This document shows, one piece after another, positions 1 to 64,000 of a stretch of DNA of 64,000 nt (positions are counted from its first letter, which is position 1; every line of letters begins with the position of its first letter). The DNA is taken from NCBI GenBank assembly GCA_904063045.1, contig CAJFCJ010000014.1, positions 2,105,643-2,169,642 of the forward strand, in the 5' to 3' direction. A model generated the notes under the pieces. That model saw only the letters and a list, made by a program, of their open reading frames with translations, was not told where the DNA came from and did not search any database. This DNA is from Dimorphilus gyrociliatus. Lineage: Eukaryota > Animalia > Annelida. The translations under genes and the position numbers were made by a program.

Positions 1-3000
1 GTAGAAGCGTCGTAATAAGTTTGATCTAGAGCTATAAACTACACACTGTCTATATAGATTAAATTATGAATATATAGACCAATTTATTACTGTTTAACTC
101 TACTAAATCGATTTACTAGTGTTACAGTTTAAACAGCCGCAAAAATTTACAACAATTCAAACTGAACTTTTCTCATTATTGGAGATTTGAATAGATATTT
201 ATTGACGGATCGTCTCCTTTTTGTAAATATATTTTGAATTGCCTTCTGGCCTTTCTGAATTTCTACAATAGGGCTACAATAACGCCAGAATGAAAGGTAA
301 ATAAATAGAAAGGCGGCTATAAATTGGATTTTCTTTGTGCCTGTTTCTGTCCGAGGTTACATAACACTATATCTGCTTGTCGATTAGCGCTTCTAAAATT
401 ACAGATAGTGATTGATAAACTGAAATGCTGGAATGTTGCTATCTTGGTGTTTTAACATTTTAAGATTGCCTAAATTTTCCAACAGATCACTTTTTAACCT
501 AGTTGTAAAAGGGGGTCTAAAGGGTTTCCACATGCACCGTATCGTTGACGGCCAAAAGTGCAAGAATGTTGTTTACTGTGTAGAGATATACTGTATAGAG
601 ATATACTGTTGTATGTATGTAAAGTATATAATATATATATCTACAGTATAATTAGATATATATATATATATAGAATTTTATTGTTTACAATAGTCCAATG
701 AATTTTTCTTGTAGTTTATTTCATCCCTAAAATCTTTTTGCAATCAATCGACAACTATATCTACTAAAAGATAAATAGAAAAAAGTGAAATGTTTAATAC
801 GCTGGACGGTAGGCGTGTTAAGCATGTTTTGTTTGTAAGTTTGCCTGAATTTGTTGTGTGCGTGCGTGTATATTTGGCGCGTCTAGTATTTAATTTAATT
901 AAATGTATTAACGTGTTTTTCTCTATTTCTTTTCTTATGATCATCTATCTAACTAAATGTTATATTTATTTATCTATAAATCTTTCATTCTATCATTTTT
1001 TTTTCCTTTTCCTTTTTCTATCTTCCTCTTTATACTCTGTTATGTCTTTGCTTAAATCTTTTTCCGTTCTTCCTCTTATATCCCTGTCTCTCCTCTCCTA
1101 GATTATCCTATCTTTTTTATTAATCACAACAACAACAACAATATCAGAATTTATGCTTTTCAGAATTACCGCGTATCCATCTTACTAGACGATAATCCAA
1201 GATTATTTATGACCTATTTTATTGAACGACACTCGAAAAAATACGATTAACAAACCTCCGGTTGGCACATTATCAAATTGACGTTGATAAGAGACGCTGA
1301 TTAGGAGTAGCATTGCGAATCCATGATAAATCATTATTATATTCAAATCCTTAATTTTTTCTTGCATACCTATGGACAAGCAAATTATCGCGTCTAATCA
1401 ATAATATAACACAGTCTTTGAATAGATAAGAATAAGAGATAAGAGATAAAATGGTAAGGCTTTTAATAAGTATATATGTGCAGTATATATATATACTGTA
1501 TATATACTGTCCAGATAGATAGATATATGTTGATATGCGGTAATGTACGAATAAGTTTAATTGGCATTTTATACAAAAAGATACTGCTTGTATTATTTTA
1601 ACTAACTGATCATTACTACAATAATTACTTAAAATATTACCAGATATGTCCATATATACATATATATATATATATGTACATTATCAACTTAAACAAATGT
1701 ATGCTTTGACACTGTATTTGTATGTAAAGAGGCTTTCTTTGTAATTTTACCTTTCAAGTGTCAATCCGTTTTTAAAGGTGTTTATCTACTGTTATTCTAC
1801 ACAGATTTATTTTATTGCTTATAAAATGATTTTTATGGTTAGGATATTACTCATCTTTTAAATAGTAATAAAAAACTATATCTTTACTTTTAGTTTTATC
1901 TCTTCCTCTGATACTTTTCTTTTAATAAAGAAAAATGAAACAAAAATTGGAAAAAATGCATATATACATATATAAATATAGCACGAACCAACTCCTTACT
2001 AAAATCTCTTTGACAGAGAAGAAAGAAAATATCCAGATGTTAACTCAAACTCGTCTGACAGACGTTTGAAAGAGCTTGACTAACTATACAAACAGCGACC
2101 AATCAGCTCCTTGAAGCGAGTCACGTGACTTTTGTCCCTTGTCTTTGAAGTGTTCCGATAGGGTGTTTGGTGATTACAGAGAAAATTTTTGTTGCATTCA
2201 AGTGTCTGGTGGGGATTAAAGGGGAAGAAAACGAATGATTTTTTATTCCAAAAGATAAGTTAATACATATTTTTGCACTTGATATGCAAGGCAGGAAGTT
2301 AGCTGAGGTTGAGATTAATCGGTCTTGTCGGATACAAATCGAACGGAATTTATTAAAAGATTGGTTTTCCTACTCTTTTCTTTAATAATAGAACAAAGAG
2401 CATCAATTGACAAGGGTAACCGTTATGACGCCCGCAATAATTATACGGTTTCAAAACTCGAAATTAATAGCAATGAAAATACCATTAAGCCGGTTTTTTT
2501 AACGAGTATCTCTTGAATGAACAACCATTTTTCAACCAATAATTACTCTAATCAATTCACAGTAGAGTATACAAGAAAATATCTATTCCTCATTAAGATC
2601 ACTATAATTAGCCTATTTCATAAGTTTTATATCGATTATGCAAGTGATCGACACGCGCGAGTACAATTATTCTCTTCTCTCTTTATTGCCCTTCCTCCCT
2701 CCCCTTTTACCTTTAAATATTAAGCGTTTTGTATTTTTGACGCTTTTTTTTCTCCTATCTTTTCTTTCTATCTATTTGTCCGTCTCTCTTTCTTCCTTCT
2801 CCAATTCATCATGGAAAGAACAGATTATTTTTATTTACAAAAAAAACAGATGAAAGAAATTCTCTAACCCATATTCCCCTATAATTCTCTTTCTCTCGTT
2901 TTTTTTATCAATTAGGGAGCGTCTAAATAAATGGAAAAAAAACAATTTGAATTGAATTTTCTCTAATAAGAAATGTTAATTCGATGGAAAGAAAATATAT

Positions 3001-3558
3001 ACCAGTTTCTCTTTCTCCAATTTCCTTTCACATAATTGATATGCAAGACAGGAAGTAGGCTGAATTTGAGATTAATCGGTTTTGTCGGGAAACAAATCGA
3101 ATGGAATGCTTTAATTTTAGAACGGTGGAAAGATTGAGGAGGTAACGTGAATAATTTGAATGGTATTTGTGTCCGTTATTCAATTCAAGTGCATTTTGGC
3201 TTCACTACCCGTTTCCCATATACAGATGTTTCGGCTTCGTCAAAATACTCAATAGCCGAAAGTTACTAAATCGTCACACACAGTAACGCCATCTATAGTT
3301 ATTCATCGAGAACTATATAACCACCTCTATGCGCCATGAATCACTATAAATATGGTTTAAATTAAAGATGGTGATTAGGAGCATACCACTGTATGCACTA
3401 TAAACGGATCGTTTTGATCTTTACCCTTTTTCTTACTAAGCATATAGATGCGCTACTAAGATTATTCATTAAAAATGTTTATTTCAGAAATAAAACAAGA
3501 GAAATAAAAAAACAATTTCAGAGTATCGGTTTATAATAGTACTTTGTAATAGTTTGGT

Positions 3559-3574
3559 GGCCCTTAAAAGGGCC
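3559..3574 (-). terminator. Histone mRNA 3' stem-loop of H2B
   Basis: Minus strand reads AAAAA-GGCCCT-TTTA-AGGGCC-ACCAA: 6-bp stem, 4-nt loop and the canonical flanks. Confidence 0.97.
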
Positions 3575-3615
3575 TTTTTTATACAAATGAATTAATTCAT
3601 TCAGAGGTAGACGCT

Positions 3616-3999
3616 TTACTTAGCGCTGGTGTACTTGGTTACAGCCTTGGTTCCCTCAGAAACGGCGTGCTTAGCCAATTCACCGGGCAACAGAAGTCTT
3701 ACGGCTGTTTGGATTTCTCTGGACGTGATTGTTGATCTTTTGTTGTAATGAGCCAATCTGGAGGCTTCGGCAGCAATTCTTTCGAAGATGTCGTTGACGA
3801 AGGAGTTCATGATAGACATAGCTTTGGATGAGATACCAGTATCTGGATGAACTTGTTTCAAAACTTTGTAGATGTAGATGGCGTAAGATTCCTTCCTCCT
3901 TCTCTTCTTCTTCTTGTCAGTGCTGCGAACAGCTTTGGCCTTCGATGCAGCCTTCTTCGAACCTTTAGATGCGGCTTTTCCACCAACTTTAGGAGGCAT
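3616..3999 (-). CDS. H2B: Histone H2B, canonical replication-dependent type, intronless
   Basis: 127-aa ORF with the H2B core ([41 protein letters not shown]...VTKYTSAK) and a 3' stem-loop at 3559-3574. Confidence 0.99.
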
Positions 4000-4070
4000 G
4001 ATGATTTAAGAGTTGATTTGGTTGTTGAGGTATGAACACTCGACGATGTTGGACTGAAGAAATTTACCCC

Positions 4071-4206
4071 TTTATATACAATCCGTATGCAAATGAGTTG
4101 TCTGGACGTTCTCGAAGTAAATACTCGACGCTCATTGGTCCAGTTCAAAGCGCGCTTATTGGCTAAGATAATTTCTATTGTGTAAAGTAAAAAAAAACGC
4201 GGGAAA
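4071..4206 (-). promoter_or_regulatory. H2B promoter (TATA, octamer, two CCAAT, E2F-like)
   Basis: On the H2B strand: TATATAAA 4071-4078, ATTTGCAT 4087-4094, CCAAT 4134-4138 and 4158-4162, TTTCCCGC 4199-4206. Confidence 0.75.
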
Positions 4207-5759
4207 AGTTTAGCGCCTTTTGTTAGTTACTTTTCTACTGAATTATTATTACATATATATATGCCTAAAGAATTAAACAAATTGTAAAAATAATAACAAG
4301 AGCAATTTAAGCTTACTAAGAACAATAAACGAAATCCACATTTTCTGAATGCAGTGTAATCAAAGTTATAGTCGGGCAATTTGTGTAACATTTATATGAA
4401 TAGTAAGTAATTCGTAATCAACTCTGATATTAACAGCAAAATATCCGTTTCATACTCAATTGAAAAGAAGAATGTTACATATTTCATTTGTAAAATACAT
4501 GACATCGCGAAATTTACAAGATCGATATTGAACGATGAAAAATTTTGTAATCGAAAACACGTAGACGTAACGTCTCTTTAACCTATTACTTTTATAGAGA
4601 GAGAGTCGCCAAGACTGCGAAAGTATATTACAAAATAGAGAACGTTTTGTAAGTCGTTAATGAAATGCATTGAATAGATCTAATAATCTAATACAAGATG
4701 ATCTGAAATTTATTTTACTATATACATTTCCCGTCTAAGATTCAATCTTAATCTAATATCTGTAAAATCTGCAAATATAACTAGTATTATTCAATATTAC
4801 AGTCTAATTTTTTAGGCAGTTGGTATACTTTTAATTTGATAAAATATGTTATGTCTATTGTCTTGTCAAGTAAATCTGTCGACATATCTAGTCATTTCTA
4901 ACATATACTCGAACATAACATAATTCTCAACATTAGCCTACATATTACAAAACCATAGTTTATATGTAATATCTTAACCTCCCTTAACTCTGATGATTTT
5001 TGTGAAAAATATATGTAATAGAAATTGATTAAGGAATATCATATATGATAATCTATTTACAGTATAGAATAATAATAATAATAAAAAAGACCTTTTACAG
5101 ATTGTTAATATATTCATTTATGCTAAAGTTATCAGTATTGTTTCTACTTTATAATGAATCTTTGTTAGAATATTGGAAAATATTCTTTCGCTCTTATACT
5201 ATCAACGTAACGTCATATATATTTGAAATGTTCAAAACTTACGGGAAAAAATTTCAAATTTTCTTCTCGTTTTATCGAGTTAGCTTGCAGTAATTCATTG
5301 AATGTTAAAATACTTAATGTCTTTTGTTTCTTTCTTTTCTATTAATATTAAAGTGTAGATGTTATTAAATTGTTATTCTATATCATCATTTGTAAAGTGT
5401 CGTAACGTAAGGTTAATGAAATTATAAACGGAATGATAGAATTAACGACGCTTAAAACGCTTAATCATGACGATATTCTCATAGTTAAGTCATTTTTTAT
5501 AATAATTTCATTTGATTTGTTTCGTAATATCATTTATTTGATTATTAATTTTAGTTCTCAATATTGATTGTTGATTGGACATATTCACGGTGTTTTGATT
5601 GGCTAATCATTATTTTAATAAATTATCATTACCTACACATTATTAGGATGAAATTGAAATATTACAAGCTAGAATAATGTATTAATGATTGATCAGGCGA
5701 TTTTTTGTATTAATTATCTAGATATTAATAACTTTAAAAGAGTGTTTATGTATAGTTAT

Positions 5760-5902
5760 ATTTGCATATCAGTGCCATTTCTCGGCCGGTGATTGGCAGA
5801 GAGTTTTATGCAAATGAGTCTGTATCTCGTTTTCGCGCCAAAAATACCGCGTTTTCATTGGCTCTCCTGGAAAGGATTTTGGTAGAGAAAGTAGGTATAA
5901 AA
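5760..5902 (+). promoter_or_regulatory. H2A promoter (two octamers, two CCAAT, double E2F site, TATA)
   Basis: ATTTGCAT 5760-5767, ATTGG 5792-5796, ATGCAAAT 5808-5815, TTTCGCGCCAAA 5831-5842, ATTGG 5857-5861, TATAAAA 5896-5902. Confidence 0.75.
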
Positions 5903-5978
5903 TCAAACTATAGAATCCCGTGTGTTCATTTGAGTTTATTCGTATAAGAAGAAGGTTCTTGATATCTGTCAGTTGATC

Positions 5979-6425
<447 letters not shown>

Positions 6426-6461
6426 GAAGTTTCCGAAAAGGTCTTCTAAAAACACTAAAAC

Positions 6462-6477
6462 GGCCCTTTTAAGGGCC
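6462..6477 (+). terminator. Histone mRNA 3' stem-loop of H2A
   Basis: AAAAC-GGCCCT-TTTA-AGGGCC-ACCAA; the 16-mer is identical to the H2B stem-loop. Confidence 0.97.
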
Positions 6478-6961
6478 ACCAATTTTTATCAAAGCGACTA
6501 GTAAATTTGTTAATTGAATTATGAGACGCTAGATGGCGTAGTCAAAATTGTTTTAAAAGTCTTAAATACACTTATTGGATGCAAATATGTACTTAAAATA
6601 ATGAGCCTTTAAACTTACGACAAAATGACGGGAATATGATTGTTCCGCACGAACGACTATCTATTGGGGCCAAATCAGTTTGTACTTGGGGGCTTCGAAA
6701 CGTCATAGACGCACAATTGATGACTGAAGTCTGACGAAAAAAGGAGTGAAAATAAATGCTGTTAGGTGTTTATTAAGCTTAACTTTATAGAATTTTGTCA
6801 ACCAACACCAGCTTTGAATTTCCATATAAACGTTTGCCGGAAGTTACCACCATATGCACGCCACCTACAAAAGGTTAATAATAATCTAATACAGTTGCAT
6901 ATGAGCATAAGAGAAGCGACGCCTACCTCGTCATATCGCACTGAAGCGTCACTTTGTCACA

Positions 6962-8630
6962 ATGGATTGTGCTACGCAAGCTGAATTACCCTCTGACAAA
7001 CAGCGAAAGTCAAATCCAAACTTGCGTTTTAATAATAGACGACTAAGCGTCTTCCCGGCAAAAAATGCTAGTTGGGCTTACGTCGTTTTATTGGTTGCGA
7101 TGCTATCAAATGTGACAACAGGTGGTTTGCTACTGTCAAACAGTATGGTAGTACTCTACGCTCAAGTTCATTTCAATGGCACAAAATACGATGCTGGTTA
7201 GTAAAAATTCAGAGCTTGAATAGCATGTAAAGTTAACATTTAGCAATAATATTTATGTTAATAATATCTGTTATTCAAAAAGAAAGATTTTAAAAGGAAG
7301 AATGATAGAGTGAAAAAAGAAAAACAACAAGAGAGAGAGAGAGAGAGGGAGATTACAAAGTTATAAATATATTCAATTAATTCTTATTAATTCGTTTCCT
7401 TCTATTTTTTATACTTTCTATCAATCTCTGACATTCTTACAATTTCAAAAAAATCACGAAAGTGAACAATAAGTTTAACATGACTTAGTCATATTATAGG
7501 GAAGATTGTGCACGCTTATCTATCCTTCTTTTACTTAACTAATATTCATTATATATAATTATAATCAGAAGAAATGGATAAAAGAAAATATCATATATGT
7601 CTGACATATGAAGCTAGATCATAGATTATGTAAAAGAGATTAGAGATTATCTGTTCGTCTTAAAGGTTAAGTATAGATTTCTTTAGGTATCAATTTTTTT
7701 TTAAAAATTCATCCGATATTGGATTATTTCCGGTAATTCTGGATTATATTACAATTTGGTAATACGTTCCATTTTCAAAATATTCTTAAGTCTCTGAAGT
7801 AAGATTTGCTGTAAACGATCGTAAATTATTGATATTATTAATATTGTTATTATTATTACTTTTCAAAGTGTAATTATAGATATCTTGTTTAATTTTTTAC
7901 TTGTAATAGTTTCACTAATGGAGAACGTTACCATCCTGCCGAAATACGATACTAGTTGGTTTTATTTGAGTAATTAATTATTAAGGGTGATAGGCTGACT
8001 AAACCGTTGTTATCGATTTATAATGAGAGCCGTTGGTGTAGGGTTAACTCAGTCTTTTATGAAATATAGCTGGAGGTTTGATTCCTAAAGTAAAGTAGAC
8101 AAAATTTTTTTGCAATTGACGTCAGATTCTGCTAATTAGTTGTTTGTTTAATTAATAATTTTATTTCTATTCTTCCTACACCCTTTCACATTTTCCTTTC
8201 TGTTTTGTTATTTTATTTGCATTCTAAATATCTGTCTCTGACTCTTTTTCATCATATATTCCATAGTTTAATGTAAAAGAATACTTCTATTTTTAGTTTT
8301 GATTACTTGGGTATAAAAAATAGAAAGATAAACATGAAAAGATGTTTATGAGAAGTCAAAGGAGAAAGAGAGAAGAAAGAGAAAGAGAAAATTTATTTTT
8401 TCCTTTATAAGGAAAGATAATTTGTGTAACCTATAGGGTCATTTTTAAAAGGAGAACGTATTCCTTTCGCTATAACAACCCTGGAGACGGCTTTTATAGT
8501 GCAAGATTATTGAAGTGTGTTCGGAATTTTTTTAAAAGAGAACATAATTATTGATTCTAGATGACTAATCGTGTAAGATTTTATACAAGTATCATGTTGA
8601 AGTATATTTTATTAAGCATCTATATAAATA

Positions 8631-8684
<54 letters not shown>

Positions 8685-11600
8685 CTGTATATATTAATTT
8701 GTATTAAAGCATATGCATTTAGGAAGAAGGTCATTTCTTGAAATTTGCCTCACGAAACCGCATTTTAGCTTTCGATTATAATTATTTCTATAAAGGGCTT
8801 AATAAACTTAAATTGACACGAAAACACCAAAAGGACAATAGCTTGCAGATCTGACAGTTTTTCTATCACTCCTTCTTTCTCTCTATCTCTCTCTCTCTCT
8901 GTCTCTTCAAGTATCCAATTACCTAATCATAATTACAGATTTTATTATTTCTATATTTCTCATCTTCAAGATATCTAATTCAACATTTTCAATTTTATTT
9001 TAACGTTATTATAATTATTTCATTTCTCTCTTTTTTTAATTATTAACTCTATTTCACTTTTGATATCCAGTGAAATGACTTTGCGTGAAGCAACTTCCGG
9101 TTTGTCGCAAAAAAAGAAATTTCATGACGTATGTCACGGTTTTAATGTAATAGGGTAAATCACGCGATTTAAGAGAAGAGTTATTTTATAGTTTTGTAAG
9201 TAATTTGAAGAATAATTCAAACTTTTCAGGAAAGATTCGTATGAATATAATTTAGTTTGTAGTTGTTCCTTTTAACAAATGAAAGGAAAATTGTTTGGAA
9301 TGATTTTCATATGTTTTTCCGTATATATGTATACGTAAACAATGTACTGCAGTATATAAACATATATACTGTATATATATAGAAGATATTCACATCTTAC
9401 CTTTGTATATATACAATATTCTTTATATAAAAGGTAATAAAAGATATGAACAAAAACAAAAAGAAGGAAATAATATCGAGGAAATTATTTATAAATAGAA
9501 AAAGGTATTGAAGACGGAAAATATCTAGCAGTGATACCTTCAATTGGAAAGAATATGGTGGAATGCTTTTTTTACTTCCAATACTTCCCGTAATTTTATA
9601 ATCTCCATTAAGTCAAGTAACTTTGATCTGTACATATCCGGGTCATTAGCTAATGTATAAGAAAAACAATATGTATTTTCATTTCCTAATGTATGATAAC
9701 ATTTTTAATTGTTAGTGAAAGCGTTAATTACTTGTTGTTGTTGTTGTTGTTATGTTTCAAACTGTTGAAACATAGCCTTCAGTGATGGCAGAAATTATTT
9801 CTATTGAAAAGATGAACTGAAAGAAAAAAAAAGATAAAACAATATAGAAGAGTGACAGAATAGAGATGAAAACGTATAGAAAAAGAGAAATAAAGTCAAC
9901 GTTTAAAAGAAACCAGAGAAATCTTTCTGCAAGAAAGTAGAAACCTTTTCAAAACTCTTCAGTCCCTTTATTTTGTTCTCTAGGAATATATATATATATA
10001 TACTATACAGTAAATATACTATATACTGTATATACAGTATATATATCTATTGTGTATGCATATACATTCTCTATATATTAATATACAAGACGGATCAACA
10101 AGAGCCATGTCATTTCGTTGTTGATAAATTGAAAAGATGACTTCTACATTCTTATTACAAGACAAAACTGTTGTCATGGTTTAATCATTTAACTTGTATT
10201 AAGTAGGAAGTGGTATGCAAGATTAAAAAGATGAGAGCAGGGTGGGCGGAGTGGGCGATATGGCAATAACATAGTTGTTAAGTTGTAGTAAAACTAAGCA
10301 AAGACAAAGAAATATAATCCAAAATATTAAAAATAAATAAAAATAAGTGATAAATTATAATTTATTTTCCTATCATTCTTTCAGAAAGAATGATTAAATG
10401 TCAATAATAATAATCTAAAAATGTCAATTTATCTACTTACAGCGTGGGCAATGAGTACTTCTTGGAGTTTCGGAGGTCTTCTTTCTCCTGTTATAACGGC
10501 AACATCACTTAAATATTCACCGAGGGCCGTATGCGTTCTAGGCGGCTTTGTAGCATCGGTCGGCACACTGTTCAATTCATTCGCTGATAGATATGTTCAT
10601 GTAATAGTTTCATATTGCATAATAGCGAGCTTGGGTTGCTTTATGTGCCAAATATCGAGTGCTATGATAGTAGAAGCTCACTTTTACACAAGAAGGATGT
10701 ATGTTAATAAAGGTTACTATTGTACTCAATGGTTTGGTATGGCGTTAATGGCAGTCTGGACAAGATATTCTCTAAGTGAATATGGATGGTTTTCGGGATT
10801 GCAAATGTCTACCATGTTTGTTAGCCTGAATTTTATTCTAGGATTTGCCTTTAATAATGAAAAGTCTTACAATCAGGTGCGTATATGGCGGTTATCAAGT
10901 ACGAAAATTGAGTTTTACGAGTACACACAAGTACATCAGACGAAGAACTATGTTAACTAGGCCTTGAAATTTTCAACAGAAATATACGTTTAGGTTAGAG
11001 CTTTATACAGACAAGAAGAGAGAAGAGAGAGAGAGAGAACTAAAGAAAGAAAGGAATATATTAATATTACAATTAAAATATATACCTGTACAAGTGACAT
11101 TCTTTACCATACCATGATATTCTATTTACTCTTCTTTTTTTTATAAACGACCATCTATTCCTGAATTACTTAAGAGATAGAAAAACTACTTTTATTAATT
11201 GAAAAAGGGAAAAAATATTAATGTATATACAGTATATATTATATATATACTTCATTTCTATGAGAATAACAATAACAACAACAATAACATGTTTTTCGTA
11301 TGATAAATTGTAGTTTTAAACTAGGAAATACGGTCTCTTTTTTCAACCTCTAATTGAAGTTTCTTTTCTTAACTTTAATAATAGACTTTAACAAGAAATT
11401 ATTCTTTGAAAAACATCTAAACTAATTTAAAATAATATTTTAATAATTAATTAAGAAGAGAAGTTAACTCTTTTCCATCTAACACCCTTATCTTACTTTT
11501 TATTTGTACTATATTTAAACATTATTACTGTATTTAACTATTGGTTAAGTAAAAACAAAAAAGTGTACTGCAACAACAAAAGAAACTGGTAATGAATGAG

Positions 11601-12041
11601 AAGAGATATAGAGGAAAAGAGAGGAAAAATTGAAGAGGATATATTTAAATACAAATATATATATACATATGAATATCATAGATGCAAAGATAAGGAAGAT
11701 TATATGTATATTTACACATACGTACATGAATCTTTAAATAAAACAAAAAAGTGATTATTTATCAATTATCTTTACTAATTACATCACATTTTCTAAGGAA
11801 ATTTTATAATATTTTTATTGGATAAATAGTTAAGAAGATTTTTATTAATAATTTATTAATGAAGGTGTTTTTTTAATGCTCTGGTTTATATTGTTAGTTT
11901 TGCTTGTTAAGACTGTTATGAATTACTTGTAGGAATAAAGAAAAGCATAGTAGAAAACGATAAAATGAAAAGATTTTATTATGATTATTATTTATTAATG
12001 AATGAGGTGAATACTCTATGTATAATATACAGAGTATATAG

Positions 12042-12080
<39 letters not shown>

Positions 12081-15000
12081 GTGTGTGTGTGTGTGTGTGT
12101 GAGAAAGTTAAAAGGTTATTAAACCAGCAATTAATGTTATATTAACAGGATCGACATTGTAATGCTCACTTTTCATTTCTATCTTCGTTTTTACTTTTAT
12201 GTCTTTATATATTTTAATTTAAAATATAGTAATATATTCTGTTACATATCTAATTACGTATTAAAAACAAACAGCAAGTGGTACATAGAGTACAGGTGGA
12301 TGAAAGGGGTAAACAAATTGTTCCCTGGAGATACAGCTTTCAACTTCCTCTTCTCAGAGACACAATTTACCTGAGATGGCTTACCATTGATACTCTCATC
12401 ACTGTCAGTTTATTTCTTGTTGTTACATTTACGGTAAGCTATTTTTTTTCTTTTTTATTTGAGATGTGTTATTAACTCTGAAAAGAGATATTCAGATATT
12501 TTATATAAGAAAGATGAAAAAGAAAATAGCTTGGAATAAAGGAACAAAATAAGAGTAAATTATAGGCCTTCTTTTTCTTCCTTAAGGCAAAATAGAACAT
12601 TTTTCTTTTAAATTGTTTAATAGGCTTTAATTGACATTTTGAAGGAAATAGTAGGAATTTGTAAGTGTAAATTTATGTGTGACTAGGTAAAGTTTTCAAG
12701 GTATTTCCATGTAGTTTTTATTCTTAGCTCCCCCTTTTCTATGCCTACAAACCCATAAATCAATATACTTGTATCGATATATTGATATATCATTATACCT
12801 TTTTAAAAATACGCATATTGCATATGGATATCTAATTTTTCTTCGATTAATTGAGTTCACTTAATTAGTATTCTTTTATTTCTTTAATAATTTCTATAAC
12901 ATATTCATATAACGTATCTTTAATATACATTTTATATACAATATACAATATAAGTCAGAGAGAGAGGACTTTTATTTTTATGCTAGTTTTCTTTCTTAAA
13001 TGGTGTGTACCTAATTATCCAGGTGCTAGCTTAATTTGCCTTGCTCGGGGAAAGATCAAAGTAGATATTATTTTAAAAATAAAAGCAACCAAATTTAGAT
13101 ATGACACTTGACAGTAATTGAAAAATTTTTAGTTTATGGAAAATGTATAAGATATTGGCTAAAAACGAAAATCAAATAGATGTTGGTAGTAAAAAATTTA
13201 AGTTATTTATCACCTCTCCTATGTGATATTCTTATTGTAGACTGACTCGTTATTTCTTAATGAGAGCATAGAATATCCTTTATTAACAGCTTAGACCCTC
13301 TTTCTTTTGTCCATCTGAATAATACTAAAATCGGGTTTAAAATGTCAGATGCATTCATTAATTAGTAATACACTCTTTCAATAAGAAAAAAAAACAACTT
13401 CCTAGAAGAAATGTTTAAAAATAAAGAAATAAACCTATTTTCTCCTTTAATCATTTTAATGTACAAAAAAAGAGAAACGTGTTAAATTTTTTCTGATTAA
13501 AATATTATTATTATTAGTCTTATTGTTATTTCTGCAAGTATCTAACATCTATTTATAGATAGAATGGTTTAATATCTATAACGAATACTATTGTGTACTG
13601 AATCTTATATGGTCTGAAACACATTATAAAATTGTAAATGATCAGCAATGTTATATATATATACTATGTAACGAAGTTGTATACTGTATAAGTGATACAT
13701 ATAGTCAAGCTTACAATAAGCATTAACTGGAAATATTTACTAATGTAAAAAATAAAGAGGGAAACGTAATGTGTAATGTATTTATTCAATCATAGTGTTA
13801 TTATTAATATTACCATTATCATTATTATTACTATTATAAACAATATAATATAAGAGTTTAGTAGATGCAGTACATTTATTGTACAGTATTCTTAGTATTT
13901 TGTATAAATAGCTGTATATAAATTATTATTATTTAAGTATACAGCATGAAGAAAAAATTGAAAATTTTATGCAAATGCCACTTGCTTTCTATTTTATATA
14001 CATTTCTATTTATTGTACATTTATAAAAAAAATATTACCATTTAGGTGTCGTTTGGTACTTTGACGTCATCTAATTGACATAATTTCTTTAGGTGCTCAA
14101 CGTTGACAGACTGCAATCGGACAACGAAAGTTTGATAAGGGGATATTTTTTGTTAATTTGTGGTTTAACAGCCACGATTGGTCACTTGTCTTGGCCGTCA
14201 ATCGCTAAGAGATTGGATGTTGGTCCTCTATTTATGCTCCAAAGTCAATTGTTAACCATTGCTTTTATTATTCTGGTCATAGTCTTATCAAATAGTCAAA
14301 GTATATTGTATATAGCAACTGCAGCGTTTGGATTTTTTATGGGTGGAATAACAATAGCGAGTCACACAGAATTATCATATTTAACTAAAGTTTGTTTGAT
14401 TATTTTCTTAAAGAGAAACAATTAAAAATTTCCAAATATCATCTTAATCGTTAAAATTTATCTTTAAGGAGAAAAAGGTAGTTTATTTAAAAAAAAACAA
14501 AATAATAGAATAGAGAACGAAAAGAAATTAACAAAGATGTACAAAAATGCGAGAAAGGATCTTATTAGTCTCTTTTAAACTTCTATTATTAAAGGATTTT
14601 CAGCCCATAGGTGCAATTTTTCTACCTTCTTTCCCTCCCCTATTATTTTCTATCAGAGAATAAATCCTTGTGCTGTTAATTTATACAAATTAGACTAAGA
14701 GAAAACACAAGAAATACTTTAAAATTTCTGATGTTTTTTAATTAGATTTATATAACTGAATTACTATTTAAAATAATAAAAACATCAAACAAACTTTAGA
14801 ATAATCTAAGACCATTTGCTAGAAGTTGGTCCATTTTTGTCAAAAGTGTTGCAGTATTAATATGCCCCCCTATAGTTGAACGGATAGAATCTCATTTAGA
14901 TAACTACTGCATTGGAAATTACATAGCTGGATGTGGTATGTTAGTTGCGTGGTTTTTAATTTTAATATTCCTGGCAAAGCTTCAATGGCGAGAAGGATCG

Positions 15001-15843
15001 ATTCTTAGAGAAGATTTTATGCTTCAACATTATACTTCACATAGTCCTTCCAGTCCTAAAGCTCCTAAAGCTTCAACTACAAACAATCAAGCTTCGAATA
15101 AAAGATCTAGTGCTAGCTTGGATTTTGTTCCACTACATGTAACAGCACCATCTGGTAGCACAAGCACACTAAAGGCTTGCCCATTGCATGGAGAGGGAGC
15201 TACTTTTATATTTAATTCCGAATTAGCTGACTATTTAGTTGAAGATACTTCAATACACCCCTACGAGTTGGGAAGAAGGAGAATTTCAACAAATCTACCT
15301 GTGTTAAACGAGGTAACATCAGAGGGAGCCACCGAACAGGCTTCAGATAATGGAAGTCAAAAAGGTGGAGATTCGAGTGCACCTCATAGCATTCTAGAAT
15401 TAGCTGGACCGAGCTCGTCGGGAAGAAATAGCTGTACGAGCGACAGTTCAAATAAAAGAAGAAAGAGTTCCGGAACAGTAAAAGCTTTTATGGTAGAAAA
15501 GAGATCTCCTGTAAAAAAACGAGCTTCTGTACCAGCAGCTATTCTAGCTGAAACTGTTGAAGGTGGATTAAGTAAAGGCATACAATCTGCGGACGACTCG
15601 GGAAATGAGAAAATTAAAAGATCTTACAGCGATGATTTTACAGCGGTTTCAAATGATACTATGAAAATGCTTTTAATGAAGAAAGCTATGGGTTATAAAG
15701 ACGATGGTTTGACTGAGTTAACATCAAATTCAGCAAGAACTCATAAAACATCAACATCTTCCGGAAAAAAGAGTGAATTTATAACAGTTCTAGAGCCAAC
15801 AATAGAAAGTGAGCAAATTAATATGTCTGAAACTGAAATGTAG
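6962..15843 (+). CDS. Monocarboxylate transporter-like MFS protein (SLC16 family-like), 5 exons, long Ser-rich C-terminal tail
   Basis: Exons 6962-7196, 10443-10876, 12275-12433, 14093-14389 and 14800-15843 join in frame with GT-AG boundaries. About 12 hydrophobic segments; MCT-like N-terminal WAYVVLLVAMLSN and GGLLSPVITATSLKYSPRAVCVLGG. Confidence 0.8.
8633..8677. repeat. (TA)n microsatellite
   Basis: About 22 perfect TA units, directly visible. Confidence 0.95.
12042..12100. repeat. Compound microsatellite (TA)n-(TATG)n-(TG)n
   Basis: Directly visible in intron 2 of the MCT-like gene. Confidence 0.9.
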
Positions 15844-17240
15844 TTTATTTCAATTCATATCTATTTATATAATATCCAAAATTTTTAGAGTTTTACTTCT
15901 ATCCATATTCCTTTTACTCTTTTTTTTGTCGAGCGAGACAAACCGACTGTACAGTAAATTTTCCATATATCGTACATAAGAGGAAGATAATTTCTATATA
16001 TATACATATATATATACAGTATAAATGTGTATGTATGTATAGACAATTATACTTGATGTAAACAACTGAATTAGGAAAAAGATCACAGTTGAAAAAAATG
16101 AAAAGAAATAGAAGAAGAGAAAAAAAGACTGAAGACACGAAAGAATGAGAAACTTTCCTTTTTTTTTGTTTTTAAAGAGTTATTTATCAATCCATCTCTT
16201 TTTCTCTCTTTCTTTCTTCTTTCTTTCTATCTCTCTCTCTCTCTTTCTTTCTCTTGTTACATTATAATTGTACAGTCATTTTTTAAAATGAATAATCAAT
16301 ACTTTAAAGAAAACGATTCATATTTTTTCTTATATAACTAACAATACTTATTATATTATCTGCGTCACTCGGAATATGATATATTCAAAAGAAAATAATT
16401 TTACTTCTTGGTCGAATACCTAACAGCTAAGGATACTTGTATAAAAAGAAAAGAATGTCCAGAGAATGGACTATTTATGGAAGAAAGATAAACTGAGGAA
16501 AAGGCTTGAAAGAGAAATGGGAGATGGAACTAAAAAAAAAATATATTTAAACATTATTATTCTTGTATAATGAATGTATTTTCTTATTTTACTATTCACG
16601 TTATACTCTCTCAATGAATTAATTATTGAATGTTGTATGAAACCTTTTTTGTTTTTATTTCTTAGTATATGACAAATAATTTCTCTGTCTTATATCTAAT
16701 TTTGTAGATAATTTGGCGTTCCACCGTGACCTTTTTACTAAATATAAGTGTTTTCTTTCATTTTTTCTACCTATGAAAAATCAACTTGAACAAAAAATAG
16801 GTTTTAAGAAATATAAGGGAAAAGAATATATATATATATGCAACTCTTTCTCTCTCTTTCGTAATGAAATAAAGACTTTCAATAACAAATTTAAAATCAT
16901 TAATTAACTAATTAATCAGTTAATTAAATATATCAGTAGAAAATATCTATATATTTTTTTATGTTATTTAATGAATGGGGAAACAGACATTATTTATTGC
17001 TACCGTCATCTATGATATAGACAGACAATAGACCCGCATTACTAATCAATGTTCCAGGAAATATGCTTCATTGAAAGTTAAAAAACAGTTGTTGCACAGT
17101 TGAAATGCTTGAATTTCATTCTTTTTTTTTGTATTTACTATAGAATTTTCCAAATTTTTTATTATTTTTCACCAACACCTTAACCTAACTTTACTCATCA
17201 TAAAAGTGAAGTTATCTTCTGATAAATGAACACTTTATAT

Positions 17241-18664
17241 TTAACTTCTCCAATACAAATCAGTTTCGTACATGTTATTTCGTCTGTTGAAGAATAAATA
17301 TGTAGATATATATATATATATATACTAACTGCAATTAGATATTAATTTACCTATCAGTTGGTTTCATGATAATGTCCATAATCTAGTGAAATTTAGAGGA
17401 AAAAGAAATAAATATAAATTTGCTCATAAAGAATAAAATTAATGTTAGTACCTCAGCTCCTTGAGGAGATGAAAGCATTCTTAAAATAGTGCTTATGACA
17501 TCTTCCATGGTTAAAGCCTGAAAAATATTGAATATAAATATAAGGAAACAGTTAAAACACACTTAGTTTTATCTATAATACCGGTAGGATATCATTGTGA
17601 TAAATGTTATCTCCGTCAGCGTTAAATGGGAATTTCTTTGGCAGAACTTTTGGGCTCATTTCGTATATTTCAGTTGCAAACTGTAACAGTGTTTGTATGT
17701 CAAAATAATGAAAATAATTCAAATTTATTGTAACTTACCTCTTTGAATCCTTCGTACATATGAGCCGTTTTTAAGCCAGCTCGAGTTTGAGCACCTGTAG
17801 TAACGTGTCCAGGTCCGATATGCTTTATTTAACAATAATTATTATTACTACTGTTATTATTCATTTGATATTTTTTCGTTTATCACAACTTACGCCAATT
17901 CTAATTGGGATATTGTTAGCTCTAAATTCCATTCGGAGAGCGTCTCCCAAAGCTCTTAGTATGAACTTTGACACAGAATAGAAATGACAATCATCAAATA
18001 CAGAAGTAAAATAACTAGCAGTTCTGCAAATATTAAATAAATGATAAATCATAAATTAGAAATGCTGATAATAGTTTTTGACGAAATTTACCCTCCGACA
18101 TTGATGATATGTCCTTCAATGTTATTCTTTCTCATCGATTCGATCGCTAATTTCATCAAAAGACATGCTCCGACAACATTAATCTAAAGGATAAAATAGA
18201 TCTTTTAATAGTAAAACTACATTCAAAAGAAAGACATTTTTATTCTATTAACAACTTACCTCAAGAGTCCAATTTTGAGCGTCAGTGGAATCTTCTATTA
18301 AAGGTGTACCAGTTGCTGTACTTCCCATATTTACGAGAATGGCAATTGGGCCTAATTCTTTTTCAATTTCTTCAACAGCTTTATGAATACTTTTGTCTTC
18401 AGTTAAATTCATTTGAAAGCCATGAAAACGTCCTTTCTTGCCTTGCAATTCTTTTTCCATTGCCTAGATGTATGAAAATTTTAAGCATTAGGGTCAATAA
18501 AAACGCTATTCTTTTACTAAATTTATCTTTACCTTTAATTTTTTTTGAGTTCTAGCAACTCCAGCAACAATGACACCATGTTCAACTAGTTGTTTACTTA
18601 AAAGGTTACCCATACCCTCGGATGCTCCAGTAATAATCGCAACTTTACCAGCCCACTTTTCCAT
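17241..18664 (-). CDS. Short-chain dehydrogenase/reductase, DHRS11-like, copy 1
   Basis: First exon 18533-18664 MEKWAGKVAIITGASEGMG (TGxxxGxG), catalytic YSVSK, terminal exon 17241-17283 (RNNMYETDLYWRS*). All exons join in frame with GT-AG. Confidence 0.9.
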
Positions 18665-21117
18665 GTTTAGTTTTTTGTTCTTCCTCCTTGTAGTGTATTA
18701 GAATACTAGAAAATATATATATTTATATATATATATATATATTTGTAAAACTTACAATTGAACTATCCTTGTACTCGGATTCAAATGAGAATTGTTCAAG
18801 TGCTGGATCTCTTATATAGTCGCGCGTATTATGGGATATAGCGGTAGAACAAAGCTTCCTATCTTCCAATGGTAACATATTTTAAAAATAAATGTTCTAA
18901 AACATGCCACAGAAATTGCTCTAATCATTAAAATCGCTATTTTATCGCCTAACAGTTAATTTCAACTTTAACATTTGTATAGTATTGCATAAATGAATTT
19001 CTTTGTCAATTGTTATTCAAAATTACAGACTGGAATTGAACGAGCTGCCAATTATTTTGAACAAAGATAACTAAGCCCTACCCTTTGAATTAGTGTGCTC
19101 TTTTTTTGGAATTCTCCAAACTTCAGCTCTTCTCCATTTTTATTGGTCTTTATTGTCTTTTCTATCGAACTGCTTTATATACCAGATGGCGCACTCACTT
19201 ATATTATGTATTTAGTAGATGCATATACTGTTATGTCATGCTATCCAATTAAACGACCGAATGGGAAAAAAGCAAACGTAACTAAAACTAAAGTATTATA
19301 TAGGGAAAGTGATTGACGAATGAAAGGATATTAAAACGTTAAGAGTCTCTATTCAATCAATTAAGTTAGATGAATAAGTTGTAGTCTTGAAACTGTCAAA
19401 TGGCGACAAATATATAACTATATATATGTTGTCTTTCAATTCTATAGCTTGACAGAACGAATATTACTTATCCCTTGTTAATTCGTTATACTTTAATTTA
19501 TATATATTCCACTAGGTGGCGTTTAAATAGTTCTAAGTCTGAAATATAATCAATAATATTTATATCAATAAGTAAATCTATAATGCGAGCAAATAGCTTT
19601 TTTTTAAATATATCTATATAAAAAAGAACCTATCGAACAACCAGACTGTTTAGAGAGTATTTATTGTAAAAAATATAATTGATTATAAATATATAAAGGG
19701 TCGACTAAGTTGTTTTCTCTCTTTAATTATTCTCCATTGAAAAGAATAATCAAAGAAACGAGATCGAATTTTAATAAAGTTTTGTTCAATTTATATTTCA
19801 TTTCTCTTTTTTTTTTATTAAAAAAAATATTATTATACTATCATTTTTTTAATAAATTTGCATATGTTATCAATTAGAAATTGTAACAATTAGTAATAAT
19901 AATAAGATATAACAATAGTTATGAATAAAATAAACTTCGTACTTTAGATACATGTGAATTAACGTATAGTTTCTATATATATCATTATGGTTATCAATAA
20001 TGTATATGTTCAAAGAAAATCTTTGAAGATTCTCTTCTAAATAATCCGATTAGTTGGTGATATAATTTTCTAATCTGAAATTCCCTTTGCTCCAATAATA
20101 TGGCAGTTTAATGATAAAAAGAAAAGTATTCTAGATTTTTTATTCATAAAAACAAAGACTAAGTAATTTTGGCCTTTTAACACAAGTTTTCATAACTTAA
20201 AAACTGATAATCGTTTTAAACAATTCATTTTTTTTCTTTCTCTCTCGTCTATCAGCCAAACTATCTGTCTCTTTTTCACTGAAAGAATATATGATATTCT
20301 CTATTATATAATTTATATTTTAAAAGATAAATCCATATTGAGCGGTATTTTCTAAATTTAGACACGAAAAAAGGGGAAAGAAATAGACAAGGCGAACGAG
20401 GTAAATTAATTTGCTTCTTTTTCTTCCTTCTTTTATTTAGAAGATGAGAATTTTATTTAAAAATTCCCTAATAAGTCAGCTAGTTAAACATATGAAAATC
20501 GGAAGGAAAAATGAAAAGAAAAAAAGAAGGAAATCAATGAATGAATAAAAAAGCAAAAAAGAGAGAAAGAGCGAAAGAAAGGAGCAGGAATGGAGTAAAA
20601 AAGGACTAAATTTTAATTTTTTGATTAAAAATATACTTGAAAACTAACAATAGAAAATTAATTAGTCTGTCATTATAGTAAGATAACACTGTTAATAGTA
20701 ATAATAATAATAAGATAGGAGTAATTTTACTGAGGAAGAAAAGAGGTTTCGTTAAAAAAAGATGAGCCATTCGTAAAAGAAAAAGAGTATGGAAGAAAAT
20801 AAAAATTAGTCTTCGCTATAAAGAAAATGAAGGGAAAAGCGATTTTCTTTTAAAAGCGCCACGCTGTAGTGATACCACTTCAATGCCAACTGCAGTACAA
20901 GTCGGGACTGTGTTCTCAGTGTTTGATGTTTTTCCGTCTAAATTATGGATAAAACGTGATAGTGAATACAAATATCACGGCATTAAGATAAAAGTAATGA
21001 CCAGAGTAGATTAAAGCTAATACGCCTGCTTTCTTGAATCCAATTAATATTTGCAACATTAGTATAAAAAGGAAATGTAACACAATAGACTGAATAGAAT
21101 TTCTTTAATTTTTCAAT

Positions 21118-24100
21118 ATGTCAAGAATTTTAAACGGAACGCCAGCTCTATCTGCCTTATCTGGAATATCTTTATCCGGAAAGAGCTTTGTTCTTGAATG
21201 GAATAAATCTGGATCTTCTCTAAAGCCCTTTGGAAATATAAAAAAGAAGATATTGTTCAATCATTCATTACCATGTTTCTTTCTTTTCCTGGCCTTACCA
21301 ATTGAACTATTTTATAGATTTTATGATGTAATTCGCTGCTCAGATAGTACACTAATTGAAGAAGGATATACAATTATTAATCAACTTCTTTCGAACATTT
21401 CCAGTCAACAACAACAATTCAAACTCAAAGAAGGTAAATATATATTTTATTCTATTTTTAGTAAATTCTTCAAAGGAGAACATTTAAAAAAAATATTTAT
21501 CGCTTTCTACATTCTAGTATCGTCAACATGGTCTAATTGCAATAATCAAAGTACGATGATATGTGTAAATGGAAAAAATGAAACTGTGATTAAGGAATTA
21601 TGTTCTTACTTTAACAGAGTAAATAATAATTTTCAACAGTATAATGAAAATTATGGAATAGAATATGTTTCTCGAGATTACACTTATTCTATGGTCTCTT
21701 TAGCCGACTATATCATCAAGTGTTATTTATGCAACAGCTCCAATAGGTTTCAGCATCAACTTACTATAACCAACTACCCGACAATCAATAGCTGTAATCT
21801 AACGTTTCTATTTAAAACTGTTGAAATTTGGAGGAAGAGGACATTGAATTTCTTTCGAGATTGTAATACTGAAAGTCATGTCAATAAGATTCATTCTGGA
21901 CTCAGTATATCATTATTAATATTGCTCTTTATTCTCAGTATTTTCTTGCAAATAATCGATTGTCGGAAAACTATTAAAATGGTTCAAAGTTTACATTTTA
22001 ACTTGACACAACGAGAAATTAGACATAAAATCATTGTCGAAAGAACTCAGACAGATATTAGAGAGGCAGAAACACTTGTTCATGAAATGTTACCAATTAA
22101 AATAGCAAATTCATTAAGAGATGGTCACGAAGTTCAACCGGAAGTTTTCGAGAGCGTCTCCATTTATTTTAGCGATATTTATGGCTTTAACGACTACACT
22201 GTCGAGTATTCTCCATTGGAAGTTGTCGATCTTTTAAATATGGTTTATGGGTAAGTAGATATATGAATAATTATATGTTTTAACTTAAACATAGACTCGT
22301 CTCTATTTACTTTTACTAACAATATTTTAGTATTTGTTTCATTGACATTTTCCACCCTTTCCCTTCTCTTTTACTCTTACTTGTTCTCTCTCTCTCGAAG
22401 AGACGCTTTTGTCACGAATGAACAAAACATAGGGAAGGAGACGCTTTGAATTAAAACGCTTTTTTTAAAGGTTATTAAGAATAATCTAGGTAGATAAGTA
22501 CAAAACTGTAAAACCCAGTAAAGTAGAAAATCTTACAGAGTTATTCTCATCAATCTATCTATCTAGTTAGCTTGCTATCTATGTTTCTTTTCCCTTTCTT
22601 GACCGAAAATTATTTAATAAAACGAGAGCTTTTTACTCGGTGCTATTTCTTTTAAGTTATAGACTTGTAACGACAGTTAATTGCTTCTAACGCTTGATGT
22701 ACATGATTAATATCGGGAGAAGTTTTAATTCTTCTATTCGCGTATAATTCTTTCTAGAAAGTACTTCAATATAAATATTAATGTAATGGATAATCTATAC
22801 ATCTAGAGAAAACATGTAAAAATAAAATAACAAGATGGAGAAGACGTTATCTTCTTTAGAAAAATGTATTGTATTTATAGTTGGCTTTTTATGTTTATCA
22901 CTGTTTATACATTCTAATTGTCCTCTCACCTCCGAAAAGATGAAATTTCATTGAATCTTTTAATAATGTTCGGCTGGATAGATTATAGATAGAATAATAA
23001 TAGATAGCGTATAAGGAACTATCAAGATGAGATAAATTCTTGATTAAACGAGAGCGAACAACATATAAAGGAATAAAGCTGGAGTTCATCAAAACAAAAA
23101 ATACCAGAATAGGAAGAGAGGAAATACGAGAAGAGAGAGAGAGAGAGAGAGACAAAATTTGCAAGGTTTTTAGTTCATCTACTTTTCTGGAAGAAATGAT
23201 TAGGAATCACGAAATCATGATAAGCTAAGAGACTGTCACGTACCTGTTCTTCAAAAAAAGACACCTAAATACCTCTCTTACATTTTACAACCGTGATTTA
23301 AATGTAATTTATTAGCACTTGAATTTTTAATCTTACAAATTATAATATTCATGGTTGTAACCAAATAGCTTAAAAAGAAACATACCGCTTTAAAGTAAAC
23401 TAGGCTCTTTTCATATATTTGTTACAAATGTATGCTAATAAATTAAATGTTTAAGTGGATCATCTTACTAGTATGCAGTAGACTTTACAATATACATATA
23501 TATACATTTATATATATACAGTATATATATATATATGTATACTGCATAGACATAACTGCAGTACTACTTAAAGGATGAAATACAAATGAATATCTTCTTC
23601 TTTTATTCTTCACGGAAAAGGCTTACATCATCTTTACTTAGAAAAAAAGAGGCAGCAAAAATGTATTTAAAGTAATTAGTTGGTAATTAAGACCTAAGAA
23701 ATTAGAAAGATAGATTGAAAGAAAGAACGAAAGAAAGAAATATTGCAGGTACTATAAAATAGAAACTAATATTCCATTGTATTGGAAAAATTTCCATAAA
23801 ATATTTTATTTGACTAAAGGAGCTATATTAATATTTATATCCAGTAATTAATTAATAGATTTGTATAAACATCTTTATTATATTCAATTATATATAACAG
23901 TATAAACAGTAAATCAATAGGTATTCTGTTTTCCATTTTCTTTGCTTCAACAATTAAATTAAGATCATTGAAAAACAATAGAGAGTAGAAAATTTTAATA
24001 TATATAGATTTTCAAAGGTTACTTGGGTGACAAATAAATTATATATTATTAAATTTGGTGAACAATTAGGAAAAAGAAACCTTTTATGCTTTTTCTATGA

Positions 24101-27100
24101 AGGTTACAACATCTTGTAGCCTATTTCTCACTATATTTCAACAAGCAAGATGTTTGTACTCGTTTAACCAAGAGACTTATAATATTAATAGTTTTAAATA
24201 TATTTATATAGTATATATAGGTATATTATAGCATATATTAACACCTATACAAATTTTTGAAAGTCAATACAACTACTTAAGCTTAAAAAATGGTAAGAAA
24301 AGATAGAATATCTAAAGAGCTTCTTAGAATTCTTCGGTGAGCCTCATACACTTACTTGTATTCTTTATTTATTAAACAGTTAACGCAATATTCATAGTTT
24401 TCTATAATCTTTACATTCAATTTAATAGGACTAATAAACTAAAAACTCGTATCAGATCAGTTTATTACTTGCTAAAGTGGCACAAAGAACTACAATAATA
24501 TATTTATTTAGAATAAAAGCGTTAGAAAGCTATATTAATAATAAAAGACATTTAGATGTGTTATTAGATATTATATTCTTTATTATTAATGATCAAGGTT
24601 AAAGAATTCATTAAATTTTCTAAAACTGATGACTAGTTAGTTCTTCGGTCCTTAATTTTGGCAATTATCTTCTTCATATATCAAGATCTCCAGTATAAAT
24701 CTGATTCAAACACACTATTTTGTCTGAAAAATAACATAAATAAAGATAATTGCTTAATTAGTCTCTCTCTCTCTCTGTCCCTCTCTCTCTCTCTTATATA
24801 TATATATATATACTAGTATATATATTTAATTTAAAGAAATCGAACCTATCAGTTGGTTTCATGATAACATCCATAATCTAAATTATAAGGAAAATACAAA
24901 TTAATAATAATTAATTAACATGATCGAAAAGCTTTTAACCTCTGCATCATCTCTCTTAGATAAGATGTCAATTATTACTGACGTAACATCATTCATCTCG
25001 AGTGCCTTGATAGCAAAAAAAAAATAAATTAGCTTATATTATCTAAATAATGAAAATGAAGAGAATTTTTACGGGTAAAACGTTATTATGATAAAGATTA
25101 TCTCCGTCACATTTAAATGGAAATTTTCGTGGTAGTTTGTGGCTTTGCATATGATAAAATTCACTGGCATACTACGAAAATAAACATGAAATAAATTAAT
25201 ACATTTATTAATAGTTATATAGAAATCATTTACGTATAGGAATCCTGTTTCTATGATTTCGCCTGATAACCCAAGTCTATCTTGAACGCCCGTTTTTATA
25301 TGTCCAGGTCCAACATGCTTTTAAGACAAATATATAATTTTGTTACTCATCGAAAAGACTAACTGTTGAATTTCACATACGCAAATTCTAATTGGAATAT
25401 TATTTGCTCTAAATTCCATACGGAGAGCATCTCCTAAAGCTCTTAGAATAAACTTGGAAACTGAATAGAAGTGATAATCTTGAAACACTGAAGTATAGTA
25501 GCTCGCGGTTCTGCCAAAAAAAGAAAAAGAAATAGAAATAATAGGAAAGAGTCCCTTTTATTATAAATTTTCTTTGATTTATTACCCTCCTATATTTATT
25601 ATGTTTCCTTTGATATTATTCTTTTTCATAGATTTAATAGCAAGCTTCATCAATATTACTGGACCCAGAACATTAACCTATTATTTTAGACACAAAAGGA
25701 ATTATTAGATCACGTACATGTTCACTCTCAATCTTTTGTCTTGATTTCAAATTCTAAATATGAAATCTTTATTCTTTTTGATATTGTATAGGTATTTACA
25801 TTAATAGTACTCTCCCAAGCTTCTATAGAGTCCTCTAACAAATTTGAGTTAGACGATGAACTTCCCATATTTATAAGAGCGGAAACAGGACCAAGAGTTT
25901 TCTCAATTTCTTCAAAACTCTTTGTTATACTATCTTCATCCTCCAAATCCATAAAGAATCCTACAAAACGACCTGTGCTATGTTTCAAAGTTTCCTCCAT
26001 TTTCTGATTTAACAAGGAAAAAGAAAATATAAGAGAACTCTATTTTAAAATTTAATATTAGTTAAACTATGATTAATTAATCTTAAAAACTAATTATCAT
26101 TTAATTTTATTAATATGAATCTACAAAATGACTCTGGTAGGATTTAACATTCAATTAATTAAAGAAGTGTCTAGGAAAACCTTATTAATAAGCAGCTTAA
26201 AAAATAACTTAACAAAAATGACTTACCTTCATTTTCTCAACATTTCTGGCTACTCCGGCAACAATTAAACCACATTCGACGAGTTGTTTAGCCAAATAAT
26301 GTCCCATGCCTTCTGTTGGTCCAGTTAGAACAGCAACTCTCCCGATCCACCTTTCCATAATTACTTGAATATTTTAATTCTAGAATTATTAGAAATATGA
26401 GAAGTAAAAGATTCTTAATTAGATATCTGAATGAATGTCAGAAAACGAATGAAATAGAATTTTCCATTAATTTTATTATAAAGGATAGAGTCTAATAAAG
26501 GTACCATCATATTTAACAGATTGTGACTTTTGTTCAAAAAATGAACAGATGGCGAATTTATTATTAAAACTTCAGCATCATTATTTAAATGTAAAAGGAA
26601 GAATAATATTTTAGTTACATTTTTGAAAAAAAAAATACTTGACCGTTTATATTCTTTATATAGTTATATTATACTATAAAATGACTATACAATATACCGT
26701 ATACAGCGTACAATGTATTAAAGAGAAAAAAAACCACTTTTCCACTTGGAAAGAGGACTCTTGGTTAAGTCGGTCTTTTAAAAAGTATTTTTTTTTTGAA
26801 GGGATTACATTAGAGTAGTTGTCTGAGCATATAGTAGAGTACATGCTTGCAACCTTACATATATACATACATATTATGTTGATTATGTTAACATACTGTA
26901 TAATGTATATTTTCTTAAGTAAAAAACAGAAATAATAAAACATATAAGTAAAAAAAAACCCTTCTCTACCTATTTTTTATGTTTATTTATCGTTTTATTC
27001 GCAATCGAATTAAGATAAGATCCCTATGGCAACAGAGATGCTTACTTGAAAAGATGAAAGAATTTTTACACTTTATTTATAATTATAATTTTCTTCATTG

Positions 27101-27594
27101 CTCATTTTTGCTAAATTTTATCAATACTTGAAAGAGAATATAGGACTATACAACATATCTTGTTCAAGAAGTTTAGTTCAGCTCAGTTACTTAATGATAA
27201 GTAGCTCCTTTACAAAAAAATAAAGGTAGAAAACTAATTATCAATATGAAACTGATTGCTACTTTGGTCATGTAACCTAAAGAAGATATTGAAACAAAGA
27301 GGAAGAGGAATGTAACAAGACAAAGATACAGACGATGCTATGGAGTATTCATAATTAGTTAAGTACAGTATAACAGAATATTAATTCTAAAATAGAGGTG
27401 ACAATTCCCATTCACATATCTTTTGATCTTACAAGAATTAGTAAATTAAATAGTTTCTTAATTACGCGTATCTTTCAAATACAATTATAGAAATCAGTTA
27501 TTTATTTGAAAATGGAAGAAAATAGCATCTTATTTTTAGTAACATTTTTGTAAATGGTTCAGTATGAATATTATAAATTATTAAATATTAGTTG

Positions 27595-27625
<31 letters not shown>

Positions 27626-29183
27626 ATTTCTTTTTTAACCGATAACTGCCTCTCTTATTTAGCTATTTGTAGACAATGTAAATCGCACTTGATAAATATA
27701 TTATCACATATAGTAAACGAATGCTTTTACATATAATTCAATTTTCTGCTACTATTATTATATCTGTTTATAATCTGTAGAGTAGTACTTAGTATATACT
27801 GTATATATACTACTATATATACTATATACGTATAGATATATTTACTACCTTTAGATTGAGATTATACATAATTCATTGCGTTCTGTCCCTATTTAGTCAG
27901 CTAAATTTAGATGATTTATATCAGGAATATATAAACGAATGAGAAATATACACTATTATACATTTATTGACAAGGGTGTAAAGTTAATGTAAAGCTATTC
28001 TGTACTATTCTAAAATCGATGTAAAATCGTCTCTTTTCATTAAATAGTAATTATCTATTGTATTTAAGAATAGAATATGTCTATGTAATAAAATTAGAAT
28101 AATAATTAAATTAACGAACAAATTTTTACGTTTTTTTATCAGCAGACGATTAATTTTTGCCATTTTATTTAATCTATTTTACATAATTGTGCCTGTTTAC
28201 AAATTTAATCTTTCAATTTTACAATCTACATAGGGGTATTTTATTTTTATAATCCTACTATGACAGGGCATTTGACAAGTGCATTATTAACTTTCAAGTT
28301 TACAAGATAGAAACTATAGCAGATACTTACTTAGTTTCTAGTGGTGTTCCTACAAAAGAAGAAGAACATGCCAAACATATAGGCCTATTCGCTCTATCAA
28401 TCATGAACTTAGCAAACACTCTTAGTTTACCTGGCTCTAATGACCCACTACCTTTAAGGATTGGAATAAATTGCGGTAATATTTGCTGTAACATATTCAC
28501 TGTATTAATTTCAAAGATTTATAATAATGATAATTTTCCTATTTTTAGGATCAATTGTTGCGGCAGTTGTTGGATTAAAAAATCCTAGATACTGCCTATT
28601 TGGCGATACAATAAATACGTCTTCAAGAATGGAGAGTACGGGATTATGTAAGGATTACGCTTTTTCCTATTTAAATAGTTTATTGCATATACAAATTAAC
28701 TTATTGTATCTTTCATTAAAATCGGCAGCAAATCGCATTCATACATCAGATAATTTCCGCAAAGCTGCAGAGGAAACAGATGCTAAATTCCTATTTGAGG
28801 AACGAGGAAGTATATCTGTTAAAGTATGTCGATCCAAGCCTATTACTATCAAATAATAACGTTTTACATAGCTTTTATATATATATATATATTTATCTTT
28901 CTTTATTTTTTATCCATTTCCTCACTTAGTCTAAATAAACAACAGCAAATAATATAAAAGATAAGGTGATTAAGTAAACTAGAATTTTATTTAGGAGATG
29001 GCAGCACTAATTTTTCAGATAGCTTTTTCTCTTTTTAATTAATTGCTTGCCGCTCCCTCTATCGAAAAAATAACAATATTTTAATATCAAAATGAACAAT
29101 AGTATAATTTACTAAATGTATATTAAAATTAATAGGGTAAAGGAATGATGACAACTCATTGGTTGAATGGTGTTAAGTCTTAG
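21118..29183 (+). CDS. Atypical membrane guanylyl cyclase (TM - ectodomain - TM - S-helix - class III cyclase), no kinase-homology domain
   Basis: Exons 21118-21433, 21518-22250, 28267-28475, 28549-28647, 28729-28823, 29136-29183. Cyclase motifs [87 protein letters not shown]. Confidence 0.88.
24681..26358 (-). CDS. Short-chain dehydrogenase/reductase, DHRS11-like, copy 2 (nested in the cyclase intron)
   Basis: First exon 26227-26358 [24 protein letters not shown], terminal exon 24681-24723 ([13 protein letters not shown]). Same intron positions as copy 1 and an intact frame. Confidence 0.9.
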
Positions 29184-29808
29184 TAAGGATGACGGGACAA
29201 AGCCTAAAGAGAAAAGAAAGTTTTCCAAAGTAATATTTGTTTATGTGTGAAAACATTTTTACTTTACATCTTATTTTTCATTCTTAATATAAAAAAATGA
29301 CTCTAATCATATTATAAAAGTACTATATAATGACATAATATAACACACACACACACATATATATATATATACAGTATATAGATAAAGAAAGAATAATTGA
29401 TTCAATTATTTGAAACGTTTACTTTCGCTTTAAAATACAAATATAGTTTGTACATAAAATAAAGAAAGAAACTATTTCATTACGTAATCTCTCAAAGGTA
29501 TTAGATTCTTCTTTTTTTGAACGTTCAAAGCCAAAATCAGTAGGATAGAGATAGATAGAGATCGCTGTCATTTATATTTCTTTTATTGCATTCAATAATA
29601 AGAATACTCGCTAAATTAACATTCAGAAAAAAGCTAGGAATTCTAATTCTGATATCAGCCTATACCGCAATACGATCGATTAGAATAACAGCTCACCTTT
29701 GGCACACGGCCAACAGAATCGACTTTACCTGATCGTTCGTACACAAGAGTTAAGGCCTTTTTATCCCGAAAATACATAAGAACAAGTTAAAAAAATATAT
29801 TAAAAATA

Positions 29809-31162
29809 ATGAAGAGGTCTATTTTAATAAATTTTTTACTTGGATTAATTTTACTACACTACTGTTTATCTGATGAATTTAATAAAAGAAATATCAGTCC
29901 CCAGAAAACAAGAGTATTTGATGCCAGTGCAGGATATGAAGAAATACCAGTTTTTACAAAAGATTATGAGAATGTTACAATAAAAAATTTTCATGGATCA
30001 ACTCTAAAAAAATTTCCCGATTGCTACAAAAGCGTTACGTTACTGCGTATTTCTAATTCAGAATTTGAGAAGATTGCTAACGAAGCTTTTATTAATTTAA
30101 AAAAATTAGAGGTATGAATTTATTAAGGTAATAATTATATAATTAATAGTACGTTATGTTTTTAGGTGCTCTATATATCTATGAATAAAAAATTTGCCGA
30201 TATCAAGAAAGGGACTTTTAAAGGATTGAATAATTTGAAAAAGTTATGTTTATGCAATAATGATCTGGACGAAATTGAAGATGATTCGTTTAAACCTATC
30301 AAAAATTTAGAGAATTTATGTATTAGTAACAATTTAAAATTACCAGTTAAAGATCTTAAGAAGAATTTAAAATTTCTTACTAACATTAAAGAATTAAAAT
30401 TGAATAAATTAAGATTAGCTAGAGATGATCTAATAAACCTAAAACCAGTTTCAAGTACCTTGGAAAGATTAGAATTATCATTAAATCATATTCACGATAT
30501 TGATGAGGAAACTTTTTCATTGTTTCCTAAATTAAATTATCTCAAGATGAAAAATTCAAGAATAAGTACAATTGAAGAGGACGGTTTTAAAAATCTTCCT
30601 AATTTAAATCATTTGGATTTATCTTCAAATTTAATTGTTGAAATAAAAAGTGACGCCTTAAACGGATTAAAACGTTTAACCTCATTGAATTTATCTAACA
30701 ATTCAATACATGCGTTAAATGCAGATACGTTCAATTGGAATCAATTGACAGAGTTAAATCTTGAAGGTAATTTATGGAATTGCTCATCGTGTAAATTAAA
30801 ATGGATGGCGTCTTTTGAAAAACCATTCTTTAAGAATCTTGCGTAAGTTTATATTTATAATCAGATATTAAATGAATGAATAACCTAAATTAATTGATTT
30901 AATTGTTTCATTTAGATGTTCTTCAACGCACACGGGTGAAAATTTAGTGGATACCGTAAAGAACAATTACTGTAATAACACTAGCAGCAATAGCAGTAGC
31001 GGCTTTCCTGCAGCAGCTATTGTAGTAATAGCTCTCTTGGCAATTGTACTAGTTACCGCATTGGTAATTTTCATTTGTGTGAGACGAAGAAAAGTTAGAC
31101 TATTAGGAAAATCAGCGGAATATAGTCAAGTTTATAATAAGACAACAGTAACATTGACCTAA
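29809..31162 (+). CDS. Type I transmembrane leucine-rich-repeat protein with short cytoplasmic tail
   Basis: Exons 29809-30111, 30166-30842, 30916-31162. Signal peptide, multiple LxxLxLxxN repeats, LRRCT (NLWNCSSCKLKWM...CSS...YC), TM (AAAIVVIALLAIVLVTALVIFICV), then RRRK. Confidence 0.9.
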
Positions 31163-33168
31163 CCTTTCTACATATCTTGAAATTCTCCTATTTCTCTTTC
31201 TCTTATCTTTATTATAACAATTATTACGAGTGGCTTTAAATATCAAACAACAACAACAACAACAAGGAAACTAAACGATGATATTAATATTAGTAAAAAA
31301 CATATCATACGATTCATTCTTATTAACTTATGTCCTTCTACTTTATAAAATTTTTAACAGAGAAAAACTAAAAACTGATAAAACAGGTAAACAATTTTTA
31401 TAAATTCAATATTTACGAAGATAACTTCCTAATTTATTATGAAAAGGGTAATTGAAATATAATTAATTATAACGTATTTCAACTTTATCAATTGATTAAC
31501 AATCTATTATTTTCTTACTTTTTACTTTATTGTGATAAAATGTTAGAGAAATTTGTTTGCATATTAAATATAACAATAGTTATATATAAATATAATATTA
31601 TTTGATGTTTAGAATAGTACCAGTTTTGTACTGGGATTGTTTCTTTTTCTCTTGGTAATTTATTATGTAACCATATTCTATTCATTGACGAAATTAACTA
31701 CTGCCTTGAATAGCGATTGCGAATATTCATATAATTTTTTAGCTTATGAATATTCCGCAAGTGCCAAACTAGGAAGTAATAAAAAAAACATTAAACTGTT
31801 CATCATCTTCTTTCCTTCCTTCCTTCCTTCCTTCTTTCTTTCTTTCTTTATTTCTTCGTCTTCTTTTTAGGAAGAAAGAAACTATTTTTTCTCTATTTAA
31901 CAATTACAATTATAATTCAATGACGATAGATGACACTGTACAGCAAAAAAACTGTAAAATAGCATTGAAATATTGGTTTTTAATCCATTCTTTTGTAATA
32001 TTTCGAATACGAATTATATACTGTATAAATAATATATATTATAAAATGTTATTTTCTGTACTAATCTACAAAGAGGAGAAGAAAGATGACAGACAAGTAA
32101 GATGGATAGAGATGAATAAGGACAGATGGGTTATTCAGAGAGATAAATGAATAAAATGACATACTTTACAAATATATTGTACATATATATGTGTGTATAG
32201 CCATTTGGTGTTTTGAATCAAAATGGGATGAATTAGAATGGAATAAATATAAATATAAAGTATATATATATTATATTCATCTATTTGATTGATACATAGG
32301 ACTAATAGGAAAAAAAAGTCCTACACCATTTATAATACAGTACAGCAGATATCAAGTGATATGGATGAGGGTAAAAATTTACATTGGTACACACTTTAAT
32401 TTTATCTATTCTCTCTAATTAATTAGAATAATTCAAGTAGATCGTAAACAGAAGATGCTGAGATAACATACCTAAAAAAGAAAAGCTGTTGTAACATTTG
32501 CTCACTATTAATTATTATTCATAATTCTTCAAAAGACACTATCAAATATTAGTAAGAAATTTAAAAGAAAAACTTGAATAAAGTAACAATTTTTACTTAT
32601 CTATAATAATTAAATATCATTACGAAAGGTAATTTTTTTCAATACAACATCAACATGAACATTTAATTTCAATAAAACTGAAAAAATAGAAGCAAGGATA
32701 AACGACAATTGAAAGAGAAGGAAAGTAATTTCACAATATATAAACAATATATAATATTCAATTACTTAATATACAAACTTAACTTAAAATTATCTAATTG
32801 TTATCTTACTACTTACAATACTAGCAGGTTTTTGTTACAGAATGCTATTTAGTACAAGCAGCAATTATCAATAATAATATACAATCTACGAATGATTGTT
32901 TCAAGCCAGCATCAACAACGTTAATCATGAGTAATGAAACGTGATCAGTGAGTCACATGACCCTAATTCTAATACCAGCGTCAGTTTCCTGTTACTTTTT
33001 TATTCTCTCTCGAATTTGATTTATTATAGAAATTTGACTCTTTTTTAACTTTTATACTTAATTAATATGTAAATTTATTCAATAAGTATAGAAAGTGTTT
33101 TTGATGAGAATTTTTTGTTATTATAAAATGTTTAAAATATGCATATGTCCTTGATTAACCCATGCGCT

Positions 33169-33199
<31 letters not shown>

Positions 33200-33459
33200 A
33201 TTCTATTTATAGTAAGTGTATAATGTATGTAAGACCAAAGAGTTATTATTCGATGATTTTCAACCTTACTGTTTAATCTCTTGTTGTAGAGCACTGAAAA
33301 AACATTTTTTGTAGGTAAAAATAAAAGACTTTATTTATAGGTATATAGATAAAAACACGCTTCAATATATGCTTTTTATACTTTAACTTACAGCGCTGCT
33401 CGTTATAGGTTACTTTTGAAACTATGTTATTAAAGACATAATGCATCTGTTATATCAGA

Positions 33460-33531
33460 TCCGTGATAGTATAGTGGTGAGTATCCCTGACTGTCACTCA
33501 GGAGACCGGGGTTCGATTCCCCGTCACGGAG
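33460..33531 (+). tRNA. tRNA-Asp(GTC), copy 1
   Basis: 72 nt: acceptor stem TCCGTGA/TCACGGA, anticodon arm CCTGA-CTGTCAC-TCAGG, T-loop GGTTCGATTCC, discriminator G, followed by a TTTTT Pol III terminator. Confidence 0.97.
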
Positions 33532-33913
33532 ACTTTTTGTAGTTTTTTCTTTTATATATTTTATATGTACGTCTTTTATCCCTTTTAATGATGGATAGAG
33601 TTATAGCATATCTTTTTCTATATTATCGTAAAGATTTTTGTATATCCATATTTTATTTCCTTGTAAATAACTGCAGATGGCGCTGTAAACTAGTAGTTCT
33701 TTCAACATATCTAAAATACGTAGAATGTAAGATTACTGCGTCGTAGTTATCAATAGCTAATTTAACGCATACTTTTATTGTTTATTTCCTTAGAAATAGT
33801 GAAAGATTGTTTGTCTAACACATATCTAATTTATTATAAAATTTAAATTCTAGAGTATTGAATTCTGATAAGCACATTGTATATATTCTAAAATAAGCAG
33901 ACGATATACAAGA

Positions 33914-33985
33914 TCCGTGATAGTATAGTGGTGAGTATCCCTGACTGTCACTCAGGAGACCGGGGTTCGATTCCCCGTCACGGAG
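33914..33985 (+). tRNA. tRNA-Asp(GTC), copy 2
   Basis: Identical 72-mer to copy 1, followed by a T-run terminator. Confidence 0.97.
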
Positions 33986-34363
33986 ATATTTTTTTGCTCT
34001 ATTTTTTTTTAATTTGATACAGAACTATGCTAAAACCTTGTAAAGAGAATAGAGAATGAGATCTGGAGGGAAAGAAAGAGAAAATAGAGATAGATAGTCA
34101 GAAAAGGGAAGAGCTAGGGGAAAATAATAGTATAATAAGTAATAAATTATTTAGTTAAGTATAGAAGGAAAAAAAATGTTCTAAATTAAGATTATTCATT
34201 GTGATTCTGGTTTGAAGCAGATGTTTTTAATTTAATACTTTTTTCTCTTTTTATTGTTTTGAATGCTTTTTTTCAGTACTTTTTATTGAATAATATAACC
34301 TGTCTGTAGGGCATAAAGTTATTGAATATACAATATACAGTATACTATATATACTGTACATAC

Positions 34364-34366
<3 letters not shown>

Positions 34367-34429
<63 letters not shown>
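34367..34429. repeat. (AT)n microsatellite, about 31 units
   Basis: Directly visible; it generates the spurious YIYIYI ORF 34251-34436. Confidence 0.95.
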
Positions 34430-34430
<1 letters not shown>

Positions 34431-34784
34431 CTGCAAATATATAGGTCCTCTATCTAATTGGTCACAAAAAAATGATGGATAGTTAGATTTCTATTAATAT
34501 GCTGTTTTGTTATAATTTACCAATACAGTATATTGCTGATTAATGACAATATATAGGATAATATTGGAGTTATGAGGAGGGAAACACATTTAAATAACAA
34601 TACCTAAGTACGTAATCAGTACATTGTAACACATGTTCAAGATTTATGATAATAATAGCATATTGTCATTTGGAATGGAAATGTTTAATTGGTGCTTTTG
34701 AAACAATTTACATAAATAATATATGGTATATTGAATAGCTAGCTTCTATTTTTATTAATTTTTAAGGGAAATAAGGAAAGAAAC

Positions 34785-37372
34785 ATGGAAAATGTTAAAT
34801 CAGATGAAGAAGAGGAAAAATCGGTGTCTTATGATAATATTTTTAATAAGGCTGGAGATTTTGGACTATATCAAATACTAATTTTAACAGCAATAGCATC
34901 ATTTGCAGTATTTGCTTCGGCAAACAATTTTTCTTCATCTTTAACTTTGGCAGATGTTCCTCATGTTTGTAAATATCCAAAAAATATATCTCATTCCATC
35001 CATGAATTATCATCTCATGATGAAAAATTACTTATAATACCGAAGAATTCCAAAGGAAAATTTGAAAACTGTGCTATTTTTGACAGGTGAGTCAAAAGCG
35101 TCTATATACTGTATACATTTAAAATATAAACTATCTTCTCTCTCTCTCTTTCTCTCTCTTTTAACGTTTTTCCTCTCCCTTGAACTAGACCTTATTCTAC
35201 TATGACATCTGATGAAGCTCATTTGCTTTTATCTAATAAGACTTTGTTAGAAAATGAGACAGCTTCAACAATACCTTGTCCTAACGGATACAATTACGAC
35301 ACATCAGAAGCTAGTGAAACGGCTGTAACAGAGGTATTAAATGTTTTTTTTTCTTTTCTATATACACAGTATAAATACATTGTATATTCTTCTTTTAGTG
35401 GAATTTAGTTTGTGGTAAAAAATGGCAAACTGATTTAGCAAGCGTCGTCTATCAAGCTGGTGGATTTTTCGGTTTACTTGTGATAGGATTCCTTGGAGAT
35501 TTGTTTGTATTTTTCATTTATTTTTAATTGTTCTTAATTGATTGGTATTTGTTAAAGACTATAAAAGTTATATGATTTCTACAGAATAGGAAGGCGAAGA
35601 ACGTCATTAATAGCCCTAGTATTTTTAATAGTTGTAACGATACTTAGTGGAGTTGCCAGAAATTATTTATTCTATTTAATAACGAGATTTGTAACTGGAA
35701 TGTTTAATCTTCCAGTTGCTAGTATATTATTAATTTTATGTAAGTTGAAATACTATAAGAAACAAAGCTAAATTCATTCAATAAGTGAAACAATATAACA
35801 AACCTATCCTAGGTCTAGAAATTACTGGACCAAATTGGAGAATTGTCGTTGTTGTTGCTTCTCATATTGTTTGGGTACTTGGATATTTCTTCCTAACACT
35901 TTTAGCATATAAATTAAATAATTGGAAAGTTATACATATAGTAACAGGATCTGTTTTGATTCTATTTTTATCCTTCTATTTGTAAGTAAATTTTTGACTA
36001 TTAAATTTACAATTTATACTATTTTAACGTAATATTTTCTTATATTATTGATATAGTTTTATCCCAGAATCGCCTAGATGGCTATTTTCAAAACGTAAAA
36101 TTAAAGAATGTCTAGAAGTATTAAATAAAATGGCAAAGGCTAATGACAGAAAATTTTTAAAGTCTGCTAATTCTGAAGAATTGAAAATTCTAGATCCTCA
36201 AGTATAAATTAGATAACGATATCAATTAATATTAAATCTATATTTATATTTATATATCATTTTTACTTACCGCTTCTAATCGCAACTATTAACTTTTCTT
36301 CTTAGCAGCAATTGCTGTCAACAAGTGACAATTTCGAATCGGAAGCTTCAACTGGTCAGTGGCAGCAGCAACAAGAAGAGCAGCATATTAAAACAGGAAC
36401 TGTACGCTCTTTATTATAATTTCATATGCATATTATAAGATTATACTATATACTTTATTCTTATTTATATAGGTTGAAGTAAAAACTTATACGCCAATAG
36501 ATCTATTCCGTTTTCCTGTTCTTAGAAAGAGAGTAATAATTCTATGTTTTCAATGGTTTGCTGTCTCTTTTATTTATTATAGTTTTGTTTATGGTTCATC
36601 AAAGTTTCATGGAAATATCTTTATAAATTTTATGATTGAAGGAGCCGCAGAAATGCCAGGAGTAATCCTTAGTCTAGTCATGATGGGTTTATTAGGAAGA
36701 AATAACGTATTATCAATATTATTTATTAGCTGTGGTGTTTCAATAATAATAAGTAAATTTGTTGCGAAATGGCCAAAATTAATATTTATATTAATTAGTA
36801 AAATGATGATAAGTGGCTGCTTTACAACTACATATCTATATACAAATGAATTGTTGCCAACTGTTCTAAGATGTACTGGCTTCTGTTTTATATCTGCTGT
36901 CGGAAGAATAGCAGCCATAATAGTGCCTTTCGTAGGAAAAATAGTAAGTTATCTTTTCTTTTTTTTTACAACTTATTAATATTTTTTTATTAAAAAAAAA
37001 AGGGAGGTTACGCATCTCCTGTCACTAGTTGGACATCTGCGATAATAGCTGGTGTAATGATGCCATGGCTACCGGAAACAAAGGGTCATTATCTACCCCA
37101 AAAAGTTTCGGATATTGACAGGTAATGTATTATGTATATATAGTATTGGCAAGTTCTAAGCGGCCATCTATAATAATAATAATAATTGATCATAATATAT
37201 AAAATATCAACGATTTTAGATGACTTCTTTGAACTTGCATGTTACTAAATATACCCTATATACTGTATAAAGCTAATAAAGAAACTATACATCATCAATT
37301 TACAATTATAAATCTATTTATAGAATACCAGAAGATGATGATAAGGAAGAAAATATTACGAATACACCATAA
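34785..37372 (+). CDS. Organic cation/carnitine transporter-like, SLC22 family
   Basis: N-terminal GDFGLYQ plus TM1, Cys-containing extracellular loop (CPNGYNYD...TAVTEWNLVC), GRRRT, FIPESPRWL, YLYTNELLPTVLRCTG, LPETKG. Multi-exon GT-AG structure. Confidence 0.92.
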
Positions 37373-38806
37373 ACTATAAAAACAAATACATTTTACAAAG
37401 AAAACATCAAGTACATTTATCTATAAATATATACTGTATATGCACTAAATATATGTATATTCCAGTGGATAAATTAGTAAGAAATATTAATAAATTTATT
37501 AAAAATCAACACTTTTATTTGTTGAAAAGTTTTGTTAATGTTTTCTATCGCTCTCTCTTTTCCTCTCTTCTCTTCTCTTCTAATGATTCATATGAAAAGA
37601 AAGACAGAGACAGGCAGAGAAAGAAAAAAAGAACTTTAACAATTGGTCCTTTAAGTTTTCAAGTTATATTTAAAAGACAACAAAAAAAGACTTACGCAAT
37701 TATATATAATTTATTACGACAGGGTAGTTTCTAGCTGTTCACTAATGCTATAAATCTTTAACCTTGACCTTTTAATTTTTTTAAGTTTAACTTTATCTTT
37801 TAGACTAGAAATGTAAAATTGAAGAAAAGTAGATTAAAATAGATAATTGTCTTTATTATAACAATAAAAGTCAGAGAATAAGAAAAGTGATAGGAAAAGA
37901 ATAGCAAAGAAATTGGAATAGATTTATTGGTAACAATCACTTTTTCCTATATTTATATATACATTTATAAAAAAAGAACCAGACAAAAAAAGTTAATTAC
38001 GTATATATATTGTCTATGAACAATAGGTTTAAGTTTCGTCCTAATATTTGGAGAGACAGAGATTAAAAAAAAAACTTCAATGGACACCTCAAACAATCTA
38101 AATAAGAACAATTTTCGTTTAGTATTAAATGTTTATAAGAACCATGTGCACCTGGAGCTTTCTTGTTGCAGTCAACTGACAGAATCGTTAACTTCTTTCA
38201 ATTTCACTTCTTCCATTTGGAAAGAAAAAGAGAAAAGACTTTGAAAAGACTTTCAAAAAAGAAGAAAATTAAAAATTCAATTTTTATTCAAGTTTTTATT
38301 TGATTTGTTTTGTTGTTATTATTTTTGGTAAGAAAAAAGAAATCTATATAGTTTATAATTTTATAGGAAATATAAAAAGATCTGACCTAATTCTGATACT
38401 TTAATCCAGTTAGTGAAACGTATGTACATGTATTTTCCGAATAGAAAGTTTTGCAACTGTATAGATATTTAGAAAAGAAAATATTTAATACGGCTTTAGT
38501 TTACAGAATTTGAGAGAAGGAAGGAGATAGATAGACAGACAGACAGATAATGAATCAATCAGTTAGATAGAGAGAAGAAAAGGAAATTGATCTACAGTAT
38601 TATTATAATTATTATATTTCATATTAAAATATTCTACTCTATTTATTACTATAGGATCTAATCAATACGAATATAACTATTTATCTTATCTTCTCTCACG
38701 TGATTGCCTAAATTATTCCCATTGTTGCCTAATTGACTTATATACTATATATATATTAATATATATATACAACCACTTTTTTAGACTCAAGAAAGAAGTA
38801 CACAAA

Positions 38807-40546
38807 ATGGCACATTTAATGAATATTAACGTTCCTCAAACTCTCCTAAAGAAGGTATTGATAATCTATTTGAAAAATAGAAAAGTTCCATTATTAAGAA
38901 TTCAAAGTGAAATTCCTTTTATATTTAGATTAGTAAGAACATTATATTAGAGGAGGAAGATTTCCTTAAGGTATGTAAAATATTTCGTCAAGAAGCTAAG
39001 GATGGTCTGAATAAAGATAAGACAAAGAGGAAATCATTACAAATGGAAAATACTTTTGTCAGACATCTATTAGATGGCGCTGGTTTGTAATAATTATTTG
39101 ATATTTTTAGCAAATAGGCCTTATTTTCTATCGTAATAATTTATTACAACCATCATTTACAATTCCACTAAATATAGCTTAAAATAGATGAACTGTAACC
39201 GTCCTTGAGTTTTGTAATATATTTAGAATGAACTAATAGCCTAATTTCTTAAATAAAAGAAAGTCCTTAATAAAAAATGATTTTGCATTAATTTTATCCA
39301 AATTGATTATTCTCTTTTTTTAGAATGTGGAGATTATATGGCTTTAGACTTGGGTGGAACAAACTTTAGAGTTCTTTTATGTAAGATGAGAAATGGAGAA
39401 TTACGAGAAACCAAAGTAAAAAACTATAATTTAGAGAAGGAAGTGTTAAGAGGACCATCGGACGGAGTTTGTATTTTATTACAATTGTTTACTATACCTC
39501 TATTCGATAATTTTACACAAAACTATTATTCTCCATAGGTTTTTGATCATATTGCCAATAGTATTGCGAAATTCCTTACTGAATTCAATATACAAAATAA
39601 TAATATTCCTCTGGGCTTTACATTCTCCTTCCCTATGAGCCAATTTGGATTGAATAAAGGTGTTCTTGTTACTTGGACAAAAACCTTCAAGTGTCCGGAT
39701 GGAGTTGGTAAAAATGCTGTTGAAATGTTGGAAGATGCTTTGAAGCGAAAGAAAGTTACAAAAGTTAAAGTTGTGGCAATATTGAATGATACTACTGGAA
39801 CGTTATTGGCCGGATCTTATTTAGATCATAAATGTTCAATTGGACTTATACTTGGTACTGGATTCAATGCGGCTTATGTTGAAAATGCCGCAAATGTTAA
39901 ACGTTGGGGAAATGAAGAAATGGGTGATACGAAACAGGTGGTTATTGATACTGAATGTGGCGCTTTTGGAGATAATGGAAGTTTGGATTTCTTCAAGTCT
40001 GAAGAAGACTTTCTTCTTGACAAGCATTCTAATCATATTGGATCTTTTACTTTTGAAAAATTGTTTGCTGGCCACTACGTGGGAGATCTTGTTAGACTTC
40101 ACTTGAAAAGTTTAAACTCTGCAGGTACTTTCTTATCGGAACCATGCGAAGCCTTGAAACAATGGGGTCATTTTAATGGCAGGCACGTGACTGATATAGA
40201 AAAGGGACACAACGTCGAAGAAATTTTGCAGAATTTACTCAAAGTTAAAGTTAGCAAAGATGATTGTTTAATTGCTCGATATATCTGCCGGGCAATATCG
40301 ATAAGATGTTGCCAACTCGTATCGGCAATCATCCTTGAACTAGGCAGCATAATGGAAAGAAATCATGTAACCGTTGCAATTGACGGATCCTGGTATAGGC
40401 ATCACCCTAAAATGAAATCAGACATGGAGAAAATCTTGAAAGAATTCGATAAGAATAGAGTTTACGAATTTATTCTAGCTGATGACGGTTCGGGTAAAGG
40501 AGCGGCTTTCGTTGCCGCGGTTGCTACTGGCCTTGAAAAAGACTAA
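38807..40546 (+). CDS. HK: Hexokinase, single-domain (~50 kDa) type
   Basis: Four exons (first 38807-38854, second from 38929). Motifs ALDLGGTNFRVLL, PLGFTFSFP, WTKTFKC, VAILNDTTGTL, GLILGTGFNAAY, VAIDGS, DDGSGKGAA. Confidence 0.96.
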
Positions 40547-40656
40547 TTTTTATACATAAACATTTGTTTAAGTCATTACAACAAACTTTAGAATATACTG
40601 TACTTTTTCTTTTAATTTTTAAATCTTTATATCTTCTTTTATCTAATCATTTGTAT

Positions 40657-41799
40657 TTAATATAAGACTTTGTTTATAAGCCATATAGAAAGGAAAGAGG
40701 AAAGGAAGTGTAATGATAAAGAATTTCCTTCGCATTTCACTTCTTCATCTTTCTTGTATCGGTAATCTAAATGCTCTCTTAATCCATATGGATAATCTGT
40801 AAATAGGCCGTCAACTTTCTCCTTAATATAGGCATCGTACTGTCTTCTTACATCGTCCCCATATATCCAAGGAATAGAACGATCTTCAACCGTAAATGTC
40901 CATACATGAACTTTCATATTTTTATCGTGAACTCGTTTTACTAAACCAGTTGATTCTCCAGTCGATATTTTTGAACCACCTCCAAAAAATACGGCGGCCT
41001 TTGTTACACCAACACCAGCTGCATATTTTGAAAGACTGTCCAGAAAGAAGTCAGTAATAAGCGGCAGTGGTGTTAAGAATATAACGGGAATCTTTGTTAA
41101 CTTTGATAATTCTTCAGCAGTTTCTTCTTCAAAACTTTGTAAATAGCACGGTCTCTTTTCTCCATCGTATCCATGGTCGTGTAAGATTTTAACAACTATC
41201 TTTTCAAAAGACGTATTCTGACTGTTTAATAATTCATCTTTCAGAACTTCATTATGCCAAGCAGAAGCTTTTAATTCGGGATAGATTCCAATTGTTCTTG
41301 ACGCATTTTGAGCTATTGAAATATAATCTTCTAAACTAAGAAATCTATATCGTAGATTATAATTAGGATTTCTCCCAGATGACGATTTTCTCTTTATTTT
41401 CAATCTTCTCAACTCTTGCCAAGTGAAGTCAACTGTGTAATAATCTCTCGCTGGAAACCCTAAACCTGGTATATCATGATAGTTAGATTTGTTGTGAAAT
41501 TCAGGATAAGAATGAACGTCAGTTGTCGCATTTAAATAACAATCATGATGGCAAACTGGAACTAAGTCTTTTGATAGACAAATATCACATTCGATAAAGT
41601 GCGCTCCCTGTTCAATAGCTAATTTGTATGAGACTTCTGTATGGTCAGGCCGTTCCCCAGACGCTCCTCTATGGGCAATATTCAAAGGAGTCTTGACTGA
41701 AATTCCTGGAAGTCCATGGTTGAATACTGGCAAATCAGTTAGGGTATTAATAATATTAGAAAAATCCAATACGAATAGAAGGAGAACCGCCAACTTCAT
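40657..41799 (-). CDS. Glycerophosphodiester phosphodiesterase, GlpQ-type, secreted and probably GPI-anchored, intronless
   Basis: 380-aa single ORF: signal peptide, IAHRGASG, FIECDI, CHHD, GIYPELK, LQSFE, VHVWTF, VDGLFTDYP, hydrophobic C-terminus. Confidence 0.93.
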   Translation of the reverse strand: MKLAVLLLFVLDFSNIINTLTDLPVFNHGLPGISVKTPLNIAHRGASGERPDHTEVSYKLAIEQGAHFIECDICLSKDLVPVCHHDCYLNATTDVHSYPEFHNKSNYHDIPGLGFPARDYYTVDFTWQELRRLKIKRKSSSGRNPNYNLRYRFLSLEDYISIAQNASRTIGIYPELKASAWHNEVLKDELLNSQNTSFEKIVVKILHDHGYDGEKRPCYLQSFEEETAEELSKLTKIPVIFLTPLPLITDFFLDSLSKYAAGVGVTKAAVFFGGGSKISTGESTGLVKRVHDKNMKVHVWTFTVEDRSIPWIYGDDVRRQYDAYIKEKVDGLFTDYPYGLREHLDYRYKKDEEVKCEGNSLSLHFLSSFLSIWLINKVLY

Positions 41800-42367
41800 T
41801 TTAAAAATGTAATATGATAAAAAAAAAGCAAGATAAATTTACGTCACTTAAAAATCACTGATGAAGTGTCTCCTTCAGTATCCATCATAAAGATATATTT
41901 ATTAATCAATTCTCTACAGGTATGTATGAATAGATATACTGTATATAAAGTTATAATAAAATAATAAACATACTAATATTAATAAATATATAGATATATA
42001 TATATATATATATATTAACTAATATACAATTAAAATGATATACTTTTTTTTAAAGATTATAGTCCTGTTCAAAATTTAATAATAAAAAATAGTCTGATTA
42101 CTTTTCAAGATAACTTACTTTGTATCTTATTTATTAATATCAAGGTATTCGTAATTAAGCTTATTAATTAAAATTGTACACTTCATTATATTTATTATTT
42201 TATATTGATTGAATATTTCATAAATTTATCATTTATATCAAAAGATTTATAGAAATAGAGAGAGAAATGAGTTGAAAGCCAGAAGCACTAATTTTTATGT
42301 AGAAAATCAACATTATATGTTTATGATGATAAATTATTATATTACTAATATATTATATTTTAGCTAT

Positions 42368-45300
42368 TTATATCTCGGCTATTCTTGGAGGTCCCATATG
42401 TCTGATAAGAACAGAAACAACGCATATCAGTACTGCAGTTATGATTGCCAAAGCGAGACCAGCCACTGCCTGCTTGATAGATCAATTTATATTGTATATT
42501 ATATTTGTTTTTAAGGACATAAAGTTATTATAATTACCTTAACTAATCTTGGATACTCGTATATGCTTGCCATCAGTTTAGCTTTCCATAAGGCAAGTGT
42601 ACATGGAAGAAAAGCTTCTCTACTCGTCTTACATTTTTCGTATAAAGTTTGAAGAAGAGAGAATTTTGAATCGCACCTAATTTTTAGTTTTTTCCATATA
42701 ATTTCATCAATTTGATAATCATTTTCTACTAAATAAGCCAAATTGAAATAGGCTTGTGGACTTCCCTTCAGAGCGGCACTAGCATAAAAGTGAGATGCAT
42801 TATGTTTTTCATTTTTCATATCAAGACTTAAATCTCCCAATTTAATCCATGCTGTATTATAGAATATAGATATATTTATATTTTGATAAAAGATATAACT
42901 GCAATAACTGACCATATGGATCGGCGTTCGATTTATCTCTTTTAATAGAAATTTCGTAATTTCTAAAAACGCATTCTTTATGGAAATATATTCTTGTATA
43001 TTGCTACAAAATATATTTATAAAATCCATTTAGAAATTATATAAAACTAATAAAAAAAAAACAACCTAACCTCGTAATTTTCACATAACCATGCTAAATT
43101 AAAATTGGCAACTTCAATACCACTCTCCGCTGCTAATGAATACCAAAGCAAAGCTGATGGTCTAATAAACATCAAATAATTTTTTTAACAACTACTATCA
43201 GTAAATTTATGAATATATTATAGTGATATTTACATATTTCCGTGCCTGTAGGCTTTTAACCCATTGGCCATTAATGTACCCTGTATCGGATTCTCTTCGC
43301 TAACGTATCGAGCCCAACTAAAATAAACAACTATGTTCTCTTACTAATTTATAATGGTCATTAAATTTCAAACTTACGTGACGGCTAATTCAGGATTCCG
43401 GACTGCTTTTGGGTGGCCTCTTATATTGAACATTGCAATAACAATAGCTGAATCAAGCTGACCTCTTACAGCAGCAAAAGAGAAATAGTCAAAAGCTTTC
43501 ACCTTATCAATTTCCTTATTTATGGTTCTGCCTTCCATATACATATGGCCCAAATTGTGAGCAGCATCGGCTAATCCTCTTCCCATTGCTCTTTCAAACA
43601 GTTTTGTAGCTTTTGCGATATCACCTTCAACTTCTAAAGCATGCCAGCCTAAAGCGTTGAGAGCATTAGGATTACCCTTGGAAGCAGCTTTACTAAGCTG
43701 ATGAATAGCTGCAGTTTCGTTTTTCTCAGTTCCATGACCCTTAAGCAAAGCAATTCCATAATCGTATTGAGCTATTGTATTGCCCTGTTCGGCTCCTTCT
43801 CTATAGTAATTAACAGCAGCCTGTAAATTCCTCCTTATACCTTGTGCTCCCCAAAATAATAGTCTGTACGATAAAATATTCCAATGTAATTAAAAAAAGC
43901 TAAACTGTAGCTGAGAAACAATAGCCAAATACCTCGACGCATGCTCCCTTGCTGAGTTGACTCCGTGAGATGCTTGATGGGTAATCCAATTCCATAAATC
44001 TCCTTGATCATCAGTTTGTAATTTAAGTTGGACTTCGTCTGTCAGTCGAATTTTTTCGGCTACAACACCTTCCTGGTGATGTTCTAATCTATCTTGACCA
44101 GTAATGTCGGCCAATGCCTTGTAATAATTATAAGATATTTCGTAATCTTGAGGGAAACTATCTAAGCCTAAATTATGTTTTGCCCCCAGTGATTGTAAAC
44201 AACTTCTGTGACTTTTCATCGCACATTTTAAGAGTAAACCTCCAGACTATTTTTTAAAATTACAACAGGGTTAAAGGGTTAATTCGCTGCCATCACTTGT
44301 AATGTAAAACTATACCTTTCTTTCTTGCATACGAATTCCAAATCCATTATTCAACATTGCCGCTAGAAGTGCTGTTGCATTATTATTTCCATAGCAACTG
44401 GATTCTTCCAAAATTCTTTCCAATTTTCCAAAATCTGGATTAGGATTATTCTGCAAAATAAAGAAGAGATAACTTTACCTTCGCTTTACAAAAACAAACA
44501 AACTTACTAAAACGTCAGTAACGTTTCTGTATAATAACCTTCCAGCTTCTATTAAAGTTGGTATATGTCCTCTAAAAACGCTTTTTCTTACTTTCAAACC
44601 GAGTAATTTAAATTTCTCCTTTTCCGGTTGTTTCCATGCTGCGCAAGTTTTCTTTGCTCTTTTAAATGATGATTTTTTTCCAAAAAATATTTCATTCATA
44701 AATCTATTACAACTACCTACAAACGAAAAAAGAATGACCATGAAAACTGTGTTTATTGTCTACAACAGTCTTTACGTTTTCGATTTATAGCTTCTAAAGT
44801 TAATTTTGCTCTCCAAACTCTGTTCTCAAACCAATTAATATAACTATTACAGATAGTACTTTCATCTTTCATTTCGTATAACCATTTTGAATCAATATCG
44901 GGTATCTAATAGAAAGCGTAAGTAGTTCTAAGATAACAATATGAAGAATTATTACTGTTTTGGCAGAGTAATACTTTCTTCTGTAGATCGTTGCCATAGC
45001 AATAATCCCAGTGAAAGAATTAATAATTTCAGAACCTCCGAAAACTAATAGGCCAAAAGAATCATCGTAATGAACTGGTCTCTCCATAGTTAATCTGTTA
45101 TTAATGTTTTCTTTATATAATTAACTTTAAAAAGTATATAAAAATTGAATAATCTTCATCTTACTGAATAAGCGTCTTCTCTTTAACATTCAAGTTTTTA
45201 CCGTGTAGAATTTGCATATTCCACTATAATAATAATAATAGGAAAAGAAGAAAGAATGAAAGGATGAAAGGATGAAAGAAACAATTGAGAATAGTAATTT

Positions 45301-46355
45301 TACCAAATTATTATCTGCGGATAAAATTAATCGAAACCACGTTTGTAAAGGTATAGTAAAACTAGTTTCTGCCCATGCAGGTATTCCGCCTTGAGCTACT
45401 ACTTGTATTCGTAATTGTCCTATTGAAAAGAATAATTATATAATCAATTAATACAATGTTGCAATAGTTTATTAAATAAATTACCTGTTCTTAGAATATA
45501 AATTAAAAAAGATGCTACCCGATCGTCCCAAGTATGTCTTTGAATAAGGCTACAAACGTCTGAATTCTTACAGTACTGATCGACATATAGTAAAATATCT
45601 AAAGTAAATCTAATTAAAAGAAATTCAACTATAGTTAGATCTAAAGTCTGAAAGAATAACAAACTAATTTACTTACTTTGGTTTTGTAAATGTAGAAAGT
45701 CTTTTCTTCTCTAATATTTTAGAATTATAATTTGGTAAAACCCTAACAACTCCTCCTCTTTCTCCATTAAAAGCAACTGGATATTTTATTGCTTTAAACA
45801 CTTCTAAAAAATAAAATTAACATAATATGTTATTATTCATTTATTAAGATAAAATTAACCTGCTTCTAATTTGCAAATAGGCCTAAATGGTTTATTATAT
45901 AAAATCTCTTGAAAGGGAGTAAAACATAAATTAGGGTGATATTGTTTCCTCTGATAAGGAGGAGGTATGCTGAAACTCTCTTCAGTTTTAACTTTTGAAT
46001 AAGAGCATCTCTGAAGTTTCGGATGTAAGATACACAACTCAAAATTACATTTAGAAGAAGTCCAATAAATTCTGTTATGTTGAGAAGGTTTATAAGCTAA
46101 AACCTTTGGAAGAGGGACGACAATTGACCTAGAGCCTTTTTCATTTGAACAAGACCACGTATTATGCCAAATTAATGTTTTATAAACATAGAGTTCAATT
46201 TTTATGAATTTCTCTCCAATACAAAAATAGTCTAGTTGAAATGTACTGAGATGTTTCAGAGTAGTTCCTTTCTTCGAAGCACCAAACTTTACATACTCTA
46301 TAGAATCTAAGGCTAATCCAAAAGTAAATAGTCCAAATACTATTAATTTTATCAT
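42368..46355 (-). CDS. SEL1L3: Protein sel-1 homolog 3-like (signal peptide, Sel1/SLR repeats, C-terminal TM)
   Basis: Start MIKLIVFGLFTFGLALD. Sel1 repeats (AASKGNPNALNALGWHAL, LADAAHNLGHMYMEG), SEL1L3-like LYEKCKTSREAFLPCTLALW, terminal TM exon AVAGLALAIITAVLICVVSVLI...AEI*. Internal exons were not all resolved. Confidence 0.85.
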
Positions 46356-47252
46356 TTCTTTCTAAAAAATATCTTAGTTTCAATTCAGATTTCTTTTATT
46401 TATATTGTAAATCCATATGATCGCCATATTGAACAGCTGACGGTTATTATACAGCTGTGTCATTCATCTATAACGTGGACAAGACCATGTCAGTTGAATT
46501 GTCAGAGGGACTGATAATAGGTTATCAATGATCGAGTAGGTAGAAGGGTTCGGTAGTAGAAGACGTAGATAATAGGGGAAAGAGAGGTGTAGAGGTTTAG
46601 ATGGACATTGAGGAAAGGAATATGGATGAGGAGAAGAAGGAAGTCGAGAGAAACAGTAAGAAGTGGAAGAGTAATTGACCCACTTTTCAAAGTAAATTTA
46701 TAAGATTCTTTCATTTCTTTAGAAGTAGGGAAAAATCAATTTTTTTTAAGTACGTTTGAATTACTATATGTCGTAATGAAATTTACTACAGCAATATTCC
46801 TGTTGATTTACGCTTAGAATACAAATTTTCTATTATATTTCCTTTTAAGAAGATGAGTGTATATAGAACCTTCTCTTTTTCTATGTCTATGATATGATAA
46901 TCTTAATCGTAATATTCAATAACATCAGCTTATAAACAATTTTTTATTAATATTGAACAAAAGTTGTTTAGAGTTTTTATATATTAACATATATATATAT
47001 GTACTGTATATATATAATATTTCCGGTTTATATAATCAAATTCAATTCGATGAATCACATTAGCTATTCTGAAAATTAAAGAATTGATCGATTATACCGC
47101 TAATTTTAAATTTTTAATACATTTAAACTTCTTCCCGCGCATCCCGTCTATTGGATAAAAAATATTATCATTGAAATATCACGTGATCATTTTGATAAAG
47201 GTCAAGGTTATAATTTAGAAGGCGTTAAACTTTTTAAGAGATATCTAATAAG

Positions 47253-48211
47253 ATGCCGCTGAAAGGTTAGAGTTATAATTTCAAAAAAAGTGAGGAATAA
47301 AAAGCGGTTAAAACTGAATATTTTACAAAACAGGAATCCCATTTAACTTGAGTCCTGATTTATTAAAGCTATTATCGGCTGCTGGTCATGGAGATGAAAT
47401 AAGTAAGAATAAAAAAAGACAAAGAAAAAATCAATATAATAGTCTATATATATATATATATATATATATTAATAGTTTTGGCCGATGCCCACTTTCCAAC
47501 AACATCCATTTGTAAAGGAGAGAATGCCCCCGTAGAAATTCGAGCTGACGGTAAAAGAAAATGAAACTCTAAAATATACAATCCAGTATAGTATCAAAAG
47601 AATAAAGATTATAATTTCTTCTTCTTTATATTCTAGGTCTGTTGATACCGCCTTTGTTAACTTCTATTTTAAAATTTTTTCCCTTGGATCAATACGTTGG
47701 AGAGCCGGTACGAACAATTTTGTCAATAAAGACTTTTATTGAACTGATTATTCAAAAACTTAAATCACTAAATAAACCATAGGTGGCTCTAATGCAGCGT
47801 ACCGCTGATGACGAAGCCAAGAACCTTCCTGTTCCAATTTGGGACGAAATATCAAGAATAGTGAATGAGGCTGAAGGAAAAAAGGTTTTATTAGTTGCAT
47901 TCAGAATTGAATTTAATTGTTTAAATTTTCAATATACTTCCGTAGATTAGCATAGAAAAGATGGACAGATTCGATTTTTACGGTAGAGCTAGAAGTGCTT
48001 TCGCCATTATTCATACAGGGTACAAAATAAGTGGTTTTTTTATCCTTTATGTATTATCTAAAAAATTTTTTCAATGATTTTACAATAGTTCTTTCATATA
48101 TTGATGTATTTATATATATATACTGTATATATATTTCTGTTCTGCAGAGATGTTTCGCAGTACGGAAATGTTATCATAAAGAAAGGAGTTGTTTATCCAC
48201 CTACGCAGTAG
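47253..48211 (+). CDS. FUOM: Fucose mutarotase (RbsD/FucU family)
   Basis: Not in the ORF track because the exons are short. Spliced product [35 protein letters not shown]...EIRADG...MDRFDFYGRARSAFAIIHTGDVSQYGNVIIKKGVV. Confidence 0.93.
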
Positions 48212-48977
48212 AACGTTCTTATTTTTTAAATAAGAAGGAAAAACTAAAAAATCACCAGAGAAGCCTTGTTCTGTAACTATTATTATTATGAAAAGAATAT
48301 ATACATACATATAATATTTAAGAAACAATAATAAGTATAACTTTAAAAGCTTCATCTTAATAAAAAGAATGTTATTATATTTAGTTTAGAAAATTGTTAT
48401 TTTCCTATTTTTCCTATTCTCTCTTCTATCAACAAAAAATTATGGAACATACACTCTTAGAATGTTCTTACGTTCTGCTCAAATTATTAAAGATTTTACG
48501 TTACGAAAAGAATATTGTATACGCTATTTATATATATCACTATTATATTTGTTCTATACTTTTTTAAGGATATTAATAAAAAAAATCCTAAGGAATTTCC
48601 TTTTATTAAAAGTAAAATATGATAAAATAATAAAATTTTTGACAATGAAACACACTTGAATAGGTTTGTGGTAAAGAATATATTTTTGACGAATCATCGG
48701 CTTACGTACCCTTAGAACGCTGGCAAAATATTCATTTCGAGCTACGAAAACCGGTGAATATATAATTGGATGAAGCAGAGAAAAATGTGCGAATATTGTA
48801 CCATCTCATTTATCTCCTAGATAGTTGAACACCGCATTCAAGCATATGATGAATTCATAAAAGTATAGTGCTGTTAAAACAAAGGTAAAGTTGTTTAATC
48901 TTAATTAATAGTAAAATGTAATGAGCGACAATTAGTGTTGATTCTTTGTTAAAATTTATATACTTGAAATTCAGATC

Positions 48978-51716
48978 ATGTCGAGTGGGAGCGCAAACGT
49001 TTCCAGGGTTAGACCTACCGATCCAACATTTATTTCATCTACGCTGCAGTCATCAACAATTGATATAGAACGCGATTCCTGTTTGTTCGGAATAGTTGAA
49101 TACGATGTTATTCCTGCAGCTGCCTGTGCCATTTGCGCAATTTTTGGTCTATTATATACATTCTTCGGTAAGTCTGTTTTATTTTGTATATTGAATAGAG
49201 ATATTAGCCAGGTAATTCAGGTTAAATGTTTCAAAAGTGAAAAAAATCTGAGCTAAACCCGATATAATCGCCGAGTAAGTTTTAATTAACAATTAACCTA
49301 TCTACAATAGAATACTTAACATCTCTTAAAATACAAATAGAATGAGAAAATTGTATATTTTAATAATAAAATAACAATATATACAACAGATTAAAAACTG
49401 GTTTTATTTTAATAGAGGTGGGAATATTAAACAAGGTAGAAAAATATGGCACTGGTTTTTTTTCTCTCTCTTATGCCCCTATACTTTATAGTTGTGTAGT
49501 ATTCCCTATGCAAATATCTATTTTTGGTTTCGTGTCATATATTATACTGGAGGCAAGGAGTGCAGTAGATTTATACGATATTTTTTCTTCTCTTATACAT
49601 CTATTCATGTTTGATTGTATCTCTTTTGATTTACATTTAAAAAAATAATGTTTCCACGAAAATGAAGAAAGATGGATTTTTCTTTGCTTTATTATATATA
49701 ATTAAGCAATAATCTAAGAGATGGTTCTACTAATGAAAGGCCACTTCTATGTATTAAATAGACTAACTAATAACTATAACAAACGAAAAAATGAGAAAAA
49801 AATTTAGATAAATTATCCAGGCCCAAACAAATAGAGGCTTCAAATCGATTTTGTTAAATAGACACAATGATTTTCTCGGGGGAAGCGACAGAGATTCCAA
49901 TATCTCTCAAGGGATTTTTTAAACCACAATGTTATTAGACACTAGCCATTTCCTCCGCCTTATGGATCTTAATAGTGTTTGTGTCTAATTGAAAAAGAGA
50001 TAAGAGCAGCCTCTACTTGCATATATACATGTATATACTGTATATATACGTATGTCAAAGTAATGCATAAAGTTTTTAATCTATGGCTCCTGCTATAATA
50101 ATAATTAGAAAATAACTCGTTATTTTGTTTATAAAGATAATTCAGTAATCTTACAACAAGTACACAATCACTCGTAGTAAGATAATTTCTTTATTAAATG
50201 ATAAAATGGAAAAAACAGCTTAAAATTAATTACCTTTTGATTAAAAAGAGAAAATAATGATATTAAATATCATTAAATTGTTGGTGACAATTCCTGTTTA
50301 AAAAGGAAAATAAATCTTTTTATTGTGCAAAATACGTTTATATAAATTTATTTAGGCTATGTTTTCTGAAATTCTAATCTCTTACCAAAAATAGACAGAT
50401 CTATTAATAGCTTTTATGATTAACAAAAATGGAATAATTAATAATTAAAATTGATATTTACGGACGCTTATTAGCCTTTTGATACCCTATTTAAAAAATA
50501 AAACATACTCTATACATCCATGCACACATAAATGTAAGATAAATAGGTGTCCAACTTATATGTTTTACTCTAAGTTTGATATAAATTGTATTGTTTACAT
50601 TTTCAGGGTATAAATTTTTCAAAGCTGTTATGTTCATTACTGGTCTAATGCTTGGTGGTTCATTAACATGGTTAATATGCAAAAATGCAGAAGCCGAAGT
50701 GCTCGGTAAGAATAATTAAACAATATTTGCTCTAACAAACTAGGGTTTTAAATTTTCTGCTTCAATGAATCCAACTGAAAAAATAGAATGTTTTTGCTAT
50801 TTGCTTTATTTTGTACATACAATGGAAATTTTTTTTCTTTATTTTCTATAAAAATCCTACTTTAGATCCTATTTTTCGTCGTTGTTGTTAAAACGAGATA
50901 TTTCATATCTTACTATATACTATATATTCAGGTACTGGTGGTGCGATAGGGATATCCTTTGCAGCTGGACTAATGACAGGCCTTATAACAATGCTCTTGG
51001 AAATGGTTGGCTTATTTATAACCGGATTCGTATTAGGAGGTCTTTTAGGGATATCAACCTTAGTCAGTATTCTTTATCTAGCTCCCGAGCCTCTATCTAG
51101 ATGGAGCAGTCTCGGCTTAATTCTGGGTATTGGTCTATTGTTTGCTCTTTCTACACTCTATTGGAAAAGAGCTCTGGTCATTGTAGGAACATCAGGAACA
51201 GGAGCTTTTCTCTTAACAATTTCGCTCGATTATTTTGTTGAAGAGTTTAGAGCGGTTAAAATAATACCGGCGGCATTGCACCAATTAAAAGACGATCCAA
51301 AACCTGAACTCTGTTGGATTTCTTGGGTTTTATTAATTTTTTGGCCATTCGCCACACTCATTGGCATAGTGATTCAATTTCGTGTAACTTCAAAGACAAA
51401 AAAAGAAAGATCGACTGTTGTGCGTGGAAGAAAGCAGAAAAGAATAACTGTAAAATCGGCTAGAGTTTACAGACCCACAAATCCCGCCCGCAGCCATAGG
51501 CCTATGCAGCCCGTTGCCAGACAGCAACAACAACAGCAGCAGCAACCTCCTTACAACAATTCAGGAGGGTCCGCTAACAGATACAGACAATTATATCAAG
51601 TTAGGAGGTTTAATGGAGACGTGATTAGTCAATGCGGTATAGAAAATATTAGACACGAATTATCACCTGCTATGAGAACAGTCTTAGAAAGATCTAGGTC
51701 TGTCAGTCAAGCATAA
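48978..51716 (+). CDS. TMEM198: Transmembrane protein 198
   Basis: Exons 48978-49167, 50607-50705, 50932-51716. Motifs CAIFGLLYTFFGYKFFKAVMFITGL, ISLDYFVE, LCWISWVLLIFWPFATLIGIVIQFRVT; polyQ in the tail. Confidence 0.92.
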
Positions 51717-53490
51717 TTGGGAGCAGTTTAGTAAAACTTCAAAAACGTTACAAAACAGTTAAACTAAGTTTTTATTTTGACTAAAAGTCATTTATTTTTT
51801 ATGAAATCTTTCTCCTAACTTTTTTTATAAAGAAAAGGAAAGGCGGGAGAAGCAGAAGAAGCAGAAGATATTTCACACATATGAGTTTAATATGAGTTTA
51901 CGGAAATAGTAGCAAACAGCTATTAATATTTCTGAATTATTTAACTTGCATACGTAACCAGCGCTTCTATTCCCTTTAAGTTCTTTTATTACTTAAATTC
52001 ATTTGTTTTTTCATGCATACTCTATTTCAACTTACATACGTATCATGAACGTATGTAACTGTAGGATGTTAAGTATATATATATATTTAAATTTAAATAT
52101 TTATACGTATATACTGCTATAAACTAATAGTTAAGTTTTGTTTATATAATTAAGACATATCTATATTCAAATAACACATATATCACCTTTTTCAACGATA
52201 TTAGCAGGAATTCATTTTAAACAAATTCATTTTACACTTTTGAAGTAGAAAGCCAACAAGAAAGGTGATTTATTTATAGTCCATGGATTAAAAGAGAATT
52301 TCTACTTAAAAGATATACATATATACAGTATATGTATATATATATGATTAATTTTGTTTAAGAAGTCTGCAAAAAAAAATAATGATATACCACTTGTAAA
52401 GCCAAAACTACAACTAATAATAATGTAACAAAACTAATAACAGCTGCAAATTATCAACATAAAGTTGCACTCTATTTCCCGAAGACAAACTACAACTAAG
52501 CTGTTAAAAGGCCTACAGTATTTTCTTTTCTTGTAAAGATAAAACATTTGGAAAATATCGCCCTTATCCAAACCTGAATATTTCCTATATAAAAAAATTA
52601 TTGTAATACTAGCGTAATAATTAAAAGGAAATGTTTAGTGGCTACCTCTGACTCCATTCTAGTCTTTAACCTAAGATACATTCATTGTATATATATAGAT
52701 CTGGTAATTATTTAAATATTTGATAAAAAAATCCTTTTTGTATTTATCTATCTATCTATCTATATCAATATCTTTTTTTAAATGCAACTTTTTTATGCTT
52801 AAAGTTTGTTTTAATATAAAGAAAATGTTTCTTTATTTTTCTATTTTACAAAAATACACTTGCTTCATTATAAGAAAGATTCGATATATTTTGAAATTCT
52901 TACCATCTATTTCTCTACTATAATTACAAATTGATAAATATTCTATCATATAAGAGATTTTATTGTATAAAGTAATATTTTTGTTGAAACAAAACATAGA
53001 ATATATAATATATTCTTTATAGAATTTATTTTAACTTGATTTGAATATCAATCAACATTTTATATTCATTTTACAAATGGGATACAATTTTCATTTACCT
53101 AATTTTCTATGATAGAATATGCCATTATATAATAAAAAAATTGTTTTTCACCTATTAAACTTATTAACGGTAACGTATTTCTATAATTCCATTAATGAAT
53201 AAATACTTTAAAATGTTTAGAATTCACCAAAGTTACCTATTTTTTGGGGGGCGGGGAGAGGAGGGGGGAGGGAGGAAGGCGGTTAATTCTTTGGTGTTTT
53301 TTTCTTTCTTTTTTTTCACCTTTTTACAAACCTACCAGATGGCGCCAATTGGTAACTAAGAAACATGTCCAAACAGGTAATATGACAAAGCCTGAATAGG
53401 GTATTGTTGATTATTGTAAATATTCGTAAATATTACTTAATAAGAGTATTGTAAAAAGAAAAAAATTCAACTATATTTGCATGGTCAAAA

Positions 53491-55662
53491 ATGGGGAATT
53501 CTCCTCGAAGAAATGAAATTACTCGTAAGTTTTATTCAATGAATTAGATAATCAGTATAACATCTTATTAATAAACAGCTTGTACGGATGATAAATGGTC
53601 GAATAGAAGGAGAAAAGAGAGTTTTAAGATAGTTTTAATAGGTAAAGAAAGAGTATACTACGTAGGTAAAACTGTATAGACTTATCAACAAATTTCTCTC
53701 AATAGGCGATAGCGAAGTTGGAAAGACATGTGTCTATCTAAGATATTTAAAGAATCAGTTTTCCACAGAATATCATCATTCTTATCAAATGAATATGGGT
53801 AATACAAAATTATTATGAAAACTCTTGAATTATTCTCTTATTCTTCTCTAGAAAATGTAACGCATAAAGTCGACCTTGATAAGAATATCACTTGTGGTTT
53901 AACTATTCTCGATATCCCAGCCAAGGAGGATATCGATCTTAGAGACACATATTATAGAAATGCTGATGCAGCTATAGGTTAACATTCTATATAACGTTTT
54001 ATTAAAAACATTATTTTTTTATTACTGATTTCTAATAAATCAACAGTCGTAGTAGATCTCACTGATAGAACAAGTATAGAGATGGCTGGTACTTGGAAAC
54101 AAGACTTTTGTAAAAGAGTAACGAAAGTTATCTATAAACGTTCTAAAGACAAGAATGGTCAGGAGAGAATCGTTTCCGAATATATACCAACGAATGGTTA
54201 TAATATGCCTGTCTTACTTCTTGGAAATAAGTTTGATATTGTTAATATTTACACAAGTTAATAATATAAAAGAAAAAACTATTGTTAATAGAAAACGCTT
54301 GTTTTTAATCAATAAATCAATAGATTCAAGATCAGATGGAAGAAGAATTCAAGGATGATTCGAATAATCATTCAGCCTATAATAAAATTTGTCAAGATTT
54401 AAGCCTTGAAGAGAATTTAGATAAAAGTAAAGAAAACAATGATTTACTTTATCCTTTCTTCTAATTATTTTCTCTTGTAAAAAGAACTTGAATTTAGCGA
54501 AAATTCGGAGAACGAAGACGAGGATAGAAATGATGTTATAGTAGATGATTCTTCTTTGGGAAAGAAAAAAAAATTCAAGAAACCTCCTTGCGTTAAACTC
54601 TTAGAGCACGTTGGAGAAGAATTCGACTTTATTTCAAGGTAGAAGGAAGAAGACAATTATAAACAACTATATAGCCCTACTACTATTTATTTTTTATAGT
54701 ATTGCAGCATCCGCCAAGCATAGTACATCGTCTAAAGCATTTCATCTAATATTAAAAAAATTGCTAGAATTGAACGGATACAAAGAAACAGAAGAGAAAT
54801 CAACAGATGAAAATACCAAAAATGATAACGAAACTGAAGAAATCGAAGAGGAATTTTTCGGAATGCAAAAATGTGATATAGAAGAAGTAAGTCATAAAGT
54901 ATTTAATGCGTTAAATGTCGAACGATTTAATATTATAGGTAGACGCCTTAGTTGTTGCCTCTGTTTCATCAATTTCAAAAGTAGAAGATTTATATACATT
55001 CTACAATTTAGCTGAGAAGAAAATGAAACAAATTTTCAATGATATCGATATTATTGAAGATATACATTGCAGCTTAGAAGATTGCGTCTATGGTCTTAGG
55101 CGTTCCGTTTTTAATTCAATAAAGAAAGAACTACAAATTCTACCCTTCGAAGAGTTTGTTCGACTTGTCTACGAGGATAGCGAAGAAGAGACGGACGACG
55201 ACGAAGAAGAGGTTTGTTCTTACAAAATAGTCTTTTCCTTCTATAAACTCGTTTGACGCGTAGATCACTAGAATTAGGAGGAAGTTACCGAGAGGAGTAC
55301 CGGAAGCTTTAGATACATTCAATGCGGAGGTAATTTGTCTTACTCTCTTCGTGATTAATAACAAGTTCACTTTCTTCAATATTCAGTATAGCACAGTATG
55401 CAGTCACATAATTAAACAATCTCCTAATTTACTAAGGAAATTAGAAAATTTAGACGCCTATTTCGAGGGTAAATCGGCGAATGCATACGATATCACACCG
55501 CTTAGAGAAGATGGCCAACCGGACGTTAAAAAAGTTCACGGTGTTAAGAAGATTTGCGAAACAAATCGAGCCAGATTAAAGCATTATATAAGAATGTTAC
55601 AACAATTATGCGAGTTAATAAGAAATTGTAAAGAAAAAGTGAATCTGGCCTTACTTTGGTAG
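53491..55662 (+). CDS. Atypical Rab-like small GTPase domain (Rab32/38/29-like features) with acidic insertion and long C-terminal extension
   Basis: Spliced MGNSPRRNEITPCTDDKW...FKIVLIGDSEVGKT, LDIPAKE, YYRNADAAIVVVDLT, WKQD, LLLGNKFD, AASAK, then about 230 aa of acidic/helical sequence. The 3' end is uncertain: a donor near 55640 may add another exon. Confidence 0.8.
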
Positions 55663-56188
55663 GAATTGAATATTCAATTAAATCATATACTTGATGAAAA
55701 GTTACAGTGTGCTATTTCTATTTACGTATTATTCTTTCTTCTACCTCTCTATAATGTATATTGTTTGTGATAATGACAAGTAATCCTCGACTTCCTGTAT
55801 CGTTCCTTAGCCATAGGAGCTTATGCATGTCCACTATTGGGCCTTTAATGTATTGTTCGAATATTTCTTGTCTTCTTGAGAAATAGAGGTGGACAACCAC
55901 AATTAACAAACCATCAAAAATGCTGATTGCTTGTATTTTTTTTTTTTTGGTAAAAAAAACTGTTGAAACTTACAAGATACTAACTTTCCATGTCACTATA
56001 AACATAGAGACAGAATAACGAAAATAAAAATTTTCACAAGCACAACAAACACAAGCACACTTATTACTACTTTTTTTTTTAATAATGTTAGTAGAAAATG
56101 TATGGTTTACTGAATAGACGAGATCTAATATATAACATTGAAATAAATCCATCAATGTTGGATTTTAACACTTTTTTTCTGTGAAAAG

Positions 56189-58400
56189 TTAACTGGTCTC
56201 ATCTTTCTCTTCTTCGTCATCTTTTTCTTTTTCGTTCTTCTTGGCTGCGGCTTTACCTTTATTCTTCCCAGCTTTTGGTTTTCTTCCACGTTTAAGGAAT
56301 TCTTTGCCTTCCTTGGCCGTTTTCTGCATAGTTCCCTCCTTTTTCAACTCGGCTTTTTTAGCGGGTGCTTTTGCCTTTGCTTTCTTGGGTGGAGCTTCAG
56401 CTTTTTCGGGCGCTGGAGGACGTTTACGCAGTTGACGACCTAAACATAGCAGTTAAAAGTTGTTGAAAGTTCAATCGCAAAATTAAAAAGTAGTTGTATA
56501 ATTTAAGACAAAAAAATTTCGCAAAATGGTTTAATCAGAAAGCTATAATAGGGTAGCTAGTTATCTTTATTAGCAAAGAAAAATTATTAAACTTCTCTTC
56601 AACTGAACCCTTCGTAAATTGTAACCTGGGTGTAACCTAAAATAAAATCAGAAATTCAACTAAATCGATAAAGCTTCTGCAAAAAATCAATGAAGTATAG
56701 AAATAATCCAATTTTAAAGCGAAATTGAAACGTGTTAAGAAGTAATAATTCAACTACTGAGAATTAGTTGTTACAAAATTTTAGAAATGTGAAGCCAACC
56801 TCCTGACAAATCCAAATCCTTTCCAACAAGGGCTTTAGCTTCCGCAGCAGTTTTAGCCATGGATGACATTTTCTTAGGGGCTCCCTTTTTTTTAGTGCCT
56901 TTTTTCTCACCCTTAATATCTTCAATTTTCTTTTGCTGCCCTCTTGTATGGGCATCTTCATCTGGACGGCCTGCAGAATCCAGAAGGGCATTTCCTTCCT
57001 GTTTCAAGAAAATGATGTAAAATTAGTTTTAGTTTTTTCAAATAAAGTGGGAATTATCATATGCAAATAAGAAAAAGCATACAAAATTTTTTAAGAAAAC
57101 GAAACACAGAACAAAAAAAATAAACAATCAGTGTGCGTGAAAGATAAAAAAACAGCAGAAATGAATTAAGAAATTGTGAACAGAAGGGATATTTTTTATT
57201 TTTGTACTGGAGAAAGCAAAGAAACCTTTGCGGTTGCTTTCATAGTTCCCTGTTTCGCCATTTTGGCTTTTTTCCCGACTTTTTTGTCGTCCATTAGGTA
57301 GGGTTTCTTCCATTCGGTCAGATTTTTTTCCAGGAAGGCTTTTCCTTCCTATTTTTATGAAACAATATTTTTTAAAAAATACATAATTGAACTAATAGCT
57401 TAGTGCGTCATAAAAAAAACCTTCAGCGAAAAAAATAGGTGATTTGCTAAGAAAATATTAAAAATTATCAATATAATATAAAAATCTATATAAAAAATGA
57501 AAACAATCGTATTTGTGCCATGTTTACACGGTTACAAAAGAGCAACAGCGTAAATAGACTCTTTTGGAAAAGTTACGTAACAATGGAATACAACTTATCA
57601 ATGAGGACGTTTTAAAGTACTTTATCCCTTTTTTTTGCATGTTTCACTAACTAAACACCTGTTCGTATATTTTTTAAATATAAAAACAACGAACTCAACT
57701 ATATACCAGCGACTATTATACGGAAAATCGATCACATAGTAATTTAGGCCTATTAAAAAATGAATGACAATAAGCTATTAATGCAAATGAAAACAAGTTC
57801 CCCGATTAGTGCTCTTTTTAAAAATAAAGTCTGTTGAATAAAACTCATAATATAAAAACGCTCAAAATGCAAAATCTTTTGATTTTTAAAAGAGGCAAAA
57901 ATTTAACGGTTTTTTCAAATATGGTTTAAAATCAACGCAACGCAAACTCTCTGAATATGCAGAATAAATCGAACATTTTATCGATTACAAATACTTAGTT
58001 AAAATACAATTTTTCATATTTATACCCCTAGTTTTTTTTTTGATTACCGATAAGAGGTCAGATATAACAGCTCTTTGCCTCCATTTGTAACGTAAATGGC
58101 ACGATTTGTAGAAACATATAATAGTGTTCACGGTGTAAACAAAAGAACATTCTACGGCGGGAACGCTTTCAAAGACACTAATTTGGTTGATTGAAGCAGA
58201 TATCAAAATAAATTAGTATTCTTTTGATGAATACTTCTAATTGGTTTCGTAACGACATTATTTACATGTAAATATGAGCCAAAAATTCATTGATCACTAA
58301 TGTCCAGCTATTTATACTAATTTTATAATGTTAAAAATATATTTACCTTAGCTGTAGCTACCATTGTCCCTGCACGGCTTAATTCGGCTTTATCACTCAT
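56189..58400 (-). CDS. Uncharacterised 208-aa Lys-rich protein with four ~21-aa repeats
   Basis: Exons 58347-58400, 57226-57348, 56800-56998 and 56189-56439 join in frame with GT-AG. Repeat consensus K-A-x-L-x-[RK]-x-G-T-M-x-x-T-A-K-E-G-K-x-F-L. Confidence 0.88.
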
Positions 58401-58498
58401 TTTGATCGTTGTTTTTGAGTGAAAATGTCGAAATTTAATAGATATATTGAGCGAAATTAACAGATAGTTTCCGCGATGGCGACCGGCGTATAGCGTGC

Positions 58499-58558
58499 CC
58501 ACGTGACCTTAACTGTAAAATATGATTGGTGTAGAGAATTTCAAACTTTATGACGTCA
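58499..58558 (-). promoter_or_regulatory. Promoter cluster upstream of the Lys-rich gene (E-box, CCAAT, full CRE)
   Basis: CACGTG 58500-58505, ATTGG 58525-58529 and TGACGTCA 58551-58558 lie in a locally GC-richer patch 100-160 bp upstream of the ATG. Confidence 0.55.
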
Positions 58559-60447
58559 CGGGCTATATTTCGACTCTCTTTTTTTCTAGAAAAGGGCTAC
58601 CATTTTTTTAAAAAAGCATAACAAATACACTTTTCACGCTTTTCACGCATTCTTATTCGCAAACAAACGTTTAAGCGGGCTTTAAGTAATGAAATATTGA
58701 ATAGTTCTTTGTTTCAATTGTTTACATCCTAACAGAAAAGTTTTTTGTTTATGAAAACCGGAAACGGAAATCAAATTTGAAAAAAATCTGTTGTTTGAAA
58801 TACTGTTAAAGAGAGCGTTCATTGGAAATAAAACAATATTAGCAAATACCATATTGTAGATAACGTAAACGTTCAAACAGTAGCCTGAAAATGCCATTTT
58901 AAGAAATGAAAAAGATAAAAACCGTAGTTATTTATTTCAAACTTTCCTAAATTTTATCAGACGACTAGTAGTAATATGTTAATTATATAATATTTGTTAG
59001 ATAGTGAAGAGTCTATATTTTTTCAAATATTAATAACAAAATATTAAATGCATGTATATTTTATTATTTTCGTTCAAAACATGAAAAGATTGACCTACTT
59101 TATTGAAAATTTAAAAATAGACTTCTTGAGCACCTGTAGCAATAAATTATAATAACGTATATAACAAAAATTTCATAATTGTTATTTTACGTTATCAATG
59201 ATCTAAGACTAAGGAATTAAATAATAATTGAAATGTCATTGTGATTCAAGAAGCTTTGACAAAAAATAAGCAACGGTTGAAAAACTGAAAATGTAACATT
59301 TTGTGAGCGAGTTGGCCTCTTGCATTCTCGTCAACTGCATTTATAAAGTTGAATATATGATATATATATATATATATATCTTTATTGAAGAGTTAATACC
59401 TGAAAAATTAATATTTAATAGTAACGTTTTTTAACGTAGAAAATATAGGCTTACCTTTTCAATAGAAGTAGATTCAATCATCATCATCTTTTGAATAACG
59501 CTTGAAAATGATACTTAATGATTGAAATTTTATGAAAAAATTGTCTTTTTTTACTTTTTTTTCTTGTTATTATAAGATTATTGAATGTATTGCAAAAAGG
59601 TAGAAAGAAGAATAATAGCAGAGAGAATTATTCTATGGTTAATATATAATTAATAAAAGACTGTATGTTGCAAAATATTTTAGGTTGTATTTATTTTATA
59701 TATATTAATTTAATTACAGTATTAACTAATAATATCACACCAAATATATTAGAGCAATAGGACATTGGCTATTTACAAATTTCGCAAGCAATAGGTGAAA
59801 AAAAATAATGTAATAGCTGGATATGTACATGAATTTCTCAAGCCACAATACAAAAATTGAGTATACAGTAAAATAATTTGACTTTTTTTTTCTTTTTTGT
59901 TTAGATCTTATTGATTTTACATTTGAATATCATACTTAATATTAAATAAGCCAAGTGAGCAAATGTAGTACAAAAGCATTCAATATTAATTATAAAGGTT
60001 ATACATGTAATATACAATATATACTTATTAATGTTTAGTTTGTAAATTACATATATATGCTAATAGATGTGCTATTGTTACTTTTTTTATTTACCATTAA
60101 TTTAAGCTGGTGAATTAAGGTGAAAAAAACATTGAAAATAAGAAATCAATTCAGTATATTTTCGTGGAAAGCGCAAACGGTGATTTTTGTAGGATAATTA
60201 TATTACTTTTACCTTTATTTTTATTACCTTGCATAATGTTTTTAGGTTGTTAGATTCATCCTCTGTTTTATATAATGGAATTTCGGTATAGGTTGGTGGG
60301 ATAAGGGGAAAGAGAGAAAAAAAAAGAAAAAAAGACAAAAATTATCTTTCATGTAAAATTCATATTATTTTTCTTAAAGATATGTAACCGTTGCTGAATT
60401 TACAATTTCAATTGCTGAATCCTGTATTAAATTCCATTGTGGGGTAA

Positions 60448-61611
60448 TCATGCAATACTTGATACTAGAACAGTGGTACTTACAACAATTTGAGTGTCCT
60501 TTTTAGGTTCCTTCTCGTCATTTCTTGAATTTTTCTCGCTCTCTATATCTTTCTTTTTAGCTTTATCTAGTTCCTTCTCAGCTTTCATTTTTTCGAGTAA
60601 TTCTTCCCTCTTTTTACGTCTGATCTCTTCGTGTATTTTCCTTTTGATATCAAACACTAACTCAGGATTGTTCAATAAAGTATAACATTTCCACCATCTA
60701 AATTTTATTTGGTTTCTCTTCAATTGAACTTCTTCATCGACGGCTAAAGGTGCTGCATTTTCAGGATGATCACCAATGCTACCGTTTACGGTTCTGTCAT
60801 CTCTGCTATTTAACTTATCTATAAGCATGTAACAGAAAAATCTTAAGATTGGATGGTTATGATAAAGCTCTAGATAAAGCATTCTTAGATAGGCGTTGTG
60901 ACCCGTGTCCAATTTTTCAAACCCTCTCATCAATAGGCATCTATCTGTTCTACTAATTAAAAGTGCGCCAAAAACGACAGAAAAAACGATTCTCTTGAGG
61001 CAGCCAAATACACCAATAATGACATTAAAGAAGAAAAGAAAGAATGAAATGACGTGAAAAACTCTTCGGTTATTAATAGCCAAAAACCTTCCTTTTTCTT
61101 GCAGAAATGCTAATCTGGCCAGTACTAATTGCAGAATATTTAAAATGATGCTGACCAAGACGCTTGGCCTATATATATTGGAATATGAAATAACAATTGT
61201 TTAATAAATCAATGATAGCTTACCATAAAGAGAGTAAAATTTTTATCAGCCAGTTGACATGACCCTTTAATAGAGGTCTGATAAATAGCAGAATGACAAT
61301 AGATAAGACGACTGTAATAAGTATCATAACCAATGTGAAGCCCCAGAAGAGATAAGCTATTTGATAGCCCGCATATTTAAATGCCGATACAACTGTCGAA
61401 TCCGGAGATGGGAGAGATTTTCCCATAAAATTTTTTCTTCCCTTATAAAGTTTAGCAATGTGAATCCTTAAAAAAAGAAATTATTATATAACTTAATTAT
61501 ATTAAAGATAAACAAAATATTACTTGTAGGCTATAGCCATATGAATACAAAACAAAATATGAAGCATCAATGATAGATAAATACCAGTTAGGAAGCAGCC
61601 TGTTAATTTAC

Positions 61612-61647
<36 letters not shown>

Positions 61648-63789
61648 TGTATACAGTATATACATATACTATAAATTATGAAATATAAAGCGATAGACCT
61701 CTAAAAGTGTTGACAATAGCCAATATTTCGGTTAAGATGGATTTTGGTAATTTTCTATACTTTTCACCGTGAACCACATACAAGATAAGCTGAGAATATA
61801 GCCATTTTTAATTTAGATTTTACAACATTCAACTAATAATTCAACTTATGTAGCTATGATTTATTCATTGAAATTGAATTTTTTAAATTAATAAGCTACA
61901 AATGCCGATTTTTTTTCTTTTCTAAAATTTGGAATTTAAAGAATAAAAACCTCTGTTAAATCATCCAAATTGATTTCATCTTTTTCGGTAACTTGGTCAA
62001 TTACCGCTTCTAGTACATCGTGTAAAAATCTAAATCTCGGATCAATAGTTCTATGAAAGAAAATTGCGATCTGAATAGAAGAAAAGAAGATATTAGAAAT
62101 ATGTGTCTGTATATATATATATATATATAAATTATATATAAGTGAGCATAAAACTAATCTTACACCAAACATTCCAACAACGCCAACAGCGAGAGTAGAG
62201 CACAATCTCGTTGAAAACTTGAATCCTTTTAAAATTGAATGGAAATTTATAGAATTTAAATAAATTTATATAAATTTACCATCTAAATTCTCTAATTTAA
62301 ATTTTGTTTTTATCTTGTAAATAATGTTTTTAACCGGTCTGAAAGTAATAATAAATTAATTAGTAAATCAACTAATAATATAAATACATATGAAAATACT
62401 AACTCCTGGACTTCTTCGGGTTTAAGTAAATCTCTAACGTATTTATAAGCATTAGTTTCTATCAAAGGTACACAAAAATCGCAATTCTATAATAAAAAGG
62501 TAATAATTATTAAATACTGTTTAAAAAATAAACAAATTAGAGAGAAAGAGCAAACTATATTCTTACCCCAACGTTCTGATAGAAAGGAAGTTGAATTTGC
62601 CACTAAAAGATGAAATATAAGTCTTTAATTGTAGTAATAAAATCTTTTTAAGTAAAAATCAATACATTAATCTTGTACAAAGTGATTAAAAAAATAAATC
62701 AAAGAGAATATATAACACATATTAGATATTTGCTAATTAATTAATAAAGTTGAAGCGAAAGAATCTTATTTATTTATTGACACTTTATTTTTGACTGCTT
62801 TGCATTTTAAATACCTTTCCTAAATGCTGATATTCTGGTTTAAGTTTCTAAAGAATTGTTTTTTTAAAAAAAAAAAAGAGAATTAAAAAAAGAAATTAAT
62901 GATAGTTTTGTCAATTTTTTTCCCGTTTGTTCTAAACAGTTTTTTTCACAATTGTATAATAGGAAAAGGTGCATCTTTCTGGTATCGAGGTAACATGTTT
63001 TAATAATACAAACCTTTACTTTTCGAAGATATATTAGCTTTAGGTTGATGAATAGGTCATACAAGTAGCTGAAACTTAATACCAACATTACTAGCAGTAG
63101 AGGTATAAATCCGGCTAAACTTGTTAAGTGAACTATGTTCTGTTTTTAATAAAGCAAAACAAAGGATTAATATAATAGATTACATAATTAAATATTAATA
63201 GTAAAGAAAATGTCATATTAATAGCTTACATAGTATCCAGATCCTCGGGGTGTACAAAAGTACAACTCCCTTGTTCTAATAACCAACCAAAAGAACATGT
63301 TCCCAATTCCAACTAAATTGGCAAAAATAACCTTATGTAGCCGTACACATACAAACATTGGATAAAAGGCCAAACAAAGTAGGCATACGTTCAGCATCTT
63401 AACAAAAGCTATTTAGTAATTAAATAATGGAATGTTTATTAAGACAATATTATATGTTATAAGTGAAACTTTACTATTTATCCATTTCATTTTAGGATCT
63501 TTACGAACTTCGACACCTATTTCCCAAAAATTTTCGCCAAAGAAAAGATCAAGGAGCAGATAACTCATCGAAACAAACGCGCAAACGTAATATAACCGTC
63601 TTTTAGTATCGTCTAATAGATTAACTGGACTGTAATGGTAAAAAAAAGTGAATGAATGTTTAACTTGAAAGAAATAATTTTAATAATTGTCTGTTATTTT
63701 TACAATAAACATCCAGGCCAAGCGCAACAACAATTCAATTTACAACGCCTTCTTCTATCCCAAGCGGACATTATTAGTAGAAACACAAT
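60448..63789 (-). CDS. STRA6-like receptor (retinol-binding-protein receptor family), 5' end not resolved, probably outside the window
   Basis: Spliced pieces WPGCL-PVNLL, RLSTRVLCSTL, KYAGYQIAYLFWGF, INNRRVFHVISFFLFFFNVIIG...RTDRCLLMRGFEKLDTGH...NHPIL, RWWKCYTLLNNPEL. Confidence 0.88.
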
Positions 63790-64000
63790 CTGTTGAATAT
63801 TAATTATAATTAATAGCATTGATATCAAAAATGATTCAAAATTTTTCAAATATTAATTATAATAAAAAGAATAATTGTTATGAAATGGTGGCTAGCCTAT
63901 TAGCTATAAAATATAAATATACATAGTAGTATGCTGTAAATATATACCGTGTTCAGTATATATATATTGGTTTGTTTAACTCCTCTTAATTTATTAAAAT

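What the first reader, a model, noticed from the sequence alone, without database searches (positions are those of the whole stretch)
56189..58400. Hidden 208-aa Lys-rich protein built from four copies of an unrecognised ~21-aa motif, with introns at the same repeat position
Seen: the spliced product is MSDKAELSRAGTMVATAK|EGKAFLEKNLTEWKKPYLMDDKKVGKKAKMAKQGTMKATAK|EGNALLDSAGRPDEDAHTRGQQKKIEDIKGEKKGTKKKGAPKKMSSMAKTAAEAKALVGKDLDLSG|GRQLRKRPPAPEKAEAPPKKAKAKAPAKKAELKKEGTMQKTAKEGKEFLKRGRKPKAGKNKGKAAAKKNEKEKDDEEEKDETS, with 51 Lys. The repeats are KAELSRAGTMVATAKEGKAFL, KAKMAKQGTMKATAKEGNALL, KGAPKKMSSMAKTAAEAKALV and KAELKKEGTMQKTAKEGKEFL. Introns 1 and 2 are both phase 0 at TAK|EG, implying tandem exon duplication. 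Linkers have H1-tail-like PAKK, an AT-hook-like KRGRKP, RQLRKR, TRGQ and an acidic tail. Established: L-x-R/K-x-x-T-hydrophobic is the CaMKII/PKD/Chk1/AMPK-type phospho-consensus. Inference: a multivalent, phospho-switchable chromatin or cytoskeletal protein (H1/HMGN-like) whose repeat is a short amphipathic binding helix. I do not recognise a named family.
Basis: partly seen in the sequence, partly recalled or inferred. Interest (0 to 1): 0.75.

Follow-up and report, generated by a model that had tools for sequence, protein, structure and literature searches.

The report
Unnamed ancient Lys-rich repeat protein
This is a real four-exon gene of the small annelid Dimorphilus gyrociliatus for a lysine-rich, mostly disordered protein built from a conserved 21-residue helical motif; it belongs to an old animal-wide family that nobody has named or studied, and the public gene model lacks one of its exons.

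Summary
Four minus-strand exons with canonical GT-AG introns give 208 residues with 51 Lys. Introns 1 and 2 are both phase 0 at TAK|EG.

- **Organism and gene.** The genome is Dimorphilus gyrociliatus. The gene is already public as DgyrCDS10177 (167 aa, uncharacterised). That model is 100% identical to exons 1, 3 and 4 and omits the 41-codon exon 2.
- **Exon 2 is real.** Orthologue transcripts carry its equivalent at the same place, and the family profile hits it in the genome. Other orthologue transcripts and chelicerate isoforms lack it, so it is probably an alternative cassette.
- **The motif.** Its consensus is K-P-x-L-x-[RK]-x-G-T-M-x-x-T-A-K-E-G-x-x-[FL]-L. It defines a family in sponges, cnidarians, molluscs, annelids, nemerteans, brachiopods, rotifers, a priapulid, a tardigrade and chelicerates. 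A chytrid and an amoebozoan also carry it.
- **No name.** No Pfam, PDB or literature match was found.
- **Exon = repeat.** A bivalve genomic contig has four consecutive phase-0 introns at TAK|E[GA], so one exon encodes one repeat unit.
- **Structure.** AlphaFold2 gives no fold, only isolated helices that start at the invariant Thr.
- **Function (inferred).** Some orthologues have a canonical AT-hook where this protein has RGRKP. With a bipartite NLS pattern and an acidic tail, this favours a nuclear, chromatin-associated multivalent protein.

The parts
58347..58400 (-). Exon 1: start codon and the N-terminal half of motif 1 (KAELSRAGTMVATAK at 58347-58391). It ends at TAK| with a strong GTAAAT donor.
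   Evidence: It is 100% identical to residues 1-18 of DgyrCDS10177 (P0092).
57349..58346 (-). Intron 1: 998 nt, phase 0, GT-AG. This is far longer than the genome's median intron of 66 bp.
   Evidence: The median comes from PMC7854359. No Rfam RNA lies inside it.
57226..57348 (-). Exon 2: a 123-nt, phase 0-0 cassette missing from the public model. It encodes the C-half of motif 1 (EGKAFL), the Trp-containing module KNLTEWKKPYLM, a basic linker and the N-half of motif 2 (57226-57270). Its acceptor tract is A-rich and its donor is GTTTCT.
   Evidence: It is about 50% identical to orthologues at the same position (E 5e-14 to 7e-13). The family profile hits it in the genome at profile positions 19-61 (E 4e-5). 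Orthologue transcripts exist with it (P0080, L007) and without it (P0085, L006).
56999..57225 (-). Intron 2: 227 nt, phase 0, at the same motif position (TAK|EG) as intron 1.
56800..56998 (-). Exon 3: the C-half of motif 2 (EGNALL), the RPDEDAHTRGQQKKIEDIK module (56912-56968), motif 3 in its divergent form (KGAPKKMSSMAKTAAEAKALV, 56825-56887), and DLDLSG plus the first base of a Gly codon.
   Evidence: It is 100% identical to P0092 residues 19-84. Profile hit E 1.4e-10.
56440..56799 (-). Intron 3: 360 nt, phase 1, GT-AG.
   Evidence: the split codon is GGT.
56189..56439 (-). Exon 4 coding part. It holds GRQLRKR and a bipartite-NLS-like stretch, RKR then 11 residues then KKAKAK (56369-56428). 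Motif 4, KAELKKEGTMQKTAKEGKEFL (56294-56356), is the best-conserved copy. The degenerate AT-hook KRGRKPK lies at 56273-56293 and the acidic tail at 56192-56233. The stop is at 56189-56191.
   Evidence: It is 100% identical to P0092 residues 86-167. Orthologues have a canonical RGRP at the KRGRKPK position.
58500..58558 (-). Putative core promoter region 100-160 nt upstream of the ATG: CACGTG (58500-58505), CCAAT (58525-58529) and TGACGTCA (58551-58558).
   Evidence: These are pattern matches only; function was not tested.
56078..56083 (-). ATTAAA polyadenylation-signal variant, about 105 nt downstream of the stop codon.
   Evidence: This is a pattern match only.

Best explanation
**Shown**
- This is the single-copy Dimorphilus gyrociliatus gene DgyrCDS10177.
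- It is the orthologue of an unnamed, ancient family of about 150-320-aa Lys-rich disordered proteins.
- Each family member carries 3-6 copies of the 21-residue motif K-P-x-L-x-[RK]-x-G-T-M-x-x-T-A-K-E-G-x-x-[FL]-L.
- The gene is built exon-per-repeat. Phase-0 introns cut the motif at TAK|EG, so an internal exon carries the C-half of one motif, a linker module and the N-half of the next.
- Exon 2 is such a symmetric 123-nt exon. It is missing from the public model. Including it gives the 208-aa architecture seen in orthologues.

**Likely**
- Exon 2 is an alternatively spliced cassette. Skipping it rejoins TAK to EG and leaves an intact hybrid motif, removing one repeat and the only Trp-containing module.

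**Inferred**
- Each motif is a pre-formed amphipathic helix of about 15 residues, capped by the invariant Thr. Its face of M, A, G/A and F/L docks on a conserved partner.
- The protein is nuclear and chromatin-associated. Basic linkers and a degenerate AT-hook would hold DNA while the 3-4 helices give multivalent binding. The acidic tail would moderate this, as in HMG-type proteins.
- The conserved hydrophobic-x-[RK]-x-x-T-M context could let a basophilic kinase switch each helix.
For: **Gene model and identity:**

**Exon 2 is genuine**
- Exon 2 matches orthologues at the same position with E 5e-14 to 7e-13.
- The A1 profile contains the Dimorphilus protein only without exon 2, yet it hits exon 2 in the genome at E 4e-5. 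It finds no other locus in the 78-Mb assembly.

**Cassette behaviour**
- P0080 versus P0085, and L007 versus L006, differ by exactly the exon-2 equivalent.
- In the Limulus pair (X1 P0143, X2 P0247) and the Centruroides-cluster pair (X1 P0240 and the shorter, unnamed Logan-derived member P0151), the shorter form lacks a segment that starts right after T-x-K of motif 1.

**Exon = repeat**
- Bivalve-like contig L008 has exons ending ...TAK|gt and starting ag|E[GA] four times in a row. One of them is also 123 nt.

**Family breadth**
- The word search gave 92 hits.
- The profile search gave 347 clusters at E <= 1e-3 and 118 at E <= 1e-10.
- Source names cover Porifera, Cnidaria, Mollusca, Annelida, Nemertea, Brachiopoda, Rotifera, Priapulida, Tardigrada, Chelicerata, a chytrid and Mastigamoeba.

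**Motif statistics:**

**Helices without a fold**
- pTM is 0.21 and 0.20, and the helices begin at the motif Thr.

**Chromatin lean**
- Canonical RGRP AT-hook cores occur in priapulid, brachiopod, chelicerate and annelid-like orthologues at or next to the position of RGRKP.
- The RKR-11 residues-KKAKAK stretch fits the classical bipartite NLS pattern (read from the sequence).
- Acidic tails occur in 43 of 154 members.
Against: - No experiment or expression data were available, so localisation, partner, DNA binding and phosphorylation are all inferred.
- Dimorphilus itself has RGRKP, not the RGRP core that defines an AT-hook. Only a minority of members have a canonical hook.
- K-rich composition with an acidic tail also fits nucleolar, ribosome-associated, microtubule-associated or generic protective disordered proteins.
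- Alternative splicing in Dimorphilus itself is not shown. The 167-aa public model could simply be an annotation miss.
- Cassette evidence from other species partly compares related species, not one gene.
- The chytrid and amoebozoan hits could be convergence or contamination.
Confidence: 0.55

Rival explanations
1. It is a cytoskeletal regulator. The repeats would act like WH2 or beta-thymosin modules (an amphipathic helix followed by a basic LK[KR] stretch), each binding an actin or tubulin subunit. The protein would sequester or nucleate filaments, as ciboulot or tetrathymosin do.
For: - It is a small disordered protein with 3-6 short amphipathic helices.
- Hydrophobic positions at +1, +5 and +11/12, a conserved Gly at +8, and often a following basic stretch loosely recall the WH2 pattern as I remember it.
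- Conservation beyond animals would suit a partner as conserved as actin or tubulin.
Against: - No WH2 or Thymosin Pfam match in any of 59 members, even at E <= 10.
- The invariant residues (T, M, T, A, E, G) are not those of WH2.
- Only the last repeat is followed by a basic LKR stretch.
- Canonical AT-hooks in orthologues and an NLS-like stretch point to the nucleus.
Confidence: 0.1
2. It is a nucleolar or RNA-associated basic protein, acting as a ribosome-biogenesis or RNA chaperone in the style of nucleolin/Nopp140 tails or SERBP1. The basic stretches would bind RNA and the helices would bind a ribosomal or RNP component.
For: - Lys-rich with acidic runs.
- Automatic names such as 'nucleolin-like' and 'eIF3 subunit-like' were given by pipelines on composition.
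- It is a single-copy gene with a CRE/E-box/CCAAT promoter context.
- As I recall from the literature, extended AT-hook-like elements can bind RNA.
Against: - No RRM, GAR or other RNA-binding domain, and no Pfam hit.
- The names are compositional artefacts.
- No snoRNA or other Rfam RNA lies in the long introns.
Confidence: 0.15
3. It is a generic protective 'hero'/LEA-like disordered protein whose repeats matter only for bulk physicochemical properties.
For: - It is highly charged with no fold.
- The family is present in desiccation-tolerant rotifers and tardigrades.
Against: - Position-specific conservation of about 12 of 21 residues, from sponges to chelicerates and possibly beyond animals, is far more than bulk properties need.
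- The linker modules (PDEDAxTRGQQ, GEKLGDTRQETK, EGRxxR) are also conserved in order.
- The gene is single-copy, unlike expanded stress families.
Confidence: 0.05
4. Exon 2 is not used in Dimorphilus. The 167-aa public model would be the only product, and the exon-2 reading frame a decaying relic.
For: - The public annotation used transcript evidence (PASA/EVM) and omits exon 2.
- Exon 2 has a weak acceptor tract and a weak GTTTCT donor.
Against: - The frame is open for exactly 41 codons between an AG and a GT.
- It scores 17.8 and 28.4 bits for the two half-motifs, with 0 of 5000 shuffles as good.
- It keeps the KNLTEWKKPYLM module about 50% identical to orthologues.
- It is found by the family profile.
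- A relic would be expected to have accumulated stops or frameshifts.
Confidence: 0.1

Closest known systems
HMGA proteins (AT-hook proteins with an acidic tail, e.g. HMGA1/2, C. elegans hmg-12, Drosophila D1)
   Same: Both are small, disordered, basic proteins with an acidic C-terminal tail. Several orthologues (priapulid, brachiopod, chelicerate, annelid-like L007) carry a canonical R-G-R-P hook next to the last motif. Dimorphilus has KRGRKPK followed by GKNKGK at that place.
   Different: The defining feature here is the 21-residue T-M-x-x-T-A-K-E-G helix motif, which HMGA proteins do not have. Dimorphilus lacks the GRP core, and there is at most one hook rather than three. No Pfam match was found.
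HMGN proteins (nucleosome-binding domain RRSARLSA, vertebrates)
   Same: The length, Lys-rich composition and acidic tail are similar. One conserved Arg-rich module per protein (EGR-x-x-R-[SK] followed by K-P-x-P) recalls an arginine-anchor nucleosome-binding motif. That resemblance is from memory and is only a lead.
   Different: No hit to Pfam HMG14_17 in any of 59 members. The motif sequence differs, the repeats are absent from HMGN, and the family was not seen in vertebrates.
Multi-repeat WH2/beta-thymosin proteins (ciboulot, tetrathymosin)
   Same: Both are small disordered proteins made of several short amphipathic helices. Repeat number varies between species and isoforms.
   Different: The conserved residues are different, there is no Pfam WH2 or Thymosin hit, and AT-hooks and an NLS-like stretch are present.
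Histone H1 C-terminal tail
   Same: Both have PAKK/KKAK-type Lys/Ala/Pro-rich stretches.
   Different: There is no H1/H5 globular winged-helix domain (no Pfam hit). The Lys-rich stretches are linkers between specific conserved modules.

Membership tests
Unnamed 'GTM-TAKEG repeat' family (orthologues of DgyrCDS10177) | Two or more copies of the motif K-P-x-L-x-[RK]-x-G-T-M-x-x-T-A-K-E-G-x-x-[FL]-L | tested here: met
   There are four copies. The matrix was built without Dimorphilus, and all copies beat the shuffles (logo).
Unnamed 'GTM-TAKEG repeat' family (orthologues of DgyrCDS10177) | Conserved order of linker modules: N-terminal motif, Trp module, PDEDAxTRGQQ, divergent motif with EAK, GRxxR, last motif followed by a basic hook and an acidic tail | tested here: met
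   Alignment A1 and the exon-by-exon BLAST. The GEKLGDTRQETK repeat unit is absent in Dimorphilus, as it is in P0080 and P0073.
Unnamed 'GTM-TAKEG repeat' family (orthologues of DgyrCDS10177) | Phase-0 introns at TAK|E[GA] inside the motif | tested here: met
   Dimorphilus introns 1 and 2. Bivalve-like L008 introns 1-4. Chelicerate isoform boundaries are compatible.
HMGA / AT-hook proteins | Canonical AT-hook core R-G-R-P flanked by basic residues | tested here: not met
   The Dimorphilus sequence is KRGRKPK. The canonical core is present only in some orthologues.
HMGN | Match to the HMG14_17 family model or an RRSARLSA nucleosome-binding core | tested here: not met
   No Pfam hit at E <= 10 for the exons or for 59 family members. 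No RRSARLSA is present.
Histone H1 | Linker-histone globular winged-helix domain | tested here: not met
   No Pfam hit. AlphaFold2 shows no globular domain.
WH2 / beta-thymosin | Match to the WH2 or Thymosin family models (LLxxIxxGxxLKKV-type helix plus LKKT/V) | tested here: not met
   No hit in 59 members at E <= 10. HMMER's filters may hide very weak matches to such short models.
Substrate of basophilic CaMK-group, PKD or Chk1-type kinases | Phosphorylation of the motif Thr in the hydrophobic-x-[RK]-x-x-T context | not testable with these tools
   The sequence context is conserved: -5 is L/M/V/I in 86%, -3 is R/K in 98%, position 0 is T in 97% and +1 is M in 89%. No phosphorylation data were available.

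The most novel reading that the evidence does not exclude
The 21-residue motif is an undescribed, possibly pre-metazoan helical docking module for one universally conserved eukaryotic partner, such as a histone or nucleosome surface. It is present from an amoebozoan and a chytrid to sponges, cnidarians, spiralians and basal ecdysozoans, but was not seen here in any vertebrate, insect or nematode, which would explain why it was never studied. Its genes are built one exon per repeat, with the intron inside the motif. Exon skipping or duplication therefore changes valency without ever breaking a motif. Inclusion of the Trp-containing first cassette would be an alternative-splicing event conserved between annelids and chelicerates.
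Probability: 0.25. Interest if true: 0.75.

Novelty: new variant of a known kind. Interest (0 to 1): 0.55.

Why it matters
- The motif gives a clean, testable definition (motif, module order, intron position) for a conserved family that has no Pfam model and no paper, only compositional auto-names such as 'nucleolin-like' and 'late histone H1'.
- None of the hits that carry a source name is from a vertebrate, an insect or a nematode, although the family runs from sponges to horseshoe crabs. That makes it a typical blind spot of functional genomics.
- The exon-per-repeat design with the intron inside the motif is a neat example of how exon duplication and cassette skipping can tune the number of binding helices.
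- It corrects a public gene model, which is missing a 41-codon exon.
- If the chromatin reading holds, it would add an invertebrate architectural chromatin protein comparable in role to HMGA or HMGN.

Tried and rejected
**Searches that found nothing**
- Pfam on exons 2-4, on P0014, on 10 distant members and on all 59 members of A1 gave nothing recurrent.
- A PDB sequence-profile search gave nothing below E 0.2.
- Foldseek of the P0071 model against the PDB gave no match, as expected for a model without a fold.
- The ESM Atlas gave no usable hit for exon 4 or for P0071.
- Rfam on 55500-59500, run to test whether the long introns host snoRNAs, gave nothing.
- Paper searches by motif strings, by gene identifiers and by descriptive words gave nothing relevant.
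- A paralogue search in the own genome gave none.

**Leads dropped**
- An early guess from an earlier scan note (a CHH-like peptide nearby) that the genome was ecdysozoan was dropped once P0092 identified Dimorphilus.
- The synuclein KTKEGV resemblance was considered and dropped. The spacing differs and there was no PDB or Pfam hit.
- LEM/SAP/HeH helix-loop-helix resemblance of the longer ancestral unit (motif helix, then G-x-E-x-L-G, then T-R-x-Q-T) was considered. No Pfam hit supports it.

- The joined 208-aa product was never used in any search, fold or script. Exons were searched one by one by reference, and full-length comparisons used database proteins.
- The contig is not human.
Full report
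**1. The observation**

The pieces are:
- exon 1, 58400..58347, 18 aa;
- exon 2, 57348..57226, 41 aa;
- exon 3, 56998..56800, 66 codons plus one base;
- exon 4, 56439..56189, 82 codons after the split Gly codon, then TAA.

All introns are GT-AG. Introns 1 (998 nt) and 2 (227 nt) are phase 0 and both cut T-A-K|E-G. Intron 3 (360 nt) is phase 1. Counted exon by exon, the product has 208 residues, 51 Lys and a net charge of about +26. The window is AT-rich animal DNA from a 78-Mb assembly.

Each exon was searched by reference, and full-length comparisons used proteins returned by the databases.

**2. Whose gene it is**

A word search with exon 4 returned short ORF fragments from other eukaryotic contigs. 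They share a strikingly conserved last exon of the form ...GR-x-x-RS...LKKAGTMQKTAKEGKEFLKRGRKPKK followed by an acidic tail. One cluster member, P0014 (266 aa, on a 1.5-kb contig), is a full-length relative with six to seven motif copies. Searching with it gave 92 proteins.

Among them, P0092 is DgyrCDS10177 of Dimorphilus gyrociliatus (167 aa, uncharacterised). It is 100% identical to exon 1, exon 3 and exon 4. So the organism is this miniature annelid, whose genome was described as 73.8 Mb in PMC7854359. The gene is public, and the public model joins exon 1 directly to exon 3.

**3. Exon 2**

Three lines of evidence show that exon 2 is a true coding exon.
- It is about 50% identical to annelid-like orthologues (P0065, P0075, P0084; also P0071 and P0068), with E 5e-14 to 7e-13. 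The match lies at exactly the same place, directly after the first 18-19 residues.
- Its two half-motifs score 17.8 and 28.4 bits against a matrix built from other species. None of 5000 shuffles did as well.
- The profile of alignment A1 contains the Dimorphilus protein only without exon 2. It still finds exon 2 in a six-frame search of the whole genome (profile positions 19-61, E 4e-5). It finds nothing outside this gene.

Messages lacking precisely this segment also exist in relatives.
- P0085 and the metatranscriptome contig L006 go from TAK straight to EA..LL, whereas P0080 and L007 contain the cassette.
- NCBI isoform X2 of a Limulus gene (P0247, versus X1 P0143) drops a Trp-containing segment that begins right after T-x-K of motif 1. 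So does P0151, a shorter Logan-derived member of the cluster that holds Centruroides isoform X1 (P0240).
- Exon 2 has the weakest splice signals of the gene: an A-rich acceptor tract and a GTTTCT donor.

My reading is that exon 2 is a conserved alternative cassette and that both the 167-aa and 208-aa products are likely real. Only junction reads from Dimorphilus RNA-seq can settle this.

**4. The motif and the family**

I collected 510 unique instances from 158 proteins of 150 aa or more. The consensus is K-P-x-L-x-[RK]-x-G-T-M-x-x-T-A-K-E-G-x-x-[FL]-L. Positions that my search pattern left free are strongly conserved:

| Position | Residue(s) | Share |
|---|---|---|
| -8 | K | 70% |
| -7 | P/A | 69% |
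| -5 | L/M/V/I | 86% |
| -3 | R/K | 98% |
| +11 | hydrophobic (L/F/I/Y/V) | 94% |
| +12 | L | 78% |

The stretches after each motif are themselves conserved modules in a fixed order:
- a Trp module (KNLT[DE]WKKP);
- PDEDAxTRGQQKxI;
- GEKLGDTRQETK, which is absent in Dimorphilus;
- a divergent motif containing EAK;
- EGR-x-x-R-[KS];
- the last motif, followed by a basic hook and an acidic tail.

In sponge and cnidarian members the unit is longer and more regular. The motif is followed by LLGGE-x-L-x-x-TR-x-QT.

A profile search of 1.84 billion cluster representatives found 347 clusters at E <= 1e-3 and 118 at E <= 1e-10. The names attached by sources place members in these groups:
- Porifera (Halichondria);
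- Cnidaria (Nematostella, Pocillopora, Sanderia);
- Mollusca (many);
- Annelida (Owenia, Dimorphilus);
- Nemertea, Brachiopoda and Rotifera;
- Priapulida and Tardigrada;
- Chelicerata (Limulus, Tachypleus, Centruroides);
- a chytrid, Cladochytrium (E 8e-13, six copies);
- the amoebozoan Mastigamoeba (E 1e-14, five near-perfect copies fused to a TerD domain).

None of the hits that carry a source name is from a vertebrate, an insect or a nematode. That is not proof of absence, because only the best 150 hits are listed and most lack names.

Every source name is either 'uncharacterized/hypothetical' or an obvious compositional auto-name: nucleolin-like, late histone H1, eIF3 subunit, ABC-F member, and so on. 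No Pfam family recurs in 59 members even at E <= 10. No PDB sequence matched. No paper contains the motif strings or the gene identifiers I tried.

**5. Gene architecture**

A 9.7-kb marine-metagenome contig, L008, carries the complete orthologue in six exons. It is closest to Mactra, Mya and Mercenaria proteins. Exons 1-4 all end ...T-A-K|gt, and exons 2-5 all begin ag|E-[GA]. That makes four consecutive phase-0 introns at the very position of Dimorphilus introns 1 and 2. Its second exon is also 123 nt.

Each internal exon thus encodes the C-half of one motif, a linker module and the N-half of the next motif. This has three consequences.
The intron position is shared by annelid and bivalve and is compatible with the chelicerate isoform boundaries.
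- It explains why repeat number varies from 3 to 7 between species.
- Skipping any such exon keeps the frame and recreates an intact hybrid motif.

The bivalve's fifth intron is phase 1, in the Ala codon of E-E^A-K. It is not shared with Dimorphilus, whose third intron sits after DLDLSG.

**6. Structure**

AlphaFold2 was run with the family alignment on P0092 and on the full-architecture orthologue P0071. It gives pTM 0.21 and 0.20, meaning no tertiary fold. Local confidence is 70-89 for isolated helices. Every motif helix starts at the invariant Thr of T-M and runs for about 15 residues. A second short helix starts at the Thr of T-R-G-Q. On the motif helix, M(+1), A(+5), G/A(+8) and F/L(+11/12) fall on one face.

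I infer a pre-formed amphipathic docking helix with a Thr N-cap and small residues at the centre of the interface.

**7. Function (inferred)**

Four things point to the nucleus and DNA.
- Canonical R-G-R-P AT-hook cores occur in the priapulid (P0171), brachiopod (P0076), chelicerate (P0151, P0179, P0208, P0240) and annelid-like (L007, GRGRGRPKK directly after the last motif) orthologues. They sit where Dimorphilus has KRGRKPK.
- The RKR-11 residues-KKAKAK stretch fits the classical bipartite NLS pattern.
- Acidic tails resemble those of HMG-type proteins.
- There is one Arg-rich EGR-x-x-R module per protein.

I therefore favour a nuclear, chromatin-associated, multivalent disordered protein. 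I put this at about 0.45-0.5 for the function. Gene identity, family membership and the exon-2 conclusion stand at about 0.9.

Phosphorylation was not testable. The rivals are a cytoskeletal WH2-like binder, a nucleolar or RNA-associated protein, a generic protective disordered protein, and 'exon 2 unused'. They are listed with their tests in the Rival explanations section.

**8. Comparison with known families, and novelty**

By composition and hook it works most like HMGA or HMGN-type architectural proteins. It fails the membership tests for HMGA (no GRP core here), HMGN, H1 and WH2/thymosin (no model match, different conserved residues).

What is new:
- the motif family itself, which is unnamed and has no Pfam model;
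- its exon-per-repeat structure with the intron inside the motif;
- the missing cassette exon in the public model.

What is not new is the gene's existence.

**9. Limits**

- No expression data were reachable.
- The contig is not human.
- No step needed referral.

Noticed in passing
window 56440-58346: All three introns of this gene (998, 227 and 360 nt) are far longer than the species' median of 66 bp. The genome paper notes that unusually long introns tend to carry open-chromatin peaks. They may hold regulatory elements or splicing-control elements for the cassette. No Rfam RNA was found in them.
   Followed up: partly
window 3616-3999 (-): An intronless 127-aa ORF that reads as a canonical histone H2B, with a Lys-rich N-tail and the conserved histone fold sequence.
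   Followed up: no
P0165 (Mastigamoeba balamuthi, EukProt): Five near-perfect copies of the motif (R-A-G-T-M-E-V-T-A-Q-E-G-K-E-F-V) are fused to a C-terminal TerD domain (Pfam E 1e-7). This is the only domain fusion seen in the family. Its meaning is unknown, and contamination or convergence is not excluded.
   Followed up: partly
L008:5123-5990: In the bivalve-like orthologue the intron before the last exon is phase 1, inside the Ala codon of E-E^A-K of the divergent motif. The many 60-90-aa 'proteins' in the databases (P0002-P0009, P0098) are prokaryote-style ORF calls that start inside that intron.
   Followed up: yes
window 60448-61158 (-): The next ORF upstream on the same strand is 236 aa. 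It has hydrophobic segments and a Lys/Glu-rich C-terminal tail. It was not examined.
   Followed up: no
window 50973-51716 (+): A 247-aa ORF with several hydrophobic segments, followed by a basic stretch and a poly-Gln run. It was not examined.
   Followed up: no
Limulus and Tachypleus proteins P0143, P0208, P0251-P0258: Horseshoe crabs carry at least four paralogous genes of the family, each with isoforms. This is consistent with their known whole-genome duplications. Dimorphilus has one copy.
   Followed up: partly
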